Position numbers and translations under genes: made by a program. 64,000 nucleotides of DNA, taken from NCBI GenBank assembly GCA_014379585.1, contig JACMLN010000098.1, positions 1 through 64,000 of the forward strand, written 5' to 3'. Below the pieces are notes generated by a model. That model was not told where the DNA came from. It did no database searches and saw nothing but the letters and a program-made list of their open reading frames with translations. This DNA is from Gloeobacterales cyanobacterium ES-bin-313. GTDB lineage: Bacteria > Cyanobacteriota > Cyanobacteriia > Gloeobacterales > Gloeobacteraceae. This document shows positions 1 through 64,000 of this stretch, one piece after another (positions within the stretch are counted from its first letter, which is position 1; each line of letters opens with the position of its first letter).

Positions 1-176
1 CCCACACCCCCTTGGCAACTTTAGTGGCTTGGTACTTGGTGTTGCTGGGTTGCGCAGTCCTCTTCCCACGTTGCGGGTGGGTGCGCAACCACCGCAGTCT
101 GTGGACTGGTGGCACGGTAGGTATGACGCTGCGCGTCCCAGACTCATGGCGAAAACCATTGAATTCAAAATTAAGA

Positions 177-220
177 ATTCAAAATTCAAAATTAAGAATT
201 CTTAATTTTGAATTTTGAAT
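177..220. repeat. perfect 44-bp palindrome built from AATTCAA/AATTAAG heptamer units, centred on GAATTC
   Basis: Read directly: 177-198 is the exact reverse complement of 199-220; further heptamer units lie at 161-176. Confidence 0.8.
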
Positions 221-310
221 TTCCCCGCGTGGTGATGCGGAATTGGAGAGGGATCGGGAGATGTTTGGGTTAGCGATGGGAGGCGCATTGGGTTTGGGTG
301 CCTCAGTCAC

Positions 311-2161
311 TCATTTCGATGGCGAGTCGGTATTCCTTCTTTCAGTTGCAATGCGTTTCGCATCAAAAATACCAATACTTCCAGTCGTTGGTCGAAACCC
401 ATCTCTAAGCGACGCCCCTCTCCCTTCAATTGCAGTATATAAGTAAGGCGTACAGGGCAAAGCATGATCCCAACACTGTTCTCCCTGCACTGGTCGATAA
501 ATAGACAACTTGCCCACAGACCCCAAAAGAGTTGGAACGGGGGGGTATTTTTCTTGCAGAAGAAAGGACTGGATGTTGATGGTGTAGTACCGCGACAAGA
601 CGATGCCATTGCCTAACGCACGGGTTGGGCAGTCACTCAGCAGGACAAAAGGCACCAAAACATTAACGATTGCGATAAACGCTTTTTCGCCTAAATTTCC
701 CTTCAGTACTTTCGGAGCAAGTCTACCGAGTTGATAGGCCAGTGGAGCGATCAAGAGGACAATCAAAGACCAGAAGAAGCCAAAACCGTACCGCAGTAAG
801 GGGGAGATCGAGAACCAATAAGCTACACCGATGAAGCTGATTACATAGACTGCTCTGTAGCATTCAAAATTCTGTTTGATCGCAGTGCGGCTCGGTCGCC
901 GGAAAATTTGGAGGGCAATAAAAGCCAAGATTGATACGCAAGCAATCAGTAAACCGACTGCGGCATAGCCTTTGCTAAAGTTCGCAAACCAGTTTGGAAA
1001 CCAACCCCAAAAGCCTTGAGCGAGAACCACATTGGGATCTGCAAATGGGGCGCGTCCCCAACTTTCGATGTAGCGCTTTTGATCTTGAACGACGGCAAGG
1101 GGCATCTTCCAATCGACTGAAAACAAGTCAATATTTGGATAAGGATAAACGAGATAACCAGAGAGGATGACCGTTCGGGCGAGCTTTGGGATCCACAGCA
1201 AGGGGAAAACCAGAGTGCATAGCGTAGCGATCCCGATTTTTCCCTGTCTCAAACTCCGGTAGGCCATATAGGGAATGAAGAGAAGCACAGGTAGGGCACT
1301 GAGTTTTAGTAAGGTTGTAAAAATAGCGAGCAAAGCAATATTGCATTGCAGAATAGCAGTTGACTCTCCAACTGCTTCCTGCTCTCCATAGCGACAGAAC
1401 AGGGCAAATAAGAACAGCATAAAAAGCGAAGTCGGCTCATCTGTCGAAGGAGAAGAGAGGTTGCTTGCCAACTCAAGCAGGGGCACCAGCAACAAAGCTT
1501 GCACCACAGAGCTGAACCGAAGATCCGTGCGTGGAAACAGAACTTCGTGCAGGCCAGACAATGCAAAACAGAAGACAACAAAACTCACTAGACCGACGAG
1601 GGCATGGAGAGGTTGATGCAATAAAAAAGTAAAGCTAAACAGGGCGCACGGTTGGAACCAGAGAGAGTCGTAGGCGAGAGGAGTATGTAAGTTACCCAGG
1701 CCAGGGGCAAGACCATATTGAATGATCCACTCAATGGACTGAGCGTGGTAGTAGCCTGTGTCGAAGTGCAGTAGCGTGCGACCGACAGAGCTTTTGAATG
1801 CGAGGATAGCGCCGAGCAAACCCAAGAGAAGAATATATAGACTGGGCAATGGCCTGAGTGCTCCCAACGCTCGCTTCGCTTCGACGATCAAGGGCACTCG
1901 ATTCAGCCACCCAAGGAGCAAGGCAAGGCCGAGAATGAGCAGATTGGCTTCAAGGCCAATGCCAATAAAAAAGGAGAGACAGAGTGTCAGGATCGAAATC
2001 GCAGCCAGACCAAGCAGTGGCACGATGGCAATCGGCACATCTTCATTTTTTGCGAGGGTGAAGTGTCGAATCCCCGCCACAAGCAACCCACCGTAGAGGC
2101 TACAGAGCGCAAAAATATAGAACCAAGCCGCCAGGATTGAAATCAACAGTACCCCTCGCAA
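311..2161 (-). CDS. large polytopic integral membrane protein of unknown function (possibly a GT-C-type or polymerase-like membrane enzyme)
   Basis: 616-aa ORF, more than 12 hydrophobic segments, no soluble catalytic motif recognised. Confidence 0.45.
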   Translation of the reverse strand: MRGVLLISILAAWFYIFALCSLYGGLLVAGIRHFTLAKNEDVPIAIVPLLGLAAISILTLCLSFFIGIGLEANLLILGLALLLGWLNRVPLIVEAKRALGALRPLPSLYILLLGLLGAILAFKSSVGRTLLHFDTGYYHAQSIEWIIQYGLAPGLGNLHTPLAYDSLWFQPCALFSFTFLLHQPLHALVGLVSFVVFCFALSGLHEVLFPRTDLRFSSVVQALLLVPLLELASNLSSPSTDEPTSLFMLFLFALFCRYGEQEAVGESTAILQCNIALLAIFTTLLKLSALPVLLFIPYMAYRSLRQGKIGIATLCTLVFPLLWIPKLARTVILSGYLVYPYPNIDLFSVDWKMPLAVVQDQKRYIESWGRAPFADPNVVLAQGFWGWFPNWFANFSKGYAAVGLLIACVSILAFIALQIFRRPSRTAIKQNFECYRAVYVISFIGVAYWFSISPLLRYGFGFFWSLIVLLIAPLAYQLGRLAPKVLKGNLGEKAFIAIVNVLVPFVLLSDCPTRALGNGIVLSRYYTINIQSFLLQEKYPPVPTLLGSVGKLSIYRPVQGEQCWDHALPCTPYLYTAIEGRGASLRDGFRPTTGSIGIFDAKRIATERRNTDSPSK

Positions 2162-2211
2162 GTCCGACTAGGATTTTATTGGCAAATGGCCACTTGCGCC
2201 TAGATTGTTTT

Positions 2212-4122
2212 CTAAAGAGGTTTGTCCGGCTCACCCTTCGTCTGAGCGTTCAACGTGGAAGGATCAGGGACATCGCCATTGGCAGATGGGATGGATCCAT
2301 CCTTGCGCGCACCGAAGTTTTTGACCAAGTCAGCGATGTTTTCTCCCGCCTTTCCGAGGAGGCGACCCGCTTCGCCCTCGGTGCCTGCGAGGAAGCCGTC
2401 TATGCTGCGGCCAAGACCCATACCTTTCATATAGGACTCGATCATTTTCTGGGCGCTTGCCGGATCGCCGAACATTGTGAAGTTGCCCTTCGCAAGGAAT
2501 TCGCCTAGGGCGCGGGCGATTGCCACCTGCGACTCGCGGCCAGCCTCGATGCGCAGTTTTGAAAGTTCGAATTCGAGCGCCGCATTCCCGTACTGCTCCC
2601 GGCCAGCGAGCATCTGGATTTCTTGATCGTTGCGTTGTTTTTGAAGAACGACGCGCGCCTCTTCGACTTGAATCTGGTTGCGCTCAACATTCACTGCCAC
2701 CATCCGCTCTGCCGTCTCGCCCTCGGCGCGAAGGGCAGACGCCTTGGCCTCGCCCTCTGCAAGGCGTACCCGAGCGTCGTACTCGGACTCGGCGGCGGCT
2801 TTTTTCGCCTCTGCTTCCTTCTGGATACTGTAGGCGTTGACATCGGCCTCAACTTGGCGGCGGTAGCGCTCCTGCTCCGCTTCTTTGCGAGCTGCGATCA
2901 GTTTTTGTTCGCCCTCGCGCTCAGCAGCGGCAGTCACCTCGACAGTGCGGACAGCCTGTTCGGAGCGCGCCCGCTCAGCCTCGGCGACAAAGCGCAGGCT
3001 ATCGGCGTCGGCTTTGTCGGCATCGGCGGCGGCGATCGCAGTCTGCTTCTGGCGCTCGGCGGTTTCAACTGCCTGGGAGCGTTCGACTTCTGCGAGTTCT
3101 TGCTCGCGTCTTTTGAGCAAGATCAGCCTCTGGGATTCGATCTGCGATTCTTCGATTTTGCGCTGTTTTTCGATGTCGCGCTGGGCTGTACGCTCTTCTT
3201 CTTCGAGTTGCACCCGGCGGGACTCTGCTTCTTTCTGCGTCTGAATTGTTGCCTCGCGCGCCTTCTGTCCAGCCGCCGCCTCTGCCACCTGCGCTTTGTT
3301 GATCGCCTCGGCCTCGGCGCGGATGCGCTCCTGTTCGAGCACACTCAGCCTTGTGGAAACATCTTTTTCGGTGCGAGCCTGCTCAGCGTCGCGCTCGATC
3401 CGGTTGCGTTCCACCAGAGCTGTCTGAGTGATCTCTGCAATCCGTCGCAAACCCTGGGCATCGAAAACGTTGTTCGGGTCGAGCAGTTTTGTGTTGGTTT
3501 GGTCGAGTTTGGAGACAGTCACCGATTCGAGGGTGAGGCCATTGGACTTGAGATCCGCCTCGACCGCCGACTTGACCTCAGCGGCGAATTCTTCGCGTTG
3601 GCCGTTGAGTTGTTCGAGAGTGCGGGTGGCAGCCACCGACCGCAAAGTCGAATCGAGCTTGTCTTTGATCAGTTCTTCGATGGAACCAGGGTCGGAGGCT
3701 TTGTCGCCTAGGGAGCGAGCCGCGTTCAAGACATCCTCTTGGTTGGGCTGGACGCGGAGGTAGAACTGGGCTTTGAGGTCGGCGCGCAGTTTGTCTTCGG
3801 TGACAAGGGCATCGCCACCGAGGCGGTCAACGTCGAGGCGGATGGTTCCTAAGGGCACGCGCACAGTTTCGTGGAGTACAGGGATCACCAACGCCCCGCC
3901 ATCAAGGACAACAAGTGCCCCACCCCGACCAGTACGGACAAAAGCGGTGTCAGCTTTTGTGCGCACGTAGAGCTTGGTGAAGACAATCACGAAGGTGCCC
4001 AGTACCAGCAGCACCACTCCAAGCCCAGCCACAGTCAGTTGTACTGGCCCCTCGATCGGCAGCAGGAAAGGGCCGACGATAAGACCTAGACAGAAAATCA
4101 ACCAAAAAATGGCGCTTATCAC
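2212..4122 (-). CDS. flotillin-family (SPFH/band-7) protein, YqiK-like
   Basis: N-terminal TM segment, SPFH-like core, long EA/RQ-rich coiled coil, typical flotillin length (636 aa). Confidence 0.8.
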   Translation of the reverse strand: MISAIFWLIFCLGLIVGPFLLPIEGPVQLTVAGLGVVLLVLGTFVIVFTKLYVRTKADTAFVRTGRGGALVVLDGGALVIPVLHETVRVPLGTIRLDVDRLGGDALVTEDKLRADLKAQFYLRVQPNQEDVLNAARSLGDKASDPGSIEELIKDKLDSTLRSVAATRTLEQLNGQREEFAAEVKSAVEADLKSNGLTLESVTVSKLDQTNTKLLDPNNVFDAQGLRRIAEITQTALVERNRIERDAEQARTEKDVSTRLSVLEQERIRAEAEAINKAQVAEAAAGQKAREATIQTQKEAESRRVQLEEEERTAQRDIEKQRKIEESQIESQRLILLKRREQELAEVERSQAVETAERQKQTAIAAADADKADADSLRFVAEAERARSEQAVRTVEVTAAAEREGEQKLIAARKEAEQERYRRQVEADVNAYSIQKEAEAKKAAAESEYDARVRLAEGEAKASALRAEGETAERMVAVNVERNQIQVEEARVVLQKQRNDQEIQMLAGREQYGNAALEFELSKLRIEAGRESQVAIARALGEFLAKGNFTMFGDPASAQKMIESYMKGMGLGRSIDGFLAGTEGEAGRLLGKAGENIADLVKNFGARKDGSIPSANGDVPDPSTLNAQTKGEPDKPL

Positions 4123-4143
4123 CTTAAAACTCCCGTTGGTTGT

Positions 4144-4740
4144 TTAGACATCGGACGGATCGGTGGTCGTGGCCAAAACCAAACAAAGGCTTCGGGCCAC
4201 CACCACGTCGGCAACAATAATCGATTGGTTTTTTGTGAGCGGCGAACCCTCGATGCTGCGATAACGCACCTCCTGAAGGTTGCCGAAGCTGTCGCGCACT
4301 TGCGCAAAGCCTTCGGTGGGAGAGATCAACAGCACCACCCGACCTGACTGGCCAACAAGGGATGCAAACGAGCCAGCGTAGCTCTCCTGGCTAGGAAACA
4401 AGCGGCCAATCAGTCGGGAGAAAAGCGCGGTCAACACGAGACTCCCCACAGCGGAGGCTAAAGCAGCGGAAGCAATCAGCCCCAGATTGGAAGCATCGCG
4501 CACCCCAAGCAGCAAGTTCGCCGCCACCCCAAGGAACCCATAAAAAATGCACAGCATTGTCAGCCATGTCAACAGTGGCACGCGCCCAACGCCGATCAAC
4601 GATATCGCACCTTCTACTTCAGGTTCACCATCAGTGTCACTGCTGCCCTCGTCCAGACCAAAGGCTGCTACGAAAGCTAAAGCAACGCCAAATGCACCAG
4701 GGACGATATAGATCAAATTCCACCAGCCAAACCAGCTCAA
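4144..4740 (-). CDS. NfeD/YqiJ-like membrane protein paired with the flotillin
   Basis: N-terminal TM helices plus a C-terminal beta-rich NfeD-like segment; immediately upstream of the flotillin on the same strand, as in yqiJ-yqiK. Confidence 0.6.
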   Translation of the reverse strand: MSWFGWWNLIYIVPGAFGVALAFVAAFGLDEGSSDTDGEPEVEGAISLIGVGRVPLLTWLTMLCIFYGFLGVAANLLLGVRDASNLGLIASAALASAVGSLVLTALFSRLIGRLFPSQESYAGSFASLVGQSGRVVLLISPTEGFAQVRDSFGNLQEVRYRSIEGSPLTKNQSIIVADVVVARSLCLVLATTTDPSDV

Positions 4741-5106
4741 AGCAGCCTCTCCGAAAATCTACAAACTCTCAAAGTAGACAGGCAGGCGAACGCTGTCTAT
4801 CGTCTTGGGCAGAGCTTATCAGGGGTCGTGGCACAGAAGATGCAGTCCGACTTTTGTCTTGGTTTTATAGACACTTATGTCTTACAGGATCCTTCTCCAT
4901 ATAGTCTAACTCAGCAGAACTTTTCAAATTGTTCTGGGGAAACCCACCCAATCGCTATCCCGTGCAATGCGATAGTAGTATAGCAAGCAGTAAAATGAGA
5001 CATTTGCAGATTCGCAATGCTTCGCCGACTAGTGATCACTGAAAAGGGCGCAGGGCAAAGAGTGCAATCCCTTACTGCACAGTTTGTTGCCTACCCCAAG
5101 GGAAAA

Positions 5107-5745
5107 TCAAGTTCCTGGCAAACTGCGCAGACGTTCGCTTTGGTGCATGCGATCCGCAAGACTGGTTAGCAAGGGGCCATGGGTGCCAAATTCGACAACG
5201 CTGACAGCGCCAACGGGCATGCCTAATCGAAAGCGGAATCGCCCCACATCAATGCCAAGCAGACCACAGAGGATGATCCGAATCGTTGCTTTGTGGGCCA
5301 CGACGAGCACATTGCCATCGCTAAAAGTGTGCTTGATCTCTTCGATCACGGCCAGGGCGCGGGTCGCAATCACAACCGCAGACTCGCCCCCTGTGGGTGG
5401 GTTCCAGGCAGGATCAGCCGTCCAACGCAGGTACTCATCGTGGTAGGCGGCACCCACCTCCGCTACAGATTTGCCCTCCCATTCGCCATAGTTGATCTCT
5501 TTGAGGCCATCACGGAGATTGAGAGGCAGACCAACCGCAGTGGCTAAGGGGCTGGCAGTAGCGATTGTCCGCTTCATCGGGCTGCTGTAGATCGCCGTCC
5601 AAGGCTTACTTTTGTAGGCTTCAGCAAAGCCTTCAGCCATTTCGGTGCCATCTTCAGTCAGTTCGGGATCTAGGGAGCCGCAAAAAGCATTGGCCCGACT
5701 ATAGGTAGTTTGGCCGTGGCGCAAAAAATACAGGGTGAGAACCAT
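5107..5745 (-). CDS. histidine phosphatase family protein (phosphoglycerate-mutase-like)
   Basis: LRHGQT catalytic motif near the N-terminus, 212 aa. Confidence 0.8.
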   Translation of the reverse strand: MVLTLYFLRHGQTTYSRANAFCGSLDPELTEDGTEMAEGFAEAYKSKPWTAIYSSPMKRTIATASPLATAVGLPLNLRDGLKEINYGEWEGKSVAEVGAAYHDEYLRWTADPAWNPPTGGESAVVIATRALAVIEEIKHTFSDGNVLVVAHKATIRIILCGLLGIDVGRFRFRLGMPVGAVSVVEFGTHGPLLTSLADRMHQSERLRSLPGT

Positions 5746-5786
5746 GAAAAAATTTGAATACGTTCTGTTGCATCCTAACTTTTTCC

Positions 5787-7292
5787 TTACTCTGAAGAAT
5801 CTAAGCGGCGCTGAAGTGAGCCGAGTAGCCCTTGTTTGCGCGAAGCAGATCGGGCTTTACCAGCCGCAGCCCACTGCTGAAGGGCGACAATTTGCTCTTC
5901 GGCGGTGCGTGCGAGGGGAACGATCTGGGCAATGGCCTGGACAATATCGTCGGTCGTAAAGTCGCGATTCTGAGAAAAACCGATATGCATCGCTTCGACA
6001 ATCACTTGCTCGATTTCAGCGCCGCTAAAGTCGGGGGTTTCGTAGGCGAGGCGTTCGAGGTCGTAAGCGCGCAGATTGTGGGGACGCAATTTATTCAGGT
6101 GCACTTGGAAGATCTCGGCGCGCTCGATTTGGCTTGGCAAGTTGACAAAAAAGACTTCGTCGAAGCGGCCTTTGCGCAACAGTTCTGGGGGCAGGCGGTG
6201 AATATCGTTGGCGGTGGCAACGACAAAAACGGGTGACGTTTTCTCGGCCATCCAGGTAAGAAACGTGCCGAAAACGCGGCTTGCGGTTCCAGCGTCGCCT
6301 CCTTGTAAGTTGCCGAAGGATTTGTCAATTTCGTCCGCAAACAGCACACAGGGCGCGAGGGCTTCAGCCAGTTGAATCATCTGGCGGGTGCGCGCTTCCG
6401 ACTCGCCGACCAAGCCTGCAAACAGCCGACCAACATCGAGTCTGAGCAGAGGCAAGTGCCAGTGATGGGCGATGGCGCGGGCAGTGAGCGATTTTCCCGT
6501 TCCTTGAATACCGACAAGGAGCAACCCCCGTGGGTGGGGCAAACCGTAGCGGCGAGCTTGATCGCTAAAAGCAGCTCCTCGCTGAATTAGCCAGTCTTTG
6601 AGTTGATCGAGGCCACCGATATCGGCGATTGCTTCTGTGGCTGGATAAAATTCGAGAATTTGGGTTTGGCGAATTTTTTGTTTTTTCTCTTCAAGGATCA
6701 GCTCAACATCGGAACTATCCAGAGACCCACTGCGGGCAATCGCCTTGGCGAGTACTTGGCGAATCCGATTCAAAGAAAGTCCCTGACAGGCTTTGACTAA
6801 CTCTTCGCGCTCAGATCCGCTCAGGGTATTGCGTTCGCCTAGCAACTTTTGCACCTCTTGATCGATCTCCACTGCTCCAGGCAAAGAAAATTCAAGTACC
6901 GTCATCTCTTCGGCCAGATCCAAAGGCACGACCAAACGCGGTGCCAAGATCACGATTGTTTTGGCCTGAGAACGCAGACGACGAGCCAAATTCCGCAACT
7001 TGCGACCTACAGAAATATCTTCGAGGAACCGATGAAAGTCGCGCAGCAAGAAAATCGCTTGGGTTTCGGGTCTAGCCCGTTCAACAAATTCCAACGCTTG
7101 GAGGGGATTACTGCGGGCGGTTCCTGCGTCTACCCCTTCTTGCTGGTAGCCTTCCACAAAGTCCCAGCAGTAGACCATCCGCCGAGCGACTTGGGCAATC
7201 GCCTGCTCTGCTCGCTCTTCCTCCGCCGTGACGACATAGATCAGAGGGTAGCGGGCGCGAATTAACAAATCCAATTCCGAGGCAAAGTCCAT
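5787..7292 (-). CDS. ycf46: AAA+ ATPase, Ycf46-like
   Basis: Walker A GIQGTGKS, Walker B VLFADEID, second region of homology with arginine finger (RKGRFDE); about 500 aa with a 230-aa N-terminal domain, as in cyanobacterial/plastid Ycf46. Confidence 0.55.
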
Positions 7293-7473
7293 TCCGACAG
7301 CATCAATGGCGGCTCTTCTATTATCAGTCCCCTAGCTAGCAACGATCCTAAGCAGATCTAGAAAAGTGCAAGTAGGCCGTTATTGCTTTTAATGTGAGCA
7401 TCTTTCTAGAACGTGCTGGCAAAATTTTATCTGGGATTTTATAATCTTTATAAGAACTATAAACAAATCGGTT

Positions 7474-7836
7474 ATGGCCACCAGCAAAGCGAAGAAAGTC
7501 GTGACAGCGTACTCAGATGTAGAGTCTGCGAAGGCGATCCATGCAATTGCCCGTGCAGAGTCACGCTCAGTGGCTCAGGTAGCGGGAGCTGCACTCAAGC
7601 TATACGTGCAGTTAAGCACAGATGTACGCAGCACTTTACGGGAACTCGAAGGAGACGAGGAGGCGTTTAGGCATCTGATGCAACAGATTTCGCGGGTTGT
7701 CAGGGCCGAACGCTTCGATACTGCAGCCCGCAAGGTGGCCAAGTCTTTACCCGAAAATGTCTTCGTTCCAGAAGACGAAGACGCCATTCTGTCCATGGCA
7801 GTAGATGCTGTAAGTGCTCAGGAGACTGCTTCTTGA
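7474..7836 (+). CDS. ribbon-helix-helix-like putative antitoxin
   Basis: Small protein with an N-terminal beta-strand/helix pattern; 4-nt ATGA overlap with the downstream PIN-like gene. Confidence 0.45.
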   Translation: MATSKAKKVVTAYSDVESAKAIHAIARAESRSVAQVAGAALKLYVQLSTDVRSTLRELEGDEEAFRHLMQQISRVVRAERFDTAARKVAKSLPENVFVPEDEDAILSMAVDAVSAQETAS

Positions 7837-8375
7837 AACAAGGGGATTCCCCAGCAGTCTGGCGAGTCTTGCTAGACTTAAACATTTTTGTGGCCTATTT
7901 CTTGGGTTTAAGCAAGGGACGTAAGGGGACTGCGGCACAGTTTCTTGTCGAAAGTGTTCGCGATGGGACCTGCACTTTGGGCCCGCTGCAACTGGTTGTT
8001 TCTTGGGGGATGCTCAACCGTCTTGAATTGGTCTTACTACGATTTGGTTACGATCCTCTCGCTATCCAAGGATTTACCGAGGCAGTCGCTGAACTCTCCA
8101 GGTTGGGACCATTCAAGGAGTTTCCGACTGTGACCCTTGGTGGAATCGGTGTTGTTGCCCTCAAAGATGAGGAGGATGCCCATGTACTCACAACTGCAAT
8201 GGCTGGGCGAGCAAAAATACTGGTCACGGCAAATTTCAGAGATTTTGATGACGATATGGTTCAGATTGTGCCCGGTAGGATCGGTGAAATAAAATACCCT
8301 GAGCATTCTTTACTTGTGGTCAATCCTCACATCGCAGCGCGTTGGTTCCGAGAGGGAAATATTGATCTTCGTTAA
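7833..8375 (+). CDS. PIN-domain-like putative toxin
   Basis: N-terminal VLLDLNIF (acidic residue in beta1) and later ILVTANFRDF segments typical of PIN nucleases; translationally coupled to the upstream small gene. Confidence 0.5.
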   Translation: MKQGDSPAVWRVLLDLNIFVAYFLGLSKGRKGTAAQFLVESVRDGTCTLGPLQLVVSWGMLNRLELVLLRFGYDPLAIQGFTEAVAELSRLGPFKEFPTVTLGGIGVVALKDEEDAHVLTTAMAGRAKILVTANFRDFDDDMVQIVPGRIGEIKYPEHSLLVVNPHIAARWFREGNIDLR

Positions 8376-8442
8376 GCTGTACAGCCATCACCTAGAGCGT
8401 CAATACCGAGTGTTAAGGTGAGGGAAGCAGGACAAAGAGCGG

Positions 8443-9012
8443 ATGATGAGCAAATTTTTGACAGTTGAGGGGGAAGTCCTCGGTTATCTTCCCAACCGAT
8501 ACGGAATCCATAATCGGGTGCAGATTAGCACTGATCAAGGCGAATTGATGGTCAAGTTCCCGAAAGAATGGAGCCACCGCATCTACAGTTCGATTGCCGT
8601 TGGAGAAAAGGTTCAGGTGCGCGGCAAGCTCAAAGAGGATGACGAAGGAACGCTATACCTGAAGGCAGAAGTTGTACTTCATCTGAAAGATGCTGTACGG
8701 GTAAGTGTTGGCCCAAGCCAGTTACCTACAGAAGAAGTCATACCACCAACACTCCCAACTGCGCGAGTACTCGTCTGTACAAAATCTGACTGCTGCAAGC
8801 GTGGGGCAAAACAGTTAGTGAAGTCGTTGGAAGAGTCAGTGGAGCGCTACGGACTGCAAGATCAAGTGACGATTCAAACCACTGGTTGCATGAAGAGATG
8901 CAAAGAAGGGCCGAATTTGGTGATCATGCCCCAGAAATCTCGGTACAGTAATGTGCGGCCAGCCCAAGCACCAGAACTGCTCTTGCGCGAGATTCTTCCA
9001 AAAGTGGAGTAA
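8443..9012 (+). CDS. protein with a C-terminal thioredoxin-like [2Fe-2S] ferredoxin domain fused to an unknown N-terminal domain
   Basis: Cys cluster VLVCTKSDCCKRG ... TGCMKRCKEGPNLVIMP matches the NuoE-type 2Fe-2S ferredoxin pattern. Confidence 0.5.
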   Translation: MMSKFLTVEGEVLGYLPNRYGIHNRVQISTDQGELMVKFPKEWSHRIYSSIAVGEKVQVRGKLKEDDEGTLYLKAEVVLHLKDAVRVSVGPSQLPTEEVIPPTLPTARVLVCTKSDCCKRGAKQLVKSLEESVERYGLQDQVTIQTTGCMKRCKEGPNLVIMPQKSRYSNVRPAQAPELLLREILPKVE

Positions 9013-9015
9013 ATC

Positions 9016-9897
9016 ATGTTTGAAATTCGTCGGGATATTGGTCCATTTGAAGAGTGCGAACTCATCGATCACAAGGCCAACTCCCGTGTACAGGTTTTTC
9101 CGGGACGGGGTGGAATCATCACCAGTTTTACTATCGAGGGCAAAGAACTCTTCTACCTCGAAAAAGATACGATCCTTGACACAACCCGCTCGGTACGTGG
9201 TGGAAATCCAATTCTTTTCCCCCTCTGTGGCGGCTTGCCCGATGATACTTACCAATTCAAAGACATCTCCTACAAGATCAAGCAACACGGATTTGGTCGT
9301 ACGAATGCGTGGAAAGTGACCGGGGAAGATACCGAAGATGCTGCAATCCTCACCATCGAACTGACCTCAGACGAAACCACTCTGGCCTCTTTTCCTTTTC
9401 ACTTCACGGTGAAATATCACTACATTCTCAAGGGCAACACCCTCACGATCCGCCAGGAATACATCAACCGAGGTTACATCCACGATCCGGAAGTGGCGAT
9501 GCCTTTTGCCACAGGCTTCCATCCTTACTTTCTCGCAACAGATAAGTCCAAGCTGCAATTCGATCTTCCTGCAAGCCAATACGTCGATCACGTCAGTGGC
9601 GAACCGAGCACCTTCAAAGGCTTCCCATTTGAAGCGCCAGTGATCGATTGGGTCTTTACCGATGTCCACAGCCCAATTGCCATAGTCACGAATCCAACCG
9701 ATGGCTACCGCCTCACCTTAAAAAGTGAGAATGTCTATAAGTATTTAGTTTTCTGGACATTGATCGGCAAGGATTTCTTCTGCCTTGAGCCGTGGACTGC
9801 CCGCCGCAATGCCCTCAATACAGGCACAGATCTGCAGTACGTCCCACCCCGTAGCAGCCTGACCTTCGAATTCTCTATGGTAGGGGAACTGCTCTAG
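9016..9897 (+). CDS. aldose 1-epimerase family protein (hexose-6-phosphate mutarotase-like)
   Basis: GGNPILFPLCG motif and 293-aa beta-sandwich-like composition; 3-nt gap after the upstream gene. Confidence 0.7.
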   Translation: MFEIRRDIGPFEECELIDHKANSRVQVFPGRGGIITSFTIEGKELFYLEKDTILDTTRSVRGGNPILFPLCGGLPDDTYQFKDISYKIKQHGFGRTNAWKVTGEDTEDAAILTIELTSDETTLASFPFHFTVKYHYILKGNTLTIRQEYINRGYIHDPEVAMPFATGFHPYFLATDKSKLQFDLPASQYVDHVSGEPSTFKGFPFEAPVIDWVFTDVHSPIAIVTNPTDGYRLTLKSENVYKYLVFWTLIGKDFFCLEPWTARRNALNTGTDLQYVPPRSSLTFEFSMVGELL

Positions 9898-9906
9898 GTT
9901 TCGACG

Positions 9907-10980
9907 ATGCGCCTACTTTTTGTCGCCTCCGCTGTTGGCCCGCTTGGCACGGGGATCGCGGGTGGGGTGGAGTTGAATCTGCTCAACCTCGCCCACGCTC
10001 TCCAAGCGCGTGGCCATGTCGTACATATTGTTGCTCCTGCTGGCAGTCGCACCGGAGAAATACCGCTCGTTTGGCAAGCGCAAGGTCTTCCTCCCGCCTT
10101 TGCCCAAGGGGAAACGCGCGATAGCCCTGTAATCCTTCCCCAACCTTCCGTGCTGGCAAATCTCTGGGAGGGAGCGAGGGCACTTCAAAACGACTACGAC
10201 TTGATCGTCAATTGGGGCTACGACTGGCTTCCTCTCTATCTCACCCGTTTTTTCCAAACCCCTGTGCTCCATGTGATCAGCATGGGTTCGCTGTTGGATC
10301 ATATCGACAGTGCCATTGCTCAGGTGCTCTCCGATTGTCCAGGCACCGTCGCTGTCCACTCCCAAGCACAAGCTGAGACTTTCGTCGGCATCGAAAATTT
10401 GGTGATTCTTCCCTGTGGCATGGATCTCAGTGCTTATACCTTTTGCTCCAAGCCAGAAAATTATTTGGTCTGGATCGGGCGGATTGCCCCTGAGAAAGGT
10501 TTGGAAGATGCCCTCGCAGCAGCGGCACTTGCCAAGTTGCCTCTCTACGTCTTAGGCCGCCTCCAAGATCCCGGCTATTTTGCCCAGATCCAGGCTGATA
10601 ATCCAGGTGCCATCTTGAAATACTGTGGCTTCTTGCCCACCGACGAGATGCAATCAGTGGTTGGCAAAGCAAAGGCTTTACTTGTGACGCCGAAATGGAT
10701 TGAAGCCTTCGGTAATGTCGTCGTCGAAGCCCTCGCCTGCGGGGTGCCAGTGATTGCTTACCGTCGCGGTGGCCCCGCTGAAACGGTTCTCGATGCTATT
10801 ACTGGCTTTCTCACACCGCCCGACGATCCTTCTGCCCTAGTTGCTGCCATCGCCAAACTTGACACCATCGACCGTGCCCGTTGCCGTGCCCACGCCGAGG
10901 AAAACTACACTCTAAGCGTCATGACGGATCGCTTTGAAACCTGGTTCAGAAAACTGGACAAATCACAAAAACCGATCTAG
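9907..10980 (+). CDS. GT4-family (GT-B fold) glycosyltransferase
   Basis: C-terminal EAFGNVVVEALACGVPVIAYRRGGPAE motif typical of Glycos_transf_1. Confidence 0.8.
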   Translation: MRLLFVASAVGPLGTGIAGGVELNLLNLAHALQARGHVVHIVAPAGSRTGEIPLVWQAQGLPPAFAQGETRDSPVILPQPSVLANLWEGARALQNDYDLIVNWGYDWLPLYLTRFFQTPVLHVISMGSLLDHIDSAIAQVLSDCPGTVAVHSQAQAETFVGIENLVILPCGMDLSAYTFCSKPENYLVWIGRIAPEKGLEDALAAAALAKLPLYVLGRLQDPGYFAQIQADNPGAILKYCGFLPTDEMQSVVGKAKALLVTPKWIEAFGNVVVEALACGVPVIAYRRGGPAETVLDAITGFLTPPDDPSALVAAIAKLDTIDRARCRAHAEENYTLSVMTDRFETWFRKLDKSQKPI

Positions 10981-11009
10981 AATATGGACAGATAATCACA
11001 AGTGCCGCC

Positions 11010-11348
11010 ATGATCTCTCCTCTGCCTCGCAAACTGTCTGGTCGCACCCCTGTCCAAGTCCGTCGCGACCTCCGCCTAGAAGTCCAAGCTTGCCTTTTCG
11101 CTTGCCGCCTCAAGCTTTCCATCCTGCGCGTCCACTTTGACTGCATTCCAGGGCCACGGGAATGGCCTGCTATTCCCGACTTTCCCAAATCCGTGGCACG
11201 CGGCCACGCCCTCGACAGCGAAGTTGTGCAGTTGATGGCGCTTGCTGCGGCTGGTTACGCCGATCAGATCAGTGACCCGCTTTGGCGACAACGCGCTTTA
11301 GATCTCTACAAACGAGAAGTAGCGACAAGTGAGCGGACGACGGCGTAA
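11010..11348 (+). CDS. hypothetical protein
   Basis: 112-aa ORF filling a 370-bp gap; protein-like C-terminal half; no recognisable motif. Confidence 0.25.
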   Translation: MISPLPRKLSGRTPVQVRRDLRLEVQACLFACRLKLSILRVHFDCIPGPREWPAIPDFPKSVARGHALDSEVVQLMALAAAGYADQISDPLWRQRALDLYKREVATSERTTA

Positions 11349-12449
11349 TTAGCGATCCAGAATACGGCCAGCACCCCAATAGATTTTGCGCAATTTCACT
11401 TCATAGTCACTGCTGCCATTCAGGTCATTCATGGCAATGCCATCGTTACCTTTGGAGGAGTGGATAAACTTTCCCTCGCCAATGTAAATACCTGTATGGG
11501 TTGCCCGCTTCCCGTTCTCGCTAAAAAAGAGCAAATCTCCCGACTCTAGCTGTTTCCAGTCCTCCACTTTAGGGGCGATGGGTCTGGCATAGGCTTGTTG
11601 CTGATAAGAGTCTCTCGGAATCCCTTTGCCTGAAAGTCGATAGACAATTTGATTAAAGGCACTGCAATCCAGGTTGCGATCTGCCACTCCACCCCAAAGA
11701 TAGTGGGTTGGCTGGTCAGCTAACAAAAGCTTTGCATAGCTCACGATGCTCGAACGTTTCGGGGTTTCGTTCGCCTTCACAGGTTGGACGACAAGTGCAG
11801 AGAGGGCGATCGTTTTCCCTTCTGGCGAAAGAATGAAGGTGGTATCTGTGGGGGGAATGCGCTTGGGAGCAACAGGCAAAATGCTCCCCCGTGGAAAGTC
11901 AGGTTTGGTGTTGAGGAGGACAACTTTCGGAAGTGCCGACCACTTGAGATAATCCGTTGCAGACCAACGCAGGATATATTTCGCTTCTATCCAGCCAGGG
12001 TAGTCGTCCCAATCCCGCAGAACTTTGAGCCACTGACCATCTTGGCTCACAGCTAAAATTTTCAGTGTGTCACCAGCGAGTGCTTGCGATTCAAGTCCAG
12101 AGTCCCCACGGGGTTCAGCCCGCATATCCACTACCCCAAGACGCACAATCCCGTAAGGCAGGCTACCGACTTGTGCAAAGGGGAAAACTTCGATCTGATC
12201 ATCAACCTTGCCAACCCGCTCGTAGAGTTTGTGTAGGGCGACGCGGTCTTTATTGGTCAGGACTTGGCCACGGAGGAGCATTTTTCCCTCCACGTCGCTA
12301 GCCTGGACATTGAGAACAGCCTGGGAACCGTAGCCCTTCGGCAAGGTCTCACTATATTGTTTGACCAATAGTTGCAAATCTGGGGGCACTGCCCAAGCTC
12401 CTCCAGCAAATAGGCACCAAAAAATTAGGGGTAGTAGACGCTGAATCAT
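11349..12449 (-). CDS. NlpC/P60 family peptidoglycan endopeptidase with N-terminal SH3-like domains
   Basis: C-terminal DCSAF ... HTGIYIG catalytic Cys/His pattern; signal peptide if started at MIQRLLPLIFW (12449). Confidence 0.75.
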   Translation of the reverse strand: MIQRLLPLIFWCLFAGGAWAVPPDLQLLVKQYSETLPKGYGSQAVLNVQASDVEGKMLLRGQVLTNKDRVALHKLYERVGKVDDQIEVFPFAQVGSLPYGIVRLGVVDMRAEPRGDSGLESQALAGDTLKILAVSQDGQWLKVLRDWDDYPGWIEAKYILRWSATDYLKWSALPKVVLLNTKPDFPRGSILPVAPKRIPPTDTTFILSPEGKTIALSALVVQPVKANETPKRSSIVSYAKLLLADQPTHYLWGGVADRNLDCSAFNQIVYRLSGKGIPRDSYQQQAYARPIAPKVEDWKQLESGDLLFFSENGKRATHTGIYIGEGKFIHSSKGNDGIAMNDLNGSSDYEVKLRKIYWGAGRILDR

Positions 12450-12748
12450 CCGTTGTTGCGTCCTTCTGGGACTTGCCAATCTAAGCAGCGATCTTGCTCT
12501 GGCCAACCATCGGGATGCAGGGAGCAAACAACGTAGCGGTTCTGGGCAAAGTATTGGCACTTGTGACAGTAGGGCTGAGTGCCGGGAGCACGACGCACTT
12601 CGCCCACAGTCCGCCGAATTGTCGCGAGCTGCTCATCGGTCTGTTTAAGTTGTTGTTGGATGAGCAAAAACTGAACGGTAACGGCAACAAAGACGACTGG
12701 AACCACTGATAGCAACAGAAGACTCATAGTAAACACCACTATGCGCAT
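12446..12748 (-). CDS. small membrane-anchored Cys-rich hypothetical protein
   Basis: One TM helix followed by CHKC ... C ... C; ATGA overlap with the NlpC/P60 start. Confidence 0.35.
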   Translation of the reverse strand: MRIVVFTMSLLLLSVVPVVFVAVTVQFLLIQQQLKQTDEQLATIRRTVGEVRRAPGTQPYCHKCQYFAQNRYVVCSLHPDGWPEQDRCLDWQVPEGRNNG

Positions 12749-12819
12749 CGACCTATACAGTAGCCTCTGTTTTGGTTTTGAGCTTACAATGACAACGGTC
12801 TTAACTTGGAGCAGACACG

Positions 12820-13563
12820 ATGGTTGCTATCCTACAACAAGCTTTCGCCGCCAAAAGAGCCGTCAAAATTATTGCCGGACTCAACAATTTTGATGCCGGG
12901 AGCGTCAGTCGCATTGTTCGCGCTGCTGAACGTGGAGGAGCAACTTTTGTCGATATTGCCTGTGAACCAACACTCGTACGCATGGTGCGCAGCCTTACTG
13001 ATTTGCCTGTTTGTGCCTCAGCTATCGAGCCAGAAGCATTGCTGACCGCTGTACGCAACGGTGCAGATGCCGTTGAAATCGGCAACTTCGACAGTTTTTA
13101 TGCAGAGGGTCGTCACTTCGACGCAGAAATAGTGCTCAAGCTCACCCGCGACACCCGCGACTTGATCGGTGACAAAATCTTGCTCTCGGTCACCGTGCCC
13201 CACACCCTCAGCCTTGACGAGCAGGTCACGTTGGCAGTGCAACTCGAACAATCCGGTGCCAGTTTGATCCAGACCGAAGGCGGAACTTCGAGCAACCCGA
13301 CCCACCCCGGCAGTTTAGGGCTGATCGAAAAAGCAGCCCCCACCTTAGCCGCGGCCTACGAAATTGCCCGCGCTGTGAATATTCCGGTGCTCTGTGCCAG
13401 TGGGCTTTCAGCAGTGACAGTGCCCATGGCTCTGGCCGCTGGTGCTTCTGGCGTTGGCATCGGTTCAGCCGTCAATCGCCTCAACGATGAAATCGCAATG
13501 ATCGCCCAAGTGCGAGCCATCGTCGAAGCGGTTGAAGCAGCCAGTCAACTTGCCCGCCGGTGA
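12820..13563 (+). CDS. ycf23: Ycf23/DUF561-like TIM-barrel protein
   Basis: KIIAGLNNFD N-terminal motif and glycine-rich barrel segments; 247 aa. Confidence 0.5.
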   Translation: MVAILQQAFAAKRAVKIIAGLNNFDAGSVSRIVRAAERGGATFVDIACEPTLVRMVRSLTDLPVCASAIEPEALLTAVRNGADAVEIGNFDSFYAEGRHFDAEIVLKLTRDTRDLIGDKILLSVTVPHTLSLDEQVTLAVQLEQSGASLIQTEGGTSSNPTHPGSLGLIEKAAPTLAAAYEIARAVNIPVLCASGLSAVTVPMALAAGASGVGIGSAVNRLNDEIAMIAQVRAIVEAVEAASQLARR

Positions 13564-13928
13564 AAACGATTCGTGGCGAAGGCAATCAAGGCCCCTACTC
13601 CCAAGTTGTGATTCACGGGGACATGGTCTACACCAGTGGCCAGATCCCCGTGGTTCCAGGCACGGGAGAGATCGTTACTGGAAACATCGAAGTCCAGGCG
13701 GCTCAAGCACTCACAAACCTAAAAGCAGTTCTCGCCCTCGCAGGCACGGACATGGAACATGTTTTGAAGACGACCGTGTTTCTCACCGACATGGCCGACT
13801 TCGGTGCTGTTAACGAAATCTACAAGACTTTTTTTACAGCCCATCTGCCAGCTCGCTCCTGCGTCCAGGTTGCTGCTCTGCCGAGGGGAGTCAAAGTTGA
13901 AGTCGAAGCGGTTGCCATTCTCCCCTGA
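13560..13928 (+). CDS. ridA: RidA/YjgF family reactive-intermediate deaminase
   Basis: GPYSQ ... conserved C-terminal motif; 122 aa; ATGA overlap with the upstream gene. Confidence 0.8.
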   Translation: MKTIRGEGNQGPYSQVVIHGDMVYTSGQIPVVPGTGEIVTGNIEVQAAQALTNLKAVLALAGTDMEHVLKTTVFLTDMADFGAVNEIYKTFFTAHLPARSCVQVAALPRGVKVEVEAVAILP

Positions 13929-13954
13929 GCTATGGTAAACTCTCGGAAAAGTAT

Positions 13955-14027
13955 GCGCTCGTAGCCTAGGGGATCAGGCAACAAACTTCTAATTTGTCTT
14001 ACGTAGGTTCAAGTCCTACCGGGCGCA
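13955..14027 (+). tRNA. tRNA-Arg (anticodon UCU)
   Basis: Hand-folded cloverleaf: acceptor GCGCTCG/CGGGCGC, anticodon stem ACAAA/TTTGT, loop CTTCTAA, T-arm GTAGG-TTCAAGT-CCTAC, discriminator A; 73 nt. Confidence 0.8.
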
Positions 14028-14036
14028 CTCCAAGAC

Positions 14037-14387
14037 TTAATAGCGATTGCGGTGGTTATAGTCGCGCTTTTCGCGGTAGATAGAGCGTGACAAAGCTTCT
14101 TGCCGACGTTGAATATCGCGGATTTCCCAAGATTGCAGCCCATTATAGGCGTAGCGATTCAGAGACGATTGTAATTGGACTGAGCGTGCCTGGAGACGAT
14201 TGTATTCTTTGCGATTGAGAGTACCATTTTGGACACCTTGAGCGATGCGTTGTTGATCACTCTGGATACGGGTATTCAGGTTGTTGTAGGCCGATTGCCC
14301 GTTGTAGTAGGGTGTTTGCGCAAAGACTGCAGTGCTTCCGAGCAGGGTAGAAGCGACCACCAATCCAGCAATGAATAAATTCTTCAT
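14037..14387 (-). CDS. small secreted hypothetical protein
   Basis: Cleavable signal peptide (AVFA-QT), Q/N/R-rich mature part. Confidence 0.45.
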   Translation of the reverse strand: MKNLFIAGLVVASTLLGSTAVFAQTPYYNGQSAYNNLNTRIQSDQQRIAQGVQNGTLNRKEYNRLQARSVQLQSSLNRYAYNGLQSWEIRDIQRRQEALSRSIYREKRDYNHRNRY

Positions 14388-14500
14388 CAGTTAATTCCAT
14401 TTGTGAGGGACACCCCTTTAGACAACATAGTGCCATGGGTAAGTTCACTACGAAGGGCTAGTTATTGGCAAACAATTCGCCGCTTTCTCCCCTTGACAAT

Positions 14501-15517
14501 CTAAATGAAGACGACCCGCTCTGGCTGCTCGATAACGCGCCCGACGGTGAAAACAACTTCGCCTTGATCGTACAGGAAAGTCTTGAGATCTTCTGCTTGC
14601 TCTGGAGGGCAAGCGATCACCATACCGAGACCTTGGTTATAGGTTTTGTCCATCTCACTCTGAGAAACGGAGCCAACTTCGGCGAGCCAATGAAATATCG
14701 GTGGAACCGCCCAAGAGCCACGTTGGAGTTCGGCGCTCAGACCACCGAGGGCACGGGGAATATTTTCAACGAGGCCACCGCCAGTGATGTGGGCGATGCC
14801 GCGCAAGTCGAAGCCCGCTTTTAGAGCAGCCAGAACAGGTTTGACGTAGATGCGCGTTGGGGTCAATAGGGTTTCACCTAGCGAGGCAGTGAAACCTTCG
14901 GGGCTTGCATCCCACGGGAGGCCACTGAATTCGACGATACGGCGGACAAGGCTAAAACCGTTGGAATGCACACCACTACTGGCAAGGCCAATCAAGCTAT
15001 CGCCCGGACAGACCCGCTGAGGATCGATCATTTTGCTGCGTTCGACGATGCCGACACAAAAACCGGCAACATCGTATTCGCCGGGGGCATAGAAACCAGG
15101 CATCTCCGCTGTTTCACCTCCGATCAGGCTACAGCCCGCTTGAATACAGCCATCGGCAATCCCCTCCACCACACCTGCCATCTGTTCCGGCGAGAGTTTC
15201 CCGGTAGCCAAGTAATCCAAGAAAAACAGAGGTTCTGCACCCTGGGCAAGCACATCGTTCACGCACATTGCCACACAGTCGATGCCAATCGTATCGTGGC
15301 GATTCAGGGCAAAGGCGAGTTTGAGTTTGGTACCCACACCATCGGTACCAGCCACCAGAACTGGTTCTGTGTAGCCAGTAGGTAGAGCAAACAGACCACC
15401 AAATCCGCCTAAGCCCCCTAACACACCAGGGCGATGGGTTCGCTCCACAGCCTTCCTAATCCGCGAGACCATGGCATAGCCCGCTTCAATATCGACGCCC
15501 GCTGATTTGTAATCCAT
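14501..15517 (-). CDS. purM: phosphoribosylformylglycinamidine cyclo-ligase (AIR synthetase)
   Basis: [14 protein letters not shown]-terminus and full-length PurM-like sequence. Confidence 0.95.
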
Positions 15518-15533
15518 AAGAAGCTTCCGTTTC

Positions 15534-15628
15534 GCTGGTATCTTTTTGCTGTTACCCCTACTACCTTCCCATGTTGCGCAGGCAGTTTACAACGCAAGCA
15601 ATATTCGCGGGATTGGGATGGGCTTCTG
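15534..15628. repeat. direct repeat copy 1 (about 95 bp, about 90% identical to 16416-16510)
   Basis: Aligned by eye: gctggtatcttttt[g/a]ctgttacccctactaccttcccatgttgcg ... shared at both loci. Confidence 0.85.
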
Positions 15629-15777
15629 CCCAACCTGCCCGTAGGAAGTTGTACCGTAGAAGAGAGCTGGGAAATAAGCTGGGAGAGCTTCTAGAAAGCA
15701 AGTTACGAGTAGTTTTTCATCGGCAAGCAGTTTCATCAAAAAAGCTCTGATCCAATCACTAAAAAGGAACATTACTT

Positions 15778-16008
15778 ATGGCAACGATTACGCTTCAAGA
15801 AGCACAAGCCAAATTGCCCGATCTCATTCACAATCTCAAACCGGGTGAAGAGTTGCTCATTACAGAGAATGAGCGTCCACTAGCAAAGCTAGTCGGGCAA
15901 TCGCTTTCGGTATCCCAACGTCCTGGGCCAGGGCTTTGTAAGGGAATGATAACCATCGTTGAAGATGATGATGAACACTTGCGGGACTTTGCCGATTACA
16001 TGCCATGA
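15778..16008 (+). CDS. Phd/YefM-like type II antitoxin
   Basis: MATITLQEAQAKLPDLI ... GEELLITENERPLAKLV pattern; ATGA overlap with the downstream PIN gene. Confidence 0.55.
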   Translation: MATITLQEAQAKLPDLIHNLKPGEELLITENERPLAKLVGQSLSVSQRPGPGLCKGMITIVEDDDEHLRDFADYMP

Positions 16009-16391
16009 GGTACCTTCTCGATTCCCATGTACTGCTCTGGTACACACTCGGCGAAGCGCAGCTCAGTGGTACGGCAAGCAGGTTGATTTTGGATGCAGCC
16101 AACGAAATTCTGATAAGTCCAGCATCTTACTGGGAGATTGCCATCAAAGTCAGCATTGGCAAACTCGCTTTGCATCAGCCCTACGAGGATTTTGTGGATG
16201 CGTGTCTAAACAGGTACGGTTTTACGATCCTTCCTATTACTCCAAAACATACGAATGCCTTGACCACGATGCTCTTTCACCACAAAGATCCATTTGATCG
16301 TCTCTTAGTGGCTCAGGCGCTGGTAGAAGAGATTCCCATCGTAAGTATCGATGTCATTCTCGATAAGTATGGGATCAAGCGTATCTGGTAG
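16005..16391 (+). CDS. vapC: PIN-domain VapC-family toxin
   Basis: YLLDSHVLLW, SPASYWEIAIK, DPFDRLLVAQA, IVSID conserved acidic residues. Confidence 0.8.
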   Translation: MRYLLDSHVLLWYTLGEAQLSGTASRLILDAANEILISPASYWEIAIKVSIGKLALHQPYEDFVDACLNRYGFTILPITPKHTNALTTMLFHHKDPFDRLLVAQALVEEIPIVSIDVILDKYGIKRIW

Positions 16392-16415
16392 CTAGAAGGC
16401 TGATTTGCCGTCAAG

Positions 16416-16510
16416 GCTGGTATCTTTTTACTGTTACCCCTACTACCTTCCCATGTTGCGTAGGCAGTTTACAACGCAAGCAATATTTGCGAGTTTGGGG
16501 TGGGCGTTTG
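16416..16510. repeat. direct repeat copy 2, overlapping the promoter, start codon and signal peptide of the downstream gene
   Basis: See copy 1. Confidence 0.85.
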
Positions 16511-17271
16511 CCAGTTTGCCCGCCCGCGCAGATCTAGAAGTGCCCCTTGAACCTTTTTTGCCCATCCCCGGTTGGCTTGGCTTTGCCACGGTAGTCGGCA
16601 AAAAGCCACAACGCTTTACTTGGTCACCCAGACATCCTAAGGCCCAAGTCGTCATTCCTGACCAAGAGCAATTTTGGCTGAAGTCTTCAGTCGGTACGAA
16701 ACTGATCGCCATCGACAGTACGGGTAGTGCTGGGGTGAATTCTCTGGGCTTCTCAGAACAGCGCTATGGCTGCGAGGGCAACACCATGGGTATGGCTGGG
16801 TTTAGCGGGAGCCGAACGTTGCGCGAAGGTCCTGTCTGGCTGTTGCCGGGAGATTCGACTGCGCGGGTCTTTGCTGTACCTGTCACTGAGAAATCCACAG
16901 GCAAACCACAAAGCTCGGTGCGGACGTGGAGTATTGGTTCTTACAATCTCACCCTTCGCAAGACGGCTGCCTACGCTGTCAAGCTTGACACGGCTTTCGG
17001 TGGTCGTACTCTCCTAAGTGAACCCCTCAAAGTGTTGGATATAGCTGGTGCCGAAAATCAACCTGTCAATCTTCCCAAACTTTTTGCACCCAACAGTCTT
17101 CAGCCCGGTATCCCCCGACCGATTGCGGCCTTCCAAATGGGTTTCGGAGCCCCTTTGGCAATTATTCTCTGGATTCCAGGCTTCGAGGGCAACGATTTTC
17201 AGTTGCTTCTTGCCGAATCGACCCAAGCACGCCGCATTGATGCTGCCTACTTCTATTCTTGCGCTTTTTAG
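16453..17271 (+). CDS. secreted hypothetical protein
   Basis: Signal peptide [26 protein letters not shown]; no catalytic motif. Confidence 0.45.
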   Translation: MLRRQFTTQAIFASLGWAFASLPARADLEVPLEPFLPIPGWLGFATVVGKKPQRFTWSPRHPKAQVVIPDQEQFWLKSSVGTKLIAIDSTGSAGVNSLGFSEQRYGCEGNTMGMAGFSGSRTLREGPVWLLPGDSTARVFAVPVTEKSTGKPQSSVRTWSIGSYNLTLRKTAAYAVKLDTAFGGRTLLSEPLKVLDIAGAENQPVNLPKLFAPNSLQPGIPRPIAAFQMGFGAPLAIILWIPGFEGNDFQLLLAESTQARRIDAAYFYSCAF

Positions 17272-17390
17272 CACTTAAAGTACATATAAAAACATGAAGT
17301 CAAGCTGGCACGCTTCAGAGCAATCAGGCTTACTTCTGTTTCTCAAGGCTAGGCGATTTAATTAGCTTGATCTGGCCAGGATCGTTCAGA

Positions 17391-17834
17391 TTACAAAAAC
17401 CAGCCTTCATCGTCAGCATCCTGGATCGGTGCAGGAAAAGAAATGACTTCGCGCTTCATATCGTTGGCTTTGGCGCGCAGAGGAACAAGAGCACTTTGTG
17501 GTTGTGCCGGAGCGAGGGTGGTCTGCGGTTTTGCCTCGACTTTCGCAGGTTTTTCAAGCTTTGCAATGCGCTCTAGAAGCTCTTGCTCGCGCTTGCCACT
17601 GGCTGCTTTTGCGTCCTTCAAAAAGGCTTCGAGTTCAGCAACACGTTTGGCAAGGTCTGCTTCGTGGCGATGTTTTTCTGAAACTATCGGCTTTTCAGCT
17701 TCAGATAGCTGTTCAGATAGGGCTGCAATTTGCTCTTCGGCGCGGCCAAGGGCGGTTCGCAGTTCAACAATCGTCACTTCAAGATCTGCTTTGGTCGGAA
17801 CGCGTCTAGGGGTATTCATCGGGGTCTCACTCAT
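17391..17834 (-). CDS. coiled-coil hypothetical protein, last gene of the rbc operon
   Basis: E/K/A-rich heptad-like sequence; 8-nt overlap with the raf1 stop. Confidence 0.45.
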   Translation of the reverse strand: MSETPMNTPRRVPTKADLEVTIVELRTALGRAEEQIAALSEQLSEAEKPIVSEKHRHEADLAKRVAELEAFLKDAKAASGKREQELLERIAKLEKPAKVEAKPQTTLAPAQPQSALVPLRAKANDMKREVISFPAPIQDADDEGWFL

Positions 17835-18843
17835 CGGTCTGCCAGGGATCTTTCACGAGTTCTTCATCGAGAATAATCCTAGCGCGCAAAATCAAAATCA
17901 CTTGCCCTAAAAGGGCGGTTTCAGCTTCTTCAGCGAACCACTGTACCCCGGTAGCCGTGAGAAAATAGGCTTCTTGATCCCAGGTTTGTTGTTTGCGGTC
18001 TACGACTACGAGAACTTCTTCGAGCCGTCCTTCAAGACCGAGATCCGCGCTCGTTGCCAGAATAACGACTGGATCTACTGCTTTTTGGATCACTTGCCAA
18101 CCAGGCAGGGCAACCCACTGGGCACTGCTGCCAGAAGCCACCCGAAAAGGGCCAGATTCTGCCACGGCTGGCGCCGATTGCACGACCTCAACAGCAATAG
18201 GCAGACGACCCAACACCGGGAAGACGCGGGGGAGTTCCTCGCCATCTTCGAGGCGGTAGGTGGGCAGACGGGGGGCACGCGCCTTAGGTGACTCTGCCAT
18301 CTGCATCAATAAAGCTTCAATTTCTTTGCGGGCGGTTTCGCTGTGAGCCGAAGAAAGTCCCTGGGCGATCAAACGCGACCGCTCCCGGATGTCTTCGGTC
18401 TGCTTCGCCAACTTCCAGCAGCGGTAAGCAAGGGCATCCCCTGGGTGTTTCGTAAATCCAGGCGGGGGCGAATAGCCTTTCATCGCCCGGACAAGTTCGT
18501 GGGTGCGATCCACATCCAAACCTTTGGCTTGAATAAACGTCGCAGCCTCGACCCGCTCTGGCCCAGTCAGCACGCGCAACTCGTACAAAACATTGCTGCC
18601 GCTCTGCTCAAAGTGGGCAAGCACTTCAGCAGCGGCGGCAGCTTTTTCAAGGCTCCCAAAGACTTGGGAGCTGACGATGAACTGATTTTGGCGCGACGGC
18701 TCGAACCCCGTAGCCTCAAAGATGACCTGGGGGTCAATGCGCTGCTCCTGCAGTTGGTGGCACTTCTGTCCCCACTGCACCCAGTTGCCTTCCTTGCGGC
18801 GCAGGGAAAAGAGCAACGCTTCGGCGTCGAACGCTTCTGTCAT
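17827..18843 (-). CDS. raf1: Rubisco accumulation factor 1
   Basis: RRKEGNW, FEATGFEP, HPGDALAYRCWKLA, ERSRLIAQGL, W.ALPGWQ and VVVVDR segments as remembered for Raf1; start ATG overlaps the rbcS stop (TAATG). Confidence 0.7.
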   Translation of the reverse strand: MTEAFDAEALLFSLRRKEGNWVQWGQKCHQLQEQRIDPQVIFEATGFEPSRQNQFIVSSQVFGSLEKAAAAAEVLAHFEQSGSNVLYELRVLTGPERVEAATFIQAKGLDVDRTHELVRAMKGYSPPPGFTKHPGDALAYRCWKLAKQTEDIRERSRLIAQGLSSAHSETARKEIEALLMQMAESPKARAPRLPTYRLEDGEELPRVFPVLGRLPIAVEVVQSAPAVAESGPFRVASGSSAQWVALPGWQVIQKAVDPVVILATSADLGLEGRLEEVLVVVDRKQQTWDQEAYFLTATGVQWFAEEAETALLGQVILILRARIILDEELVKDPWQTDE

Positions 18844-19184
18844 TAGGGCTTGTAGACGATGAAGCTCGCCGCTTGACACTGACGGATGTTGTCGAAGCCG
18901 ATCATCCGCACGTAGCAGTTGGGGTAGGCTTTGCGGCAAGCATCGACTTCAGCGATCACTTCGTGGGTGCTCTTCGCACCGAGCAAAGGCAGTTTCCAAA
19001 GAGTCCAGTAGTGAACGGTCGGTTCGCTGGTTTCGTTGAATTCGATGGCGGGGATGTAACCCTTGTCGAGCATGTACTGCACCTGCTTGGTGATTTCCAA
19101 GTCGGTCAAGGGGGGCAGGTAGGACATGGTCTCGAAGTGACGCTTCTTGGGCAAAGTCTGCATGGTCATGCTCCTAAGTGGCAA
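18843..19184 (-). CDS. rbcS: RuBisCO small subunit
   Basis: [21 protein letters not shown] ... typical RbcS. Confidence 0.95.
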
Positions 19185-19188
19185 TAAT

Positions 19189-19566
19189 TTACTCGATTTC
19201 AGGCGGTTCTTCGCGACTCTCTGGAGATTGCAGTTGCATGGCGCGCTCCATGAACTGGGTCTGCTGCTGCTGGTTGGCTTGGCGCATTCCGGTCTTTGTT
19301 AATTCCGGCAGGCGATCAGCAATGGTCTCAGCGATGTGGGCACGAACCTCCATGACCCGAAAGGCCATGGCTGGATTCTCTGCAAAGAGGCGCTGCAGGT
19401 ACTCCTCACCGTCTTGGATGGCTGTCTGGCCCGAAAATCTTCGAAACCAAACGCTTTGCTTGGGATCCATTTCGCTCAACTGTTCGGCGATGGTGCGCAC
19501 TGCCTGGTATGTGAGGTAGGTGATCAACACCTTAGTTGTAGCGTCCGTGATCGTCTTGAAATCCAT
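19189..19566 (-). CDS. rbcX: RuBisCO assembly chaperone RbcX
   Basis: 125-aa helical protein between rbcL and rbcS; [16 protein letters not shown]-like N-terminus. Confidence 0.75.
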
Positions 19567-19595
19567 AGACGGTGGGGTACCGACAATGCGTGGGC

Positions 19596-21020
19596 TTAGA
19601 GTTTATCGACGGCTTCGTATTCGAACTTGATTTCCTTCCAGAGTTCGCAGGCGGCAGCCAGTTCAGGACTCCAGCGGCAAGCTTCACGGATGATGTCTCC
19701 GCCTTCGCGCATCAAGTTGCGGCCTTCGTTGCGTGCCTTGAGGCAGGCTTCGAGGGCGACGCGGTTTGCTGTCGCGCCCGGTGCGTTGCCCCAGGGGTGA
19801 CCGAGGGTTCCACCACCGAACTGAAGCACGGAGTCATCGCCGAAGATGTCTACGAGGGCAGGCATGTGCCACACGTGGATACCACCGGAGGCAACAGCCA
19901 TGACACCAGGAAGCGAGGCCCAATCTTGGGTGAAGTAGATACCACGAGAGAGATCGCGTTCGACGTGGTCTTCGCGGAGCAAGTCTACGAAGCCCATGGT
20001 CGAAGCACGTTCGCCTTCGAGCTTACCGACGACGGTGCCTGTGTGGATGTGGTCACCACCGGAGAGGCGCAAGGTCTTCGCCAAGACGCGGAAGTGGATA
20101 CCGTGGTTCTTTTGACGGTCAATAACAGCGTGCATCGCACGGTGAATATGCAGCAACATACCGTTGGCACGGCACCAGCGAGACAAGGACGTATTGGCGG
20201 TGAAACCAGCCGTCAAGTAGTCGTGCATGATGATCGGGGAACCGATTTCTTTGGCGAATTCGGCGCGCTCGAACATTTGTTCGACAGTGGGTGCGGTGCA
20301 GTTCAGGTAGTGACCCTTGATTTCGCCTGTTTCTGCTTGAGACTTGGAGATCGCATCTTGCACAAACAAGAAACGGTCGCGCCAGCGCATAAAGGGCTGG
20401 GAGTTAATGTTTTCGTCGTCCTTGGTGAAGTCCAAACCACCACGGAGACATTCGTACACGGCACGTCCGTAGTTCTTGGCGGACAGACCCAATTTGGGCT
20501 TGATGGTACAGCCAAGCAACGGACGACCGTACTTGTTGATTTTGTCGCGCTCAACGATGATGCCGTGGGGAGGCCCTTCGAAGGTCTTTGCGTAGGCAAT
20601 CGGGATGCGGATGTCTTCGAGGCGAAGGGCTTTGAGCGCTTTGAACCCGAATACGTTACCGACCAACGAAGTGAGCAAGTTGGTGACGGAACCTTCCTCA
20701 AACAAGTCCAGAGGATAGGCGATGTAGCAGATAAACTGGTTGTCTTCGCCAGCAACTTGCTCGATGTCGTAGCAGCGACCCTTGTAGCGATCTAGCTCCG
20801 TGAGCATGTCTGTCCAAACAGTCGTCCAGGTACCTGTGGAGGATTCTGCCGCAACAGCTGCTGCCGCTTCTTCAATCGGTACACCCGGCTGGGGTGTTAC
20901 ACGAAAAGCCGCCAGGATGTCTGTATCTCTTGGGGTGTAATCTGGGGTGTAATAGGTGAGCCGATAATCTTTAACGCCGGCTTGGAAACCACCTTTGTTC
21001 ATGGTCTGTGAGTACGACAC
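19596..21020 (-). CDS. rbcL: RuBisCO large subunit, form IB (probable GTG start at 21020, not the ATG at 21041)
   Basis: Full-length RbcL with [14 protein letters not shown] and catalytic-loop motifs; AAGGAGG lies 5 nt upstream of GTG 21020-21018. Confidence 0.95.
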
Positions 21021-21127
21021 GTCTACCTCCTTAAGTCTCATTGGTCAACGCGTAGGAGTCGTCGCTTCGCATTGCCTATGCAAAGCATCGTAGTAGTGTA
21101 GGGTTTATGAGTAAAGTCAATGATCCT

Positions 21128-21158
21128 TATGGATAGAGTAGAGTTTAGTCTATCCATA
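21128..21158. promoter_or_regulatory. LysR-type (T-N11-A) palindromic operator candidate between the divergent rbcL and ndhF3 operons
   Basis: TATGGATAGA-N11-TCTATCCATA, perfect 10-bp inverted arms read directly. Confidence 0.45.
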
Positions 21159-21353
21159 ATCTTTACTTTATGGGTCTATCAGACTTCTTTATACCCTAAC
21201 TTTAAAAATTGATCCAGAACGCAAATTTATGTTTCCATGAGGCAACAGAAAGCATAAACAAAAATCTATTCTTTTTATAAAAATCATTGACTTTTCATAA
21301 TGCAAAACCTTCTCTATCCTGATTTGCAGGACTGGTAGTAGGTATCGCGGATC

Positions 21354-23159
21354 ATGGCCGAAACGTTCATTCACTCTGTATGGCTGATTCCTTGTTATGG
21401 AATCGTTGGGATGCTCTTTGCCTTGCCTTGGTTTCCAGGGGTCATCCGGCGCACAGGCCCACGGCCTTCGGGGTATGTCAATCTCTTAATGACCCTATTC
21501 GGATTTTTGCACAGTCTTTTCACCTTTGTTTTGGTGTGGGGAAAGCCGGCACAGACCGAAAGTTTCACCTGGCTAGAGGCGGCAAACTTGAAGCTCAGCT
21601 TTGGATTTGAGATTTCTTCCTTGAGTGTTGGTGCCTTGGTGCTCATTACAGGACTTAACTTCCTGTCTCAAATCTTCGCAATTGGCTATCTAGAGATGGA
21701 TTGGGGTTGGGCACGGCTCTTTGCCCTCCTCGGTCTTTTTGAAGCAGGCATGGCAGCGCTCGTGCTTTGCGACAATTTATTTTTTAGCTACTGCATCCTC
21801 GAAATTCTGACCCTCGGCACCTACTTACTCGTTGGGTTCTGGTTTAACCAATCCTTGGTGGTATCGGGAGCGCGGGACGCTTTTTTGACAAAGCGCATCG
21901 GCGACTTATTGCTACTCATGGGCGTGATCGCTCTGCTCCCCTTGGCAGGTTCATGGAACTATCAAGATCTGGCACGTTGGGCGGCGAGAACAACTATCGA
22001 TCCGACCCTGGCAACCCTGCTGGGGCTGGCACTGATCTCTGGCCCCATCGGCAAATGTGCCCAGTTTCCCCTGCACCTCTGGCTCGATGAAGCCATGGAA
22101 GGACCACTGCCAGCGACTATTTTGAGAAATTCTTTAGTCGTCACCACGGGCGCATGGGTTTTAGTCAAAATCGCACCGATCCTTGCCCTATCGCCTGTAG
22201 TTTTAGGCACCTTAATTGTGATTGGTAGCATCAGCGCAGTCGGTGGCTCCTTGATCGCCATCGCCCAGATCGATATCAAACGCGCTCTTTCTTTCTTGGT
22301 CAGTGCCTACTTAGGACTCGTTTTCATCGCCGTTGGTATTGGTCAAACCCAAGAAGCCCTACTTTTAATCCTCACCTTTTCGCTCTCCATGGCTTTGCTT
22401 GTGATGAGTGTAGGAGGAATTATCTGGAACTGCATGACCCAAGATCTTACCCAGTTTGGCGGACTGTGGTCGCGTCGTCCCATCTCAGCCATTGCTTTTC
22501 TTGTTGGTGCTGCAGGACTGGTTGCCTTTCCGCCTTTGGGAAGTTTCTGGGCTTTCCTGCAATTGGCTGAACAGGTTTCGCCCTGGCTGGTAGGGCTATT
22601 GCTGTTAGTGAACACCTTGACAGCGTTTGGTCTTGGGCGCGTTTTTGGGCTTGTCTTTGCTGGTGCAACCCATCCGATGACCGAACGGGCTCCGGAAGTG
22701 CACTGGCCAATGATGGTACCGACGACGCTCCTAGCTGGCTTCGTTCTCCATCTACCCATTGTGCTCTGGCAAGTTCAGCTCATACCAGCCCAATGGATCG
22801 ACACGACTTTGCTGTTTGCGATTGCACTTTCGACAAGCAGCATCTTCGGGGGGATTGCTGGTTTTCGTCTGCGATTGGCGCAACTACCCTGGCCTCGTGT
22901 CCAAGAGATGCTCGCTCGCGACTTTTACACAGGCGATATCTATCGGTTGAGTGTCGTTTTTGCAGTAGCACAAATATCCCAGATAGTTTCAATTGTTGAC
23001 CGCTACTTTGTCGATGGCCTGGTGAATTTGGTAGGCTATTTCTCGCTTCTGGGCGGCGAAAGTCTCAAGTATAGTACCAGCGGTAGAACCCAATTTTATG
23101 CCCTCACAATCCTGCTGGGAATTGTTGCTATGGGCTGTGCTGTTGCTGTGCATTTCTAG
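21354..23159 (+). CDS. ndhF3: NDH-1 subunit F3 (CO2-uptake NDH-1MS)
   Basis: 601-aa NuoL/NdhF-like antiporter subunit followed by ndhD3-cupA. Confidence 0.8.
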   Translation: MAETFIHSVWLIPCYGIVGMLFALPWFPGVIRRTGPRPSGYVNLLMTLFGFLHSLFTFVLVWGKPAQTESFTWLEAANLKLSFGFEISSLSVGALVLITGLNFLSQIFAIGYLEMDWGWARLFALLGLFEAGMAALVLCDNLFFSYCILEILTLGTYLLVGFWFNQSLVVSGARDAFLTKRIGDLLLLMGVIALLPLAGSWNYQDLARWAARTTIDPTLATLLGLALISGPIGKCAQFPLHLWLDEAMEGPLPATILRNSLVVTTGAWVLVKIAPILALSPVVLGTLIVIGSISAVGGSLIAIAQIDIKRALSFLVSAYLGLVFIAVGIGQTQEALLLILTFSLSMALLVMSVGGIIWNCMTQDLTQFGGLWSRRPISAIAFLVGAAGLVAFPPLGSFWAFLQLAEQVSPWLVGLLLLVNTLTAFGLGRVFGLVFAGATHPMTERAPEVHWPMMVPTTLLAGFVLHLPIVLWQVQLIPAQWIDTTLLFAIALSTSSIFGGIAGFRLRLAQLPWPRVQEMLARDFYTGDIYRLSVVFAVAQISQIVSIVDRYFVDGLVNLVGYFSLLGGESLKYSTSGRTQFYALTILLGIVAMGCAVAVHF

Positions 23160-23180
23160 TCAAAAGTAGGAGAACCAACC

Positions 23181-24671
23181 ATGTTGAGCGTCCTTGTTTG
23201 GCTGCCGATTATCGGTGCTGTGATCATTGGCCTACGCCCACAAAAGAACCAGGCAAGAAGCATCGCTCTGAGTGTTTCCTTCGGTTTGGTTGTTTGGAGT
23301 TTTTGGTTGCTCTTTCAATTCTCGTCCAGCCTTTCAACCATGCAGTTTATAGAAGCACTGCAATGGGTTCCGCAACTGGGTTTAAACTATCGTTTAGGCA
23401 TTGATGGACTTTCCTTGCCACTGGTCGTGCTTAGTTCAGTGCTAACTTGGGTTGCTATCTATAGCAGCAAGAGAGAGATTGAGCGCCCACGGCTTTACTA
23501 CGCACTGATCTTGTTGGTTAATGCGGGGTTAGCAGGCGGATTTTTGGTGCAAAACCTTTTGCTGTTTGCCCTGTTTTACGAATTAGAACTGGTGCCAATT
23601 TATTTGCTGATTGCGATCTGGGGTGGCACCGAAAGGCGTGGCTATGCTGCGATTAAATTTCTCACCTACACAGCTGTTTCTGGATTTCTGATTCTCTCGG
23701 CTTTCTTGGGTATTGGCTTTTTGGCGGGCAGTGAAGCATTCTCTTACAATCCGCAGTTGATCGCAGCTCTGCCGATTGCAACCCAAGTTGTTTTATTGAG
23801 CTTAATTTTGTTCGGCTTTGGGATCAAAATACCCCTCTTCCCCCTGCATACCTGGCTTCCCGATGCCTACGCCGAAGCTTCACCACCCGTCGCCATCTTG
23901 CTCGGTGGCGTGCTCGCCAAACTGGGAACCTACGGCCTAGTTCGCTTTGGCCTGAATCTTTTTCCTGAAGCCTGGCACCTGCTTGCCCCTGGATTGGCTG
24001 TCCTCGGTGCTGTGAGTGCGATTTACGGTTCCCTCGTTGCCCTCGCCCAAAAAGATATCAAGTTGATGGTGGCCTACAGTTCCATCGGTCACATGGGCTA
24101 TATTCTGCTCGCCATCGCTGCGGCAACGCCCCTGAGTCTTTTGGGTGCTGTTCTCCAAATGGTTAGCCACGGCTTGATCTTGGCCATGCTCTTCTATCTG
24201 GTGGGTCTCATCGAGGCGAAAGTCGGTACCCGCGACCTCGATGGCCTGAATGGCCTGATGAATCCCGTACGCGGCTTGCCTTTGATCAGTGCTCTGTTGA
24301 TTCTGGCAGGCATGGCCAGTGCTGGTATTCCTGGTCTCGTCGGATTTATCGCTGAATTTCTCGTCCTCCAGGGCAGCTTCGTTCCCTACCCAATTCCGAC
24401 CCTGCTCTGCGTCGTCTGTAGTGGTCTCACGGCGGTCTACTTCGTGATCTTGATCAGCCGCACCTGCTTCGGGAAATTGGACAATGCCACTGCTTATTAT
24501 CCAAGCGTGCTTTGGTCTGAACGCATACCAGCCCTGCTCTTGGCTGGCCTCATTCTCCTCTTTGGACTCCAGCCCTCTTGGCTCACCCACTGGAGCGAGA
24601 CCACCACGACCGCCCTTGCTAGCCAAATTAAAATCGCCGCCGCCGCCAACTTTCCAGGAGACCTGCCATGA
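23181..24671 (+). CDS. ndhD3: NDH-1 subunit D3
   Basis: 496-aa NuoM/NdhD-like; ATGA overlap with cupA. Confidence 0.8.
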   Translation: MLSVLVWLPIIGAVIIGLRPQKNQARSIALSVSFGLVVWSFWLLFQFSSSLSTMQFIEALQWVPQLGLNYRLGIDGLSLPLVVLSSVLTWVAIYSSKREIERPRLYYALILLVNAGLAGGFLVQNLLLFALFYELELVPIYLLIAIWGGTERRGYAAIKFLTYTAVSGFLILSAFLGIGFLAGSEAFSYNPQLIAALPIATQVVLLSLILFGFGIKIPLFPLHTWLPDAYAEASPPVAILLGGVLAKLGTYGLVRFGLNLFPEAWHLLAPGLAVLGAVSAIYGSLVALAQKDIKLMVAYSSIGHMGYILLAIAAATPLSLLGAVLQMVSHGLILAMLFYLVGLIEAKVGTRDLDGLNGLMNPVRGLPLISALLILAGMASAGIPGLVGFIAEFLVLQGSFVPYPIPTLLCVVCSGLTAVYFVILISRTCFGKLDNATAYYPSVLWSERIPALLLAGLILLFGLQPSWLTHWSETTTTALASQIKIAAAANFPGDLP

Positions 24672-25951
24672 CCGTTACTGCAACCAAGTTGCCACCTTCA
24701 AAGCATCCCTACGCCGAAGTCATCCACCGCCTCGAAGCCGGTGGTGCCATGCTCCCGGACACCCCCGAAAATCTCATGCAGATCATCGGTCTATACAAAG
24801 CCTACGCCGTCCCCATGGATTTTTACTGGCGGGATCTTTTGTATATTGCTGAACGCGTTTTTCTAGAGCCGTTGCCCTTCTTCAAGTACTTTTTGCCCAA
24901 GGAGTACCTCGACCTTCCCAACCACTACGCCGGAGACACCGCCGACCTGATGATCTGGCGGGGTCAAGCCACCGCCCACCCAGAACTACTCGCCTTTATG
25001 GAGCGGGGGGAAACAGGTAAAATGCCACGGCTTTTTCATCACCTTTGGCACGACCGGATCAACATGGAATTTGCCGAGATGTGTATGCGCAGTATGCTCT
25101 GGCATCGGGGCATGGGGGGGCGCTTCGATCCCTATCTCGATTCCGAAGAGTACAAAGCGAATGCCAACCGCGCCATCGAAGCCTACTTTCGGGGCAACCC
25201 GGCCATGCTCAGTCTTCACAAACTTTTTCCCGAAATGTTCTTAGAACAGTGCCGACAGATGTCCTACTACAGCAATCTCGGATTGTTCTGGGAAGTGATG
25301 GCTCCGGTTTTCTTTGAAATGTCAGATCTTTACGATGAAGGCAAGATGACGAGCGTCCCCCAGGCCATGCAATTTCTGGTAAATGGCATTTTCGCCATCG
25401 CCGGACGACCCATCTACCACCACGTTTACATCAAAGGGGAATGCTTCGAGATCATTCCAAAGTCAAAAGGATTCACATGGCTCTACGAAGCTGCCTTGCC
25501 CTACGTCGAAGCTGTCTTCTATCGAACCGCTCCTTTTCGGGGCACCAAGTCCTACAATGCTCAGGCGAACCAAATCCCCGCTGATCAAAAAGACTTTCAC
25601 TACGGAATTCTCTACGCCGATGTTTTTCCAGTCGGTACTGCCGGGATTCCGCCCACTCTTTTGATGCAGGATATGCTGCACTTCTTGCCACCCTACTTAG
25701 TTGAATATTACAGTAAATATTGCCGTGGCCAAGAAGACATGCTGATTCAACTCGGCGTTAGTTTTCAACGTTCGATGTTCTGTGTCACCTCCGCAGTCAT
25801 CCAGGCATTACGTCAGGCATTGCTCTATCCACTGGACGATCCCAATCCTCGCCATCTCCTCAAGAACCGCACTTTTTTCGAGGGACAAATGGATCGTTTC
25901 TTGCGCCCAGAAGCGAGACTTAACGCCATCCAAAACCAAGCCTATCGTTAA
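24668..25951 (+). CDS. cupA: CO2 hydration protein CupA/ChpY
   Basis: Soluble 427-aa protein in the canonical position after ndhD3. Confidence 0.8.
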   Translation: MTVTATKLPPSKHPYAEVIHRLEAGGAMLPDTPENLMQIIGLYKAYAVPMDFYWRDLLYIAERVFLEPLPFFKYFLPKEYLDLPNHYAGDTADLMIWRGQATAHPELLAFMERGETGKMPRLFHHLWHDRINMEFAEMCMRSMLWHRGMGGRFDPYLDSEEYKANANRAIEAYFRGNPAMLSLHKLFPEMFLEQCRQMSYYSNLGLFWEVMAPVFFEMSDLYDEGKMTSVPQAMQFLVNGIFAIAGRPIYHHVYIKGECFEIIPKSKGFTWLYEAALPYVEAVFYRTAPFRGTKSYNAQANQIPADQKDFHYGILYADVFPVGTAGIPPTLLMQDMLHFLPPYLVEYYSKYCRGQEDMLIQLGVSFQRSMFCVTSAVIQALRQALLYPLDDPNPRHLLKNRTFFEGQMDRFLRPEARLNAIQNQAYR

Positions 25952-26002
25952 TTTCGCTTTCAAAAAAGTGGCAGAAAGCAACAACCATTTTTAGGGAATA
26001 CC

Positions 26003-26404
26003 ATGCCTACCATCGTCGATATTGCCATTTCATCGGACAGTTTCAAAACCCTTGTCGCCGCAGTTCAGGCGGCTGGATTGGTGGAAGTCTTACAAAGTCC
26101 TGGCCCCTTTACCGTCTTCGCCCCCACCGATCAAGCCTTTGCGAAACTCCCACCAGGAACGATTACTACCCTCGTTCAAAATCCACCCCAACTTGGCCGC
26201 ATTTTGACTTATCACGTCCTAGCAGGCAAGTTCACCTCCACTGATCTCGCCAAACAATCAACTTGGACTTCCGTGGAAGGTGCAGAAATTCCGATCAACT
26301 TTGAAGAAGGTTTTGAGGTCAAGAATGCAACAGTGATTGCCGCCGATATTGAAGCAGATAACGGAATTATTCATGTAATCGACAACGTCATCTTAATGGG
26401 TTGA
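26003..26404 (+). CDS. cupS: CupS-like small NDH-1MS subunit with a fasciclin (FAS1) fold
   Basis: [11 protein letters not shown] ... ILTYHV fasciclin motifs; synteny after cupA. Confidence 0.55.
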
Positions 26405-26635
26405 TACCGATTCATAAACAGCAAATTCTTCCTACCACGCGTAGCGCAATAGGGTTGGGACGCGCAGCGTCATACCTACCGTGCCACCAGTCCACAGATT
26501 GTGGTGGTTGCGCACCCGAGCGCAACCTGAGACAAAGCCTGCGCAACCACTGAACACTAAGCATCAAGCCACTAAAGTTCGCCGAGGGGGTTTGGGGGAC
26601 GGGCGCGTCCGTCCCCCAAGGGGCGGGAGTCCAGA

Positions 26636-26660
26636 GGGCGGGGCTTGCCCCTGCCTTTTG
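26636..26660 (+). terminator. putative intrinsic terminator of the ndhF3 operon
   Basis: GC stem GGGC/GGGG ... CCCC/GCC followed by TTTT. Confidence 0.3.
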
Positions 26661-26725
26661 GTGCCGTTCGCCATCGCTTCATCCGTAGCCAAAAGCTCAG
26701 CGCCAAAGTGCCCTATCTATTCCCA

Positions 26726-28042
26726 TTAACTCACCCGCAGTTGCAGCTTCCCCTCACGAATCCGACGGGCGTACCAGTGGATGAGGGCACGGGCAAGGCG
26801 GCGAGAACTGTGTCGAGAACGAGCATTCGGGCTATCCTCCATGATGTTGGCGAGAGCAACAGTAAGCCCCATCAACGCCAGCTTTTCACGATCGACAGGC
26901 ACTGCTCCCCCATCGCGTACACTCTGAAGCGACGGAGCCTCTTTGTGAACCATCACCGCATCACAGACCCTCCCTCCAGCTGCAGATTCAAGGGCACGGA
27001 CGTGATCACTGACGCTGTAGCCATCGGTTTCGCCCCGTTGGGCCATGACATTGCAGACGTAGATCCGGCAAGCACCACTCTTTTTAATCGCTTCGGCAAT
27101 TTCAGGCACAAGTAAGTTAGGCGCAATACTTGTATACAGCGAACCGGGGCCAATGATGATCAATTCCGCATCGCGGATCGCTTCGACCACTTGCGGAAGC
27201 GCACGGGGTCGTTCGGGGGTACAGCCGATGTGAGTAATCCGGCCTTGAGCATTCGGAATATTCGATTCACCTTCGATGCGGCGGCCATCGGCCATCTCTG
27301 CCCAAAGGGTCACATTTTCTAAAGTGGCAGGCAGCACTCGACCCCGAATAGCGAGAACCCGCGAACTGGCCTCCAGCCCCTTTTCAAGATCCCCAGCCAC
27401 TTCGGACATGGCGGTCAAAAAGAGGTTGCCAAAGGAGTGACCCGCCAACCCTTCACCACTTTTGAAACGGTACTGAAAGAGTTCGGTCAGTAGACGTTCT
27501 TCATCCGCCAGTGCTGCGAGGCAGTTTCGCAGATCCCCCGGCGGCAAGACCCCAAATTCTTGGCGTAGACGGCCAGAACTGCCGCCATCGTCGGCCACAG
27601 TGACAATAGCAGTGATGTTGGAACTGTAATTTTTCAGACCACGCAGCAGTGTCGAAAGTCCTGTCCCACCGCCAATGGCGACGATCTTCGGGCCACGACT
27701 GAGGCGACGGCGGCGAAAGAGTTTTTCGACTAAGTCATCTTCTCCATCTGGGGAAAGCACTTCAGTGATCGAATCGAGCACCGACCGCAGACCAAAAATC
27801 ATCAGAGCAATCCCAAAGGCGAGCACAAAGGGGCCACTGATGTCGTTTGGAATCACTTTGGCCAAATTGCGCAGCATCTTCCAGCTATTCGCGATCGGGC
27901 GCAGATCGATCCAGATCGCCAAACCGACACTGGTCATCACCGTCCCAAGCACAGCTAGAGCGAGCCAACGCTTGACCTGCATCCCAGGGTAAAGCCACTT
28001 GCCAAACTGCTCTGTGAGCTTTCGTGCCTGCAGAAGCTTCAT
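26726..28042 (-). CDS. YvcK/CofD-like gluconeogenesis factor with N-terminal TM segments
   Basis: IVAIGGGTG and TVADDGGSSG motifs; ORF extends to 28114 but MKLLQ at 28042 avoids overlap with the upstream gene. Confidence 0.75.
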   Translation of the reverse strand: MKLLQARKLTEQFGKWLYPGMQVKRWLALAVLGTVMTSVGLAIWIDLRPIANSWKMLRNLAKVIPNDISGPFVLAFGIALMIFGLRSVLDSITEVLSPDGEDDLVEKLFRRRRLSRGPKIVAIGGGTGLSTLLRGLKNYSSNITAIVTVADDGGSSGRLRQEFGVLPPGDLRNCLAALADEERLLTELFQYRFKSGEGLAGHSFGNLFLTAMSEVAGDLEKGLEASSRVLAIRGRVLPATLENVTLWAEMADGRRIEGESNIPNAQGRITHIGCTPERPRALPQVVEAIRDAELIIIGPGSLYTSIAPNLLVPEIAEAIKKSGACRIYVCNVMAQRGETDGYSVSDHVRALESAAGGRVCDAVMVHKEAPSLQSVRDGGAVPVDREKLALMGLTVALANIMEDSPNARSRHSSRRLARALIHWYARRIREGKLQLRVS

Positions 28043-28053
28043 GAAATGGACTC

Positions 28054-28917
28054 CTAGTGCGGATGGGGTTTGAGATCGCGGTGGGTCGTATCGCACCGAA
28101 AGCCTTCCTGGCAAAGATCAGCGGCGAGGCGTTCAACAAATGCCACTGAGCGGTGCTGTCCGCCAGTACACCCGATGGCGATCAGCAGTTGGCTACGGCG
28201 ATCTTGGCAGTATTGTGCAAGCAAAAACTGCAACATCCCTGAGAGCTGACGGTAAGTTTCCTGGGCTTGGTTCCCAGCCATCACGTAGTCGCGCACAGGC
28301 GCATCAAGGCCACTCAAGGGGCGTAGAGCTTCAAGATAAAATGGATTAGGCAAGAAGCGGATATCGAGAACAAACTGTGCATCTTTGGGTAGACCATGTT
28401 TAAAGCCGAAGCTCATGATCGTAATTGGCAGTTCTGGGGCTGTCTCAAGCACAAGCGCTTCCAGTCTTTGTCGCAGTTGATTACTACTCAGTGTGCTTGT
28501 ATCGATTACTTCATCGGCAAGGTGGCGCACCGATTCGAGGGCTTCCCGCTCAGCTTGGATAGCACCCAACAAGCTTTTGGTTCGCCCAAACCAAGGGTGA
28601 GGTCGGCGAGAGAGGGCATAGCGGCCCAAGAGCACTTCGTCGCTGCATTCTAAAAATAGGTGCATGGGCTTCCGCCCAGAGGCTTTCAGTGCCAAGCCGA
28701 TCTCCAAAACCGCATTCGCCAGATCGTCATCGGGCCGAATATCGATGCGAAGCACTAACCGAGGATTGCGTGGTGTGTAAATTTCCACAAGCGTGCTGAT
28801 CAGCCCAGGCAAAACGTGATCGAGAGCTAGAAAGCCTAGATCCTCCAGCAAGCGTAGGGTTTCTGTCCCCCCAGCCCCTGAAAGCGATGTCAACACAATC
28901 GTATCTACTGAAGACAT
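28054..28917 (-). CDS. RapZ/YvcJ-like protein with a degenerate Walker A
   Basis: C-terminal GCTGGQHRSVAFVERLA motif; N-terminal LSGAGGTET lacks the lysine of GxxxxGK[ST]. Confidence 0.6.
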   Translation of the reverse strand: MSSVDTIVLTSLSGAGGTETLRLLEDLGFLALDHVLPGLISTLVEIYTPRNPRLVLRIDIRPDDDLANAVLEIGLALKASGRKPMHLFLECSDEVLLGRYALSRRPHPWFGRTKSLLGAIQAEREALESVRHLADEVIDTSTLSSNQLRQRLEALVLETAPELPITIMSFGFKHGLPKDAQFVLDIRFLPNPFYLEALRPLSGLDAPVRDYVMAGNQAQETYRQLSGMLQFLLAQYCQDRRSQLLIAIGCTGGQHRSVAFVERLAADLCQEGFRCDTTHRDLKPHPH

Positions 28918-29088
28918 AGCAGAACCAAAGCACGGAAGCTATTGTACGGTATCTGCCATAGACTCCCCTCTGCGGGGGATTGCAGGCATTCAAAAATGAG
29001 CGCTTACTTTCCTAAAATGGGGTATTATGTACAGTTAATACAGCCTGTTTAAATTTCATTAAGAAACATTTCGAATAAGAAGGAGATA

Positions 29089-29829
29089 TTGATGCCGCGA
29101 GTGCTTGTAGTTGACGATGACCCAGCCATACTTGAGCTAGTGTGCGTCAATCTCGAAATGTCTGGTTATGAGGTCATGGAAGCCCCAGATGGCACCAAAG
29201 GCCAAGCCCTAGCTCTGCAACTGCGACCAGATTTGATTGTGCTTGACTTGATGCTTCCCCAAGTGGATGGGTTGACGATCTGCCAACGCCTGCGCCGCGA
29301 CGAGCGCACCGCTGAGATTCCGATTTTGCTGTTGACAGCCCTGAGCCAGACCAAGGATAAGGTCGGTGGCCTGAATGCTGGAGCAGACGATTACCTAACC
29401 AAGCCTTTTGAGCTTGAAGAACTACTAGCACGGGTGCGTGCCCTGCTGCGCCGCACTGACCGGATTCCCCAAGCAGCCAAGCACGGCGAGATTCTTTCCT
29501 TTGGGCCGATAACACTCATACCAGAGCGTTTTGAAGCCGTCTGGTTCGGTAAGATCATCAAGCTTACTCACCTCGAATTTGAACTGCTCCACTGCCTCTT
29601 GCAGCGCCACGGCCAGACTGTTGCCCCAAGCGAAATCCTCAAAGAAGTTTGGGGATACGACCCAGACGATGACATCGAGACGATCCGAGTTCACATTCGC
29701 CATCTGCGTACCAAGTTGGAGCCAGATGCTCGTCATCCCAAATTCATCAAGACCGTGTATGGTGCAGGCTACTGCCTGGAGATCCCGATGGATTACTCCC
29801 TACCACAGATGGCAGAGCCAGCCGAATAA
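29089..29829 (+). CDS. OmpR-family response regulator
   Basis: REC domain (VVDDD ... LDLMLP) plus winged-helix C-terminus. Confidence 0.85.
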
Positions 29830-29912
29830 AGTTCACTACAATAGGAAAGCGCTCGCTGCCCTGTGCACCTTTGCTCGTGCCAAACCATACCGTGCTTCTC
29901 GATGTAGTTTAG

Positions 29913-30926
29913 ATGCTTGACGAACATGAAATTTTAAACTGTCTTCCCTGTGGGGTTGTCATTACCGACCGAGAAGGCAGGATCTTGGTCTGGAACCGAG
30001 CCATGTCGAGCCTGAGTGGCTTATCGGCAGAAGAGATGGAAGGAACGCCGCTCCAGCAATGGCTTCCAGACATTGATCGTAGCCATGCAAGCATTGTTTT
30101 GCCTCACCGAGACCAATGGCTCGACGTGCGTGTCCATGGCCAAGATTTTAGTGGTGGTTGTGCGTGGACCTTTGTACAGGAGGTGCGACAAGAATTGGAT
30201 CAAGCCCAAGCAGATTTTGTCTCAACAGTCTCCCACGAATTGCGTACACCGCTCACCAGTATTAAGGGGTTCATCGATACGCTGTTGCGATCCGGCAACC
30301 AACTGAGCGAGAAGCAGCAACATCGTTTCCTCAAGATTGCCAAAAACCAAGCGGATCGGCTCACCCGTCTCGTCGAAGACATTTTGACGGTTTCTCGGAT
30401 CCAATCGGGCAGACTCAAGAATGTTCCCCAGCGCCTCGACTTGGCTGAGGTCATCGATCTTGTGCTAGAGAGTCTCTCCCAAAAATATGAAGCACGGCGA
30501 ATGCACATGCACTTGCCAAACGGTTTACCCGAAGTGTGGGCTGACCAAGATCGCTTGGAGCAAATTCTCACCAATTTGATCGACAATGCCCTCAAGTATT
30601 CTGAGAAAGATACCTGCGTAGATATCTATGCAAAACTCGATCCTGAGGATGAGAGTGTGCTCTGGATCTCCGTGCGCGATCAAGGCATCGGCATTCCCGA
30701 AGTGCATCTCGACCAACTGTTTAACCGCTTTAGTCGCATCGATTCTCCCCTCACCCGTGAGCGCGAAGGAACAGGACTTGGGCTCTATATTACAAAATCC
30801 CTCGTTGAAAGCCTCGGTGGCACTATCTTGGTCGAAAGCCAGTTCGGTCATGGCAGCATTTTTACTGTCTGCCTTCCTGCAGCGCAGCATCTTCCTATGC
30901 ATCTAGAGGAAGGGCTACATGCCTGA
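29913..30926 (+). CDS. cytoplasmic PAS-domain sensor histidine kinase
   Basis: PAS-like N-terminus, H-box SHELRTPL, and N/G1/G2 boxes GTGLGLYI. Confidence 0.85.
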   Translation: MLDEHEILNCLPCGVVITDREGRILVWNRAMSSLSGLSAEEMEGTPLQQWLPDIDRSHASIVLPHRDQWLDVRVHGQDFSGGCAWTFVQEVRQELDQAQADFVSTVSHELRTPLTSIKGFIDTLLRSGNQLSEKQQHRFLKIAKNQADRLTRLVEDILTVSRIQSGRLKNVPQRLDLAEVIDLVLESLSQKYEARRMHMHLPNGLPEVWADQDRLEQILTNLIDNALKYSEKDTCVDIYAKLDPEDESVLWISVRDQGIGIPEVHLDQLFNRFSRIDSPLTREREGTGLGLYITKSLVESLGGTILVESQFGHGSIFTVCLPAAQHLPMHLEEGLHA

Positions 30927-31872
30927 ACCTGTGGGTGAGGAACTAGAACTCGATCTGCGCAGCGATCTCAAGTCTCGACAGGGCAAATCTGCCGTTCTGT
31001 ATATCGACTTGCGCAATTTTCGACTATACAACCAGCTCTATGGCCGAGTCGCGGGGGAACAAATGATTCACACCCTTGCTGGAGCTATTGAGCATTGCCT
31101 AGACGAAGCTGGAACGATACACCGCCTCGGTGGACATGAGTTTATTGCTGTGACGAATAATGATCATTCTGAACAATTGGCTCAGGATATCTGTCATCGT
31201 TGGGATCGCGATTCCCTTGGTTTCTACACCCGCCAAGATCGTCAACGTGGCTTTTTAGTCGGTATAGACCGCCACGGCATTGGCAGACGCTGCTCCCTCG
31301 TGGAAGTGAATATCGGGATCATAGACACAGAGCATTATCAGACCTTATCGGATATTTTCTCAGCAGCGTTGCGAGCAAACTTGGTTGCCCAGACCAGCAA
31401 AGGCAGCAGTTATGCCTGCGTTCCTCTCGACACTGACCAACCACCCGAAAAACCAACTCCTCACCGTGTCCTCGTCGTCGAACCGGATGCAGCACTTGCT
31501 TACTTGTTGCAAACCACCCTGGAACTGCGGGGGTACGCAGTGGCAGTAACCAGCTCTGGGCAAGAAGCCTTTAAGTTAGCCATTACGAATCCACCAAGGG
31601 TAATTGTTCTTGACTTGTTCACGTCAGATTTGCCTGCGGGCCCTTTTTTGTGCCAAGAATTGCGCCGTCAACCGGAACTAAAAAATACGCTGCTGATCGT
31701 GGCGGCAACCAACGCAGACAGAGAAGATGCCCTGGTCGCTGGTGCGGATCTGTTCGTCCCTAAACCCTTTGAACTCGACGATCTGTTGGGCTGGATCGAT
31801 CGACTGGTGGAAGAATATGCAAAAACGGTTGACCTGCCGAGCAGCAACCGTTTTCGTGGATTTAGGCGTTAG
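30919..31872 (+). CDS. degenerate GGDEF-like (GGHEF) domain fused to a receiver domain
   Basis: YIDLRNFRLYNQLYG ... RLGGHEFIAV ... REC with VIVLDLF; 8-nt overlap with the kinase. Confidence 0.6.
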   Translation: MPEPVGEELELDLRSDLKSRQGKSAVLYIDLRNFRLYNQLYGRVAGEQMIHTLAGAIEHCLDEAGTIHRLGGHEFIAVTNNDHSEQLAQDICHRWDRDSLGFYTRQDRQRGFLVGIDRHGIGRRCSLVEVNIGIIDTEHYQTLSDIFSAALRANLVAQTSKGSSYACVPLDTDQPPEKPTPHRVLVVEPDAALAYLLQTTLELRGYAVAVTSSGQEAFKLAITNPPRVIVLDLFTSDLPAGPFLCQELRRQPELKNTLLIVAATNADREDALVAGADLFVPKPFELDDLLGWIDRLVEEYAKTVDLPSSNRFRGFRR

Positions 31873-31874
31873 TT

Positions 31875-32159
31875 TTACTTCAGCGTACGTACACTGATAT
31901 CGCCCAGTACTGTGCACTGGCAAGCAAGGCGGGCAAGGGGGTTATCCTCTGCCATGACATCGAGCATGTCCCGCTCGATATCGGTGACGGGGCTGATATT
32001 TTCGATGCCAAAGGTAACCTCGATCAAGCAGGTACCACAAGCCCCGTCTCGGCAGCCAAATAGCAGCGAGATCGGGTGCTCGTCACAGATGTCCGTAAGG
32101 GTCTGATTAGCCTCTACTTCGACAGTTTTCTGGTCGTCTTCAAATTGAATGGTGACCAT
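31875..32159 (-). CDS. [2Fe-2S] ferredoxin
   Basis: CRDGACGTC ... C cluster; 94 aa. Confidence 0.7.
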   Translation of the reverse strand: MVTIQFEDDQKTVEVEANQTLTDICDEHPISLLFGCRDGACGTCLIEVTFGIENISPVTDIERDMLDVMAEDNPLARLACQCTVLGDISVRTLK

Positions 32160-32161
32160 GG

Positions 32162-33400
32162 TTAGACGGAGAGGGTTTGCTCAAATCGCTTGAAGGACTG
32201 GATGTTGCTCTTGATGGCGGTGGAGAGATGTGCCTTGGCCATGATCCGCAGTTCGCGGTTGATGGGCCAGAGGTAATCGACTTCTTCCATGTACTTGCGG
32301 TTATCGCTGAGCGCTTTTTCATGGTAGCGTGCGGCCACATGGAAACCTTCGTGCTCTGCACAGAAGCATTGACGCACCGCTTGAAGCGCTTCACGGCGAT
32401 CCATCCCAAACAGGGGTGTCTGAAGCATCCGGTAGACGAGAGGGATATAGTTCGAGTCGTCAGTGAAGATCCCTGGAACTGCACCAGAGAGTGTCTGCAT
32501 GGTGCGCTGTACCCCAAAGATCCCGACGTTGGAAGCAAAGATTTCCATGGCACTCGGCTTTTTGAAATCTTTGTAGAGATCGTGGGAGATCAGTTGGGAA
32601 GTCGCTGTGTGGAACGCTTCGTCGAGGTAGTGGAAGTGAGACACCGCTGTTGGGGCAGGCACAAAAGCACCCGCCTTTTCGAGTTCTTGGCAGTACTGGG
32701 AGTGACGATACTCTTTGACCTTCAGTTGAATGTTGCGCAGGCCGCGTACGGTATAGTACTGGCTCGCCACAAACGGTGAAACACCGACTTGTACGGCGTA
32801 GAACTGAGCAGGAGAATTGCGAATGAATGACCGTGCGCCCTTCTGGGGATGGATCAAGGCGGCTTCAACATAGTTGGGCATCGGACGATCAAAGATCAAG
32901 TCGCCAAGCAGAGCCATTTCGGTCTGTTGGCCAATGGTACGGAAAGCTTCGACGTGGGCGCGCTCTTGAGAGGTCTCGACATCAAGTTCGCGGCACAGGG
33001 TCTCGTAGCCACCGAGGGGATAGAACGCACCACAGGTCAATTGGTTGTAGACCATCGTGGTCACTTCGCCACCGATGGAATAGTTGTAGAAACAAACCCA
33101 GTACAAGTGATTGAGGGCTTTCTTTTGGGCTTCGGAAGCCGCTGTGTAGACGGGGCTACCGTAGAGCAGTGAAAATTCTGGTTGTACCCAGAAGTGGTCG
33201 CTGTGATCCGCGTAGCTAAAACTGTTTTGCAGTTCGACCATCCGCTCAGTAAAGTTTGAGCTGACGTTGCGCTTGTAATTGACTTCGATCAGCTTAAGAT
33301 TCTTTTTGCCATGGACAATGCCATCGGATAGCGTTCCTGTACTTGGTTTTTTGGCGGCGATTTCATGAGTGTCTAGCATAATAGTTGCTTTCCTGATCAA
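32162..33400 (-). CDS. putative ferritin-like diiron oxygenase (AurF-like family?)
   Basis: Repeated E-x-x-H motifs (ERAH, EAFH ... H, AEHEGFH) in an all-helical 412-aa protein; flanked by reductase and ferredoxin genes. Confidence 0.4.
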   Translation of the reverse strand: MIRKATIMLDTHEIAAKKPSTGTLSDGIVHGKKNLKLIEVNYKRNVSSNFTERMVELQNSFSYADHSDHFWVQPEFSLLYGSPVYTAASEAQKKALNHLYWVCFYNYSIGGEVTTMVYNQLTCGAFYPLGGYETLCRELDVETSQERAHVEAFRTIGQQTEMALLGDLIFDRPMPNYVEAALIHPQKGARSFIRNSPAQFYAVQVGVSPFVASQYYTVRGLRNIQLKVKEYRHSQYCQELEKAGAFVPAPTAVSHFHYLDEAFHTATSQLISHDLYKDFKKPSAMEIFASNVGIFGVQRTMQTLSGAVPGIFTDDSNYIPLVYRMLQTPLFGMDRREALQAVRQCFCAEHEGFHVAARYHEKALSDNRKYMEEVDYLWPINRELRIMAKAHLSTAIKSNIQSFKRFEQTLSV

Positions 33401-33480
33401 GGTGAAATAAGGCGGACATCACAATGCAGATTCCAATTTATCAGAATGATTATGAATATACCTGTTCGTGGTGCGCACTT

Positions 33481-34686
33481 TTATGAAAAGTTTTCAAAAA
33501 AAGTGGTGGGTTTTTTGAAAATCTCCGGTGTGAGTCGGCCAATTAGTGGATTTAAGACGGCATTGTAGTAGAGCAGATCTGCAGCTTGGGCGATTGCCCA
33601 TCCAGCTGTGCCATAAAGTTCTTGGCCATCGACGAGGGCAACCCCATCGAAAGCACCGAGGGAGAGGGCAATGCGATCCACCGAAGGCACAAAGGCAATG
33701 GTGGATTGTCCTTGTTGTTCCGCCAGAATATTTGTGGCGACGACCTCGGCGGCTCGAAGAGCGAGTTGCCCGCAGGGAGGATAGTTTTTTTCTCCATCCC
33801 TCGGCAAAATACTGTCCCCAACTGCATAGACGTAGGGGTAATCGACCATGCGACAATCGCTGCCAACTCGCAAAAACTGTTGGGCATCGCGCAGCCCCTC
33901 CGGCTCCTCCTCGACGCGCACGGGCTGGGTACCACCCGCCCAAAGCAGGGTTTGGGTCGCCAATTCTTCGCCACCATCAGGCCCATCTAAGATGGCCATA
34001 TCGGCTCTGACCCTTTTGACTTGGGTATCGAGCTGAACAATGACGCGGTGGCGGCGAAACCACCGCAAGACCCAGTCTGAAACACTGGCTGGCCACTCTG
34101 GAAGCAAGCGATCACTGCGCTGGACAAGGTGGATCTGGATCGCATCGGCGAGGCCACCGTAGCGTTTGCGCCAACGCCGAGCCAGATGCACCAACTCAGC
34201 CGCTAACTCGACCCCCACCAATCCCCCACCGACGATGACCCAGCGCAGCAGCTTGAGGTCACATTGTTCGCGTTTGAGTGCCTCCTCCAAACTCGACCAG
34301 TGGTTAAGGATCTGCTGAAGATCTTCGAGTGTATATAGAGGTAGGCTGTAGCGAGCCGCACCAGGTACGCTCAAGCGCCCCTCAGAGCCAACAGCAAGAA
34401 CGAGGCGATCAGCTCTGAGGGTTTCGCTGTCAGTTTCAACTTCCAATGCCTCAAGATCGATGCGTAGGGCATTTGCCTTGATGTGGCGCACTTTGCTGTC
34501 GAGCAAGCGCGAATAGGGGAGGCTGACATCTCGCAGAGGCACGCGACCAGCAGCAGCAGCGACAAGACGCGGTCGCAAAATGTGTTCGCTCCTCGGCTCG
34601 ATCAGGGTAACTTGCAGATTGTGTGCAGCTAAGGTCTGGACGACCCGCAAACCAGCGTATCCCCCACCGATAACAACTACGTGCAT
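33481..34686 (-). CDS. NDH-2-like FAD/NAD(P)H pyridine-nucleotide-disulfide oxidoreductase
   Basis: Two Rossmann GxGxxG motifs (VVIGGGYAG, IVGGGLVGVE). Confidence 0.75.
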   Translation of the reverse strand: MHVVVIGGGYAGLRVVQTLAAHNLQVTLIEPRSEHILRPRLVAAAAGRVPLRDVSLPYSRLLDSKVRHIKANALRIDLEALEVETDSETLRADRLVLAVGSEGRLSVPGAARYSLPLYTLEDLQQILNHWSSLEEALKREQCDLKLLRWVIVGGGLVGVELAAELVHLARRWRKRYGGLADAIQIHLVQRSDRLLPEWPASVSDWVLRWFRRHRVIVQLDTQVKRVRADMAILDGPDGGEELATQTLLWAGGTQPVRVEEEPEGLRDAQQFLRVGSDCRMVDYPYVYAVGDSILPRDGEKNYPPCGQLALRAAEVVATNILAEQQGQSTIAFVPSVDRIALSLGAFDGVALVDGQELYGTAGWAIAQAADLLYYNAVLNPLIGRLTPEIFKKPTTFFENFS

Positions 34687-34812
34687 CAGTACCGCCTGTC
34701 ATCGGAAAGACTCTGTAGTCCTATCTTAACCAGTTCATCGCAGTGGTGGGCTGTTCTGTCGTTGCCTCTACCTAAACCGCGCTAAAATCTTGTAGTCCAA
34801 ACAGACATCCCT

Positions 34813-35730
34813 ATGCAGTCTTCCAGCACATCTTCACCTTCTCGGACAGTCGCTACCGTCGTGGCCTGTGCGCTCTTGGCTGTAGGAACCTACCACGTCA
34901 TTCAGGAGTGGTTAGGCGCTTGGTTTAGTTATGGTACCTACAGTGCTCTGTTTACCTATGGCGCGATTGGTATTCCAGCCATCTTTTATTTAACCTACAG
35001 TAAGGCCAAAGCGCTTTCGGCATTGCCTAATCCATGGATGTACCAGCTGCTTGGGCTTGCCTTTGTCCTGTTGGGGTGCGGACTAGGGATGTTCAGTCCA
35101 TTAAAAGATATTCGATTTGCGGGTGTTTTTGTCGCCGTGGTCGGCGTTGTGATTGTCCAGTGGGGACTCTTTGCTCCACGCCTGCTCTGGCAAGAACTTG
35201 CGCTTTTCTTGTTAGTGATCCCTTTTCCAATTGTTTTCGCGGCCACCCATAATTCTTTCTTTCAAGGGATTACCGCCCACGGTGCAGCTTTCATGCTTTG
35301 GTATGGTGGCATTCCCGCTTTTTCTGATGGCGTATTCATCAATATCAACGAGCTGCAAAATGGGGCATTGCACACCATTAACGGTGTCCAAGTGGCAGAA
35401 ACTTGCTCAGGTACTGCCATCGGTTTCACTTTGACCTATCTAGGCTTTCTGATTCCTGTCTTACTGCCTGTGGGGTTCAACCGAAGACTGGTTCTATCGA
35501 TGATCGGCCCAGCAATGGCGATCACATTCAACACGATGCGGGTCGCATTTTTGCTTTACGTGAAAACCTATGTGAGCGAGGATGCCTTCGCGTTTTGGCA
35601 CGAAGGCAACGGTCGCCTGATCTATTCCTTTTCAACCATGCTGGTTTATGGGATCATTGCGCTTATCGTGATCTGGCCCTCTTTGCAGCCCCAAGCGCCA
35701 CGTTCTATGGCAAAACAAAAAGCAATCTGA
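34813..35730 (+). CDS. exosortase (cyanoexosortase family) transpeptidase
   Basis: Eight TM helices; catalytic VAETCSGTAIG and FNTMRV Asn/Arg motifs. Confidence 0.65.
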   Translation: MQSSSTSSPSRTVATVVACALLAVGTYHVIQEWLGAWFSYGTYSALFTYGAIGIPAIFYLTYSKAKALSALPNPWMYQLLGLAFVLLGCGLGMFSPLKDIRFAGVFVAVVGVVIVQWGLFAPRLLWQELALFLLVIPFPIVFAATHNSFFQGITAHGAAFMLWYGGIPAFSDGVFININELQNGALHTINGVQVAETCSGTAIGFTLTYLGFLIPVLLPVGFNRRLVLSMIGPAMAITFNTMRVAFLLYVKTYVSEDAFAFWHEGNGRLIYSFSTMLVYGIIALIVIWPSLQPQAPRSMAKQKAI

Positions 35731-35740
35731 ATTTGGAAAT

Positions 35741-36517
35741 ATGGAAAACGAAACTGTTCAACCGAAAGTCAATCCCTCCGTCCCTTTGGAAGAAAATGTC
35801 ACTTTCGTCCTTCCACGGCCTCTACCAACCGCGCTCTTCTGCGTCGGTCTGGCTCTTTTTCTGGGTTTCCTCTCGGATTGCTCTTCTTTGTTGCCCTTAA
35901 ATGTGGCCAATATTATTTGGCAAATTAATTCTTTAGAGCGTGTGTTCAACGAAGCAAGCATTCCGATGTTGAGCTTTATTCTCATGCTCAGCGGTGTCTG
36001 GCTCAACAATGCAGTAAACGGCACCAAAAATAAGATTTTGGGTTGGATCTGCGGCCTAATCAGCCTTGTTATTGGAGTCTCTTTGTTGCTGGCAGTGCCT
36101 CTCTATCTTAAAAATATCAACTTTGCCTATCGTATCAAGTCAGAAGAAATTCTCAACCAGCGCAAAATTGATAAACCTGCACCGAGAAGTGAACTAGCAG
36201 AAAAATACGATGCAAGTCTGAAGGAACTCTCCGACACTGTCTACAGAAATGTCCTTCGCTTTGGCACCAATGGGGTCGTGATGGGTGGTGCACTTGTGTT
36301 ACTTGGCATCTTTGGGATTCGCCAAACCCGCGATCGTGCTGATGTTGGGTTTACCTGTGTAACCTGTGGAAGCAGTAAAGTCCGCCTCTCTCAGATGAAC
36401 GCTAACGAGCAAAGCCTCGCGACATTTACCCGGATTCACACCTTTCGCTGTGAAGACTGTAGCCGGCGCTTCCGCAAATTTTCGATCACAGGTAAACCTT
36501 TTCCGTTCTTCTTTTAG
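35741..36517 (+). CDS. exosortase-associated membrane protein with a C-terminal Cys4 zinc-ribbon-like motif
   Basis: Four TM segments; CVTCGSS ... CEDC; 10-nt gap after the exosortase; AT-richer than its surroundings. Confidence 0.4.
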   Translation: MENETVQPKVNPSVPLEENVTFVLPRPLPTALFCVGLALFLGFLSDCSSLLPLNVANIIWQINSLERVFNEASIPMLSFILMLSGVWLNNAVNGTKNKILGWICGLISLVIGVSLLLAVPLYLKNINFAYRIKSEEILNQRKIDKPAPRSELAEKYDASLKELSDTVYRNVLRFGTNGVVMGGALVLLGIFGIRQTRDRADVGFTCVTCGSSKVRLSQMNANEQSLATFTRIHTFRCEDCSRRFRKFSITGKPFPFFF

Positions 36518-36852
36518 TACTGGGGGACTTTGGAATCGGCGTATAGGGCATAGGCATGGATGCCACCACGAATATTTTTGACATCCACAAAGCCACGGCT
36601 AATCAAAAACGAACACATATCCGCTGAACGAATGCCGTGGTGGCAAAGTACGAGGGTCTCTTTTTGGGGATCAAGCAACGTTGCTAGCTCTTGTGACCAG
36701 GCTTGATACTGGCTGAGGGGCAAGTTTAAAAAGCCTTCAAGTTGAGATTCTTCCAGTTCCTCTGGCTCCCGCACGTCCACCAGTTGAACGCCCGTGAGAT
36801 CTTGGGACAGTCTTTCTTTAAGTTCTAGTACAGAAATTTCTTGGTAGAGCAT
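36514..36852 (-). CDS. single-domain rhodanese sulfurtransferase
   Basis: CHHGIRS active-site loop. Confidence 0.8.
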   Translation of the reverse strand: MLYQEISVLELKERLSQDLTGVQLVDVREPEELEESQLEGFLNLPLSQYQAWSQELATLLDPQKETLVLCHHGIRSADMCSFLISRGFVDVKNIRGGIHAYALYADSKVPQY

Positions 36853-36884
36853 TGCACGCGTCGCAACTTTGACACTCCGATTAT

Positions 36885-36977
36885 CTCACGGTGGTGTGAT
36901 CCCACAGGGGATCAAAGACTTGCCGTGAGTACAAATACCTGGCACAATAAAATAGTTCAGCGATCCCCACGGGGATC
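36885..36977 (+). repeat. two GATCCC(C)-N2/3-GGGGATC palindromic hairpins, the first nested within CACGG ... CCGTG
   Basis: TGATCCCACAGGGGATCA (36897-36914) and GATCCCCACGGGGATC (36962-36977), read directly. Confidence 0.6.
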
Positions 36978-37045
36978 ATGGATGACAGGCAGGTATGCCT
37001 GTGCAGCAGATCCGTGGTGTCGCGCAGAGGAAGGGAGTTTTTTCA

Positions 37046-38293
37046 ATGTCCCCTAACGAGCAGTGGTCCCTCGAAGAGTTGACGCTCAGGCAGTTGCGGA
37101 CGGTCGCGCAGCAGTACAAAATTTCACGTTACAGCCGACTGACCAAGTCCGAACTACTCGATGCCATTCAAGAAGCGCAACTACAGCAATTGACTAGCAG
37201 ACGTTCTCGCGGTTTGGAGGCTCAGGCAGAAGTGGAAGATAGCAAGTTTCAGGTTGGCGCATCGGAAAGTAGCGATCTCACCGACATCGATGCCGAGCTA
37301 GGCGAACTGCCAGCCGGCTACGGCGAGAGTCGCATCGTGATCTTGCCCCGCGATCCGCAGTGGGCTTTCGTGTACTGGGATATTCCAGGCGAACACAAAG
37401 AACAACTGCGTGCCCAAGGTGGCCAGCAGTTGGCGCTGCGTCTTTACGATGTCACCGATGTTTATTTTGATGGCTTCAATGCCCACGGTGTTCAAGAATT
37501 TTTGTGCGATGAACTTGCACGGGAATGGTACTTACCCCTGCCCATCGGCGACCGGGACTTCGTCGTCGATATTGGTTATCGGGCCGCTGGTGGTGGGTGG
37601 CTTGTGCTCGCCCGTTCCGCATCGGTGAAGGTTCCACCGATGTACCCCTCGGACTGGATCGATGACCGCTTTGTGACGATCCCCTTCGATATGGATCTCC
37701 AAGGCAAGACGATCTACACCCTTGAGCCTCCTTATAAAGCGGCGGCACTTCCAGGACGGCCTGGGTTTGGCGGTGCGGCCTTCGGCGCAGAGGCTGCAGC
37801 TGGAGCACGTCCTTTCGGTGTCATTCCCCACGAAGCCCTCTTCGAATATTCCGGCGGCCAAGATGCAGCCGTGGCGGGCTCACTTTTTGGATCCCATCAG
37901 CACGGACTGCTCTCCGAAACGAGTCTCAGTTCTTTTGCCCTGCCTTCAGGCATCGGTATGTTGTCGGGAATGGGTTACTCGGGTATTGGTTTCTCTGCTT
38001 CAGCCGTACCGGAGCGCGAGCGCGGTTTCTGGCTGATTGCCGATGCGGAGCTGATCATCTACGGTGCCACCGAACCCGATGCCACAGTCACCATCGGCGG
38101 CCAACGCATCGAACTGGCTCCCGATGGCACTTTCCGCTTCCAGTACGCTTTCCCAGATGGAATGCCCAACTTCCCGATCGAGGCTGTGGCGATCGATGGC
38201 GAGCAGAGGCGGGCGATCACCATGCGCTTCATGCGTCAGACACCGGTGCGCTACACCAACACCAAAGCGGAAATCAAACTCGAAGCCTACTAA
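37046..38293 (+). CDS. Rho_N-like plus DUF4912 domain protein (glycogen-metabolism associated)
   Basis: LRQLRTVAQQYKISRYSRLTKSELLDAI (Rho-N-like) followed by RIVILPRDPQWAFVYWDI. Confidence 0.55.
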   Translation: MSPNEQWSLEELTLRQLRTVAQQYKISRYSRLTKSELLDAIQEAQLQQLTSRRSRGLEAQAEVEDSKFQVGASESSDLTDIDAELGELPAGYGESRIVILPRDPQWAFVYWDIPGEHKEQLRAQGGQQLALRLYDVTDVYFDGFNAHGVQEFLCDELAREWYLPLPIGDRDFVVDIGYRAAGGGWLVLARSASVKVPPMYPSDWIDDRFVTIPFDMDLQGKTIYTLEPPYKAAALPGRPGFGGAAFGAEAAAGARPFGVIPHEALFEYSGGQDAAVAGSLFGSHQHGLLSETSLSSFALPSGIGMLSGMGYSGIGFSASAVPERERGFWLIADAELIIYGATEPDATVTIGGQRIELAPDGTFRFQYAFPDGMPNFPIEAVAIDGEQRRAITMRFMRQTPVRYTNTKAEIKLEAY

Positions 38294-38373
38294 ATCTCTT
38301 TATTCCTCTTCCCTTCGGGGAAGGGGAATGAAAAGATAGGGGTGTTCTTATCCTGTTACCCGGAAGTTGTCCT

Positions 38374-39963
38374 ATGACGATTGGTTATTTAGCCCTTGTC
38401 CTCCATGCCCATCTGCCCTTTGTTCGCCACCCTGGTAGCGACTATGTCTTAGAAGAAGAGTGGCTCTACGAGGCGATCACAGAGACCTACATTCCTCTGA
38501 TTAACATGTTTGAGGGGCTACAGGCCGACGGCATCGACTTTCGGATCACGATGTCCATGACCCCACCTTTGGTCTCGATGCTGCGCGATGCGTATCTCCA
38601 AGAAAAGTACGAAGAACACCTCACCCAGCTGGAAGAACTGGTGCAAAAAGAGCTAGACCGCACCAAGAATTCTGGCCATCTCCACTATCTGGCTCAGCAC
38701 TACGAGAACTACTTCGCCACCGCCCGTGCCACTTGGAAGCGCTACGATGGCGACTTGATTACAGCGTTTAAACAGTTTCAAGACGCTGGCAATCTGGACA
38801 TCATTACCTGTGGGGCGACCCACGGCTATCTACCTTTGATGCAGATGTACCCCCAAGCCGTCTGGGCGCAACTCAAAACGGCCTTCGACCACTACGGCGA
38901 AAATTTTGGACGTGCCCCCAAGGGCATTTGGCTTCCTGAGTGTGGCTTCTATCCCGGCCTAGAGCGGATGCTGGCCGATGTGGGCCTGCGCTACTTCCTC
39001 ACCGATGCCCACGGTTTGCTCTACGCCAAACCCCGTCCTCGTTACGGTGCCTACGCCCCGATCTTCACCCCTACCGGAGTTGCAGCCTTCGGACGGGATC
39101 AAGAATCTTCTCAACAGGTTTGGAGTTCGGAAGTTGGCTACCCTGGCGACCCAGTCTACCGAGAATTTTATAAAGATCTCGGCTACGAATCGGAGTACGA
39201 GTACATCAAGCCCTACATTCAGCCCAATGGCACCCGCAAAAATGTCGGGATCAAGTACCACAAGATCACTTCGCGGGTCGGCGATATGGGCAGTAAGGAA
39301 CTCTACGATCCTTACTGGGCAAGGGAAAAAGCTTCTGAACATGCGGGCAACTTTATGTTTAACCGCGTCAAGCAAGTGGAATACCTACACGGTCTGATGG
39401 GTCGTCCCCCGATCGTCGTTTCTCCCTACGACGCCGAACTCTACGGCCACTGGTGGTACGAAGGTCCCTGGTTCTTAGATTATCTTTTCCGCAAGTCCTA
39501 CTACGACCAGAATACTTACCGGATGACCCACCTGAGCGAGTATCTCAGCGAGAACCCGACGCAGCAAGTCTGCCACCCCGCCCAATCGAGTTGGGGCGCG
39601 AAGGGTTTCCACGAATTTTGGCTCAACGACACCAACGCTTGGATCTATCCCCACCTCCACAAAGCGACGGAGCGGATGATCGAGATTGCAAGACGCGAAC
39701 CTGCCGACGAACTCGAATGGCGCGTTCTCAATCAGGCAGCTCGCGAATTGCTGTTGGCGCAATCTTCGGACTGGGCCTTCATCATGCGCACTGGGACTAT
39801 GGTTCCCTACGCAATTCGCCGCACCCGCTCCCACCTGTTGCGCTTCAACCATCTCTTCGAAGCGATCCATGCTGACACGATCGATGCCGATTGGCTCAAA
39901 AAAGTCGAAGCCGCAGACAATATCTTCCCGAACCTGAACTATCGGATGTATCGACCTTTGTAG
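38374..39963 (+). CDS. GH57-family 1,4-alpha-glucan branching enzyme-like protein
   Basis: LVLHAHLPFVRH start and GH57/DUF1957 architecture; 529 aa. Confidence 0.75.
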   Translation: MTIGYLALVLHAHLPFVRHPGSDYVLEEEWLYEAITETYIPLINMFEGLQADGIDFRITMSMTPPLVSMLRDAYLQEKYEEHLTQLEELVQKELDRTKNSGHLHYLAQHYENYFATARATWKRYDGDLITAFKQFQDAGNLDIITCGATHGYLPLMQMYPQAVWAQLKTAFDHYGENFGRAPKGIWLPECGFYPGLERMLADVGLRYFLTDAHGLLYAKPRPRYGAYAPIFTPTGVAAFGRDQESSQQVWSSEVGYPGDPVYREFYKDLGYESEYEYIKPYIQPNGTRKNVGIKYHKITSRVGDMGSKELYDPYWAREKASEHAGNFMFNRVKQVEYLHGLMGRPPIVVSPYDAELYGHWWYEGPWFLDYLFRKSYYDQNTYRMTHLSEYLSENPTQQVCHPAQSSWGAKGFHEFWLNDTNAWIYPHLHKATERMIEIARREPADELEWRVLNQAARELLLAQSSDWAFIMRTGTMVPYAIRRTRSHLLRFNHLFEAIHADTIDADWLKKVEAADNIFPNLNYRMYRPL

Positions 39964-40021
39964 GTTGCATGTAGCCCACGCTCCGCTATAGTAGCGATGT
40001 TTCGGATTTAGGGAACTCAGG

Positions 40022-40966
40022 GTGGAAAATATCACCTACGAATCGATCTATCCGCTCATCGCCAGAGCGGAACAAGTCGGGACGACCATGAACTGCCTGT
40101 TCGTCTGCCCAGTCAGTAGCGAGCAGATTCAAGCTTCGGCAACTATCGAGCGCTTCGGACAGAATGCCATGATCGATTCTGCCAAGCAGACTGCGATGTG
40201 GAGTATCCGCGATGCCATCGGGCGTTCTTTGCGTAGTGCCTTCGGCTATGGAGTGGTCGGTCGCATGGTCGGAGATATCGCTGGATCTTTTGTCAGCCCT
40301 GACTACAGTTCTCAGCAGGAACAAACATTTACGGACGAAGAAAAGTGCAACGCGATTGTTGCTGCCTTCATCGCCGCCAACGCCTTTGTCTGGGAGCAGG
40401 ATCATTGGGTTTCCAGCAAAGCGCTTCAGGATCGGATGACCGATTTTGAAAAACAACTCACCAATAGCCCCATCGCGCAACACTACGATCGGCTGATTTC
40501 AGCGCGGATGCTGATCGGCATTGCCCTCGCCGATGGCCAGTTGAGCGATCAAGAAAGAGGGTACTTTTCGAGCTTTATTGCTCCTGACCTAGGCGCAGTC
40601 GAAGAGCTTGCCCAACGCGGTACTCCCGGTGCAGTCGAACTCGAAGAAACCTCCCAAGGCGATGTGCGCAGTACGATGCTCATGCTCGCTTGGTCCATTG
40701 CTCTCACCGATGGCCAACTTGCCCCAGCGGAAGCAGCCTTACTCGAAACGTTTGCGACGAGTCTTGGAATAACAGCAGACCAGTCTACTGTCCTGAAAGG
40801 CTCTGCCCAGGCGTACATACTCAACTACAGCCTCGACTACTTTTTTACCCATAGTCCCCAAACGGCTGATCAGCAAAGCCAACAACTCGCCCAACAACTA
40901 GGCATGGGCAACCAAGAGGCGGAACGCGCTATCATCCAATACAAGAAGCGCCGTCAACTGTACTAG
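40022..40966 (+). CDS. hypothetical protein with two TerB-like repeats
   Basis: IALADGQLSDQERGYF and IALTDGQLAPAEAALL repeats. Confidence 0.4.
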   Translation: MENITYESIYPLIARAEQVGTTMNCLFVCPVSSEQIQASATIERFGQNAMIDSAKQTAMWSIRDAIGRSLRSAFGYGVVGRMVGDIAGSFVSPDYSSQQEQTFTDEEKCNAIVAAFIAANAFVWEQDHWVSSKALQDRMTDFEKQLTNSPIAQHYDRLISARMLIGIALADGQLSDQERGYFSSFIAPDLGAVEELAQRGTPGAVELEETSQGDVRSTMLMLAWSIALTDGQLAPAEAALLETFATSLGITADQSTVLKGSAQAYILNYSLDYFFTHSPQTADQQSQQLAQQLGMGNQEAERAIIQYKKRRQLY

Positions 40967-40971
40967 GAGAA

Positions 40972-41451
40972 TTGATGACTATCGCCGCTATCACCGTCAA
41001 AACTATGGATGGCCAAGAAAAAGTCCTTAGTGACTACACAGGGAAAGTCCTCTTAATTGTCAATGTTGCTTCTTACTGTGGCTACACTCCCCAGTACGCA
41101 GGTCTAGAACGCCTCTACAAGCGCTACAAAGAGGCAGGTTTTCTGGTGCTTGGTTTTCCTTCTAACGATTTCGGTGGCCAAGAACCGGGCACAAACAGTG
41201 ACATTGCCCAGTTTTGCCAGCGCAACTACGGGGTCAGTTTCGACTTATTCGACAAAGTCCACGCCACAGGCTCTCAGCAGCATCCACTTTATGCCCACCT
41301 GACGAGCAAAGCGATTCCACCTGGAGAAGTCTCTTGGAACTTTGAGAAATTCTTAGTCAACAAAACTGGCGCAGTCGTAGCTCGCTACCGCAGCAGTGTT
41401 GGCCCTGAGTCCTCGGAACTAATCGCGGCCATCGAGAAAGCTTTGGTTTGA
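40972..41451 (+). CDS. gpx: glutathione peroxidase
   Basis: VASYCGYT and WNFEKFLV motifs. Confidence 0.85.
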   Translation: MMTIAAITVKTMDGQEKVLSDYTGKVLLIVNVASYCGYTPQYAGLERLYKRYKEAGFLVLGFPSNDFGGQEPGTNSDIAQFCQRNYGVSFDLFDKVHATGSQQHPLYAHLTSKAIPPGEVSWNFEKFLVNKTGAVVARYRSSVGPESSELIAAIEKALV

Positions 41452-41569
41452 TATTAGCCCGCCCACCCGGATGGCGCTTTCTAATCGCTGGGGGGTATCA
41501 AGATGTCTGGTTTGATCCAAAGCTACTAACACTCGATTGATTTTTGGGCTATTGACTGTCTCGATAAGA

Positions 41570-41604
41570 CCAAAAAGCCGCTCCCCAATCACTTGGAGAG
41601 CGGC
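41570..41604 (-). terminator. intrinsic terminator after rplW
   Basis: Minus strand: GCCGCTCTCC ... GGAGCGGC stem followed by TTTTTGG. Confidence 0.6.
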
Positions 41605-41619
41605 TTAGAGATAGAGAAG

Positions 41620-41922
41620 TTAGCTCTCTGGGAAGAGGGTAATTGTGTCGCCTTCTTGAAGCGTGATGATCGCCCGCTTGTAGTGGGGACGAGTGCCAGC
41701 AAAACGACCGACGCGACGAGCGCGGGCGGGTGGGTTGAAGGTATTGACCTTGGTGACTTTGACGCTGAAGAGTTCTTCGATAGCTTGGGCGATCTGGATC
41801 TTATTGACTCCAGGCTTGACTTCAAAGAGGTACTTGTTGTCTTCGAGGTGGCGGGTGCCTTTTTCAGTGATCAAGGGGCGGCGAATGATGTCAGCCAGCG
41901 CCCGCTTTGTGCCGCTGCTCAT
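41620..41922 (-). CDS. rplW: 50S ribosomal protein L23
   Basis: Full-length L23-like sequence. Confidence 0.9.
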
Positions 41923-42560
41923 GCTGGATCTCCAAAGGTTTGTTTGATGAATTCAATGGCAGGGGCTGTGGCGACAACCCAATCGTTGGCCAGCAAGTCG
42001 CGCACATTTAGGTTTTGGGCTGTGATCACTTTGACGTTCGGAATGTTGCGGGCTGAGTAGTAGACCGTTTCATCGCGTTCGTGAAGAATCAAAACCACCG
42101 ACTGATTGGCCATGTCGATGCCCCAGCGGGTGAAGGCTTGGATCAGCTCTTTGGTCTTTGGCTTTTCTAGTTGGCCAGCGAGATCTTCGACGACGATCAG
42201 ATCGTCGATCCGGCTTTGCAAAGCTGTGCGGAGTGCCAAACGGCGCTCCTTGCGGTTCATCTTGAGGTCAAATTCCCGTGGCTTAGGACCGAAGATCACG
42301 CCGCCCTTGCGCCAGAGAGGAGAACGAATCGAGCCAGCCCGTGCCCGTCCGGTACCTTTTTGCTTCCAAGGCTTGCGACCACCACCGCGTACTTCGCCCT
42401 TGGTGAGGGTAGAGACGGTGCCTTGGCGGGAGTTGGTCAGTTGGCGCTTGAGCGCCAAGTAGAGAACGTGGGAGGCTGTGGCTTCAGAAGCAACGCGGAG
42501 GTCTAGTTCTACCTCAGTCGTCGCTGTGCCTTGCCAATCTTTTACCGAACAGGTTGCCAT
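41919..42560 (-). CDS. rplD: 50S ribosomal protein L4
   Basis: [16 protein letters not shown] motif. Confidence 0.9.
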
Positions 42561-42588
42561 TGGGAATTCCAAACCAAAGTTTCAAAGG

Positions 42589-43227
42589 TTAACGACCGAC
42601 TTTCTTATTCGGTGTGATCTCGACGAGGCTGCCTTCCACACCAGGAATGCCGCCCTTGATCAAGATGAGATTGCGCTCGGGGATCACGCGGATGACGGTC
42701 AACTTCTTGATCGTGACCCGGACATTGCCGAGGTGACCAGGCATCTTTTTGCCGGGGAAGACGCGGCCAGGGGTGGTACCTGCACCGATGGAACCAGGGG
42801 CGCGGTGGTTCTTCGAACCGTGGGCCATCGGACCACGGGCGAAGTGGTGGCGCTTTTGGCCGCCAGCGAAGCCCTTACCAATGCTGGTGCCAGCGACATC
42901 GATGACTTGGCCATCGCTGAAGATATCGACGGTGACCGCTTGACCGAGGGTATAATTTGCCACGTCGTCCATCCGAAATTCGTGGAGGTGACGCACAGGC
43001 TTTTCGAGGCCCGCTTTCTTGCAGTGGCCGATTTCAGGCTTGGACAAGACTTTCTCGCGGGTTTCGATAAAACCAATTTGCAACGCCGTGTAGCCATCGG
43101 TGGCTTCGGTCTTGATCTGCGTGACCGGACAAGGTCCTGCTTCGACGACCGTGACCGGAATGGCCCGCCCTTCAGCGTCAAAAACTTGTGTCATGCCTAG
43201 CTTGCGGCCCAGGATGCCCAGTGACAT
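42589..43227 (-). CDS. rplC: 50S ribosomal protein L3
   Basis: [13 protein letters not shown] start and [14 protein letters not shown] motif. Confidence 0.92.
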
Positions 43228-43341
43228 CGCTCTACTCCCTAATCAAAAAACTCGTGCAGACACCGCCGAACACAGCCCTTGGCATCAATTCACAAGCTCT
43301 TATAGTACTGTGAAAAGCATCGGTCTGTCTAGTAGCAATTC

Positions 43342-44478
43342 CTAGAAAGCCAGTACTTTAAAGTCAAAGACCCTCTCCAATAGCCAAACGCAGGCGATTA
43401 CGGCAATGGCGCTAGAGCCAGCCAACAGGGTGATGCGGTGATAGAACCACGAACGGCGCAGGACAAACGCAATCGGCAAAAAGGCGGCAACGATGGCGAG
43501 TTGGCCGACTTCGACCCCAAGATTGAAACCGACAAGCGCCAACAGCAATGTCCCCTGGGGCAGACCAAGATCCGCTAAAACACTGGCGAACCCAAAACCA
43601 TGAATCAGGCCGAAGCAAAAGGCAATCAGCCAAATCCGACCTTGAAAGAGGGGATAGAGATTGTTCAGAGCCGCCAGAACCACCGAAATCGCAATGGCCG
43701 ATTCCACCAGACGAGAAGGCAATTGGACAATCTGCAATGTCGCCAACGTCAAAGTTAAAGAATGCGCCAAGGTGAAAGCGGTCACGACTTTGAGGACGTT
43801 GCCAAATGCCGTCGGCAGATCTTGAACAGGTTGCCAACGCTTCTCTTTGCGTTCGAGCACCGCCGGAATTAGCAGGGTTAGCAAGAAGAGAATGTGGTCG
43901 TAGCCTTGCCAGATGTGCCAAACCCCTTCGCGGCCAAAGGCGAAAAATTGTTGAAGTCCGTCAGCATTCAGTTCAATGTCCTGCTCGCTATTTTCGGAAC
44001 TGAAGATCGCTGTATGGTTCGTATCCCCAGACTTGACATTTAATAACCCGCGATGTTGCGGATCTAGATCAAAAAGAAGGCTGTAAGTGAGAGCAAGCCG
44101 AGAAGTAGGTTTCGAACAGAGTGCCTTGAAGTGCAACACTGCGTAGGCACCGTCGCTGTGAGAATCGACTTGCAAACCCGTTGATTGGGTCGGGCAGGTT
44201 ACCCCTTCAGAGCGCAGTTGCAAGTGCGAAAGCGCATAGGCATTCAGTGTCTTAGTCTGAGCGCGCAGTTCTCCCCAAGTGATCGTTCCATCGCCATTGC
44301 CATCGAGACCAATGGCGTAGTCGAGATCTCTTAGAGCAATATCCCATCGTCCAATAACCTGCCCCACTTTCACGTCAAGATTGAGGTAGCTGTCACTCGG
44401 TTTGTGTGCCCAAGCGGGCAACCAGTTTCCAAGTAGACCAGTGATGAAAAGAGCGAAAAAGAGAACCAGGCGACCCAC
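43342..44478 (-). CDS. HupE/UreJ-like six-TM membrane protein with a 180-aa periplasmic N-terminal domain
   Basis: Signal peptide; C-terminal histidine-containing TM region (AHSLTL, GLIHGFGFA). Confidence 0.45.
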   Translation of the reverse strand: MGRLVLFFALFITGLLGNWLPAWAHKPSDSYLNLDVKVGQVIGRWDIALRDLDYAIGLDGNGDGTITWGELRAQTKTLNAYALSHLQLRSEGVTCPTQSTGLQVDSHSDGAYAVLHFKALCSKPTSRLALTYSLLFDLDPQHRGLLNVKSGDTNHTAIFSSENSEQDIELNADGLQQFFAFGREGVWHIWQGYDHILFLLTLLIPAVLERKEKRWQPVQDLPTAFGNVLKVVTAFTLAHSLTLTLATLQIVQLPSRLVESAIAISVVLAALNNLYPLFQGRIWLIAFCFGLIHGFGFASVLADLGLPQGTLLLALVGFNLGVEVGQLAIVAAFLPIAFVLRRSWFYHRITLLAGSSAIAVIACVWLLERVFDFKVLAF

Positions 44479-44481
44479 TGT

Positions 44482-45648
44482 TTAGCCCCCTAATTGATGA
44501 CGCAAGCTGGCAACTTGCACATCTTCGAGATGGTTTTGAGCACACCAGTCGAGGGCAGGCTTGGCAGTACTGGGATTTCCAGCTCCAACAGCCGCAGCAA
44601 GTAAGATGCGCAGATCCGCTGGTTCGCGTTGGACTTGCCAGTTGGCCAAAGCGAGGGTGAGAGCACCTTTGGCGTCTTTGAGAAGTTCGAGGCGAAAGCG
44701 AGCTTCCTCCCGACGATGCACCACATCTCCCCGCTGGTGACTGGCCTTGAAGCGTGCTTGCAAAGCGGCGATATGTTCGGAAGCCTGGGGCGTGTGCAAC
44801 TGGTTTTCAGCAATGGCTAGCCGGAGCAGCAAGTTGTCGGAGCGGGTCTGGTCTTTGAGGAGGGCGATCGCTTCTTGAAATCGACCCTGAGCATTCAACA
44901 AGTCAGCATAGGCTCCGAGCAAATAATTGTCGGAACCAAGTGCCATCCCCTTTTTAAAATCGGTTTCGGCTCGCTTGAAATTGCCTTGGCGCACGGCAAT
45001 TTCACCCAGTACTGTGTGCGCCCAGAGTTGTTCGGCTTTGGTTGCTTTGGGGCTACGGGCGAGCACTTTTTCAATCAGGGCAGAGCTTAAAGTTGCTCTT
45101 CCTTCTAAGCTTGAAACCCCTGCCAGACAGGTCACTGCGACCAGTTCTGTCGAGAGGTGCAATAGTGAAACACAATCGCGCTTTGCCTGGGCATATTCTC
45201 CACGAACTTGATGAACTAAGCCACGGGTTACCCATACTTGGCCATCATTGGGGGTGGCCACAGCCGCCAGATTTAAGTCTGCCAGTGCCCCATCGAAATC
45301 GTGGTTACTTTGGCGCAGGGTTGCCCGCAAAATTAGAACCGAGGGTGGTGGATGGGGGGCGTTCCACCAAGGAGCCAGCGCCGCCTGAGCGTAGCCGTTG
45401 TAGCGGGGATCTGCGTCGATGCGTCCTTGTTCGATGTAGCGACGGGCGACTTTAACAGCGACTTCGAGTTTGCGAGGAGAACGCTGTAGTTCGTTGCGCA
45501 GTCCTTGAAGTTCGCGATAAGTCGGGTCAGTTGGACGGTTAGGCAGGTGTTCCAAGATTTGGGAATCGTTGGTTGGGGTAAATGGGGTTGCCCCGACTGC
45601 AGCAGGCCAGAGCAGACCAACCGCAGCCAAGAGCATGAAGCGATGCAT
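44482..45648 (-). CDS. secreted TPR-repeat protein
   Basis: Signal peptide MHRFMLLAAVGLLWPAAVGA and TPR-like helical repeats. Confidence 0.6.
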   Translation of the reverse strand: MHRFMLLAAVGLLWPAAVGATPFTPTNDSQILEHLPNRPTDPTYRELQGLRNELQRSPRKLEVAVKVARRYIEQGRIDADPRYNGYAQAALAPWWNAPHPPPSVLILRATLRQSNHDFDGALADLNLAAVATPNDGQVWVTRGLVHQVRGEYAQAKRDCVSLLHLSTELVAVTCLAGVSSLEGRATLSSALIEKVLARSPKATKAEQLWAHTVLGEIAVRQGNFKRAETDFKKGMALGSDNYLLGAYADLLNAQGRFQEAIALLKDQTRSDNLLLRLAIAENQLHTPQASEHIAALQARFKASHQRGDVVHRREEARFRLELLKDAKGALTLALANWQVQREPADLRILLAAAVGAGNPSTAKPALDWCAQNHLEDVQVASLRHQLGG

Positions 45649-45682
45649 AGCGGGCGCTTTGAAGCAGTGCATGGCGGACGGG

Positions 45683-47071
45683 TTAGGGGGTGTTGTTGGG
45701 AGAACCAGCAATGGGCGTTTTGACGTAGGGGAAGGTTTGGTCAAATAAGTTTGCATTCACAAAAGCACCGTCAGTGAAAGGCAATTGACCGGAAGGTGCA
45801 CTGCTCGTCGGCAGCAAAGCACCCATCGCGACGCGCAGGGAAATATCGACGACATCATCTCCTGGCCGCCGTCCATTCGGATAGCCAGACGTATCTCCGC
45901 CGATCACGCCCAGATTATTTTGTTGGGCTGCCGGAAGCGCTGGAATACTTGTGTTGAGGCGCATCAGTTCAGCCGGAACTACGTTGGGGGGCTGGTTGAG
46001 GCCAGAGACACCTGTTAAAAAAACTGCCACAAGGTCGTTGCGGGGAAACGCTGTTGGGGCAACAATTCCAGCACTGCCGTACAGCAGTTCGATAATCGCG
46101 GGCAAGGTTGGGTTGGTCACATAGGTCAGAAACTGGCCATCGCCTGAGGGCTGACTGCTGTTAAACTTGTCCTTATCTTTCAGACCAACAACCACTTCGT
46201 TGACGAGAGGATTGGCAAGGCGAGATTGCTGACCCTTCAAGTTTCTAGAGGTGGTCCAACCTGCGATGATCGGACTGCTGCTCGAAACGAGGCAATTCTT
46301 CGGAACTTCGATAGCGAGAGACGTGACATTTTTATCGGCAAGGTCATCGGCTTCAGCGTTCGTCGCGCCGAGGGGATTGGTGATGTTGATCAGGTCAAAG
46401 GTTTCACCCAGATTGACGACAAAGGGGTCTTTGCGCTGGCCAACAAAGAGGCGACCGAGTCCATTACAGCCTGGAATGGCAATATCGTAGATATAACTAT
46501 TGGCATAAGCACTGTAATTTGGAACTGACTTATTGCCGATGTTATCGACTGGCTTGATAAAGACAGTGGAACCAGTTTTTGCGTTTCGTACGCTTCGAAT
46601 GGTGTTGCCCTGCTGGACTTGTAGGGTGAAAGTTTCCTTGACGTTGAGACCCGATTGATCACTTGCTGAGATGGGTGCGGCATTGATGACAGGGATAGAA
46701 ACCTGCTGGCCACCAACATTTAGGGCAATGTCTTGATTGGTGTTGGTGAACTTGAAGTTGAAAGTAATATCCGCTTGGGCGTCGCCAGTATTGTCAATTT
46801 TGATACTGTAGACACCATTTTGATCGAGGGTGAAATAGTTTGGTCCCCCGTAGGCATCTTGCAAAGGAATGTAGTCGGCAATCATCGTCACATAGCTTGA
46901 TCGCCCAGTTTCATAACTATTGAACATATAAAAGTCTGTACCATCCAGTTTCGGTTGGGTGGTAATAAAAGGGGCTTCGCGATGGCTCGATGCTTGTACC
47001 TGAGCGTTTATACCCAACACTGTGCCAATTCCGCCCAAGGCGATTAGGCCAAAAATAATGCGCTTTTTCAT
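45683..47071 (-). CDS. secreted protein with an N-terminal SSHREAP motif (DUF4331-like)
   Basis: Signal peptide plus ASSHREAPFIT immediately after the cleavage site; T/N/G-rich beta-type composition. Confidence 0.5.
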   Translation of the reverse strand: MKKRIIFGLIALGGIGTVLGINAQVQASSHREAPFITTQPKLDGTDFYMFNSYETGRSSYVTMIADYIPLQDAYGGPNYFTLDQNGVYSIKIDNTGDAQADITFNFKFTNTNQDIALNVGGQQVSIPVINAAPISASDQSGLNVKETFTLQVQQGNTIRSVRNAKTGSTVFIKPVDNIGNKSVPNYSAYANSYIYDIAIPGCNGLGRLFVGQRKDPFVVNLGETFDLINITNPLGATNAEADDLADKNVTSLAIEVPKNCLVSSSSPIIAGWTTSRNLKGQQSRLANPLVNEVVVGLKDKDKFNSSQPSGDGQFLTYVTNPTLPAIIELLYGSAGIVAPTAFPRNDLVAVFLTGVSGLNQPPNVVPAELMRLNTSIPALPAAQQNNLGVIGGDTSGYPNGRRPGDDVVDISLRVAMGALLPTSSAPSGQLPFTDGAFVNANLFDQTFPYVKTPIAGSPNNTP

Positions 47072-47278
47072 GAATTGTTTCCTTCTAAAGTGTGATCTTC
47101 TCGCGTTGAAGGGGGACAGGAATCTGTCGTGCGACATAGATGAATGCCAAGACAAACCCGCAGGGGTTTAAGCACTTAAGTGCTTCTATCCCGGTATTTC
47201 ACTGCACAAAGTGTTTGTGTTGTCAGTGTTCCGCGATCAACTGCTCATTTTCAAGACCATTTCCTGCTCATTATTCGA

Positions 47279-48283
47279 TCAATTGAGCTGGGCAGCTTTT
47301 TGTAAATCTTCTGTTGCACCAGGCTCATCCCCTAAAGCACGGCGTAATATCGCTCGGCTATTGTACATTTCTGCTGACTTTGGGTTGAGGCGAATCGCCT
47401 GATCGTAGTCCGCAAGTGCGCCCTGTCTATCGCCAGCATTGAATCGCGCAATCCCACGATTGTAATAAGCATTTGCAAAATTCGGATCGCCTTTAATCGC
47501 CTTGTCGTAGTCCGACAAAGCAGCTTGCTTCTTCCCAAGATCGTCGTAAGCATTGCCTCTACCAACGTAGGCAGGTAAAAAGTTGGGGTCGAGTTTAATT
47601 GCCTGATCAAAATCGGCGATTGCATTCAGCCTATCTTCTTGCCCATAATATAAGTTTCCGCGATTGTAATAGGAAACAGCTGAGCGCGGCTCACGTTTAA
47701 TCGCTTGGTTGAAGTCGGTAAGTGCTCCTTGTTTATCACCAACAGCTTGTCGAGCAAGGCCACGGCTATTGTAAGCAGGAGCGTAGTTAGGATTGAGTTT
47801 AATTGACTGAGAAAAGTCAGAAATAGCCCCTTGAAAATCCCCCAACTCACGGCGAGTTAGCCCACGATTAAAGTAGGTGAGTGCATTGCGTGGTTCGAGC
47901 TTGAGTGCCTGGGTATAGTCGTCAATAGCACCTTGATTATCACCAAGGTCGTCGCGAGTATTGCCACGGTTTCCGTAGGCAGCAGCGAGACCAGGATTGC
48001 GTTTAATCGCCTGGTTGAAGTCGTCGAGGGCAGCCTGCTTTTTACCTAGGGCATAATTGACATTGCCTCGACCGAAGTAGGCATTGGCGGACTGCGGATC
48101 GAGGGCGACAGCTTGACTAAAATCAGCAAGCGCACCCACTAAGTTGCCTTTTTCCGCTTTTTGCTGCCCTTGGCGAATGGAGGGATCTGCAGCCGAGATC
48201 GTATTTTGAGCGAGGGCAACGGGAGCGCAGAAACACATCGCAATGAGCACAAATTTTAGGGTGACAAGTTGAAAGTTCTTCAT
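47279..48283 (-). CDS. secreted TPR-repeat protein (about eight 34-aa repeats)
   Basis: Repeated A.AY.NRG ... A. ..++.A+.L+P motif. Confidence 0.7.
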   Translation of the reverse strand: MKNFQLVTLKFVLIAMCFCAPVALAQNTISAADPSIRQGQQKAEKGNLVGALADFSQAVALDPQSANAYFGRGNVNYALGKKQAALDDFNQAIKRNPGLAAAYGNRGNTRDDLGDNQGAIDDYTQALKLEPRNALTYFNRGLTRRELGDFQGAISDFSQSIKLNPNYAPAYNSRGLARQAVGDKQGALTDFNQAIKREPRSAVSYYNRGNLYYGQEDRLNAIADFDQAIKLDPNFLPAYVGRGNAYDDLGKKQAALSDYDKAIKGDPNFANAYYNRGIARFNAGDRQGALADYDQAIRLNPKSAEMYNSRAILRRALGDEPGATEDLQKAAQLN

Positions 48284-48294
48284 AAAAAAATTGG

Positions 48295-49659
48295 TTAGGG
48301 TACTGGTCCAGCGAAGTCGATAAAGAAAGGGGTCGGTTGGCTCTGCTTCAGGCAAGCTATTTTAAGACCCTTTGTACTGCCACTGGTCAAAAATTGTTGC
48401 ATCAGAAGCGGAACGCAGCCACGAACGGCAACAATATGCCCCTGACCCAAGGCAGTGACTTGCAAACTATTGGGCAAGGTTCGAGCAGCCAGTTCGGCGT
48501 TGCGCGGCGGTGTAACCGGATCGACTTCTCCTGAGAGCAAGAGCACTGGAGTATTACTGGTTACAGGCTGTTTATAGTCCGCTTTCATCGCCTTGCTTGG
48601 CCAATTGCGGCAGATTGCAGCCAAGGCATTTTGGGACTTCGAAAAAGGAACGTCTTCGGCACAGACAACCGAATAGTACATGCCGTCACTAAATCCTTCG
48701 CCCAACTCGCCGACCGCGAGTTGGGATTGAGCGGCGATCAAGTCGAAGCGTTTACTCTGATAGGTGCGATGGATGATTAAGGGCAGGAGAGCCGCAGTTT
48801 CAGTCGTGTAACTCAGGAGCCGAACGGTACTGGTAAAACTTTCGCGGCTGACATCTATCTGCGTAGTAGCACCTGTGCGTGGATCTGAGATCGGCACAGA
48901 GCGCTTTTGAACAAGGGATTGAGAGAGGGATTGAAACTCCGCTTGGGTATTTGGGAAGGCTCGCTTGCAAGCGGGCTCGCGGGTACAACGCGCCAAGATC
49001 GTGTCCAGGGATGCTTTTGCATCTGCGGGTGCTGTTTCCCCAAGGTTCCAATGGGTCGGCACGACCCCGTCAAGGATCAACGTGCGCGTCGATTTTGGGT
49101 ATTGGCGCAGGTAGACGAGGGCGACGCGACTGCCGTAGGACGCGCCGTAGAGATTGATCTTCGCGTAGCCCAGAGCAATGCGCAGATGATCGAGATCTTC
49201 GACCGCGTTGGGGGTTGTATAGAGGGCTGGATCGACTGCGAGGCTTCGGGCACAGTCGGCAGGTTTGGCCTCTTTTGGACACTGGAGTGGATGGGACTTC
49301 CCTGTGCCGCGCTGATCGACGAGGACAATATCCCGTTCTTGATTGACCCGCGAGAAGGCAGCCAGAATCGGTGGAAAAGCAGTTGTCGCAGCCTGACCTG
49401 GCCCCCCAGCGATCATAAAAAGCGGGTCTGCGGCAGGACGACGACCCGTCGCTTCTAGGACGGCAAAGTGCATAGGAATCTGTTTGCCCTGTCCTGCGTG
49501 GCTATCTTCGTAGACCTGGAAGGTGCCGCATTGGGCGCTCAGAGCCTCTTGCCCAAGGGTGCAGGGTCTGAGGACTGTGGTGCGGCGGTTTGTTGTCAGT
49601 GAGGTTGCGGAACAACTGAGGAGAAGGCATGAAGCGGCCAAAAGAATCGCTAAGCGCAC
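48295..49659 (-). CDS. secreted alpha/beta-hydrolase (S33-like aminopeptidase family)
   Basis: GASYGS nucleophile elbow and signal peptide. Confidence 0.7.
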   Translation of the reverse strand: MRLAILLAASCLLLSCSATSLTTNRRTTVLRPCTLGQEALSAQCGTFQVYEDSHAGQGKQIPMHFAVLEATGRRPAADPLFMIAGGPGQAATTAFPPILAAFSRVNQERDIVLVDQRGTGKSHPLQCPKEAKPADCARSLAVDPALYTTPNAVEDLDHLRIALGYAKINLYGASYGSRVALVYLRQYPKSTRTLILDGVVPTHWNLGETAPADAKASLDTILARCTREPACKRAFPNTQAEFQSLSQSLVQKRSVPISDPRTGATTQIDVSRESFTSTVRLLSYTTETAALLPLIIHRTYQSKRFDLIAAQSQLAVGELGEGFSDGMYYSVVCAEDVPFSKSQNALAAICRNWPSKAMKADYKQPVTSNTPVLLLSGEVDPVTPPRNAELAARTLPNSLQVTALGQGHIVAVRGCVPLLMQQFLTSGSTKGLKIACLKQSQPTPFFIDFAGPVP

Positions 49660-49738
49660 GGATCGCCTCTTTCGGACTGGCTTTAGTGTATCTGTCCAGG
49701 TTGCCCCCTAAAATAGGTATAGTCCCGGAATTTTGGCC

Positions 49739-49879
49739 ATGCGCGGCAATTTTATTTTTTTTGGCGTGATTCTTGTCTTTTTGTTTGCTATTGTCCTGAT
49801 GTCTTCACGCCCGTTTTTGCCAGCAGATCTGAAAGGCCCAGCGCCGGGTTCGGTGGTCACGGCTCCCAAAAAGTCCTAG
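49739..49879 (+). CDS. candidate 46-aa single-TM small protein
   Basis: ATG 49739, TAG 49877-49879; hydrophobic core FIFFGVILVFLFAIVL; not in the >=60-aa ORF track. Confidence 0.25.
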   Translation: MRGNFIFFGVILVFLFAIVLMSSRPFLPADLKGPAPGSVVTAPKKS

Positions 49880-50556
49880 CTCGTTACCCGTGGACGCACA
49901 CTGGGCAACTGCGCGAGTTGGCTCTTTAAAGAAGGCTGCGCACTGCCTGGGCCACGCACAATCTCGACGATCTTGTCTCGCCCCTCTAGGTTTTGAAACG
50001 CTTCGAGGCAGACGCGGGCGACGTCAGCACGGTCTATGCTTCCTTCAAATAGCGTATCGGCTGGACTAATCACCACTTCCGCCCCCCCAGGCCCATCTTT
50101 AAGGCCACCAGGACGAACAATCGTAAACAGGAGCCCACTCCGGATCAGGTGCTCTTCTGCCCGTTTTTTGAAAATCAGCACCCCGCCAAATAAATTCAGG
50201 GGATGCAAAATCCGAGAAACGCACAACGAAGAGACCAAGATAAAGTGCTCGACACCAGCGCTGCGGGCAGCATCGACAAGATTCACTGTGCCCTCGTAGT
50301 CCACTTGTTGGGCACCGTTAGCGCCAAATCCAGTGCGGGTGCCTGTGGCACAGAAGATCGTTTTGACGCCAGCTAGTGTAGGCCCAAGCGTCGCTGGTTG
50401 GAGAACATCTCCCACAAAAAGTTCAACCGAATTGCCTAAAACCTCCCGCGCCTTGGTTGCATCGCGCACAAGCACACGGGGGGGCGTTTCTGGCAGAAGT
50501 TGCTTGACGATCTGTTGCCCAGTCAAGCCTGTTGCACCAACAACTAGTACTGACAT
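49876..50556 (-). CDS. NAD(P)-binding atypical SDR/NmrA-like protein
   Basis: VVGATGLTGQ Rossmann motif. Confidence 0.7.
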   Translation of the reverse strand: MSVLVVGATGLTGQQIVKQLLPETPPRVLVRDATKAREVLGNSVELFVGDVLQPATLGPTLAGVKTIFCATGTRTGFGANGAQQVDYEGTVNLVDAARSAGVEHFILVSSLCVSRILHPLNLFGGVLIFKKRAEEHLIRSGLLFTIVRPGGLKDGPGGAEVVISPADTLFEGSIDRADVARVCLEAFQNLEGRDKIVEIVRGPGSAQPSLKSQLAQLPSVRPRVTS

Positions 50557-50588
50557 CGTTTCCATCCTCAGAGTACGCTCTGTCAACC

Positions 50589-51077
50589 CTAGCCGACACT
50601 TACCCTGATAGCCTCTATCTCGGGAGCATTGATGGCTCGAACAGCGAGGCGATCCGCCAACTCATTGTCAGGATCGCCGTTATGTCCCCGCACCCATTGC
50701 CAGGTGATCTTGTGGGGTTTCGCAGCAACGAGCAGGGCTTTCCAGAGATCTTGGTTGGCGACAGATTGGCCTTGGGCGTTGCGCCAGCCTTTGCGCTGCC
50801 AGCCACCGATCCACTCGGTCATGCCTTTGATCACGTATTGGCTGTCTGAACGCAGGAGGACAACTTGATCTTCAGGAAGGGTGCGTAGAGCTTCGAGGGC
50901 AGCAGTCAGTTCCGCCCGTTGGTTGGTCGCTGGTAGCGCAAGAGGGCCGAAGAGGTGCTCTGTGTAGTCGGTGTAGTGGAGAACAGCCCCCCAACCACCC
51001 CGTGCCCCTGGCTGGCCATTATTCTCCGTTGCCCCATCGCAGGTAATCGTCACTGTATACAAAACTGATCCTCTCAA
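50589..51077 (-). CDS. rnhA: ribonuclease HI
   Basis: TDG ... ELTA ... SDSQYV ... W.GHNGDPDNELAD motifs. Confidence 0.85.
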   Translation of the reverse strand: MRGSVLYTVTITCDGATENNGQPGARGGWGAVLHYTDYTEHLFGPLALPATNQRAELTAALEALRTLPEDQVVLLRSDSQYVIKGMTEWIGGWQRKGWRNAQGQSVANQDLWKALLVAAKPHKITWQWVRGHNGDPDNELADRLAVRAINAPEIEAIRVSVG

Positions 51078-51103
51078 CTGCCAGGACGATTGTACTTGGG
51101 GGG

Positions 51104-51130
51104 AAATTCAAAATTCAAAATTCAAAAAAA
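51104..51130. repeat. three tandem AATTCAA heptamers, an inverted half-copy of the 177-220 palindrome arm
   Basis: GGGGAAATTCAAAATTCAAAATTCAAAA is the reverse complement of TTTTGAATTTTGAATTTCCCC at 205-225. Confidence 0.7.
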
Positions 51131-51138
51131 TGATTGGC

Positions 51139-51564
51139 CTAGCGTGGTGGTGAAGGTGCTTGTGTGGGAAAGCGCTTTTCGCGAAAACGAAAGCGGACTT
51201 GGGAGCGCTGATCGGTACTGAGAATGCTGCGTACCCGCACAAAGTTGTCGAAGCGTAGGCGATCAAGTTGCTGACGAAGGCTGGCAACCCGCTCGTACTG
51301 CTGGCGTAGCTGGTCGTCTGTGGCATCGGATTCAAAGAGAGTACGCAACTGTCTGGTTTCATTTTTGAGATTGTTGCGTACTTCAGCCGCAGCCTGTTGG
51401 TCGTCTCGGCGGATAGTTTGAATGCGGGTGCGTTGCTCAGGGGTGAGACCGATGTTTGTCAAATCCAGGCCAGGTGGTTCTGAGGCTGGGGGAGGCACTT
51501 GGGCAAGTGCTGGGGCGGCAAGGGCAAGCCACAGGCACATAAACAGTTTAGAAACGTACTTCAT
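51139..51564 (-). CDS. periplasmic LTXXQ-motif (Spy/CpxP-like) protein
   Basis: Signal peptide and LTPEQRTRIQTI motif. Confidence 0.55.
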   Translation of the reverse strand: MKYVSKLFMCLWLALAAPALAQVPPPASEPPGLDLTNIGLTPEQRTRIQTIRRDDQQAAAEVRNNLKNETRQLRTLFESDATDDQLRQQYERVASLRQQLDRLRFDNFVRVRSILSTDQRSQVRFRFREKRFPTQAPSPPR

Positions 51565-51859
51565 AGAGGTCCGTTTGCGGATCGACAGCAAATACTTGGG
51601 GGTTGTCGGAGGAGTCTAGAGCCAATTCTACTTTGGTAGTTGAGCCAAACTGTTGCGGATGTAAAAAGCTCAGTCCCCCGAAAAGCACAAGGGCAATACT
51701 GGCAGCGGCCAGCCATTGATTGCGACCACCCTCTAGGGCAAACAGGTGGCGAGGTTTGGGTGCGAGCGCTGCCGCAAGAATGCGATCTTCGAGGCCATCG
51801 TCGCCTGCTGGCGGTTTCGGCGCGTTGCGTTGGAGAAAATCTTTGAGGGGGTCAGTCAT
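51548..51859 (-). CDS. putative anti-sigma factor (single TM)
   Basis: Small protein with a central TM helix, sandwiched after the ECF sigma; ATGA coupling. Confidence 0.45.
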   Translation of the reverse strand: MTDPLKDFLQRNAPKPPAGDDGLEDRILAAALAPKPRHLFALEGGRNQWLAAASIALVLFGGLSFLHPQQFGSTTKVELALDSSDNPQVFAVDPQTDLYEVRF

Positions 51860-52419
51860 AGCTGGATTCCTTGAGCATAAAACCATTCACGCAATTGGCG
51901 GCGGGCATAAAAAAGACGCGACTTTATCGTACCAACGGGAACACTCAGCATCTTGGCGATTTCTTCCTGGGGACGGTCTTGGAGATCGTGGAGGACGATG
52001 ACGATGCGATGCTCTTCTTTGAGAGTTTGGAGGGCGCGGGCGACGAGTTCTTCTCGGTCAAGCTTGCGCAGGGCATCTTCTTGGCCAGAAGCGACCATCA
52101 AGCCGTCGATCTGCACCGATTGCGGGTGGCGCTTGCGCTTGCGTCTGGCATCTTGGCAGCAGTTGACTGCAATGCGAAAAAGCCAAGTCGAAAAGGCAGA
52201 ATCGCCGCGAAATTTAGGCAGTGAACGAAAAACCTTGACAAAGACTTCCTGGGTAAGGTCGTCGAGATGGTCAGGCTCGTTCATCATCTGGTAGAGCAGA
52301 CCCCGGACGCGGCTCGAATAGCGGCGGTAGAGTTGGCGAAACGCTTCGCTGTCGCCCTTGCTTGCTTTGCTTACAAGTTCTTCGTCCGCAATTTGCGTCA
52401 CTGAAACGCCCACACGCAT
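51856..52419 (-). CDS. ECF (sigma-70 family) sigma factor
   Basis: Region 2 (FVKVFRSL ... FSTWLFRIAVN) and region 4 (EEIAKMLSVPVGTIKSRL). Confidence 0.85.
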   Translation of the reverse strand: MRVGVSVTQIADEELVSKASKGDSEAFRQLYRRYSSRVRGLLYQMMNEPDHLDDLTQEVFVKVFRSLPKFRGDSAFSTWLFRIAVNCCQDARRKRKRHPQSVQIDGLMVASGQEDALRKLDREELVARALQTLKEEHRIVIVLHDLQDRPQEEIAKMLSVPVGTIKSRLFYARRQLREWFYAQGIQL

Positions 52420-52502
52420 CGAACCTCCAGCAATACACAGTTATAGACGACACAGTTCGAACGGAGGTTCAAAGTTTGGGTTAAAATCCGTCAGACTCAC
52501 TC

Positions 52503-54236
52503 ATGACCTGGCTTCGCCATTCGGTATCCAACGTGCAGTATTCAACGAATTCCTCAAAACCAGCCCTGAAATCCGTTCCTCTGACTGTAGTAGGGCTGCT
52601 CTTGCTGTGCGTGTTCTTTTTCTTTTGGCGATTGGATGCCTACACCCTGTTTGACCGCACTGAAACGGAAACAGCCGAAGTGGCTCGCCAAATGTGGATC
52701 AGTGGCGACTGGATCACTCCCGTTTTCAATGACATTCGCTACTTCGATAAGCCTGTGCTGCTCTACTGGTTGATGGGACTAGGGTTTCAGCTGTTTGGCA
52801 TCGGTGAGTGGGCGGTGCGCTTGCCTTCGGCTCTGTTTGCGACTGCCTTGATTTTGGCAACTTGGCAGTTCGGGCGCACCCAATTAGGTGCACGGGTTGC
52901 CCTCTTTGCCGCAACGATGCTGATGGCGAACCCTTTTGCCTTCGGGCTTGGCCGGACTGGTGTCACCGATATGGGTCTCGCTTTTTTTATTGCGGCTGGA
53001 CTTTACTGCTGGTATTCGTCCTACGCTTCTGGGCAAAAGCAGGGCTACTTGCTCTGTGCTGCCCTTCTTGGGGGCGGGGTGCTGATCAAAGGCCCTATTG
53101 CCCTTTTGTTGCCTGGCTTAATTGTCGGCATATTTCTGATTTATATAGGTCAACTCAAAGCGGTGGTCACTACCATGCCTTGGGTGCGCGGAATCGGGAT
53201 CATTGCGGCTATCGCCTTGCCCTGGTACGTACTCGTTACCCAGGCAAATGGCTGGATTTTTCTCGATAAATTTTTTATTCATCACAACGTGGATCGCTTT
53301 TTGAATGTGATCGACAATCAACCAGGGCCTTGGTATTACTATCTACTTTTCACCCCAGCTGGATTCTTTCCGTGGATCGTCTTTTTGTTCATTGCTCTCT
53401 TTCGGTGGGGCAAGTGGGAATGGCTTAGTCCCCGTTTTTGGCAGTCGCGCTCCGCAGTGGAGCAGTTGCCACTGTTTATGGGGCTGTGGTTTGTGATTGT
53501 CACGATTTTTTTGAGTACAGCCTCCACCAAATTGCCTCACTACATCATGCCCGCCCTGCCTGCCCTCGCTTTTTTGTGTGCGCAAGCATGGGAAGCAGAA
53601 AGTGAACACAGCAGCAAAAGCACGCGTCTTGGCCTGAGCTTCGTCGCCCTTGCCCTCACGGTGCTGGGCGTCGGGTTCCTTGTCACACTGGGCTTTATTA
53701 ACGATCCGGCTCTACCAGAACTGCGCAGTCGGATTGAGGCCACCGGTTCCCCCTGGATTTTAGCGACGGCTTGCTTTTTGGCAGCCCTCGGAAACTTGCT
53801 CGCCGCCTTTCGCCTCCAGTTGCAGTGGGCATGGGGCTGCTCTTTGGGTGCGTTTTGTGTGATTTTCTTGACTGCAATCAATTTGCTCATGCCCGCTCTT
53901 GAGACCCAAGTCCATGGCCCGCTCCTCGATATGGCGAGCACCTTCCACAAAGAAGTTCGCCCAGGCGATCAGCCAGCTACCCTCGGTGTCTATGCCCCAA
54001 GCCTCAACTTTTACGGCCAAATCAACCACATTCCGGTCTACGAGAAGCGTTCTCAGATCATCAACCAACTCGCCCATCCAGAGCGACTTTTACTCTTGAC
54101 GACCGAATCTCGCCTCGAAAAAAACCAACTCGATCTCAGTGCTTTTCAACCGATCCACACATCCGGCATTTACCGCCTCTATGCACTTCCCCCAGGGGCA
54201 GTCAAAGCCAGTAATAAAAAAGAAAATAACCGCTAA
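52503..54236 (+). CDS. GT39/GT83 (ArnT/PMT-like) membrane glycosyltransferase
   Basis: RTETETAEVARQM and DKPVLLYW motifs; 13 TM helices. Confidence 0.75.
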   Translation: MTWLRHSVSNVQYSTNSSKPALKSVPLTVVGLLLLCVFFFFWRLDAYTLFDRTETETAEVARQMWISGDWITPVFNDIRYFDKPVLLYWLMGLGFQLFGIGEWAVRLPSALFATALILATWQFGRTQLGARVALFAATMLMANPFAFGLGRTGVTDMGLAFFIAAGLYCWYSSYASGQKQGYLLCAALLGGGVLIKGPIALLLPGLIVGIFLIYIGQLKAVVTTMPWVRGIGIIAAIALPWYVLVTQANGWIFLDKFFIHHNVDRFLNVIDNQPGPWYYYLLFTPAGFFPWIVFLFIALFRWGKWEWLSPRFWQSRSAVEQLPLFMGLWFVIVTIFLSTASTKLPHYIMPALPALAFLCAQAWEAESEHSSKSTRLGLSFVALALTVLGVGFLVTLGFINDPALPELRSRIEATGSPWILATACFLAALGNLLAAFRLQLQWAWGCSLGAFCVIFLTAINLLMPALETQVHGPLLDMASTFHKEVRPGDQPATLGVYAPSLNFYGQINHIPVYEKRSQIINQLAHPERLLLLTTESRLEKNQLDLSAFQPIHTSGIYRLYALPPGAVKASNKKENNR

Positions 54237-54238
54237 AT

Positions 54239-55552
54239 GTGCTGTCTTATGGCGACTTGTCAGCTACACTAGCGTCAAACGTTCATACACGCTTTATGAC
54301 AACTTGGTCAGAACTCCCAAAATTGCCACCATCGAGCACACCACGCCCTCAAGAGGTGACCTGGGCAACCGAAGCCCGCTTGCTTCTGGCACTGATCTGC
54401 GGTTGGCTTACTTTCGGCCTTGGAATGCTTTTTTCTGCTTCGCTTGCGGAGGGGATCAAAGAACACGGAAACGCATTTTTCTTTATTATTCGTCAACTCG
54501 GATTTGCTGGGTTAGGGATCGGCCTGATGGTGATGATTTCCAAAACCTCCGTGGATCGCTTGTTTACATATGCACGACTCAGTTTTGTGCCTTTGTTACT
54601 CGCCGTTTTTTTGGTCAGAGTGCCCAATATTGGATCGCAGCTGAATGGTGCGAGTCGCTGGATTCAATTTTATGGAATAAGCATTCAACCGTCAGAACTG
54701 ATTAAGCCTTGTTTGCTCCTGATCGGTGCTTTTCTGTTTGCGCGTTGGCGGTTCTTGAATTTTCAAATGCGCATTTATGGGTTAGCCAGCATCCTTTTGA
54801 CGATCGCCGGAATTGCCATCCAGCCAGATCTGGGCACTTCTGTTTTGCTCTTTCTTGTATTGCTCTTGATGGCGATTATTAGCAGTAATATACGTCTTGC
54901 CTGGATTTTTTCCACAACTCTCGCGGTTGCGGCCCTCGCCGTCTTGAAAATCGGCTCGACCCCTTATCAGAGCAAACGGATCACTGCTTTTACAAATCCT
55001 TGGGAGAATGCCCAGAGCCTCAGTTTTCAACTCATCCAAAGTCAAGTAGCAGTCAGCAACGGTAGCCTTTGGGGAACAGGATTTGGTCTATCGGTACAAA
55101 AAGTTGGCTTCCTGCCCTACTCCTACTCGGACTTCATTTTTGCTGTCATCTCTGAGGAATTTGGTTTAATTGGCAGTGTGATTTTTATTCTGTTTTTGCT
55201 GAGTTTTTTGATCGTTGGTCTACGCGTTGCTGTGCGTTGTGCGGATCCGATCCGCCGCCTGCTCGCTGCTGGAAGCACTTTTTTACTCGTTGGCCAATCG
55301 TTTCTGCATATTGCCGTTGTCATCGGCGCAGTGCCTCCCAAAGGAATCCCTCTGCCCTTAGTCAGTTATGGGGGAAGTGGGTTGATTGCGAGCCTGGTTT
55401 GCTGTGGACTGTTGATTCGTTCTGCTCGGGAGATGTACGCCCCTGTGACACAACTGCGTGTGGCGGAACCGTCAGTGCCCAAATTCCGCCGCCGTCGCCG
55501 TTCCTCGAATCTCAGCAGAAATACGCAAGTAGAACTACGGAAAATTCTGTGA
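54239..55552 (+). CDS. ftsW: SEDS-family peptidoglycan glycosyltransferase FtsW/RodA
   Basis: GIPLPLVSYGGSGLIA C-terminal motif. Confidence 0.8.
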   Translation: MLSYGDLSATLASNVHTRFMTTWSELPKLPPSSTPRPQEVTWATEARLLLALICGWLTFGLGMLFSASLAEGIKEHGNAFFFIIRQLGFAGLGIGLMVMISKTSVDRLFTYARLSFVPLLLAVFLVRVPNIGSQLNGASRWIQFYGISIQPSELIKPCLLLIGAFLFARWRFLNFQMRIYGLASILLTIAGIAIQPDLGTSVLLFLVLLLMAIISSNIRLAWIFSTTLAVAALAVLKIGSTPYQSKRITAFTNPWENAQSLSFQLIQSQVAVSNGSLWGTGFGLSVQKVGFLPYSYSDFIFAVISEEFGLIGSVIFILFLLSFLIVGLRVAVRCADPIRRLLAAGSTFLLVGQSFLHIAVVIGAVPPKGIPLPLVSYGGSGLIASLVCCGLLIRSAREMYAPVTQLRVAEPSVPKFRRRRRSSNLSRNTQVELRKIL

Positions 55553-55612
55553 TCTGTCCCTCTTCTCTGCGTCACCTACTAGCATCGTAGGCAAGAGCGT
55601 TTTCGGGGAAAG

Positions 55613-56041
55613 ATGAGAGCGAAGATCCTGGTGGTGGACGACGATCCAAGTTTGCTGTTGCTGCTCAGTGACCTCTTACAGCTTCAAGGCTACGAGATTG
55701 AGACGGCAGGTAGTGGTTATTTAGCACTCACCATGTTGAAAACAATGATCCCCGATCTATTGATTTCAGATGTCGTCATGCCCGGACTCGATGGTTACGG
55801 TCTTGTCGAACAACTGCGCAATCATCCGCGTTTTGCACAAATGCCAATCCTGTTTGTTTCAGCCCTTTGTTCAGGAACAGATCGTCAAGCAGGGCTAAGT
55901 CAAGGTGCCAATGCCTACCTGTGCAAACCCTTCGAGCCAGAAGTACTGATCAGCACCGCAGAAAAGCTATTGAGTCATATGCCCCGTCCAAAGTTTAGGG
56001 CCATTTCTCCGCAGGAGAGTTTAATTGTTGAGAGCTATTAA
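55613..56041 (+). CDS. single-domain CheY-like response regulator
   Basis: REC domain (LVVDDD ... LISDVVMP ... K). Confidence 0.85.
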   Translation: MRAKILVVDDDPSLLLLLSDLLQLQGYEIETAGSGYLALTMLKTMIPDLLISDVVMPGLDGYGLVEQLRNHPRFAQMPILFVSALCSGTDRQAGLSQGANAYLCKPFEPEVLISTAEKLLSHMPRPKFRAISPQESLIVESY

Positions 56042-56202
56042 CGACATCAAATCATCACAATCAATTTACATAAGCCCTTGACATGTTAAAGAATTGTTTC
56101 AGAATTTTCCTGTAAAATTGCGGATGTATTGGTGCTCAATTAAAAGCTATTTTGTAGATATGTCGGGTGTCTACATTCAATTTTTGATCTGGAGAAATAC
56201 CT

Positions 56203-56766
56203 ATGATGCAGCAACAGCTTGAGAAAGAATTACAGAACACGATTGAAGATTTGTTGCGTTCTTGTATGCAAGGGAAACTGAGCGTTGCCGACTATACCTC
56301 AATGCGGGAGCGCCTCATTGCAGAGCATACCCAACGCATTGCCAATCCCGAGCATGCGCTACCCCTGACAGTACCTTCACTGCCTAAAGCACCTGTTCTC
56401 GTGCGGACACGCAGCTACACGTCTAGACAACCAGAAGCCGTCAAAAAGTTTATTCCCACGCCCTACGTCGAACGAATTCTTGGACTTCACGGAGCAACTC
56501 ATCGCAATCCTTTCGTTGTCGGCGCGACCTGGAATCTCCAGCACCAGCAGATCCTCAAAGACCAAAACCCCCATCTTGCGAGAACTTTACAGGCGCAAGC
56601 CCTCAAGCGCCACGAAGCAGAAACAATGATCGATCTGCCCGAAACCCTACACAATCCCTGGATGTACGGGCCACACTACTCTCTCACCCTTCAAAGCCAG
56701 ATGACTAAGGCCAATCCAGAGCTTGCCCTAAGAATGCAGGCAGAGTGCGCTCATCGCGGTCAGTGA
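56203..56766 (+). CDS. hypothetical protein
   Basis: 187-aa ORF, no motif recognised. Confidence 0.35.
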   Translation: MMQQQLEKELQNTIEDLLRSCMQGKLSVADYTSMRERLIAEHTQRIANPEHALPLTVPSLPKAPVLVRTRSYTSRQPEAVKKFIPTPYVERILGLHGATHRNPFVVGATWNLQHQQILKDQNPHLARTLQAQALKRHEAETMIDLPETLHNPWMYGPHYSLTLQSQMTKANPELALRMQAECAHRGQ

Positions 56767-56992
56767 TAGTAAAGTCTCCTTTCCATGGCAAACCTTTTGC
56801 CTGAGTTCGCAGTTCGCCCTTTAAAAACTGCGAGCGCAACTCAAGAAAAGAATGACATATTCGATTCCTCGCAGGTTCTAAGACGAGAGGAATAAGGCAT
56901 GCTTTGGGATTGTCGGACATCCAAATTCACTTGACCGAGAATTCACGCTGTCCTTGCAATGCTATTGTTAGTTAAAATTGCCCCGCTTTTTG

Positions 56993-57694
56993 ATGTCCAA
57001 AGATGCTATTGGTCTGCTCATCGATCTGGCCCGACAGGGAGAAATTGATCCCTGGGATATCGATGTGGTGCAGTTAACAGACCGCTTCTTGCAATCTTTG
57101 GGCAAACTCGACGCTTCTGATTTGCCACGATCAGGTCAGGCGCTTTTTTATGCGTCGGTACTCGTCTCTATGAAAGCCGAAATTCTGGAGGCAAGGCTGC
57201 AACCCCAGCCGGAGCCGGAGCCAATCGACGAAGACTATTTGGAAACCCAAGCCGTTGCCCGCTTGCCCCTAGAGCGGATGCTGCACCGTCGCCCATCTGC
57301 ACCAGCGATGCAGGATCGGCCATTGACCCTCAATGACTTGATTGCCCACCTGAAAGAAGTCGAGCAGATCGAGCGCCGCCAAGTTCGCGAGCGCCCACCG
57401 GAACGTCGGGTCAGCCTCAAGGGCATTTCGATCAGTACCATGGCCGAAGTGGAAGAACTCGCCCACCACGAAAATCTTGAAGCTGTTGTCACCGAACTGC
57501 GTGCTTTGATTGCCCGTCTTGGCCCCCAAGGCGATGCCATTCCCTTTGCCTATCTGTTAGAACACTACCAAGATCGGGTCGGTGCTTTTTTGGGTTTACT
57601 GTTTCTCGCCCACCGCTCTCAAGTCACCCTTGTCCAAACCGATTTTTACCGTGACATCCTCGTCTATGGAATCCAGTCTGAAGACACGGCTTGA
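56993..57694 (+). CDS. scpA: segregation and condensation protein A
   Basis: GEIDPWDIDV N-terminal motif. Confidence 0.8.
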   Translation: MSKDAIGLLIDLARQGEIDPWDIDVVQLTDRFLQSLGKLDASDLPRSGQALFYASVLVSMKAEILEARLQPQPEPEPIDEDYLETQAVARLPLERMLHRRPSAPAMQDRPLTLNDLIAHLKEVEQIERRQVRERPPERRVSLKGISISTMAEVEELAHHENLEAVVTELRALIARLGPQGDAIPFAYLLEHYQDRVGAFLGLLFLAHRSQVTLVQTDFYRDILVYGIQSEDTA

Positions 57695-58145
57695 AGCCGT
57701 CCTCTACCTCAAGGCTCGACCCCTCAATGTTGAGCAGTTGAGCCGCTACGCGGAGTGCTCAAAAGAAGATTGCCGCGATGCCCTCGTCGAACTGCTCGAT
57801 GACTACGCGATTCGCGATGGTGCCCTAGAGATCGTCGATACGGACGATGGCTATGCGCTGCAACTGAGAGAACCCCTGCAGGATTTGGTGCAAAAACTGA
57901 TACCGACAGATATTGGGGTCGGGGCCTTACGAACCCTTGCTTTGATCGCCCTCAAAGGGCCACTTCCCCAAAGCCAGTTGGTGGAAATGCGCGGTTCCGG
58001 TGTCTACGACCAAGTGCGCGACCTCGTTGGCAAAGGTTTTATTTCTAAAAACAAAGAAGCGGATGGCCGTTCCTACCAGTTGAAAGTGACAGAGAAGTTC
58101 TATCAATACTTTGCCATTGACGATATTCGCTCTCTTGCAGGCTAG
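57666..58145 (+). CDS. scpB: segregation and condensation protein B
   Basis: Tandem winged-helix pattern; start at MESSL overlaps the scpA end by 29 nt. Confidence 0.8.
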   Translation: MESSLKTRLEAVLYLKARPLNVEQLSRYAECSKEDCRDALVELLDDYAIRDGALEIVDTDDGYALQLREPLQDLVQKLIPTDIGVGALRTLALIALKGPLPQSQLVEMRGSGVYDQVRDLVGKGFISKNKEADGRSYQLKVTEKFYQYFAIDDIRSLAG

Positions 58146-59053
58146 TGATGGAAATCCTCGGTCGTCGTCCCAGTGTGTTGTTGTTGACTGTAGCTGCCCT
58201 TGGCGCTATGCTCGCCGCCGGCGCAATTTTGATCTTTCAGGCTCGACCACTACCGAATTTCCCCAAACTTGCTCCCGTGGCGAAAGTCGATAAGCTCCAA
58301 CAGCTCCTACGCCAAATCCCCGATCAAGCCCAGCTCGAACAGGCGCAAACACTTGCAGTCCAGGGCAATTCTGCCAATTTGCTTCAGGCCATCCTGCAAC
58401 TAGATCGCCTCAACAAAAATTCTGCCGTGAGCGCCGATGCTCGACGTTTCATGCATCGCTGGAGTCAAGAACTGATCGCACTAGCCCTCGTTGAAACCCG
58501 AGCGGGAAGCCCCTCCTCTTTGCGCTCGGCCATTGCACTGCTTGGGCAACTGCCAAAGTCCAGTGAAGATTTTGGGGTAGCGCAAGAGCAAGTCCGCAAA
58601 TGGCAGCAACAGTTGGAAATCGCGATGCGACCCCTCATCTCCGCTCCGACTGTCGATTCGGTGAGCGTCGATGCTACCCAACCCCTCCCCACAAGCCAAG
58701 AGCCGACAGCGACTGATCGAGATCTCCTAATTAGCCTTGAGCAAACCGTCGAGGGGATCGTGCTCCAGGTCACTGGCGCGCACCTAGAAGTCTCCGGGGA
58801 TTTTCAAATATTTCTCACCCTCACCAACAATTCCAACCAGCGCTACACCTTCTTGCCCACGGGCATTCACCTCGAAGATGGTGGGGAGATCGATTCTTTG
58901 GACGCGGGTCAAGATAAAGGGAATATTCTGCCCGGTGCTTCTTTGCGGGTAACCCTCTCAGGCCACGGCCCTTGGCAGCCACCCTACCGTTTGCGCCTCG
59001 AAGAAAGCCGCAGTTCCGGCCAGCGCGACTTCAATCTCTTGCTCCCTCTATGA
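58145..59053 (+). CDS. membrane-anchored hypothetical protein with a C-terminal beta-domain
   Basis: N-terminal TM helix; 1-nt overlap with scpB. Confidence 0.4.
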   Translation: MMEILGRRPSVLLLTVAALGAMLAAGAILIFQARPLPNFPKLAPVAKVDKLQQLLRQIPDQAQLEQAQTLAVQGNSANLLQAILQLDRLNKNSAVSADARRFMHRWSQELIALALVETRAGSPSSLRSAIALLGQLPKSSEDFGVAQEQVRKWQQQLEIAMRPLISAPTVDSVSVDATQPLPTSQEPTATDRDLLISLEQTVEGIVLQVTGAHLEVSGDFQIFLTLTNNSNQRYTFLPTGIHLEDGGEIDSLDAGQDKGNILPGASLRVTLSGHGPWQPPYRLRLEESRSSGQRDFNLLLPL

Positions 59054-59098
59054 TGCTTCTAAACATTTAGTGATAAGATTTCGGTTGTTCGCAAATGG

Positions 59099-60085
59099 GT
59101 GAAAGGTTCCGTGCCAATCCGTGTGGGAGTGATCGGTGTTGGGAGCATGGGCCAGCATCATACCCGTGTGCTCAGCCTCTTGAAAGATGTCTGCTTAGTT
59201 GGGGTTGCGGATGTCAACCGAGAACGCGGCCTCGATACGGCCAGCAAGTACCGGGTTCAGTACTTTGAAGATTATCGGGAGTTGCTCCACCACGTCGATG
59301 CTGCCTGCATTGCCGCCCCGACGCTGCTTCACCACTCCGTCGGTGTGGACTGCATCAAAGCAGGGAAGCACGTTTTGATCGAAAAACCGATTGCCTCCAA
59401 GATTTCAGAAGCCGAAGATCTGGTAAACCTCGCTGCCCAAAATGACTGCATCCTGCAAGTAGGGCATATTGAGCGTTTCAATCCTGTCTTTCGAGAAATG
59501 TGCAACGTCCTGGGTGGCGAGGAACTGATCGCCTTCGAAGCCCACCGCATGAGTCCCTATTCAGCACGGGCTAACGATGTCTCCGTAGTGCTCGACTTAA
59601 TGATCCACGACATCGACTTGCTCCTCGAAGTCGTACCTGACAGTGTGACCATCGAGAAAATCACGGCCTCTGGCAACTGCACTTCGACTCCTGGCCACCT
59701 GGACTATGTGACAGCTACCCTCGTGTTCAGCAGTGGCCTCGTCGCCACCCTGACGGCCAGCAAAGTCACCCACAGCAAACTGCGTACCCTCACGGTGCAC
59801 TGCAAAGATGCCCTCGTGGAGGCTGATTTTCTCAATAAGAAAATTCAGATCCACCGTCAAACCACTTCCAACACGCGCTCCGAGTACGGCCAGGTGCTCT
59901 ATCGCCAAGATGGACTGATTGAGATGGTACAAATTAGTAACATCGAACCGCTACATGCCGAACTCGAACACTTTATTCACTGTGTGCGCGGCGGCAGTCA
60001 GCCTTCGGTGGGGGGTGAGCAGGCTCTCAAAGCCCTGCGCATCGCCGCTGCCATCGAACAGATGGCTCTTGACTGCAAAGTTTGA
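59099..60085 (+). CDS. Gfo/Idh/MocA-family NAD(P)-dependent sugar oxidoreductase
   Basis: IGVIGVGSMGQHH Rossmann motif and EKP motif. Confidence 0.85.
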   Translation: MKGSVPIRVGVIGVGSMGQHHTRVLSLLKDVCLVGVADVNRERGLDTASKYRVQYFEDYRELLHHVDAACIAAPTLLHHSVGVDCIKAGKHVLIEKPIASKISEAEDLVNLAAQNDCILQVGHIERFNPVFREMCNVLGGEELIAFEAHRMSPYSARANDVSVVLDLMIHDIDLLLEVVPDSVTIEKITASGNCTSTPGHLDYVTATLVFSSGLVATLTASKVTHSKLRTLTVHCKDALVEADFLNKKIQIHRQTTSNTRSEYGQVLYRQDGLIEMVQISNIEPLHAELEHFIHCVRGGSQPSVGGEQALKALRIAAAIEQMALDCKV

Positions 60086-60120
60086 TACGATACTGACCCT
60101 GATTTGGCGGAGATCCTCGC

Positions 60121-61230
60121 TTGATTCCTATTCTTGACCTCTCACAGCAAACTGCAGCCCTGCTTCCTGAAATCGAACGTACGGTTGGCGAAATTTACCG
60201 CTCCGGCAGCTTTATTCTTGGCAAGCACGGCAAAGCCCTTGAAGCTGAAATCGCCCAACGCTCTGAAGTCGGCCATGGGATCGGTGTTGCTTCCGGAACT
60301 GACGCACTGCATATGGCTCTGCGTGCCCTGAATATCGGCCCAGGGGATGAAGTGATCACTAGTTCTTTCACATTTATCGCTACCGCCGAAGCCATTTCTT
60401 ATTGCGGAGCCACCCCCGTTTTTGCCGACATCGACCCGCTGACCTTTAACCTCGACCCACGCAAAGTGGCCGAAAAGCTCACAAGCCGCACCAAAGCGAT
60501 TCTGCCTGTGCATCTGTTTGGGCAGTCGAGCGACATGGATCCGCTTGTTGCCCTGGCTAAGGAGCATGGATTAGGGATTGTCGAAGACTGCGCCCAAGCG
60601 ATTGGCACGCTCTACAAAGGTCGTCCGGTTGGCTGTTTTGGGGCAGCAGGCTGTTTTAGCTTCTATCCCACCAAGAACCTCGGCGCTTTCGGTGACGGGG
60701 GAATGGCAGTTACCGATTCAGCCGACCTTGCCCAACGGATGCGTTCATTGCGCGCCCACGGCCAGTCGGAGCGCTACTACCACGACGAAGTTGGCTACTG
60801 CTCTCGTCTCGATGAGATTCAAGCAGCGATCCTGCGCATCAAGCTGCCCCACCTCGATCAGTGGAACCGCCAGCGCGCCGCCATCGCGGATCGCTACGAT
60901 GCCCTTTTGGCAGATCTGCCCCTGCACACCCCAGGACGAGCCAGCTACTCGACCCACACCTACCACCAGTACACTGTGCGCACGGAGCACCGCGAGCAAT
61001 TCCTGAGCGGTCTCAAAGAACGGGGAATCGGGGTCGGAGTCTACTACCCAGTCCCCATCCATCTGCAGAAAGCCTACGCAGATTTGGGCTATCAACCGGG
61101 CGATCTCAAAGAGTCCGAAAAAGCCGCCGCCGAAGTCTTTTCTCTGCCGATCTATCCCGATCTGCGCGAAGAGCAAATCGCTGAAGTTGTCGAAGCCATG
61201 CACAAGGCCGCTCCTCTCGCCTGGGTATAG
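60121..61230 (+). CDS. DegT/DnrJ/EryC1-family PLP-dependent sugar aminotransferase
   Basis: Full-length family resemblance, 369 aa. Confidence 0.85.
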   Translation: MIPILDLSQQTAALLPEIERTVGEIYRSGSFILGKHGKALEAEIAQRSEVGHGIGVASGTDALHMALRALNIGPGDEVITSSFTFIATAEAISYCGATPVFADIDPLTFNLDPRKVAEKLTSRTKAILPVHLFGQSSDMDPLVALAKEHGLGIVEDCAQAIGTLYKGRPVGCFGAAGCFSFYPTKNLGAFGDGGMAVTDSADLAQRMRSLRAHGQSERYYHDEVGYCSRLDEIQAAILRIKLPHLDQWNRQRAAIADRYDALLADLPLHTPGRASYSTHTYHQYTVRTEHREQFLSGLKERGIGVGVYYPVPIHLQKAYADLGYQPGDLKESEKAAAEVFSLPIYPDLREEQIAEVVEAMHKAAPLAWV

Positions 61231-62233
61231 ACCATTGAGTGCTAAAGCCGAACTGCACGCCCTGATTGACCGCTTTGCCGAAGGTTCGGTGCTGGTGGTC
61301 GGTGACTTGGCCTTGGATGAATTTCTGACTGGGGTGACTGAGCGCATCTCCCGCGAAGGACCTGTGTTGATTTTGCGCCACGAACATACCCGCCAAGTCC
61401 CCGGTGGTGCGGCCAATGCTGCCTACAACTTCGCCAAACTAGGTGCAAAAGTGACCATGGTGGGTGTGGTGGGTGAAGACTTACAGGCCCAAGCATTGCG
61501 CAATATTTTGGCCGAGGCTGGCATCGATGTTTCTGGATTAGTCGTCGATCCAACGAGACCGACGATTACCAAAACCCGAATCGCCGCCCACAGCCGCCAA
61601 TCAGTGACCCAGCAGGTTGTCCGCATTGACCGCAAATCCGACGAACCCCTCAGCCTAGATCTTCAAGCCCAGTTGTCCGAGCAGATTGCCACCTACGCCG
61701 CCGCCAATGCTGCCTTGGTCTGCTCCGACTACCTAGAAGGCACCTTCACAGATAAAACGATTGCAGCCACCCTGAACCACTCGCGTACCATCGTTGATAC
61801 CCACGCAGGTCTGGAGCGCTATCAAGGCGCGTATCTATTCACCCCCAATTTGCCTGAGGCAGAGTTGGCTGCTGGTTTTGCAATCCGCTCCGACGACGAT
61901 CTAAACCGTGCTGGTGCAGAGTTGTTGCACCGCACTGGAGCGAAGTACATCCTGATCACCCGTGGGGAAGAAGGGATGAGCTTATTTGGGGTCGATGGGA
62001 CACGCAGGGACATTCCAGCTTTTAATCGCACCCAGGTTTTTGATGTCACGGGCGCGGGCGATACGGTAGTTGCGGCTCTCACTTTGGCCTTAATTGCTGG
62101 AGGCGATGCCTATCAAGCTGCGATTTTAGGCAATCTTGCAGCTAGTATTGTCGTGCGCCAATTTGGGACAGCGACCACCGATGTTGCCACGTTGCACAGT
62201 CATCTAGAGGAACTGGAGTGGACATTCCTGTAA
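61187..62233 (+). CDS. hldE: PfkB-family heptose-7-phosphate kinase (HldE domain I; possible TTG start at 61235)
   Basis: VLVVGDLALDEF N-terminus and GAGD motif. Confidence 0.75.
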   Translation: MSKPCTRPLLSPGYRPLSAKAELHALIDRFAEGSVLVVGDLALDEFLTGVTERISREGPVLILRHEHTRQVPGGAANAAYNFAKLGAKVTMVGVVGEDLQAQALRNILAEAGIDVSGLVVDPTRPTITKTRIAAHSRQSVTQQVVRIDRKSDEPLSLDLQAQLSEQIATYAAANAALVCSDYLEGTFTDKTIAATLNHSRTIVDTHAGLERYQGAYLFTPNLPEAELAAGFAIRSDDDLNRAGAELLHRTGAKYILITRGEEGMSLFGVDGTRRDIPAFNRTQVFDVTGAGDTVVAALTLALIAGGDAYQAAILGNLAASIVVRQFGTATTDVATLHSHLEELEWTFL

Positions 62234-62691
62234 CTTCCCTTGCCCACCTCCAAGCCGCCATTCAGCGAGATCCTGAGCGTTGGCGACCGATGGTCTTGAC
62301 GAACGGCTGCTTCGATATTCTCCATGCAGGCCATGTGGACTATCTGGGCAAAGCCCGCGCCATTGGCCGCAGTCTCGTCGTCGGCCTCAACTCCGATCGC
62401 TCTGTGCGCCACCTCAAAGGGCCCCAACGCCCCATCAACACCGAAATGGCCCGCGCCACAGTCCTGGCTGCCTTAAGAGTTGTCGATGCAGTTGTTGTCT
62501 TCGAAGAGCAAACTGCCACCGCCCTCGTCGAAGCCCTGCAACCCGATTTTTATGTCAAAGGGGGCGACTATATTGTTGACACCCTCCCGGAAGCACCTGC
62601 CGTCCAAGCAAGCGGAGGACGCATCGTCCTTGTTCCTTTCACCTGGAATCTTTCGACCACTGCTCTGATTGCCCGTGCCCAATCTGGGTAG
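62218..62691 (+). CDS. heptose-1-phosphate adenylyltransferase (HldE domain II / RfaE2)
   Basis: NGCFDILHAGH cytidylyltransferase motif. Confidence 0.85.
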   Translation: MDIPVTSLAHLQAAIQRDPERWRPMVLTNGCFDILHAGHVDYLGKARAIGRSLVVGLNSDRSVRHLKGPQRPINTEMARATVLAALRVVDAVVVFEEQTATALVEALQPDFYVKGGDYIVDTLPEAPAVQASGGRIVLVPFTWNLSTTALIARAQSG

Positions 62692-63007
62692 CACATAGCT
62701 TCTGCTGAATACAGTCTTCCTGATTTGTTATTATGCGCTCTAGCAGTAAATGTAGATTGAATCTATCCCACAATATGTAATCCATACTTAACGTATACGT
62801 AGCGCCGAATTCACACTTTCTTCTTGATAACTTTATCAGCCATGAAACAACTTTGTCTGTTGAACATCTGTCCTTCAACCTTTCGAGTCTGTCTTGGGTA
62901 TTATAGTTGGGTGATTACTTGCTCAACTGGGTGTCTGCAGTTGTTCGCGGCCGCCTCTGTTCGGGGATTACTCTCGATGGGCTGGATTTAGATGCGGGTT
63001 TACGCTT

Positions 63008-64000
63008 GTGAGGAAAGTGGACAGTCAGAGCATTGACAATCTCAAAAACGCCACAAGAAGGCTTTGGCCAGTTCTTCTTATGGCGTTCTGGATGCTCTGG
63101 GCAATTCCTTCCGCCTTAGCTCAACCAGATGAGACGACGACCTCTGTGAATTTCCACTTTAAGCACCTAGCCGCGGAGCAGGGACTTTCCAATAGCACAG
63201 TTTTAACTGCGTTTCAAGATCATCTTGGTTTTCTTTGGTTTGGGACGGAAGACGGTCTTAACCGATACGACGGTTATAAATTCACCGTTTACCGATATGA
63301 AAGTGACAATCCTGCTTCCCTATCGCATAGCTTTATTACGTCTCTCGCTGAAGATAAAAATGGCAGAATTTGGGTTGGCACCTTGGGCGGTGGTTTGAAC
63401 CGTCTAGATAGGCACAACGATAGTTTTGCCCGCTTCCGTAACAACCCAAAGGATCCGGACAGTCTCGCTAGCAATCAGATCCGCTCGATCCATATTGATC
63501 CTCAAGGCATCTTGTGGATCGGTTTCGAGGGTGACGGACTTGACCGCTTCGATCCCACAACTCGAAAATTTTCTCACTATCGCCATAGCGAGGAAAATTC
63601 GGCAAGCCTAAGTAGCGATACTGTTTATAAGATCTATCAAGATCGTTCCGGTCAGATGTGGGTGGGGACCCGTGGCGGCCTGGATCGCTACGATCCAAAG
63701 GCCAAGCAATTTTCTCATTTTCGTCACAGCGATAGCGATCCTAATAGCCTCAGCGACGATCGGGTACGCGCTATTTTTGAAGATCATGAAGGCATCTTTT
63801 GGCTTGGTACAGGTGGAGGTGTCAATCGTCTAGACCCCCGTACGCAGAGATTTACACACTATATCCACGATCCCGAAAACCCTCAAAGTTTAAGCCTTGA
63901 TCAAATCCATAGTATTTTCGAAGATAGCAATGGCAGTCTTTGGATCGGTACCAATGGTGGCGGCTTGAATCAGTTAGATCGCCGAACAGGAAAGTTCATT
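63008..64000 (+). CDS. partial (3'-truncated) secreted sensor protein with two-component-regulator propeller repeats
   Basis: Repeated W.GT..GL.R.D motifs; signal peptide; GTG 63008 or ATG 63080 start; runs off the window end. Confidence 0.6.
   Translation, partial: MRKVDSQSIDNLKNATRRLWPVLLMAFWMLWAIPSALAQPDETTTSVNFHFKHLAAEQGLSNSTVLTAFQDHLGFLWFGTEDGLNRYDGYKFTVYRYESDNPASLSHSFITSLAEDKNGRIWVGTLGGGLNRLDRHNDSFARFRNNPKDPDSLASNQIRSIHIDPQGILWIGFEGDGLDRFDPTTRKFSHYRHSEENSASLSSDTVYKIYQDRSGQMWVGTRGGLDRYDPKAKQFSHFRHSDSDPNSLSDDRVRAIFEDHEGIFWLGTGGGVNRLDPRTQRFTHYIHDPENPQSLSLDQIHSIFEDSNGSLWIGTNGGGLNQLDRRTGKFI

Follow-up and report, generated by a model that had tools for sequence, protein, structure and literature searches.

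A VapBC-type toxin-antitoxin cassette separates purM from a gene for a 272-aa protein in the 64,000-nt stretch of the Gloeobacterales cyanobacterium ES-bin-313 analyzed here (the window), and two copies of a direct repeat flank it. We judge it probable, at roughly 0.7, that a foreign segment of about 770 bp was inserted once into the 53-bp control region shared by the two divergent resident genes, duplicating about 112 to 128 bp of target DNA with no recombinase encoded by the element itself. The locus is a well-documented new example of a described insertion mode and does not represent a novel type of element. The movement of bare toxin-antitoxin cassettes from one chromosomal site to another without a mobility gene is poorly understood. 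The present case, from an Arctic Gloeobacter-like cyanobacterium, is a clean one: besides the filled site, six lineages have an empty one, and another, diverged lineage is also filled.

The repeat copies and the resident genes

A repeat search identified a 97-nt direct repeat at 15534-15630 and 16416-16512, with 89 of 97 positions identical (92%) and a start-to-start distance of 882; local alignment returned identical limits. They confirm the observation of the first-pass annotation, which had recorded direct repeats of 95 bp, about 90% identical and 880 bp apart. The 97-nt repeat occurs twice in the 64-kb window, which contains no other direct repeat of at least 35 nt, so the pair is not a chance match. 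Allowing a 3-nt in-frame indel, homology probably extends to about 15645 and 16530, which would place copy 1 at 15534-15645 and copy 2 at 16416-16530, both on the plus strand, around the ungapped cores given above. Moreover, the 24-nt spacer immediately 5' of copy 2 (16392-16415, from the vapC stop to the repeat) weakly resembles the native intergenic DNA next to purM and may have arisen as a duplicate, since decayed, of the 16 nt adjoining the purM ATG. Given this resemblance, the duplicated target may be 112 to 128 bp long (about 100 to 130 bp).

Copy 2 comprises 37 nt of upstream DNA, the ATG at 16453, and the signal peptide of the intact 272-aa gene. Copy 1 adjoins purM and retains a remnant ATG at 15571 with a decayed signal-peptide remnant, within which homology to copy 2 ends. 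As had been proposed from a first reading of the sequence, copy 2 is thus the real gene start, heading the 272-aa open reading frame (ORF), and copy 1 a truncated remnant. The remnant ORF (15571-15750, plus strand) encodes 59 aa: the duplicated start and 24 signal-peptide residues, followed by unrelated basic residues from the cassette leader. It has no Pfam or NCBIfam match and occurs elsewhere only in an identical contig, L001 (see below). The two copies differ at 2 positions in the first 72 nt and at 6 in the following 25 nt, with exact shared runs of 30 and 26 nt. Both carry a T (15553 and 16435) that is absent from every other lineage compared. An "AAC" motif in copy 1 was considered as a mark of C/D-lineage origin and dropped, with 5 mismatches to each allele type by manual count of the alignment. 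The repeat contains no tRNA gene, the sole one nearby being tRNA-Arg at 13955-14028, and when folded as single-stranded DNA it shows no hairpin excess over shuffled sequence (z=-0.35).

The left resident gene, purM (14501-15517, minus strand), is transcribed away from the insertion, and copy 1 is its upstream control region. Its product is AIR synthase (NCBI name phosphoribosylformylglycinamidine cyclo-ligase), with Pfam matches to AIRS (E=4e-27) and AIRS_C (E=7e-31). The right resident gene (16453-17271, plus strand) is intact and of unassigned function, and encodes a protein with an N-terminal signal peptide (MLRRQF...ARA/DLE) and no Pfam domain. Homologues of this protein are limited to three clusters in the same Gloeobacterales group and to Archangium, at 34-36% identity. 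Genome contigs of GTDB representatives, among which this lineage is not included, yielded distant Archangium homologues only when searched with the protein alignment.

Upstream of the ATG, the certain duplication is 37 nt only. The first-pass annotation had included a promoter among the duplicated features; the start codon and signal peptide are indeed duplicated, and the promoter is unproven, a consensus scan of 15300-17500 having found no sigma-70-like site. In the same interval the terminator scan gave a single terminator-like match, on the minus strand inside vapB, where 2.6 are expected by chance. Rfam gave no match at E<=1. Since promoter positions were not located, we infer rather than observe that purM and the 272-aa gene have each retained a control region of their own.

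The VapBC cassette

Between the repeat copies lies an insert of 770 bp whose only genes are vapB and vapC, in agreement with the Phd/YefM-like antitoxin and PIN toxin recognized there at first reading. The pair is preceded by a 132-nt leader (15646-15777, plus strand) and followed by the 24-nt spacer. The vapB-type antitoxin gene (15778-16008, plus strand) encodes 76 aa with a Phd/YefM-like N terminus. Its profile matches all fall below the respective cut-offs: Pfam PF02604 (Phd/YefM; E=4.7e-5, under the gathering score), NCBIfam TA_VapB (E=1e-5), and phd_fam (E=0.006). Its 127 homologues at E<=1e-20 include many named Phd/YefM antitoxin and many with PF02604. The vapC gene (16005-16391, plus strand) overlaps the vapB stop with its start (ATGA) and encodes a 128-aa PIN-domain toxin scoring 44 bits against Pfam PIN (cut-off 23.6), with 4805 homologues and no match among PDB sequences. 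In a 10-sequence alignment the acidic residues D6, E44, D98, and D120 are invariant and D116 nearly so. The antitoxin-toxin gene pairing is kept in all relatives examined. The pair presumably constitutes a standard module, in which a PIN RNase toxin is neutralized by an antitoxin that also represses its own operon. It is probably transcribed both from its own leader and from the resident promoter region duplicated in copy 1, with possible read-through into the 272-aa gene.

The cassette has a GC content of 46.2%, against 53-55% in the flanks. Its closest VapBC relatives (88, 85, and 80% aa identity) are found in unrelated settings, with no repeats at their flanks; at the DNA level they match the cassette over 15704-16391 only. 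For the closest related cassette, L006, blastn aligns 15704-16388 at 82.5% identity, with 15704-15777 corresponding to the L006 leader. Gloeobacter violaceus carries a similar VapBC, gsl2025/gll2024, with 78-80% aa identity, the same overlapping 76-aa and 128-aa pair, and the PIN acidic residues kept. Unlike the cassette in the window, however, this pair and other close relatives lie at unrelated sites without a flanking target duplication. The family is widespread, plasmids included.

The cassette encodes neither transposase nor integrase, the repeat search found no terminal inverted repeats at its ends, and the roughly 4 kb to its left and to its right contain no integrase. An insertion sequence or transposon does not fit this picture: the duplication, at about 100 bp or more, is target-derived and too long for a transposon target-site duplication, as had been pointed out from the sequence. 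Nor is this an integron gene cassette, there being no attC-like hairpin at the cassette and the repeat being native target DNA. A recombinase acting in trans on a minimal integrase-less element, with the repeats as attL and attR, could find a core site in the exact 30- and 26-nt runs, and one family member, L077, is flanked by duplicated 3' halves of tRNA-Ile, a classical att target. Nevertheless, we regard this reading as very unlikely here: no integrase is present in the flanks just described, the target is not a tRNA gene, related cassettes have no terminal sequence in common, and the repeat belongs, over its full extent, to the native sequence of the empty site and is not borne by an element.

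Phage and island integration offers a comparison. The lambdoid phage 21 and e14, in icd, and the tRNA-targeting islands encode an integrase and bring their own replacement gene end. The locus shares with these elements a pair of long imperfect direct repeats, of which one preserves the function of the target gene and the other is left as a displaced remnant. It differs from them in that the cassette has no integrase and both repeat copies are native target sequence.

Empty and occupied sites among related lineages

The first-pass annotation had predicted an empty site at which purM is directly followed by the gene of the secreted protein. This arrangement, with one repeat copy between purM and the 272-aa gene, is present in six related lineages (L002/L003, L012/L013, L014/L015, L005, L019, and L100), with a gap of 53-54 bp between the two genes. 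The repeat is therefore target DNA, single-copy at the empty sites, and the proposal that a cassette was inserted into the 5' end of a resident gene is supported. The outcome that the annotation had named as refuting it, a functional gene at the position of copy 1, occurs in none of the relatives. This bears directly on an old tandem duplication of the resident gene in which a toxin-antitoxin pair later replaced most of the upstream copy, as the intact start codon and most of a signal peptide in copy 1 might suggest. Such a history is extremely improbable: all six empty lineages, the four most distant included, have a single gene beside purM, no relative has a second copy, and copy 1 homology stops inside the signal peptide.

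Two further contigs carry the occupied allele. L001, a separately assembled Logan contig, has an arrangement identical to that of the window. L004, a diverged JGI contig, has the same right junction: the end of vapC, still open, then the 24-nt spacer, then GCTGG... Its cassette end differs from the window at 9 of 98 positions (about 9%), against about 10.5% for the flanking gene. The L004 contig stops inside vapC with copy 1 of its lineage unseen, so that identity of the left junction is assumed; a search for the antitoxin did not recover an L004-lineage vapB, the next best match (82%) lying in an unrelated WD40 context. The same junction is thus found in two lineages differing by about 10%, as seen at the right junction in L004. 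With L001 identical and this junction recurring in L004, an assembly artefact is unlikely to lie behind the two-copy arrangement. Moreover, because the shared junction comes with a cassette end as diverged as its flanks, the comparison points to a single old insertion, polymorphic among lineages. On this evidence the insertion is not recent, and the site represents an old presence/absence polymorphism.

Over about 4 kb on either side, no other gene has been gained or lost between L002 and the window, and the annotated L002 neighbors are housekeeping or RuBisCO genes. The sole further difference is a 118-nt non-coding insertion at 17272-17389. Identity to L002 is even, 90-96%, up to the junctions, and no foreign-looking patch around the insertion marks import of an occupied allele. 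Across 4.1 kb the locus is mosaic, with identities of 94.9% between lineages A and B, 94.0% between A and C, and 92.9% between B and C; in its Raf1 segment the window is more similar to L004. Because the lineage tree is mosaic at the locus, it gives no definite count of losses or allele transfers, and an empty site left by precise deletion between the repeats would look just like an ancestral one. Metagenome contigs, a collection from which the lineage is absent, gave no match to a 20-mer common to all repeat copies.

These data also weigh on Campbell-type integration, in which an 882-bp circle of one repeat copy plus the cassette, either excised from a filled allele or acquired by transformation, enters by a single crossover in the 112-bp homology. 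One such crossover would give exactly the observed structure, the lineages do exchange DNA at the locus, as the mosaic identities indicate, and occupancy is patchy among close lineages. We nonetheless consider it unlikely. It accounts for spread and not for origin, because the first circle already needs homology to the target; the L004 cassette end, as diverged as its flanks, gives no sign of recent transfer; and neither a foreign-looking flank patch nor a circular form has been observed.

In a two-step history, a tandem duplication of the control region between purM and the 272-aa gene would have come first, and a VapBC fragment would then have been inserted at or between the copies or have replaced part of a longer duplication. 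Tandem duplications are frequent, and one followed by homologous recombination has been discussed as an alternative for a similar rRNA-gene pattern (PMC3457768). In addition, the 58 nt that follow copy 1 (15646-15703), before the sequence becomes homologous to related cassettes, have no assigned source. Two rare events at one place would be needed, however, and the intermediate, two copies without a cassette, occurs in no lineage compared, which makes this history quite unlikely.

Insertion in one step, with duplication of the target, remains our preferred reading. The site itself shows one cassette type and the empty state only, among the lineages compared. On the other side of purM, alternative inserts occur in other lineages. 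A ParE cassette beside purM in L014/L015 was considered as a similar insertion and rejected, as it has no duplication.

Probable long target duplication at this locus and possible parallels in the VapBC family

Insertion with long target duplication was defined as a category, with criteria, by Furuta, Abe and Kobayashi in 2010 (PMC2853133; see also Nobusato et al. 2000, Gene 259:99). Judged by those criteria, the repeats in the window exceed 30 bp and their target is single-copy at the empty site; the insert, at 770 bp, is below 20 kb and has no linked mobility gene or mobile element; and the repeat is neither a tRNA gene nor a typical att site, nor multicopy (two copies in 64 kb). The screen of the original studies also asked for restriction and modification genes as cargo, and here the cargo is a PIN toxin and its antitoxin. 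This difference concerns the original screen and not the type of rearrangement. Known units resemble the one in the window in being small, without mobility genes, and flanked by direct repeats (30-420 bp; 88 bp in a recorded cyanobacterial case, from Microcystis). As in those units, a sister genome has an empty site with a single copy of the sequence to which the repeats align, the cargo belongs to the addiction-type modules, and the repeats span the translation start with the target gene intact. In repeats of this class a translation start or stop is frequently included, which spares the target gene (PMC2853133).

The cargo sets this locus apart: in place of a restriction-modification system it carries a type II toxin-antitoxin pair whose toxin is an RNase. 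One review ascribes the mode to restriction-modification systems only (PMC3874152), and another paper to "RM systems and other DNAs" (PMC3457768); the literature searched contained no toxin-antitoxin example. A type II toxin-antitoxin pair can, it appears, arrive by the restriction-modification route, with a target duplication of roughly 100 bp. Since the toxin is an RNase, this argues that the route needs no DNA cleavage by the cargo and constrains models of the mechanism.

In the mechanism that we propose, illegitimate, non-homologous, or replication-associated recombination would have linked the two chromosome ends to the incoming DNA. The joining points would have lain 112 to 128 bp apart, on two strands or on two sister copies, and fill-in would have generated the duplication. 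The event may have survived because the two divergent neighbors, once the 5' region was duplicated, no longer had to share it: copy 1 would serve purM, and copy 2 would supply the start codon and signal peptide of the 272-aa gene. More generally, such insertions may survive where duplication rescues both genes that share a tiny divergent control region. Purifying selection and gene conversion would have kept the first 72 nt of the copies alike, and the signal-peptide remnant in copy 1, useless after insertion, would have decayed. The flanking repeats should also allow RecA-dependent precise deletion of the cassette, and the flanking homology should let lineages swap filled and empty alleles. 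Either process would account for the patchy distribution of the cassette. An insert made reversible by its repeats fits the presence/absence polymorphism.

A related case is provided by the minimal mobile elements of Neisseria, cassettes swapped between conserved flanking genes by transformation and homologous recombination. What defines them is that different cassettes alternate at a single site, and they do not require the target to be duplicated. The locus in the window is similar in having a small cassette present or absent between conserved genes in a mosaic, recombining population, and dissimilar in its target duplication and in the single cassette type, besides the empty state, at the site.

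Flanking direct repeats (E<=1e-8) occur at 10 of 74 other loci of the VapBC family, compared with 1 of 79 shifted control segments. Of the 10, at least four (L021, L039/L038, L078, and L086) resemble the case in the window and are candidates for the same mode. The repeat-flanked set is heterogeneous, with REP-like palindromes, a tRNA fragment, a tandem paralogue, and three-copy arrays, the last at L050, L058, and L079, which led us to downgrade any generalization to the family. No empty site was obtained for any of the 10 loci. That long, variable target duplication is a general, recombinase-free means of chromosome colonization by the VapBC family and by addiction modules at large is a doubtful proposition. 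If it were true, the cassettes would use their flanking repeats to be excised, amplified, and inserted again, a role suggested by Kobayashi's group for the repeats of restriction-modification units. In practical terms the finding has modest value: one well-supported example and a lead on repeat enrichment around a VapBC family. The repeat-flanked members share no terminal sequences and give no cross-locus matches, and their repeats fold into attC-like hairpins no better than shuffled sequence (z -1.2 to +1.4). Their leaders range from 30 to 351 nt and their spacers from 1 to 86 nt.

Anatomy of the locus and its foreign insert

The window's proteins exactly match those of an NCBI MAG, submitted as "Anaerolineae bacterium" and since renamed Gloeobacterales cyanobacterium ES-bin-313; the latter name also turns up in a publication about a metagenome from a High Arctic glacier. 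The Raf1, rbcS, rbcX and rbcL genes next to the locus fit a cyanobacterium and support the Gloeobacterales name. In the entire 64 kb, a whole-window scan found a single pair of direct repeats of at least 35 nt. The two 97-nt cores, copy 1 (15534-15630) and copy 2 (16416-16512), are identical at 89 positions and lie 882 bp apart, start to start; their homology extends to ~15645/16530 if a 3-nt in-frame indel is allowed. In copy 2, 37 nt of upstream DNA lead up to the ATG of an intact 272-aa ORF (16453-17271), whose signal peptide this copy also encodes. Copy 1, to the right of purM (14501-15517, minus strand; Pfam AIRS and AIRS_C), contains the equivalent ATG (15571) and 24 homologous codons; beyond them the frame reads through unrelated DNA to a stop at 15750, so that this ORF measures 59 aa. 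The segment separating the copies consists of a 132-nt leader, a 76-aa ORF (15778-16008), a 128-aa ORF (16005-16391) overlapping it in ATGA, and a 24-nt spacer. The 128-aa protein is a PIN domain protein (44 bits against the Pfam cut-off of 23.6). Of its acidic residues, D6, E44, D98 and D120 do not vary across 10 homologues, and D116 hardly varies. The 76-aa protein gave sub-threshold matches to both the Phd/YefM and VapB profiles; it has many homologues, which carry the annotation Phd/YefM antitoxin. Repeat, ORF and Pfam analysis showed the first-pass annotation's description of the two copies, the remnant ORF and the antitoxin/PIN pair to be accurate. Judged by its sequence, the pair should act as an ordinary VapBC module, probably transcribed both from any resident promoter in copy 1 and from the cassette leader, in the stretch that it has in common with locus L006, the closest related cassette; a scan found no terminator between vapC and the 272-aa gene.

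The resident 272-aa protein matched no Pfam or NCBIfam domain, and its homologues are confined to this Gloeobacterales group and to the myxobacteria Archangium gephyra and A. minus (34-36% identity). The signal peptide at its N-terminus (MLRRQF...ARA/DLE) may be of the Tat or the Sec type.

The insert is foreign DNA without a mobility function. Its G+C content is 46.2%, versus 53-55% in the flanks. No integrase or transposase was present among the neighbours annotated within ~4 kb on either side in the empty-site genome L002, which are housekeeping and RuBisCO genes; nor did we find inverted repeats at the cassette ends, a tRNA inside the repeat, an Rfam match or, by folding, any hairpin propensity of the repeat. 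The VapC family is very large and well conserved, with 4805 homologue matches in cyanobacteria, planctomycetes and others, and on plasmids too. Its closest members (88, 85 and 80% amino acid identity, the last being Gloeobacter violaceus gll2024) have unrelated contexts and no flanking repeats, and their DNA likeness to the window is limited to 15704-16391.

Filled and empty sites in eight lineages

From the contigs of the 272-aa protein's few relatives and their cluster members, we followed the locus in eight lineages. The site is filled in the window (lineage A, the reference) and in lineage C (L004; 89.5% gene-body DNA identity to the window). It is empty in lineages B (L002/L003, 92.4%), D (L012/L013, 89.6%), E (L014/L015, 83.9%), F (L005, 81.2%), G (L019, 81.5%) and H (L100). 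In all six empty lineages, the 272-aa gene lies 53-54 bp from purM and the repeat sequence is single-copy, just as the first-pass annotation had predicted for relatives. Its alternative, an old tandem gene duplication at the locus, is contradicted by these same sites and is barely credible. An assembly artefact is contradicted both by L004 and by L001, an independently assembled Logan contig that carries the entire two-copy arrangement at 100% identity.

The window and L002 share the same genes for ~4 kb on each side. The cassette aside, they differ only by a 118-nt non-coding insertion (17272-17389), unique in the window, between the convergent stops of the 272-aa gene and a 147-aa gene. Lineages B, C and D lack this insertion, and a single nucleotide separates their two genes.

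The L004 contig begins inside vapC, and the vapC end, the 24-nt spacer and the junction to GCTGGTATC match those of the window. Across these 98 nt there are 9 differences (90.8% identity), as much divergence as in the flanking gene; the vapC frame is still open, with three amino acid changes. Because L004 has the same right junction and a cassette end that has diverged like the flank, comparison from the vapC end rightward argues for a single insertion older than the A/C split, and against a filled locus produced by recent transfer. The filled state would be the derived one, since all four distant lineages are empty. Integration of an 882-bp circle by a single Campbell-type crossover would yield an identical structure. 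It may have a part in spread, but the origin is beyond its reach and nothing indicates a recent transfer; we regard it as unlikely.

Divergence at four-fold sites is 22.5% for A-B, 28% for A-C and 24% for A-D, and across 4.1 kb A and B are 94.9% identical, A and C 94.0% and B and C 92.9%; D is the outermost of the four. The relationships among A to D are nearly star-like and mosaic. In the Raf1 gene (17650-18250) the window is 93% identical to L004 and 88% to L002, the reverse of the neighbouring 272-aa gene. Such mosaic similarity indicates homologous recombination between lineages. The empty site of lineage B could reflect either loss of the cassette through inter-repeat recombination or a reshuffling of empty and filled alleles by homologous recombination.

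The eight core differences between the copies fall at repeat positions 15, 46, 73, 77, 79, 85, 91 and 93, that is, two in the first 72 nt and six in the last 25 nt. Past the core, about a quarter of the copy 1 positions differ from any known allele, and there is an indel besides; given the A-C four-fold divergence of 28%, we infer that copy 1 has decayed at roughly the neutral expectation since before the A-C split. The well-kept zone runs from the upstream DNA through the start codon into the first codons, and in copy 1 it is the sole DNA upstream of purM. Both window copies have a T (15553/16435) that is absent from every other lineage, as well as the same CC (15557-8/16439-40), which points to gene conversion between them besides purifying selection.

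Proposed origin of the duplication

This anatomy fits "insertion with long target duplication," in which gene units without mobility genes sit between direct repeats 30-420 bp in length; the empty site has the single-copy target that these match, and the repeats often cover a translation start or stop, leaving the target gene intact (PMC2853133). The mode has been described in restriction-modification systems of all types, one of them in Microcystis (PMC2853133), and ascribed also to "other DNAs" (PMC3457768). Here the duplicated target would be 112 bp, given the homology to ~15645/16530, and possibly ~128 bp, since the spacer (16392-16415) has a weak likeness to the 16 nt adjoining the purM start codon, clearest against the lineage E allele (TGATT..CCGT..GCTGG). 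Our best inference is that a linear foreign fragment was inserted by an illegitimate route, end-joining-type or replication-associated; two chromosomal joints 112-128 bp apart, followed by fill-in, would give the duplicated target. The insertion point lies in a 53-bp region that has to serve two divergent genes, where a simple insertion would sever one of them from its 5' region. Duplication would save both 5' regions, which may be why this event persisted. A tandem duplication followed by cassette insertion requires an intermediate seen in none of the lineages, and is slightly less probable even than the circle. The exact 30- and 26-nt runs shared by the copies might suggest a recombinase acting in trans, but nothing else speaks for one, and we consider it very improbable.

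Both the VapBC family and this mode of insertion are already known. A full-text literature search found no description of a toxin-antitoxin cassette with a long target duplication, and a review of restriction-modification and toxin-antitoxin systems credits the mode to the former only (PMC3874152). The case is well documented and, because its cargo cannot cut DNA, mildly informative on mechanism; a specialist would find it neat, not surprising.

Flanking repeats in the VapBC family and neighbouring indels

We gathered 80 further family loci and compared the 600 nt 5' of vapB with the 600 nt 3' of vapC; 75 loci, the window included, had sufficient flank. Besides the window, 14 of these had a direct repeat at E<0.01, a threshold at which ~450 control segments of other long loci gave only five weak matches (24-42 nt, 74-83% identity) besides the window's repeat. 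At E<=1e-8 the count was 10/74, versus 1/79 for shifted control segments of the same loci (Fisher P=0.003, with controls that overlap and are not fully independent). The repeats are locus-specific, the family cassettes have no end sequences in common, and the causes are mixed: REP-like palindromes (L034, L063) and a tandem vapC paralogue (L061) are among them. At L077:744-1745, a ~900-bp VapBC cassette lies between 45-52-nt direct repeats of the 3' half of tRNA-Ile(GAT). Duplicated tRNA 3' halves are the mark that insertion by an integrase classically leaves, but on this 3.2-kb contig we noticed no gene of integrase size. Three loci (L050:1887-3804, L058:2163-3713 and L079:6-1574) are small-cassette arrays of VapBC, a PIN_3 gene and a MazE-like gene, in which three copies of a locus-specific direct repeat of 36-86 nt, at 700-1000-bp spacing, separate the successive toxin-antitoxin cassettes. 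These repeats do not fold like integron attC sites; the arrays may have arisen by repeated insertion at a single target, or may be a type of cassette array not yet described. Four two-copy cases resemble the window (L021, L039/L038, L078 and L086). In L021 the ATG of the ORF downstream from vapC is where a 29-nt repeat starts (383-411 and 1210-1238), and the upstream copy of this repeat heads an ORF that, read from the sequence, apparently ends after ~12 codons. The upstream neighbour is another PIN gene. L021 is a second case of the window's architecture. We treat the excess of flanking repeats around this family as a lead, not a result.

A second indel hotspot flanks purM on its other side (~14493/14494). 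In lineage E (L014:3140-3920; L015 is the same), a ParE-type toxin and its antitoxin, adjoining the purM stop on its 3' side, lie exactly between CCCCTTGACA and ATCTAA; at this same position lineage D carries ~120 nt of unrelated inserted sequence (L012, ~3700-3920). Neither the lineage E nor the lineage D insert has a target duplication. Synteny 3' of the 272-aa gene is not conserved either: a Phd/YefM antitoxin gene and a DDE transposase fragment are found there in lineage G (L019:4874-5468), and in lineage E, PPC/PEP-CTERM and PhoD genes (L014:5841-8378) replace the Raf1-rbcS-rbcX-rbcL block.

Follow-up and report, generated by a model that had tools for sequence, protein, structure and literature searches.

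A Compact rbcLXS-raf1 Gene Cluster of a Gloeobacterales Cyanobacterium and Its Last Gene, Encoding a Candidate Minimal McdB-Like Protein

The Gloeobacterales are early-branching, thylakoid-less cyanobacteria. McdB is the adaptor that attaches carboxysomes to the McdAB positioning machinery; it binds carboxysomes and is suspected of an additional, McdA-independent role, and, to our knowledge, the family is undetectable by BLAST owing to its fast divergence. Rubisco accumulation factor 1 (Raf1) is an assembly chaperone which binds RbcL dimers and promotes the assembly of RbcL8.

Type 2 McdB proteins are 132–394 aa in size, with a coiled coil of 93 ± 25 aa and a C-terminal extension of 56 ± 16 aa (PMC7182216). 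The only invariant residue of the McdB family is a tryptophan within the last four residues (PMC7182216, PMC11321042), and in the C-termini of β-McdB the last 10 residues show, together with this tryptophan, which is required for carboxysome binding, an enrichment in Asp (PMC11321042). The mcdB gene is located immediately downstream of the ParA-type mcdA in about 82% of the genomes with McdAB, and near carboxysome or Rubisco genes in about 31% of genomes (PMC7182216). In Gloeobacter kilaueensis mcdA is expressed from the rbcL promoter and is followed by mcdB, and McdB loads onto carboxysomes (PMC6328274). In addition, McdB-like genes without an adjacent mcdA were found near ccmK3/ccmK4, rbcR and ccaA in 19 species, and a possible McdA-independent function was proposed for these orphan genes by the authors (PMC7182216).

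The whole stretch of DNA analysed in this study (the window) comprises 64 kb. Five ORFs, rbcL, rbcX, rbcS, raf1 and ORF5, were found on its minus strand at the coordinates reported in the initial annotation, with spacings of 29 nt, 25 nt, −1 nt and −8 nt (or +7 nt). The rbcL gene for the Rubisco large subunit (19596–21041; Pfam RuBisCO_large 7e-138, RuBisCO_large_N 2e-44) more likely starts at the GTG at 21020 than at the ATG at 21041 of the longest ORF; the sequence AAGGAGG is found 5 nt upstream of this GTG and is conserved in the related contig L001, for which the gene caller of that record gave an rbcL product of 474 aa. The Rubisco chaperone gene rbcX (19189–19566; Pfam RbcX 8e-42) begins 29 nt past the rbcL stop. 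The rbcS gene (18843–19163; Pfam RuBisCO_small 4e-42) encodes a small subunit of 106 aa, identical to the NCBI product MBC7881722.1; its ATG is preceded by AGGAG 7 nt upstream and by the rbcX stop 25 nt upstream, and the longest rbcS ORF would begin at the TTG at 19184. The last two genes are raf1 (17827–18843, 338 aa) and ORF5 (17391–17834, 147 aa, or 17819–17391, 142 aa, when counted from the second ATG).

Direct reading of the sequence located TAATG at 18845–18841 (minus strand), where the rbcS stop TAA and the raf1 ATG have one base in common, and abutment of rbcS and raf1 of the same kind was found in four related contigs (L001, L002, L168 and L169). At the ATGAGTGA junction (17827–17834, minus strand) the first possible ATG of ORF5 overlaps the raf1 stop by 8 nt, and use of the second ATG would leave a 7-nt spacer. 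Both junctions had been described before, together with the claim that all five genes are translationally coupled; such coupling is suggested by the sequence for the two overlapping junctions, rbcS-raf1 and raf1-ORF5, but not for rbcL-rbcX and rbcX-rbcS, which are 29 and 25 nt apart. Overlapping starts are common in the window, as exemplified by ndhD3/cupA (4 nt) and by another overlap of 8 nt at 30919–30926. No terminator-like site was predicted in the intergenic segments of the operon; the four predicted sites, fewer than expected from shuffled sequences, are all within coding sequence. The spacing and the absence of predicted intergenic terminators point to co-transcription of the five genes. 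The gap between ORF5 and the next, convergent gene (119 nt) contains a weak hairpin, a possible terminator without statistical support (17288–17343, minus strand; MFE fold z-score −0.42), and a consensus terminator scan of this gap gave no match. The locus thus combines known parts in an uncommon way and is not a new kind of system.

The AlphaFold2 model of ORF5 showed two helices (residues 15–46 and 54–94), with a mean pLDDT of 90–95 in the best 10-residue blocks, and a disordered tail (residues 95–147) with mostly low pLDDT, below 50 for residues 99–126. Heptad analysis gave canonical a/d residues (KLILLAILLA). The coiled coil (~80 aa), the C-terminal extension (~53 aa) and the total size are all inside the ranges of Type 2 McdB. 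The C-terminal linear motif ANDMKREVISFPAPIQDADDEGWFL (17394–17468, minus strand) contains an acidic cluster, and 22 of its 25 residues are invariant in seven homologues. The protein ends in DADDEGWFL, with the tryptophan at position −3 invariant in the seven homologues and located, as in McdB, among the last four residues. The last 10 residues (QDADDEGWFL) include three D and one E, with a net charge of −4, in agreement with the Asp enrichment of McdB.

Like Type 2 McdB, ORF5 is a small, polar and partly disordered protein with a central coiled coil and a tail carrying W and Asp, and it is encoded next to Rubisco genes, where it closes the rbcLXS-raf1 cluster. In contrast to Type 2 McdB, it follows and overlaps raf1, which holds the directly upstream position of mcdA, and its N-terminal extension is reduced to about 10 aa; the highly charged extension of 60 ± 23 aa is absent, only 9–14 aa preceding the coiled coil. 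The remaining N-terminus is basic (PRRVPTK), resembling the segment preceding PTKADLE in the McdB of locus L006 described below. A glutamine-rich region is also missing: ORF5 contains 4.8% Q, which is not clustered in the helices, and is rich in A, E, L and K. No gene for a ParA or deviant Walker-A protein, including mcdA, was detected within the 64-kb window by regex and Pfam scans, and no shell (ccm) genes were present in it. By operon position, the locus resembles that of Gloeobacter kilaueensis JS1, of the same order, in which mcdA (GKIL_0670) and mcdB (GKIL_0671) are found at the 3′ end of the Rubisco operon, except that the ParA-type mcdA precedes mcdB in that strain and raf1 takes its place here. 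The orphan McdB-like genes share with ORF5 the location beside a carboxysome-related gene and the lack of an mcdA alongside, but none was reported within rbcLXS or joined to raf1. ORF5, like the McdB family, is seemingly an orphan in database searches.

In locus L006, from another cyanobacterium, a ParA-type mcdA (217 aa, KGGVGKTTT, double W, Pfam CbiA/AAA_31) precedes an ORF of 195 aa with the C-terminus DIGWVD, a McdB by position, and this pair is convergent on raf1. In a tblastn search of the first 82 fetched loci this ORF was the sole match beyond the own family of ORF5. The BLASTP comparison (E 1e-8) and hhalign (57% identity over 23 columns, E 2e-6, probability 89%) refer to one comparator with ~25–75 aligned residues, partly coiled coil, and the similarity would not be significant at whole-database scale. 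The motif PTKADLEVTIVEL at the coiled-coil start of ORF5 (17760–17798, minus strand) has the counterpart PTKADLETTVTEL in L006 McdB, the common pattern being PTKADLExTxxEL, which is non-repetitive and identical in 11 of 13 residues. Among the ~2 Mb of fetched loci and the window, the PTKADLE-type motif was restricted to the ORF5 family and L006 McdB.

A less likely, although possible, explanation is that the operon ends by chance in an unrelated coiled-coil gene restricted to this lineage, the McdB-like traits of its product being convergent or coincidental. The orphan status of ORF5 at database scale and the absence of both a Q-rich segment and a long charged N-terminus would fit such a protein; furthermore, coiled-coil sequences inflate similarity scores, and the JGI label of its homologues came purely from resemblance of this kind. 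However, the Smith-Waterman score of 99 against L006 McdB was reached by none of 2000 shuffles, with z values of 8.1 (global) and 5.8 (composition-local), and the similarity is centred on the non-repetitive motif. A tryptophan in the last four residues combined with at least three acidic residues in the last 10 is rare, being found in 3 of 1435 background ORFs (0.2%), and a simple filter for McdB features applied to ~2 Mb retained the ORF5 family, L006 McdB and ribosomal protein S14 only. Moreover, the mcdAB genes of Gloeobacter kilaueensis likewise close an rbc operon.

From these sequence features, we lean towards a compact five-gene Rubisco operon with ORF5 as a minimal, diverged McdB-like carboxysome adaptor. 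The initial annotation had proposed an assembly or carboxysome-linkage factor; linkage to carboxysomes is the favoured half of this proposal, and nothing was found for Rubisco assembly. In the proposed mechanism raf1 would have been drawn into the rbc operon, its translation probably re-initiating at the rbcS stop. ORF5 would oligomerise via the heptad coiled coil of ~80 residues, and its disordered tail would present DADDEGWFL for binding to the surface of the β-carboxysome, a binding experimentally known for McdB. The short basic N-terminus TPRRVPTK may contact a ParA-type McdA whose gene would lie in another part of the genome; in a genome lacking McdA altogether, ORF5 may influence the organisation of carboxysomes by itself. 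Both the binding to carboxysomes and a partnership with McdA are inferred here. As the last gene of the rbc operon, ORF5 would have its supply tied to that of Rubisco and thus to carboxysome production. A protein of this kind would be a naturally minimal McdB-like protein, composed of a coiled coil and a tryptophan-acidic tail, its N-terminal extension being nearly absent. Should ORF5 bind carboxysomes, it could serve as a compact model for the parts sufficient for binding and would show whether McdB works without McdA.

The fourth gene was identified as raf1, in agreement with the initial annotation, by Pfam matches to Raf1_HTH (8e-26), Raf1_N (1e-35) and RuBisCo_chap_C (3e-39), with bit scores against cut-offs of 89.9/27.3 (PF18579), 123/26.8 (PF18578) and 134/25 (PF18087), covering residues 6–322. 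These three domains correspond to the N-terminal HTH, α-helical and C-terminal β-sheet dimerisation domains of Raf1. The motifs listed previously for this protein were all present except VVVVDR, which reads LVVVDR. An alignment of 20 Raf1 sequences showed 69 invariant columns, including the C-terminal W-Q-x-D-E. A total of 915 homologues was found at E ≤ 1e-10, the nearest outside the lineage with 56% identity, and the dN/dS of raf1 was 0.03–0.06.

The statement that raf1 is usually unlinked to rbcLS was borne out by the survey of other cyanobacteria, in which 118 of 127 informative loci had no rbc gene for at least 3 kb upstream of raf1. In nine other loci rbcS is upstream of raf1, in most cases with a Rubisco-activase-like gene in between, and so the rbcLXS-raf1 linkage is not unique. 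In the rbcLXS-ALC-raf1 or rbcLXS-raf1 clusters (L084, L006, L011, L044, L048, L092, L103 and L104; L113 and L083) raf1 is located downstream of rbcS on the same strand, as in the present locus. The gap between both genes is typically 1.5–1.8 kb, containing a Rubisco-activase-like gene in L084, and the shortest spacers are 124 nt (L113) and 513 nt (L083). Unlike the present locus, these clusters show no stop/start overlap and no ORF5-like gene behind raf1, and direct rbcS-raf1 coupling was restricted to this lineage among the loci surveyed. None of 160 other Raf1 loci had a gene comparable to ORF5 after raf1, which indicates that Raf1 function is independent of ORF5.

This last result also bears on the idea, which we consider unlikely, that ORF5 is a lineage-specific partner of Rubisco or Raf1, its C-terminal peptide docking on RbcL8/Raf1 and its coiled coil bridging complexes, for instance in Rubisco condensation prior to encapsulation. 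In its favour, the junction with raf1 is tight (an overlap of 8 nt or a spacer of 7 nt), ORF5 follows raf1 throughout the lineage, its C-terminal peptide of 25 residues hardly varies, as would be expected of a docking motif, and no mcdA adjoins it. Nevertheless, besides the absence of such a gene from the other Raf1 loci, searches against Pfam, NCBIfam and PDB showed no resemblance of ORF5 to known Rubisco chaperones or linkers, the only significant match of ORF5 is a McdB by position, and its C-terminus agrees with the published shell-binding motif of McdB.

Similarly little probability is given to a McdA-independent form of the minimal McdB, in which the N-terminal extension would have been lost from the protein and mcdA from the rbc operon of this lineage, leaving a role in carboxysome biogenesis for a protein produced at a constant ratio to Rubisco and Raf1. 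ORF5 may in such a case recruit shell proteins to nascent Rubisco condensates, or space these condensates, and a second, long-suspected function of McdB that is independent of positioning would be separated from the ParA-dependent one.

The previous description of the fifth ORF as genuine, conserved and tied to the rbc cluster was confirmed by purifying selection and by synteny. The order rbcS-raf1-ORF5 is kept in five related contigs (L001, L002, L167, L168 and L169), and the downstream neighbour varies among relatives (a convergent gene of 272 aa or of 834 aa). That ORF5 is spurious, a by-product of composition or of the 155-aa ORF on the opposite strand (17443–17910), with the operon ending at raf1, has next to nothing in its favour beyond that ORF and the lack of a family match, and is effectively refuted by the substitution pattern in its frame (dN/dS 0.05–0.14 at dS 0.35–1.0; 28–54 synonymous and 11–32 non-synonymous differences per pair), by a 9-codon in-frame indel among the homologues, by the pLDDT above 90 in the helices and by independent annotation by the NCBI and JGI callers.

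The upstream ATG of ORF5 lies within the codons for the invariant Asp-Glu of Raf1, and its conservation is therefore partly forced by Raf1. The first invariant residue of the ORF5 family is Met6, and NCBI and some other callers begin the gene at the ATG at 17819, 7 nt past the raf1 stop. Since the frame contains a stop six codons before the first ATG, a longer N-terminus is impossible. Searches against Pfam, NCBIfam and PDB gave no family match for ORF5, and only near-identical relatives were found in large databases. An exhaustive HMMER profile search of 1.84 billion representatives returned the own ORF5 cluster, a fragment and coiled-coil noise, with no McdB-like relatives. The JGI annotators named the homologues of ORF5 "chromosome segregation ATPase" from coiled-coil resemblance alone.

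The locus suggests that the Rubisco subunits, the chaperones RbcX and Raf1 and a McdB-like candidate adaptor can be packed in one putative transcription unit; if the McdB reading is wrong, an ordinary operon rearrangement and a lineage-restricted coiled-coil gene remain. The rbc unit adjoins the divergent CO2-uptake operon ndhF3-ndhD3-cupA, a neighbourhood useful for thinking about minimal CCM modules. The control region common to rbcL and this operon (21021–21353) showed 96% identity to L001, as compared with a dS of 0.56–0.86 at the synonymous sites of the flanking genes. Within this region, at 21127–21159 and directly upstream of TTGACT on the rbc strand, lies a palindrome whose arms are 14 nt long.

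Five consecutive ORFs were found on the minus strand from position 21041 to 17391. In the Pfam scan the first matched RbcL (RuBisCO_large 7e-138, RuBisCO_large_N 2e-44), the second RbcX (8e-42) and the third RbcS (4e-42). The fourth had been assigned to Raf1 from short sequence motifs, which are present, and this identity was confirmed by matches to each of the three Raf1 domains, namely the HTH (8e-26), the alpha-helical (1e-35) and the C-terminal one (3e-39), so that the gene clearly fits the Raf1 models. For rbcL, the GTG at 21020 is a likelier start than the ATG at 21041, because an AAGGAGG sequence ends 5 nt upstream of the GTG. The most likely rbcS start is at 19163, giving a 106-aa product, and an exact-sequence look-up showed the identical sequence to be already in the database. 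The proteins of the ES-bin-313 metagenome-assembled genome (MAG) matching the window exactly are MBC7881720-MBC7881727, and the fifth ORF (ORF5) appears in that record as a 142-aa hypothetical protein. A query with the RbcX protein returned one near-identical protein.

The gaps between rbcL and rbcX and between rbcX and rbcS are 29 nt and 25 nt, respectively, while the rbcS stop and the raf1 start are joined in TAATG at 18845-18841, and the raf1 stop and the first ATG of ORF5 in ATGAGTGA at 17834-17827. The proposal of the initial annotation that all five genes are translationally coupled therefore held for the last two junctions and not for the first two. The upstream ATG of ORF5 (17391-17834, 147 aa) lies inside the codons of an invariant Asp-Glu of Raf1, and its conservation is thus partly imposed by Raf1. 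Met6 is the first invariant residue across the ORF5 family, and several gene callers place the start there (17391-17819, 142 aa), 7 nt past the raf1 stop. Both starts are compatible with translational coupling to raf1; a longer N-terminus is impossible, since an in-frame stop lies 6 codons before the first ATG. Overlapping starts are frequent elsewhere in the window, so the overlap by itself is unremarkable.

No intergenic terminator was detected in the rbc cluster by a consensus scan, whose four matches, fewer than expected from shuffles, all fell within coding sequence. The consensus terminator and promoter scans were uninformative, and the hairpin in the 119-nt gap 3′ of ORF5 was weak and no better than those of shuffled sequences. 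Co-transcription of the rbc cluster can reasonably be inferred: one transcript would extend from the conserved rbcL/ndhF3 intergenic region through ORF5, and translation of Raf1, probably also of ORF5, would re-initiate at the stop codon of the gene before.

Comparison of ORF5 with Pfam, NCBIfam and PDB sequences gave sub-threshold coiled-coil noise only. A word-indexed search of 5.8 billion proteins yielded six homologues at 83-92% identity, and an exhaustive HMMER search of 1.84 billion representatives with the ORF5 profile returned its own cluster, the fragment P0127, two coiled-coil false positives and nothing else; ORF5 stands as an orphan in these searches. The JGI label 'chromosome segregation ATPase' was rejected, as a nucleotide-binding motif is lacking and the length is only 142 aa. 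ORF5 begins with a short basic N-terminus, M(SETPM)NTPRRVPTK, followed by two confident helices (residues 15-46 and 54-94) with canonical a/d heptads (KLILLAILLA in helix 1) and a low-confidence tail of 53 residues. The C-terminal peptide ANDMKREVISFPAPIxDADDEGWFL is nearly invariant, with the tryptophan third from the end.

When ORF5 was compared by tblastn with the first 82 fetched loci, a single match outside its own family was obtained (E 3e-5), in locus L006 from a MAG titled 'Cyanobacteria bacterium QS_4_48_99'. The match was a 195-aa ORF located directly after a 217-aa ParA-type gene, which showed KGGVGKTTT, a double W, Pfam CbiA/AAA_31 matches and, as best PDB match, 3CWQ, a 209-aa ParA-family partitioning protein. 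Given these features, together with the Q-rich coiled coil and the C-terminus ...DIGWVD of the 195-aa ORF, the pair is a textbook positional Type 2 mcdA-mcdB, encoding a carboxysome adaptor (McdB) and its ParA-type partner (McdA). The pair is convergent on raf1, and the rbcLXS-raf1 cluster of this locus has the usual rbcS-raf1 gap of ~1.7 kb. A ChpXY-like gene, Type 2 mcdA and mcdB lie in a row at 7303-9710 of L006 (minus strand), a dense CCM gene neighbourhood. The L006 McdB gave no tblastn match against plasmids.

The sequence RR/RK-x-PTKADLE-x-T-x-x-EL at the coiled-coil entry is common to ORF5 and the L006 McdB; outside the ORF5 family and this McdB, PTKADLE was absent from the window and from about 2 Mb of fetched loci. 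The two proteins were matched by BLASTP (E 1e-8) and by hhalign (23 columns, 57% identity, E 2e-6, probability 89%), and their Smith-Waterman score of 99 was reached by none of 2000 shuffles (z 8.1 for global and 5.8 for 20-aa-window shuffling). ORF5 resembles the L006 protein minus roughly its first 50 residues.

McdB is characterised by polarity and disorder, charged residues at the N-terminus, a coiled coil, and a tryptophan among the final four residues (PMC7182216); in beta-McdB the last ten residues are enriched in Asp, and the tryptophan is needed for carboxysome association (PMC11321042). In ORF5 the coiled-coil length, the length of the C-terminal extension and the overall size are all inside the Type 2 ranges. 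A tryptophan in the last four residues combined with at least three acidic residues in the last ten was found in 3 of 1435 background ORFs, and a crude McdB-feature filter applied to the fetched loci retained the ORF5 family, the L006 McdB and ribosomal protein S14 only. Departures were also seen: ORF5 has an N-terminal extension of about 10 aa, versus 60 ± 23 in McdB, and, unlike McdB, lacks a glutamine-rich segment (Q 4.8%). Since hallmarks and departures are both present, ORF5 is labelled McdB-like and not an established member of the family; judged from sequence, it is probably a diverged, minimal Type 2 McdB, the homology resting on one comparator. That ORF5 is instead an unrelated lineage-specific coiled-coil gene, as its orphan status and these departures would allow and the common coiled-coil entry sequence argues against, is unlikely.

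The gene upstream of ORF5 is raf1, in contrast to mcdA for McdB, and no ParA-family gene is present anywhere in the 64 kb window. This position would suit a factor docking to Rubisco or Raf1, a reading with which the near-invariance of the C-terminal peptide would agree, against which its McdB-type tryptophan-acidic composition speaks, and which we consider somewhat less probable still. McdB genes without an adjoining mcdA occur near ccmK3/4, rbcR and ccaA, which has been read as a hint of McdA-independent function (PMC7182216). In Gloeobacter kilaueensis, of the same order, the rbcL promoter drives mcdA and then mcdB, and this McdB was seen to load onto carboxysomes of S. elongatus (PMC6328274). 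As a McdB-like protein, ORF5 would use the coiled coil to oligomerise and the tryptophan-acidic tail to bind the carboxysome surface; the short basic N-terminus may be a contact site for a ParA-type McdA whose gene lies elsewhere, or ORF5 may act without McdA. The linkage of the two additional genes to rbcLXS, as initially observed, was borne out, and the accompanying interpretation of the fifth as an assembly or carboxysome-linkage factor found partial support; the locus represents known components in a new variant arrangement.

The order rbcS-raf1-ORF5 is kept in five related metagenomic contigs (ORF5 83-92% identical). Pairwise dN/dS values (Nei-Gojobori) were 0.05-0.14 for ORF5 (dS 0.35-1.0), 0.03-0.06 for raf1 (dS 0.27-0.78) and about 0.01-0.1 for rbcS (dS 0.08-0.63), and an in-frame 9-codon indel divides the ORF5 homologues into two subgroups. 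ORF5 is a real gene and part of the rbc cluster; that it is a spurious ORF, the reading its lack of family matches might invite, was rejected on the dN/dS values and is extremely improbable. On the plus strand, a 155-aa ORF at 17443-17910 that runs opposite ORF5 and the end of raf1 was dismissed as a shadow ORF, the substitution pattern favouring the minus-strand frame. The gene after ORF5 varies among the relatives, being either a 272-aa convergent gene or one of 834-837 aa. The convergent ORF in the window (16405-17271, plus strand; 272-288 aa, hydrophobic N-terminus) had no Pfam or NCBIfam match; it is kept in the related loci L001, L002 and L169, and in L166-L168 an 834-aa family-less gene is found instead.

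Linkage of raf1 to rbc genes was scored by tblastn in 160 Raf1 loci, drawn from the species genomes of GTDB and from JGI metagenomes. An upstream rbc gene was absent in 118 of the 127 loci having at least 3 kb of upstream sequence, in agreement with the earlier statement that raf1 is usually unlinked to rbcLS; in the other nine, rbcS preceded raf1 in the same orientation, mostly at a distance of 1.5-1.8 kb. Linkage is therefore a recurrent minority state. In L084, a separately fetched locus with this spacing, the gap (1519-2835) holds a Rubisco-activase-like gene (AAA, activase helical domain, SSU-like domain). Gaps of 1.5-1.8 kb, compared by size alone, also occur in L006, L011, L044, L048, L092, L103 and L104; if these seven hold the same gene, rbcLXS-ALC-raf1 is a recurrent minority arrangement.

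Among the fetched Raf1 loci, the zero-spacer rbcS-raf1 join was seen only in the lineage of the window, and no ORF5-like gene was found behind raf1 in the others. No locus exceeded 54% identity when genomes and metagenomes were scanned with the Raf1 alignment, in a set without Gloeobacter or the window's own lineage. The closest Raf1 relatives examined outside this lineage (about 51-56% identity) were L113 and the separately fetched L083, with rbcS-raf1 spacers of 124 nt and 513 nt, respectively. Both have the synteny adh_short / 1-Cys peroxiredoxin / rbcLXS / raf1 and neither has an ORF5-like gene; raf1-rbc linkage may therefore be older than the acquisition of ORF5.

The ndhF3-ndhD3-cupA (ChpXY) CO2-uptake operon diverges from rbcL (region 21021-25951), its plus-strand genes lying at 21354-23159 (Pfam Proton_antipo_N/M), 23181-24671 (Proton_antipo_M) and 24668-25951 (ChpXY 9e-166). 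Owing to this divergent arrangement, Rubisco and inducible CO2 uptake have one 333-bp control region in common. The intergenic sequence (21021-21353) is 96% identical to that of L001, versus a dS of 0.56-0.86 at synonymous sites of the flanking genes. It contains a palindrome at 21127-21159, with 14-nt arms TTATGGATAGAGTA and TAGTCTATCCATAA, just upstream of TTGACT on the rbc strand; the palindrome may be an operator for a LysR-type CCM regulator. In the window cupA is followed by 26003-26404, and in the syntenic L001 by a 133-aa Fasciclin-domain gene.

A Phd/YefM-like antitoxin gene (15778-16008, plus strand; sub-threshold, 5e-5) overlaps by 4 nt a PIN-domain toxin gene (16005-16391, plus strand; 4e-11), both lying in the interval from purM to the convergent neighbour of ORF5. 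The pair is missing at the same position in L002, which points to either its recent insertion or its loss. Rfam and ARAGORN detected a single RNA gene across the window, tRNA-Arg(TCT) at 13955-14028 (plus strand). About 10 kb from the rbc operon, a 501-aa AAA+ ATPase (AAA 2e-32 plus lid domain) is encoded at 5787-7292 on the minus strand.

Follow-up and report, generated by a model that had tools for sequence, protein, structure and literature searches.

A near-perfect palindrome between the divergent rbcL and ndhF3 operons of a Gloeobacterales cyanobacterium is a candidate CcmR/NdhR-type operator of an rbcL-facing promoter

The intergenic region that separates the divergently oriented Rubisco and CO2-uptake operons of the Gloeobacterales cyanobacterium ES-bin-313 contains a 33-bp near-perfect palindrome (21127-21159; all positions refer to the window, i.e., the whole 64,000-nucleotide stretch of DNA that was analyzed). 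We consider it probable that rbcL is served by an inverted copy of the CcmR/NdhR-regulated ndhF3 promoter and that the palindrome is the upstream operator of this copy; judged by its sequence, the palindrome most likely belongs to an operator of the CcmR/NdhR class. A CcmR/NdhR-type control element is in itself known; the atypical, extended symmetry and the apparently duplicated promoter that faces rbcL are new.

Almost all that is known about how Rubisco and the CO2-concentrating mechanism are regulated comes from Synechocystis and Synechococcus, where RbcR controls rbcL and NdhR/CcmR handles the uptake systems. In the window, the minus strand carries an rbcL-rbcX-rbcS-raf1 operon, whose first gene, rbcL (19596-21020), encodes 474 amino acids from its GTG start. 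The plus strand carries ndhF3 (21354-23159) as the first gene of an operon that continues with ndhD3, cupA/chpY, and the gene for a fasciclin-type (fasciclin-fold) CupS protein. These gene assignments agree with the divergent arrangement of rbc and ndhF3-ndhD3-cupA-cupS given in a preliminary description of this DNA, and the palindrome does lie, as was said there, in the control region of two carbon-fixation operons, between rbcL and ndhF3. The AT-richness of this region was likewise borne out (36% GC vs. 50-60% GC in the flanks). Its extent had been given as 310 bp (21042-21353); the right edge stands, but the left edge most likely does not. The start of rbcL is most likely the GTG codon at 21020, which follows an AAGGAGG sequence as in Gloeobacter, and with the start placed there the intergenic region comprises 333 bp (21021-21353). 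No LysR gene was found within the 64-kb window. We also noted a 147-amino-acid ORF without Pfam or NCBIfam match directly downstream of raf1 (17391-17834, minus strand), which has counterparts of 142-147 amino acids at the same position in L133, L134, and L145. About 190 nt downstream of the cupS-like gene, a GC-rich perfect hairpin (26592-26619; TTGGGGGACGG-GCGCGT-CCGTCCCCCAA) could be the terminator of the ndhF3 operon.

At 90% identity, the RbcL protein encoded in the window clusters with those of Gloeobacter violaceus and G. morelensis, and a protein of a metagenome-assembled genome (MAG) labeled 'Gloeobacterales cyanobacterium' (MBC7881724.1) matches it with 99.8% identity. The window NdhF3, compared with that of named Gloeobacterales, is only 66% identical. 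We found the same region on three related metagenomic contigs: L133, which is close to the window, and L145 and L082, whose lineage encodes an NdhF3 that is 93% identical to that of the window. Contigs related to the window are present in the Logan assemblies SRR32059639 and SRR11670876 and in the JGI dataset 3300080854.

The perfect 10-bp inverted repeat from which the analysis started, TATGGATAGA at 21128-21137 followed after 11 nt by TCTATCCATA at 21149-21158, is present as stated, and its perfect arms proved to be 1 nt longer than first noted: TTATGGATAGA (21127-21137) and TCTATCCATAA (21149-21159) are 11-nt arms with N11 between them. The entire 33 bp are nearly palindromic about position 21143, with mismatches confined to the pairs 21138/21148 and 21141/21145. 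Within the arms, perfect half-sites are found in inverted orientation, ATAGA at 21133-21137 and TCTAT at 21149-21153. The T-N11-A geometry that had been ascribed to the repeat did not survive this inspection, since a dyad centered on 21143 gives A(21137)-N11-T(21149), i.e., ATAG-N13-CTAT. LysR-type boxes in general are recognized by T-N11-A in an interrupted dyad of about 15 bp; here, the palindrome extends over 33 bp, and the box nested within it (see below) reads T-N12-A.

Such a structure is not readily obtained by chance. When we simulated the intergenic region with a first-order Markov model (Markov-1), a perfect inverted repeat whose arms measured 11 nt or more and whose spacer did not exceed 20 nt turned up in only 0.07% of the simulations (P~0.0007), and GATAGA-N5-17-TCTATC was observed once in the window against an expectation of 0.01. 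In the 64-kb window, eight different perfect inverted repeats reach 10 nt or more (1.3 expected); the palindrome is the only one of them seen in a divergent promoter region, and several of the remaining repeats are hairpins located at the 3' ends of genes or immediately beyond them. Two further repeats deserve mention. One, TTTTCAAAAAA-N9-TTTTTTGAAAA (33491-33521), is a perfect hairpin that resembles a bidirectional terminator in being flanked by A/T runs on either side, and it is located just inside the 3' end of a pyridine nucleotide-disulfide oxidoreductase ORF (ends 33481). The other, near the start of the window (162-222), is AT-rich and forms a long palindrome with perfect 23-nt arms, AATTCAAAATTCAAAATTAAGAATTCTTAATTTTGAATTTTGAATT, and internal AATTCAAAATT repeats.

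Several other identities of the palindrome found no support, and those of a dispersed repeat and of a terminator can be excluded. It is present as a single copy in the 64-kb window, unlike a dispersed repeat or mobile element. Neither a terminator-like site nor a T-run was detected in 20950-21450; only three of the 11 pairs of the stem are GC pairs, and the site lies between divergent gene starts. The sole match in Rfam was to a snoRNA model (E=0.9), far below the gathering score. A metagenome scan with the 18-base pattern ATGGATAGA-N11-TCTATCCAT returned 47 loci, none of them cyanobacterial, and provided no regulon information: the matches were unrelated coding motifs or proteobacterial hairpins, and 21 of the 47 represented a coding motif from one sample. 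Two metagenomic loci, L091 and L113, share 8 of the 11 spacer bases with the window, but both are a gammaproteobacterial hairpin situated between rnfH and bamE, two convergent genes.

According to PMC13249358, the consensus of NdhR/CcmR is ATAG-N8-CTAT (citing Klahn et al. 2015, Jiang et al. 2018), that of CmpR is TTA-N7/8-TAA, and that of RbcR, in the Synechocystis rbcL and CCM promoters, is ATTA(G/A)-N5-(C/T)TAAT (citing Bolay et al. 2022). We searched 82 loci for ATAG-Nx-CTAT within 450 nt upstream of ndhF3, with coding sequences serving as controls. The N8 spacing yielded 24 matches in the 82 upstream regions vs. none in the coding controls, most of these boxes being ATAGA-N6-TCTAT; the N13 spacing was found once in the 82 loci. 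Both this survey and the published consensus identify ATAGA/TCTAT as CcmR/NdhR half-sites. Of the CcmR/NdhR/RbcR class to which the palindrome had been assigned, the CcmR/NdhR part is supported at the level of the half-sites. The regulatory idea is the same for the Synechocystis RbcR box, a dyad of the LysR type that lies upstream of both rbcL and ndhF3 and coordinates Rubisco with genes of the CO2-concentrating mechanism, but its motif is absent here: the intergenic region contains only matches with two mismatches, which are at chance level (40 window-wide, 48 expected). The CmpR motif is too degenerate at 36% GC for a meaningful match. At ten Nostoc-clade loci (L007, L013, L017, L018, L022, L023, L026, L047, L052, and L067), a conserved ATAG-N14-CTAT (ATAGATAAA...AATA(C/G)CTAT) replaces the N8 box at about -243 to -289 from ndhF3; non-canonical spacings of the ATAG/CTAT half-sites therefore recur elsewhere.

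An exact ATAG-N8-CTAT box does not occur in the 64-kb window. We built a position matrix from the 24 N8 boxes found upstream of ndhF3 in other cyanobacteria, all of which possess exact ATAG/CTAT ends, and the two best matches of the whole 64-kb window both fell inside the 333-bp intergenic region, with scores at the bottom of the range of the training set. The best match (13.6 bits) is a box with canonical spacing that is nested in the palindrome (21138-21153, minus strand; ATAGACTAAACTCTAC, corresponding to GTAGAGTTTAGTCTAT on the plus strand). It reads GTAG-N8-CTAT and hence carries one mismatch to the consensus (GTAG, or CTAC on the other strand). The second-best match (12.7 bits) is a box proximal to ndhF3, ATAAACAAAAATCTAT (21254-21269, plus strand), which also carries one mismatch (ATAA-N8-CTAT). 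Its counterpart in L145 is the perfect ATAGAGCTTTACCTAT, and those in L133 and L082 are ATAGATAAAAG(C/A)TTAT.

A repeat search revealed a 41-nt inverted repeat (I1, 32/41) between 21113-21153 and 21254-21294, and with the sequences anchored on the box, a common module emerges: a 16-nt box, a 13-nt linker, the 12-mer ATCATTGACTTT, 19-20 nt, and TAnnnT. One module faces rbcL, the other ndhF3. On the minus strand, the rbcL-side module consists of the box at 21153-21138, the linker at 21137-21125, and the 12-mer at 21124-21113 (AAAGTCAATGAT on the plus strand), exactly 13 nt from the box; the ndhF3-facing 12-mer (21283-21294, plus strand) is also 13 nt from its box, as in G. kilaueensis (L084). 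The exact 12-mer has these two occurrences in the window and is found elsewhere among 141 loci only in the lineage of the window (L081, L133) and in G. kilaueensis (L084, L085). The same module spacing is present on both sides in L133 and L145, on the ndhF3 side in L082, and in the ndhF3 promoter of G. kilaueensis, and near-identical modules occur in Stenomitos and other cyanobacteria (L009, L019, L003, L011). These data bear on the earlier suggestion that one operator could serve both arms of the carbon-concentrating mechanism, which we had to give up: there are two separate, inverted modules, and ndhF3 has a box of its own at 21254-21269, perfect in L145. The palindrome is not a single shared operator but belongs to the rbcL-facing module. 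A mirror-image, plus-strand module to the right of the palindrome (TCTTTACTTT, 21160-21169) was considered and rejected; it is weak, has the wrong spacing, and is not conserved in L082 and L145.

Downstream of each 12-mer, candidate promoter elements can be recognized. Those of rbcL are the -35-like TTTACT (21110-21115, minus strand), invariant in the window, L133, and L145, and the -10-like TACGAT (21087-21092, minus strand), which begins 20 nt after the 12-mer and is invariant in three lineages. Those of ndhF3 are the -35-like TTTTCA (21292-21297, plus strand), invariant in all four sequences, and the -10-like TATCCT (21315-21320, plus strand), which lies within the invariant block TTCTCTATCCT. 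The TAnnnT of other modules reads TAACAT at ndhF3 of G. kilaueensis, TATCAT in L009, TACTAT in L019, and TATGAT in L003 and L011. CATAAT (21296-21301) and CATAAA (21109-21104, minus strand) were dropped as -10 elements because they reside in variable stretches (CATAAT/CATCAT/CATTAT and CATAAA/CGTAAA/CAAAAA, respectively), and the invariant TATCCT and TACGAT match the distance from the 12-mer to the -10 in other species. A consensus promoter scan gave another proposal for ndhF3 (TTTATA-16-CATAAT). TTGACT inside the 12-mer was discarded as a -35 element; it is 14 or 22 nt away from any conserved -10. A third copy of the half-site, TCTATCC (21311-21317), is found in the invariant block (21309-21320), where it overlaps the putative ndhF3 -10 element TATCCT; it is complementary to GGATAGAG of the palindrome (inverted repeat I6).

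From these elements we infer transcription starts at about 21080 (rbcL) and 21327 (ndhF3). Both boxes would then be centered at -65.5 of their promoters, 116 bp apart from center to center, and the 12-mer would span about -44 to -33; the center of the palindrome would be at about -63 of the putative rbcL promoter and at about -184 of the putative ndhF3 promoter. In the classical LysR promoter, a recognition site is located near -65 and an activation site near -35, with T-N11-A dyads (Schell 1993). The predicted positions of the window boxes and 12-mers agree with this layout, but the dyads differ from T-N11-A, being T-N12-A in the canonical box and A-N11-T in the long arms. We propose that the nested box (21138-21153) is the recognition site of the rbcL-facing promoter and that the rbcL-side ATCATTGACTTT is its promoter-proximal contact site, which would overlap the -35 region.

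The conservation of the region was assessed by comparing the window with L133, L145, and L082, a set of four sequences that represent essentially two sublineages. Among the window, L133, and L082, only 1 of 33 columns of the palindrome is variable vs. 50 of the 237 shared intergenic columns (21%; P=0.0024). With L145 added, both arms are invariant in four sequences, and the palindrome changes only at the spacer positions 21144 (L145) and 21147 (L133). The putative -35 and -10 hexamers are constant and the 17-nt spacers between them vary (five positions on the rbcL side); in the ndhF3-proximal box (21254-21269), the ATAG/CTAT-like ends are kept and the N8 interior changes freely. This pattern fits a protein-binding dyad and a promoter. 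Between the modules lies the longest of the fully conserved intergenic blocks (21189-21236; TTTATACCCTAACTTTAAAAATTGATCCAGAAC..AATTTATGTT.CCA), which is nearly invariant across the four sequences and is located at about -91 to -138 of the putative ndhF3 start and -109 to -156 of that of rbcL. It contains no match to the NdhR, RbcR, or CmpR motifs and could be the site for another regulator common to both promoters. The L082 contig ends at the equivalent of window position 21117, 10 nt before the palindrome and inside the TCAATGAT element; this may be a matter of chance, or the assembly may have broken there because of the inverted duplication or strain variation.

Both substitutions observed in the palindrome fall into the loop or inner bulge region of a predicted RNA hairpin, which would fold with -15.1 and -12.5 kcal/mol on the plus and minus strands, respectively (z ~-3.8). 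The palindrome might accordingly function as RNA, in a long rbcL 5' leader or an upstream or antisense transcript, and affect mRNA stability or translation; a weak TATAAA (21194-21189, minus strand), situated in the fully conserved block, could start such a leader. We regard this as very unlikely. The putative promoters place both transcription starts downstream of the palindrome, which would leave it untranscribed, and the promoter scan did not call the candidate upstream promoter, whose -35 is poor. The AT-rich stem lacks a T-run and a match in Rfam, and since the arms never vary, there are zero compensatory changes that would speak for base pairing.

In Gloeobacterales relatives, the gene divergent from ndhF3 encodes a LysR-type regulator, and the intergenic region between this ccmR-like gene and ndhF3 contains boxes of the form ATAGAGTT(T/G)GGTCTAT. 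The core of the palindrome compares with these boxes as having essentially one extra TAGAG. In several MAGs, the box beside the ccmR-like LysR gene possesses a doubled right half-site (ATAGAGTT.GGTCTATCTAT; 3382-3401 in L083, 1880-1899 in L143 and L144). Gloeobacterales MAGs also contain an unannotated ORF of 101-123 amino acids between ccmR and ndhF3, for which we found no Pfam match.

The resemblance to these boxes raises the question of whether the extended symmetry has any function at all. The core can be written as A(TAGAG)(TAGAG)TTTAGTCTAT, and the removal of one copy gives ATAGAGTTTAGTCTAT; the L133 version, collapsed in the same manner, is identical to the ccmR-proximal box of the MAG L144 (ATAGAGTTTGGTCTAT), the collapsed box being otherwise nearly identical to such boxes of Gloeobacterales MAGs, and relatives double the other half-site similarly (CTATCTAT). 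The symmetry could thus be a mutational product, either a (TAGAG)x2 tandem duplication or a template switch at a canonical CcmR box, that seems conserved only through the closeness of the relatives, the comparison resting on four sequences. The low variability of the palindrome (1 of 33 columns vs. 21% elsewhere) argues against such a relic, as does the fourth sequence, which adds only a second change in the spacer. Moreover, the collapse cuts the linker between box and 12-mer to 8 nt and breaks its otherwise constant length of 13 nt. In view of these data, a functionless origin of the symmetry appears highly improbable to us.

The module model outlined above does not account for the perfect 11-nt symmetry. 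The outer symmetry has two sources: the linker starts with TCTAT (rbcL-reading strand; ATAGA on the plus strand), a perfect half-site that is 5 bp out of register with the imperfect CTAC, and CCATAA of the linker is mirrored by TTATGG. One LysR dimer cannot contact both perfect arms, since the N13 spacing is 5 bp, or half a helical turn, wider than the canonical one. The 11-N11-11 palindrome might therefore be the operator of a different, symmetric regulator, such as an RbcR-like LysR paralogue with ATAGA specificity or a non-LysR dimer, that overlaps the CcmR-type box and provides rbcL with its own control. From center to center, the arms are separated by 22 bp, or two helical turns, which puts them on one face of the helix and could suit the reading heads of a non-LysR dimer, whereas ATAG/CTAT at N13 do not fit one LysR dimer. 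The outer TTATGG/CCATAA is perfectly symmetric and invariant but does not match the weak flank preference of CcmR boxes, and the extra symmetry is restricted to the rbcL-side module. On the other hand, the half-sites are exactly those of CcmR/NdhR, the Synechocystis RbcR motif is absent, and neither the window nor the metagenome scan yielded the long palindrome a second time; CCATAA coincides with ATAA in the linker of every module, and the symmetry may in part be a by-product of this. On balance, we view a separate regulator as unlikely.

We return to the palindrome as part of an rbcL-facing, CcmR/NdhR-type promoter. In an NdhF3-based genome scan, rbcL was located within 4 kb upstream of ndhF3 at none of 80 other cyanobacterial ndhF3 loci; none of these loci was usable as a source of the orthologous region, and they served for the box statistics. 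In G. kilaueensis and two other cyanobacteria, the module is absent upstream of rbcL, and the rbcL upstream regions of the window and G. kilaueensis share no homology beyond the ribosome-binding site. NdhR of Synechocystis has been reported not to regulate rbcLS (PMC2860132). Control of Rubisco by the CcmR class would therefore be lineage-specific, and the wiring appears to be specific to the lineage in which rbcL occupies the place of ccmR.

In comparison with known NdhR/CcmR operators, the palindrome possesses the same ATAG(A)/(T)CTAT half-sites. A box with canonical spacing is nested in it, and a second such box is found at the equivalent of the G. kilaueensis ndhF3 box. The context upstream of ndhF3-ndhD3-cupA-cupS is likewise shared, although the palindrome's own module faces rbcL, a gene that has not been reported as a target of NdhR. 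The perfect arms are spaced by N13 instead of N8, both N8 boxes of the window deviate by one mismatch each, and the regulator gene, divergent from ndhF3 in Gloeobacterales relatives, is not adjacent in the window. An older motif for NdhR (Sll1594) is TCAATG(N10)ATCAAT, and a similar sequence, TCAATG(N10)AgaAAT, occurs in the rbcL promoter of Synechocystis (PMC2860132), providing precedent for an NdhR-like motif upstream of rbcL. ATCATTGACTTT includes TCAATG, one half of this motif, so that TCAATG(AT) is present once per window module at a fixed distance from the box (21116-21121, plus strand; complement of 21286-21291). The window has, however, only the TCAATG half, without an ATCAAT partner at N10, and the position differs: in Synechocystis, the motif is located at -22 to -10 from the rbcL start codon, in the window about 92 nt upstream.

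In the reading that we favor, a LysR-type tetramer of the CcmR/NdhR class, encoded outside the window, would bind the dyad and the promoter-proximal element at each promoter. Expression of Rubisco and CO2 uptake would thereby be coupled to a common metabolite signal, 2-oxoglutarate and 2-phosphoglycolate, as for NdhR in Synechocystis. What the sequences show is the anatomy of the region, its conservation, and its likeness to ndhF3 promoters elsewhere; the transcription starts, the binding protein, and whether regulation is positive or negative are deduced. The second perfect half-site in the linker might offer two alternative dimer registers, or a site for a second protein. A bolder scenario, which we hold to be possible but doubtful, is that the Rubisco operon moved to the position of ccmR and gained an inverted copy of the ndhF3 promoter, whose operator was then remodeled into a two-register (N8/N13) palindrome, so that Rubisco synthesis became wired directly into the low-CO2 repressor circuit. 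If the two-register reading is true, a LysR tetramer could switch register with its effector state, or a second regulator could compete for the site; an operator with such a two-register (N8/N13) geometry is not known from cyanobacterial LysR regulators.

The promoter grammar that emerges from this analysis, box-13 nt-ATCATTGACTTT-20 nt-TAnnnT, is testable and common to cyanobacteria from Gloeobacter through Stenomitos, and it joins the older (TCAATG) and the newer (ATAG-N8-CTAT) NdhR motifs in one module. The practical value is modest; the element may plausibly be regarded as a bidirectional pair of CO2-responsive promoters. Should a duplicated ndhF3-type promoter with a CcmR box drive the rbcL operon of this early-branching Gloeobacterales lineage, it would represent a clear natural case of regulon rewiring by promoter duplication and would inform how carbon fixation and carbon uptake were coupled in thylakoid-less, deep-branching cyanobacteria.

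Follow-up and report, generated by a model that had tools for sequence, protein, structure and literature searches.

A CylC-like halogenase homologue and an adjacent [2Fe-2S] ferredoxin as a candidate two-gene module in Gloeobacterales

CylC-type halogenases are of interest as catalysts of selective C-H chlorination. The family consists of cyanobacterial dimetal-carboxylate halogenases and includes CylC, BrtJ, ColD/E, NocO/N, and the microginin halogenase (PMC8406957). Wang et al. (2025) defined it by nine conserved residues, seven of which lie within the motifs QExxH and HxxDExxH, the two further signature residues being Glu (PMC12101540). All nine residues were essential in NocO, whose diiron cofactor was shown by Mossbauer spectroscopy and whose chlorination of an ACP-tethered dodecanoyl chain was reconstituted with ferredoxin, ferredoxin reductase, and NADPH (PMC12101540). 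It was proposed that one carboxylate is displaced in CylC/NocO, opening a chloride site, and a Gln in place of Asp135 of AurF was described as a difference of the CylC family (PMC12101540). As of 2025, CylC-type halogenases were hard to express, their structure was unsolved, and their native redox partners were undefined (PMC12101540). One class of CylC biosynthetic gene clusters, the 'nitronate monooxygenase-containing' (NMO) class, comprises a PKS, PfaD/NMO, a CylC homologue, a ferredoxin, and an ACP (PMC8406957). Eusebio et al. (2021) mentioned the ferredoxin in passing and for NMO-type clusters only, and their Table S3 includes a homologue from a Gloeobacter MAG with 34-47% identity to characterised enzymes (PMC8406957).

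We analysed a 64-kb stretch of DNA (hereafter the window), in which three consecutive minus-strand genes had been proposed to encode a three-component oxygenase system. All three ORFs were present, encoding an NDH-2-type FAD/NAD(P)H flavoprotein (33481-34686, 401 aa), a central protein (longest ORF 32162-33400, 412 aa from a TTG codon), and a plant-type [2Fe-2S] ferredoxin (31875-32159, 94 aa). Direct reading of the junctions also confirmed the predicted spacing: 80 nt separate the flavoprotein stop from the TTG of the central ORF, the central and ferredoxin genes are 2 nt apart (32160-32161, TAA-cc-ATG), and another 2 nt lie between the ferredoxin stop and that of a convergent GGDEF(GGHEF)-receiver gene (30919-31872). 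The three genes lie between an exosortase/HpsJ pair and a two-component/GGDEF cluster. The 412-aa ORF of the original prediction is real. The central gene more probably begins at the ATG at 33379 (32162-33379, 405 aa), which leaves a gap of 101 nt to the flavoprotein gene, because P0001, a database entry identical to it, has a length of 405 aa, every homologue aligns from that Met, and AGGAAAG lies ~10 nt upstream. The 2-nt junction likely couples the translation of the central and ferredoxin genes, and the same spacing was seen at two other loci (L081 and L088).

The central protein was homologous to 346 database clusters, and the named ones were almost all cyanobacterial. P0001 and all 120 homologues among the matches listed carry PF28091.1 in precomputed annotations, which give PF28091 the name "CylC-like"; a literature search on the accession PF28091 found no paper. 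By tblastn, the window protein matched locus L050 of Moorena bouillonii PNG (40% identity, E 7e-105), locus L061 of Microcystis LEGE 91341 (40%, E 1e-101), and locus L057 of Synechocystis salina (42%, E 3e-103), in each case over residues ~25-404. Going also by their gene content, we take these loci to be the columbamide (col), microginin (mic), and bartoloside (brt) clusters, respectively. The repeated ExxH motifs noted earlier are genuine and invariant in the family: in a 26-sequence alignment, all nine signature residues were present in the central protein and invariant (E105, Q138-E139-R-A-H142, E223, and H250-Y-L-D253-E254-A-F-H257). The family-invariant Gln138 stands where AurF has Asp135, the second-sphere Asp before the first ExxH. 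Glu223 is the residue whose displacement from the metal site would be expected by comparison with CylC and NocO. On this sequence evidence, the central gene is a member of the described cyanobacterial family of CylC-like halogenases, which chlorinate fatty-acyl chains, and not part of a new oxygenase system; the original prediction had assigned no substrate, and the match is to a family with known ones. By analogy with its characterised relatives, the window enzyme would carry a diiron cofactor and chlorinate an unactivated sp3 carbon. The nine conserved residues alone cannot tell halogenation from hydroxylation or desaturation. Besides PF28091 and these residues, the window protein shares a predicted ferritin-like fold, a four-helix bundle, with CylC, NocO, BrtJ, and ColD-ColE. 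However, it differs from them in being a short form (405 aa) that lacks an insertion of ~60 aa found in the FAAL-ACP-PKS type, in lying outside any biosynthetic cluster within the 64 kb, and in having its own adjacent ferredoxin.

A genome scan found relatives of the central protein in the genomes of 331 species, and the best 80 of the 331 loci were examined by clustering their neighbouring ORFs and checking the labels by Pfam. A PP-binding ACP lay directly upstream of the CylC-like gene at 60 of these 80 best loci, a KS-AT-KR-ACP type-I PKS directly downstream at 56, and an AMP-binding ligase upstream at 45. A KAS-III-like gene with its partner protein (dialkylresorcinol type) was found upstream at 13 of the 80, as was a PfaD/NMO-like protein (13/80). 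The 'DarA-like' label given to one group of neighbouring ORFs (C9) is not backed by Pfam and derives only from its co-occurrence with the KAS-III-like gene and from the published bartoloside architecture. These arrangements are the ones catalogued by Eusebio et al. (PMC8406957). A context of the FAAL/ACP/PKS type is typical of the CylC family, not strictly defining. In the window, the usual context (FAAL and ACP upstream with PKS downstream, or DarAB/type III PKS/Rieske partners) was absent, and a tblastn search of the entire 64 kb with representative ACP, FAAL, PKS, DarB-like, DarA-like, and NMO proteins gave only matches with E>0.4. The position of the window gene outside any FAAL/ACP/PKS or dialkylresorcinol cluster is unusual. 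Since no FAAL, dedicated ACP, PKS, or DarB-like gene was found in the 64 kb, an ACP-tethered substrate is assumed here rather than seen.

The 94-aa protein was verified as a 2Fe-2S ferredoxin linked to the diiron protein. It matched Fer2 (PF00111) with an E-value of 1.3e-12 and a score of 47.9 bits, above the cutoff of 21, and its cluster ligands (C36-x4-C41-x2-C44-x35-C80) were invariant in an alignment of its subfamily. This subfamily is discrete, with 23 proteins at 53-98% identity and the next match at 39%, and at least 10 of the 23 apparently share a contig with a CylC-like homologue. Using tblastn and ORF mapping, we found that a close homologue of the ferredoxin immediately follows the CylC-like gene at L081, L088, L002, and L001, as it does in the window, all from Gloeobacterales. 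The same order occurred in an unrelated carbonic-anhydrase/pilin neighbourhood (L082/L083) and in NMO-PKS clusters (L006, L007, L009, L010, L015, L023, and L090), and in a sulfotransferase cluster (L092) the ferredoxin follows an ORF, truncated at the contig edge, that corresponds to a CylC-like C-terminus. In a neighbor-joining tree, which was midpoint-rooted with no outgroup and thus says nothing on which clade is ancestral, the ferredoxin-carrying loci formed two adjacent clades, to which the ferredoxin was confined. Some members of the window's clade lack it (L084, L004, and L019), and at one locus (L091) a subfamily ferredoxin stands alone.

The NMO class forms the clade neighbouring that of the window and has the same order of CylC-like gene and Fer2 gene, and its ferredoxins are 65-73% identical to the window ferredoxin. 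However, these genes belong to PKS clusters that also encode an ACP and a condensation enzyme, whereas the window pair stands alone in a housekeeping/signalling neighbourhood. When the window is compared with Moorena, identity is higher for the ferredoxin (67-73%) than for the enzyme (49%). We conclude from gene order and sequence relationships that the ferredoxin is a genuine partner, co-inherited with one branch of the CylC-like family, and we propose, by analogy, that it would be the electron donor to the diiron centre. The need of CylC/NocO enzymes for Fdx, Fdr, and NADPH in vitro parallels the ferredoxin-type electron supply suggested for the window. The E. coli pair YfaE-NrdB, in which the ferredoxin YfaE maintains the diferric cluster of RNR, offers an analogy only, as the window ferredoxin scored 24.6 bits against the cutoff of 75 of the YfaE model (NCBIfam NF007985).

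We consider it fairly probable that 32162-33379 and 31875-32159 make up a two-gene module in which a CylC-like diiron halogenase homologue is paired with a cognate [2Fe-2S] ferredoxin, the flavoprotein standing apart. Family membership, the full published metal-site signature, the predicted AurF/CmlI-like fold, and the co-inheritance of the ferredoxin point to such a module, and the later steps would follow by analogy with CylC/NocO. The ferredoxin would be reduced by photosystem I or by one of the cell's general reductases, and its electrons would take the diferric cofactor to the diferrous state. Activation of O2 would then yield a high-valent diiron species that attacks an unactivated sp3 C-H in a fatty-acyl chain and abstracts its hydrogen. 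The chain would most likely be bound to an acyl carrier protein whose gene lies elsewhere, and the iron-bound chloride would rebound to the carbon radical to form the C-Cl bond.

The original prediction joined all three genes into a self-contained chain, in which electrons pass from NAD(P)H through the flavoprotein and the ferredoxin to an AurF-like N- or C-oxygenase. In line with it, the three genes lie on the same strand, in order and with short gaps, in the window and at L081, and a 6542-bp contig appears to hold homologues of all three. The flavoprotein has the two predicted GxGxxG motifs (GGGYAG and GGGLVG), matches Pyr_redox_2 (PF07992, E 1.5e-36), and shows a weak NCBIfam link, far below the cutoff, to the oxygenase ferredoxin reductases (HcaD, 4e-13). 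However, its closest solved relatives are the NADH:quinone oxidoreductase NDH-2 of C. thermarum (4nwz, 4e-29), YjlD, S. aureus NDH-2, Ndi1, and FSP1, and no ferredoxin reductase was among its PDB matches at E<=1e-5. The distribution of the flavoprotein also argues against the chain. Its orthologues (46-92% identity) were found only in Gloeobacteria-type organisms, the next matches falling to ~32%. The G. kilaueensis orthologue occupies the same place, divergent from the exosortase-HpsJ pair and followed by prephenate dehydratase, and no CylC-like or Fer2 gene was found near it, nor near the flavoprotein genes of Aphanocapsa lilacina and Anthocerotibacter; the absence of these three from the best 80 of the 331 genome matches excludes only a close CylC-like homologue elsewhere in their genomes. 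Two opposite-strand genes separate the flavoprotein from the CylC-like-Fer2 pair at L088, at L002 the flavoprotein lies at a distance of 8 kb and on the opposite strand, and none was found at L082, L084, or any of the 70+ other loci. Only L081 shows the same adjacency as the window, and there the synteny extends over the entire neighbourhood. The trio as a unit is not co-conserved. In addition, the 101-nt gap before the central gene is AT-rich and contains its own AGGA ribosome-binding site, and the central protein falls short of AurF family membership. We regard the three-gene chain as improbable. The flavoprotein was rejected as a partner and as the ferredoxin reductase because of its distribution and its similarity to NDH-2-type enzymes. 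We judge it, from these comparisons, to be a backbone gene of the Gloeobacteria lineage that lies outside the module and is no dedicated reductase. It is predicted to reduce quinone, a feature of the NDH-2 family, and may feed electrons indirectly via cellular redox pools.

The AurF-like character proposed for the central protein held in part. Its predicted fold is nearest to AurF/CmlI, with CmlI and AurF as the leading structural matches, and the metal-site signature is in place; membership of the AurF family (PF11583) did not hold, as the match covered residues 67-128 only and reached 13.1 bits (E 0.054) against a gathering threshold of 29.6. These structural matches, this sub-threshold match, and the UniRef name 'p-aminobenzoate N-oxygenase' of one homologue are what would favour a true AurF/CmlI-type arylamine N-oxygenase. 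However, the structure-based identity is only 10-12%, a phmmer search with the central protein found no PDB sequence even at E<=10, and the sub-threshold AurF match was the only one in the local Pfam and NCBIfam libraries. The family-specific Gln in place of Asp135 and the conserved fatty-acyl context of the family (FAAL/ACP/PKS), which implies another class of substrate than arylamines, make this reading very hard to sustain. Soluble stearoyl-ACP desaturase, which works with a plant-type ferredoxin, is also distinct, for the window protein is 7% identical to the desaturase and not a member of that group. A stronger contender, in our view still unlikely, is that the window clade, made up of stand-alone CylC-like genes from Gloeobacterales and relatives, encodes non-halogenating diiron hydroxylases or desaturases, which would act with their ferredoxin on acyl-ACP of primary metabolism or on membrane lipids. 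Theirs might be the ancestral activity that gave rise to the halogenases. However, the protein keeps the complete signature of nine residues, among them Gln138 and Glu223 of the halogenase type, and the clade is placed beside that of the NMO-PKS clusters and not outside the family, in a tree that was midpoint-rooted with no outgroup.

A bolder reading, which we consider unlikely, is that the stand-alone pair of Gloeobacterales acts on substrates of primary metabolism (FAS acyl-ACP or membrane lipids) instead of in a natural-product pathway. If so, it would either make chlorinated lipids, in a cyanobacterium that branched off early, or keep the ancestral hydroxylase/desaturase activity from which the diiron halogenases arose. 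The ferredoxin inherited with it would then be the native redox partner that has long been sought, and possibly a way to more tractable enzyme preparations for structural work. More generally, a dedicated [2Fe-2S] ferredoxin is co-inherited with one branch of the family, in some cases as a minimal two-gene pair like that of the window, and cluster-free short-form members exist in Gloeobacterales. The two-gene pairs and short forms could be useful for co-expression, for structural work, and for tracing how the family evolved, although their value is likely to be modest.

Promoter and terminator scans of 31700-34900 gave counts not above those of shuffled sequence, from which nothing on co-transcription follows. 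The single promoter-like site in this interval overlaps a start codon.

The CylC-like/Fer2 pair of the window is flanked on one side by a signalling cluster on the plus strand (29089-31872), comprising genes for an OmpR-type response regulator, a PAS histidine kinase, and a GGDEF/receiver protein in which an N-terminal degenerate GGDEF (GGHEF) domain is followed by the receiver. The block CylC-like-Fer2-GGDEF/receiver-histidine kinase-response regulator(-RapZ-CofD) was kept in the window and in the Gloeobacterales loci L081 and L088, and partly in L002. The signalling genes are convergent with the halogenase pair, yet the block stays together. On the other side, an exosortase (PF09721) and an HpsJ-family protein are encoded on the plus strand (34813-36517), divergently from the flavoprotein gene. 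Cyanoexosortase models gave only weak matches for this exosortase. The order exosortase-HpsJ-flavoprotein was common to the window, Gloeobacter kilaueensis (L086), and L081.

The pairing of CylC-like protein and ferredoxin is not absolute, since a lone ferredoxin of the window's Fer2 subfamily (58% identity; L091:7001-7288) lacks a CylC-like neighbour out to 7 kb. A lone CylC-like gene without the ferredoxin (65% identity) was also found at locus L084, where an FA_hydroxylase (sterol-desaturase family) gene lies 4.5 kb from it (region L084:10934-11824); FA_hydroxylase-type proteins were linked to 'Rieske-containing' CylC clusters by a 2021 survey (PMC8406957). A ferredoxin of the window's subfamily also occurs on a short metagenomic contig (L092:1-5515), in the order CylC-like C-terminus, Fer2, APS kinase, unknown gene, sulfotransferase, O-methyltransferase, and CylC-like, the first CylC-like ORF being truncated where the contig ends. 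A chlorinated, sulfated lipid would fit such a set of genes.

Tandem CylC-like pairs were common in PKS-type clusters (loci L014, L040, L041, L045, L046, L049, L050, L059, L063, and L070), and locus L005 carried one copy from each of two clades, with 5 kb between them. In the 26-sequence alignment A1, the long-form members of FAAL-ACP-PKS type, which are 450-490 aa in length, contain a ~60-70-aa insertion between core helices (columns ~180-265) that is missing in the window, NMO, and dialkylresorcinol clades. The loop at the insertion point corresponds to residues ~170-187 of the window protein, and residues 175-187 (pLDDT <50) form the sole internal low-confidence region of its model.

The GC content dips locally to 0.454 at window positions 33000-33499, compared with ~0.52-0.57 in the flanks. 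The CylC-like gene is covered at its 5' end, together with the 101 nt of AT-rich intergenic sequence before it, where TATATT/CATAAT-like sequences might represent the gene's own promoter.

P0001 and P0194, database proteins that match the window protein exactly or closely, are labelled in GenBank 'Anaerolineae bacterium' and 'Gemmatimonadaceae bacterium', respectively; the nr name begins 'Gloeoba...'. The L063 contig, with FAAL, ACP, two CylC-like genes, and PKS, is assigned to 'Candidatus Gracilibacteria'. All three entries are probably mis-binned cyanobacterial contigs.
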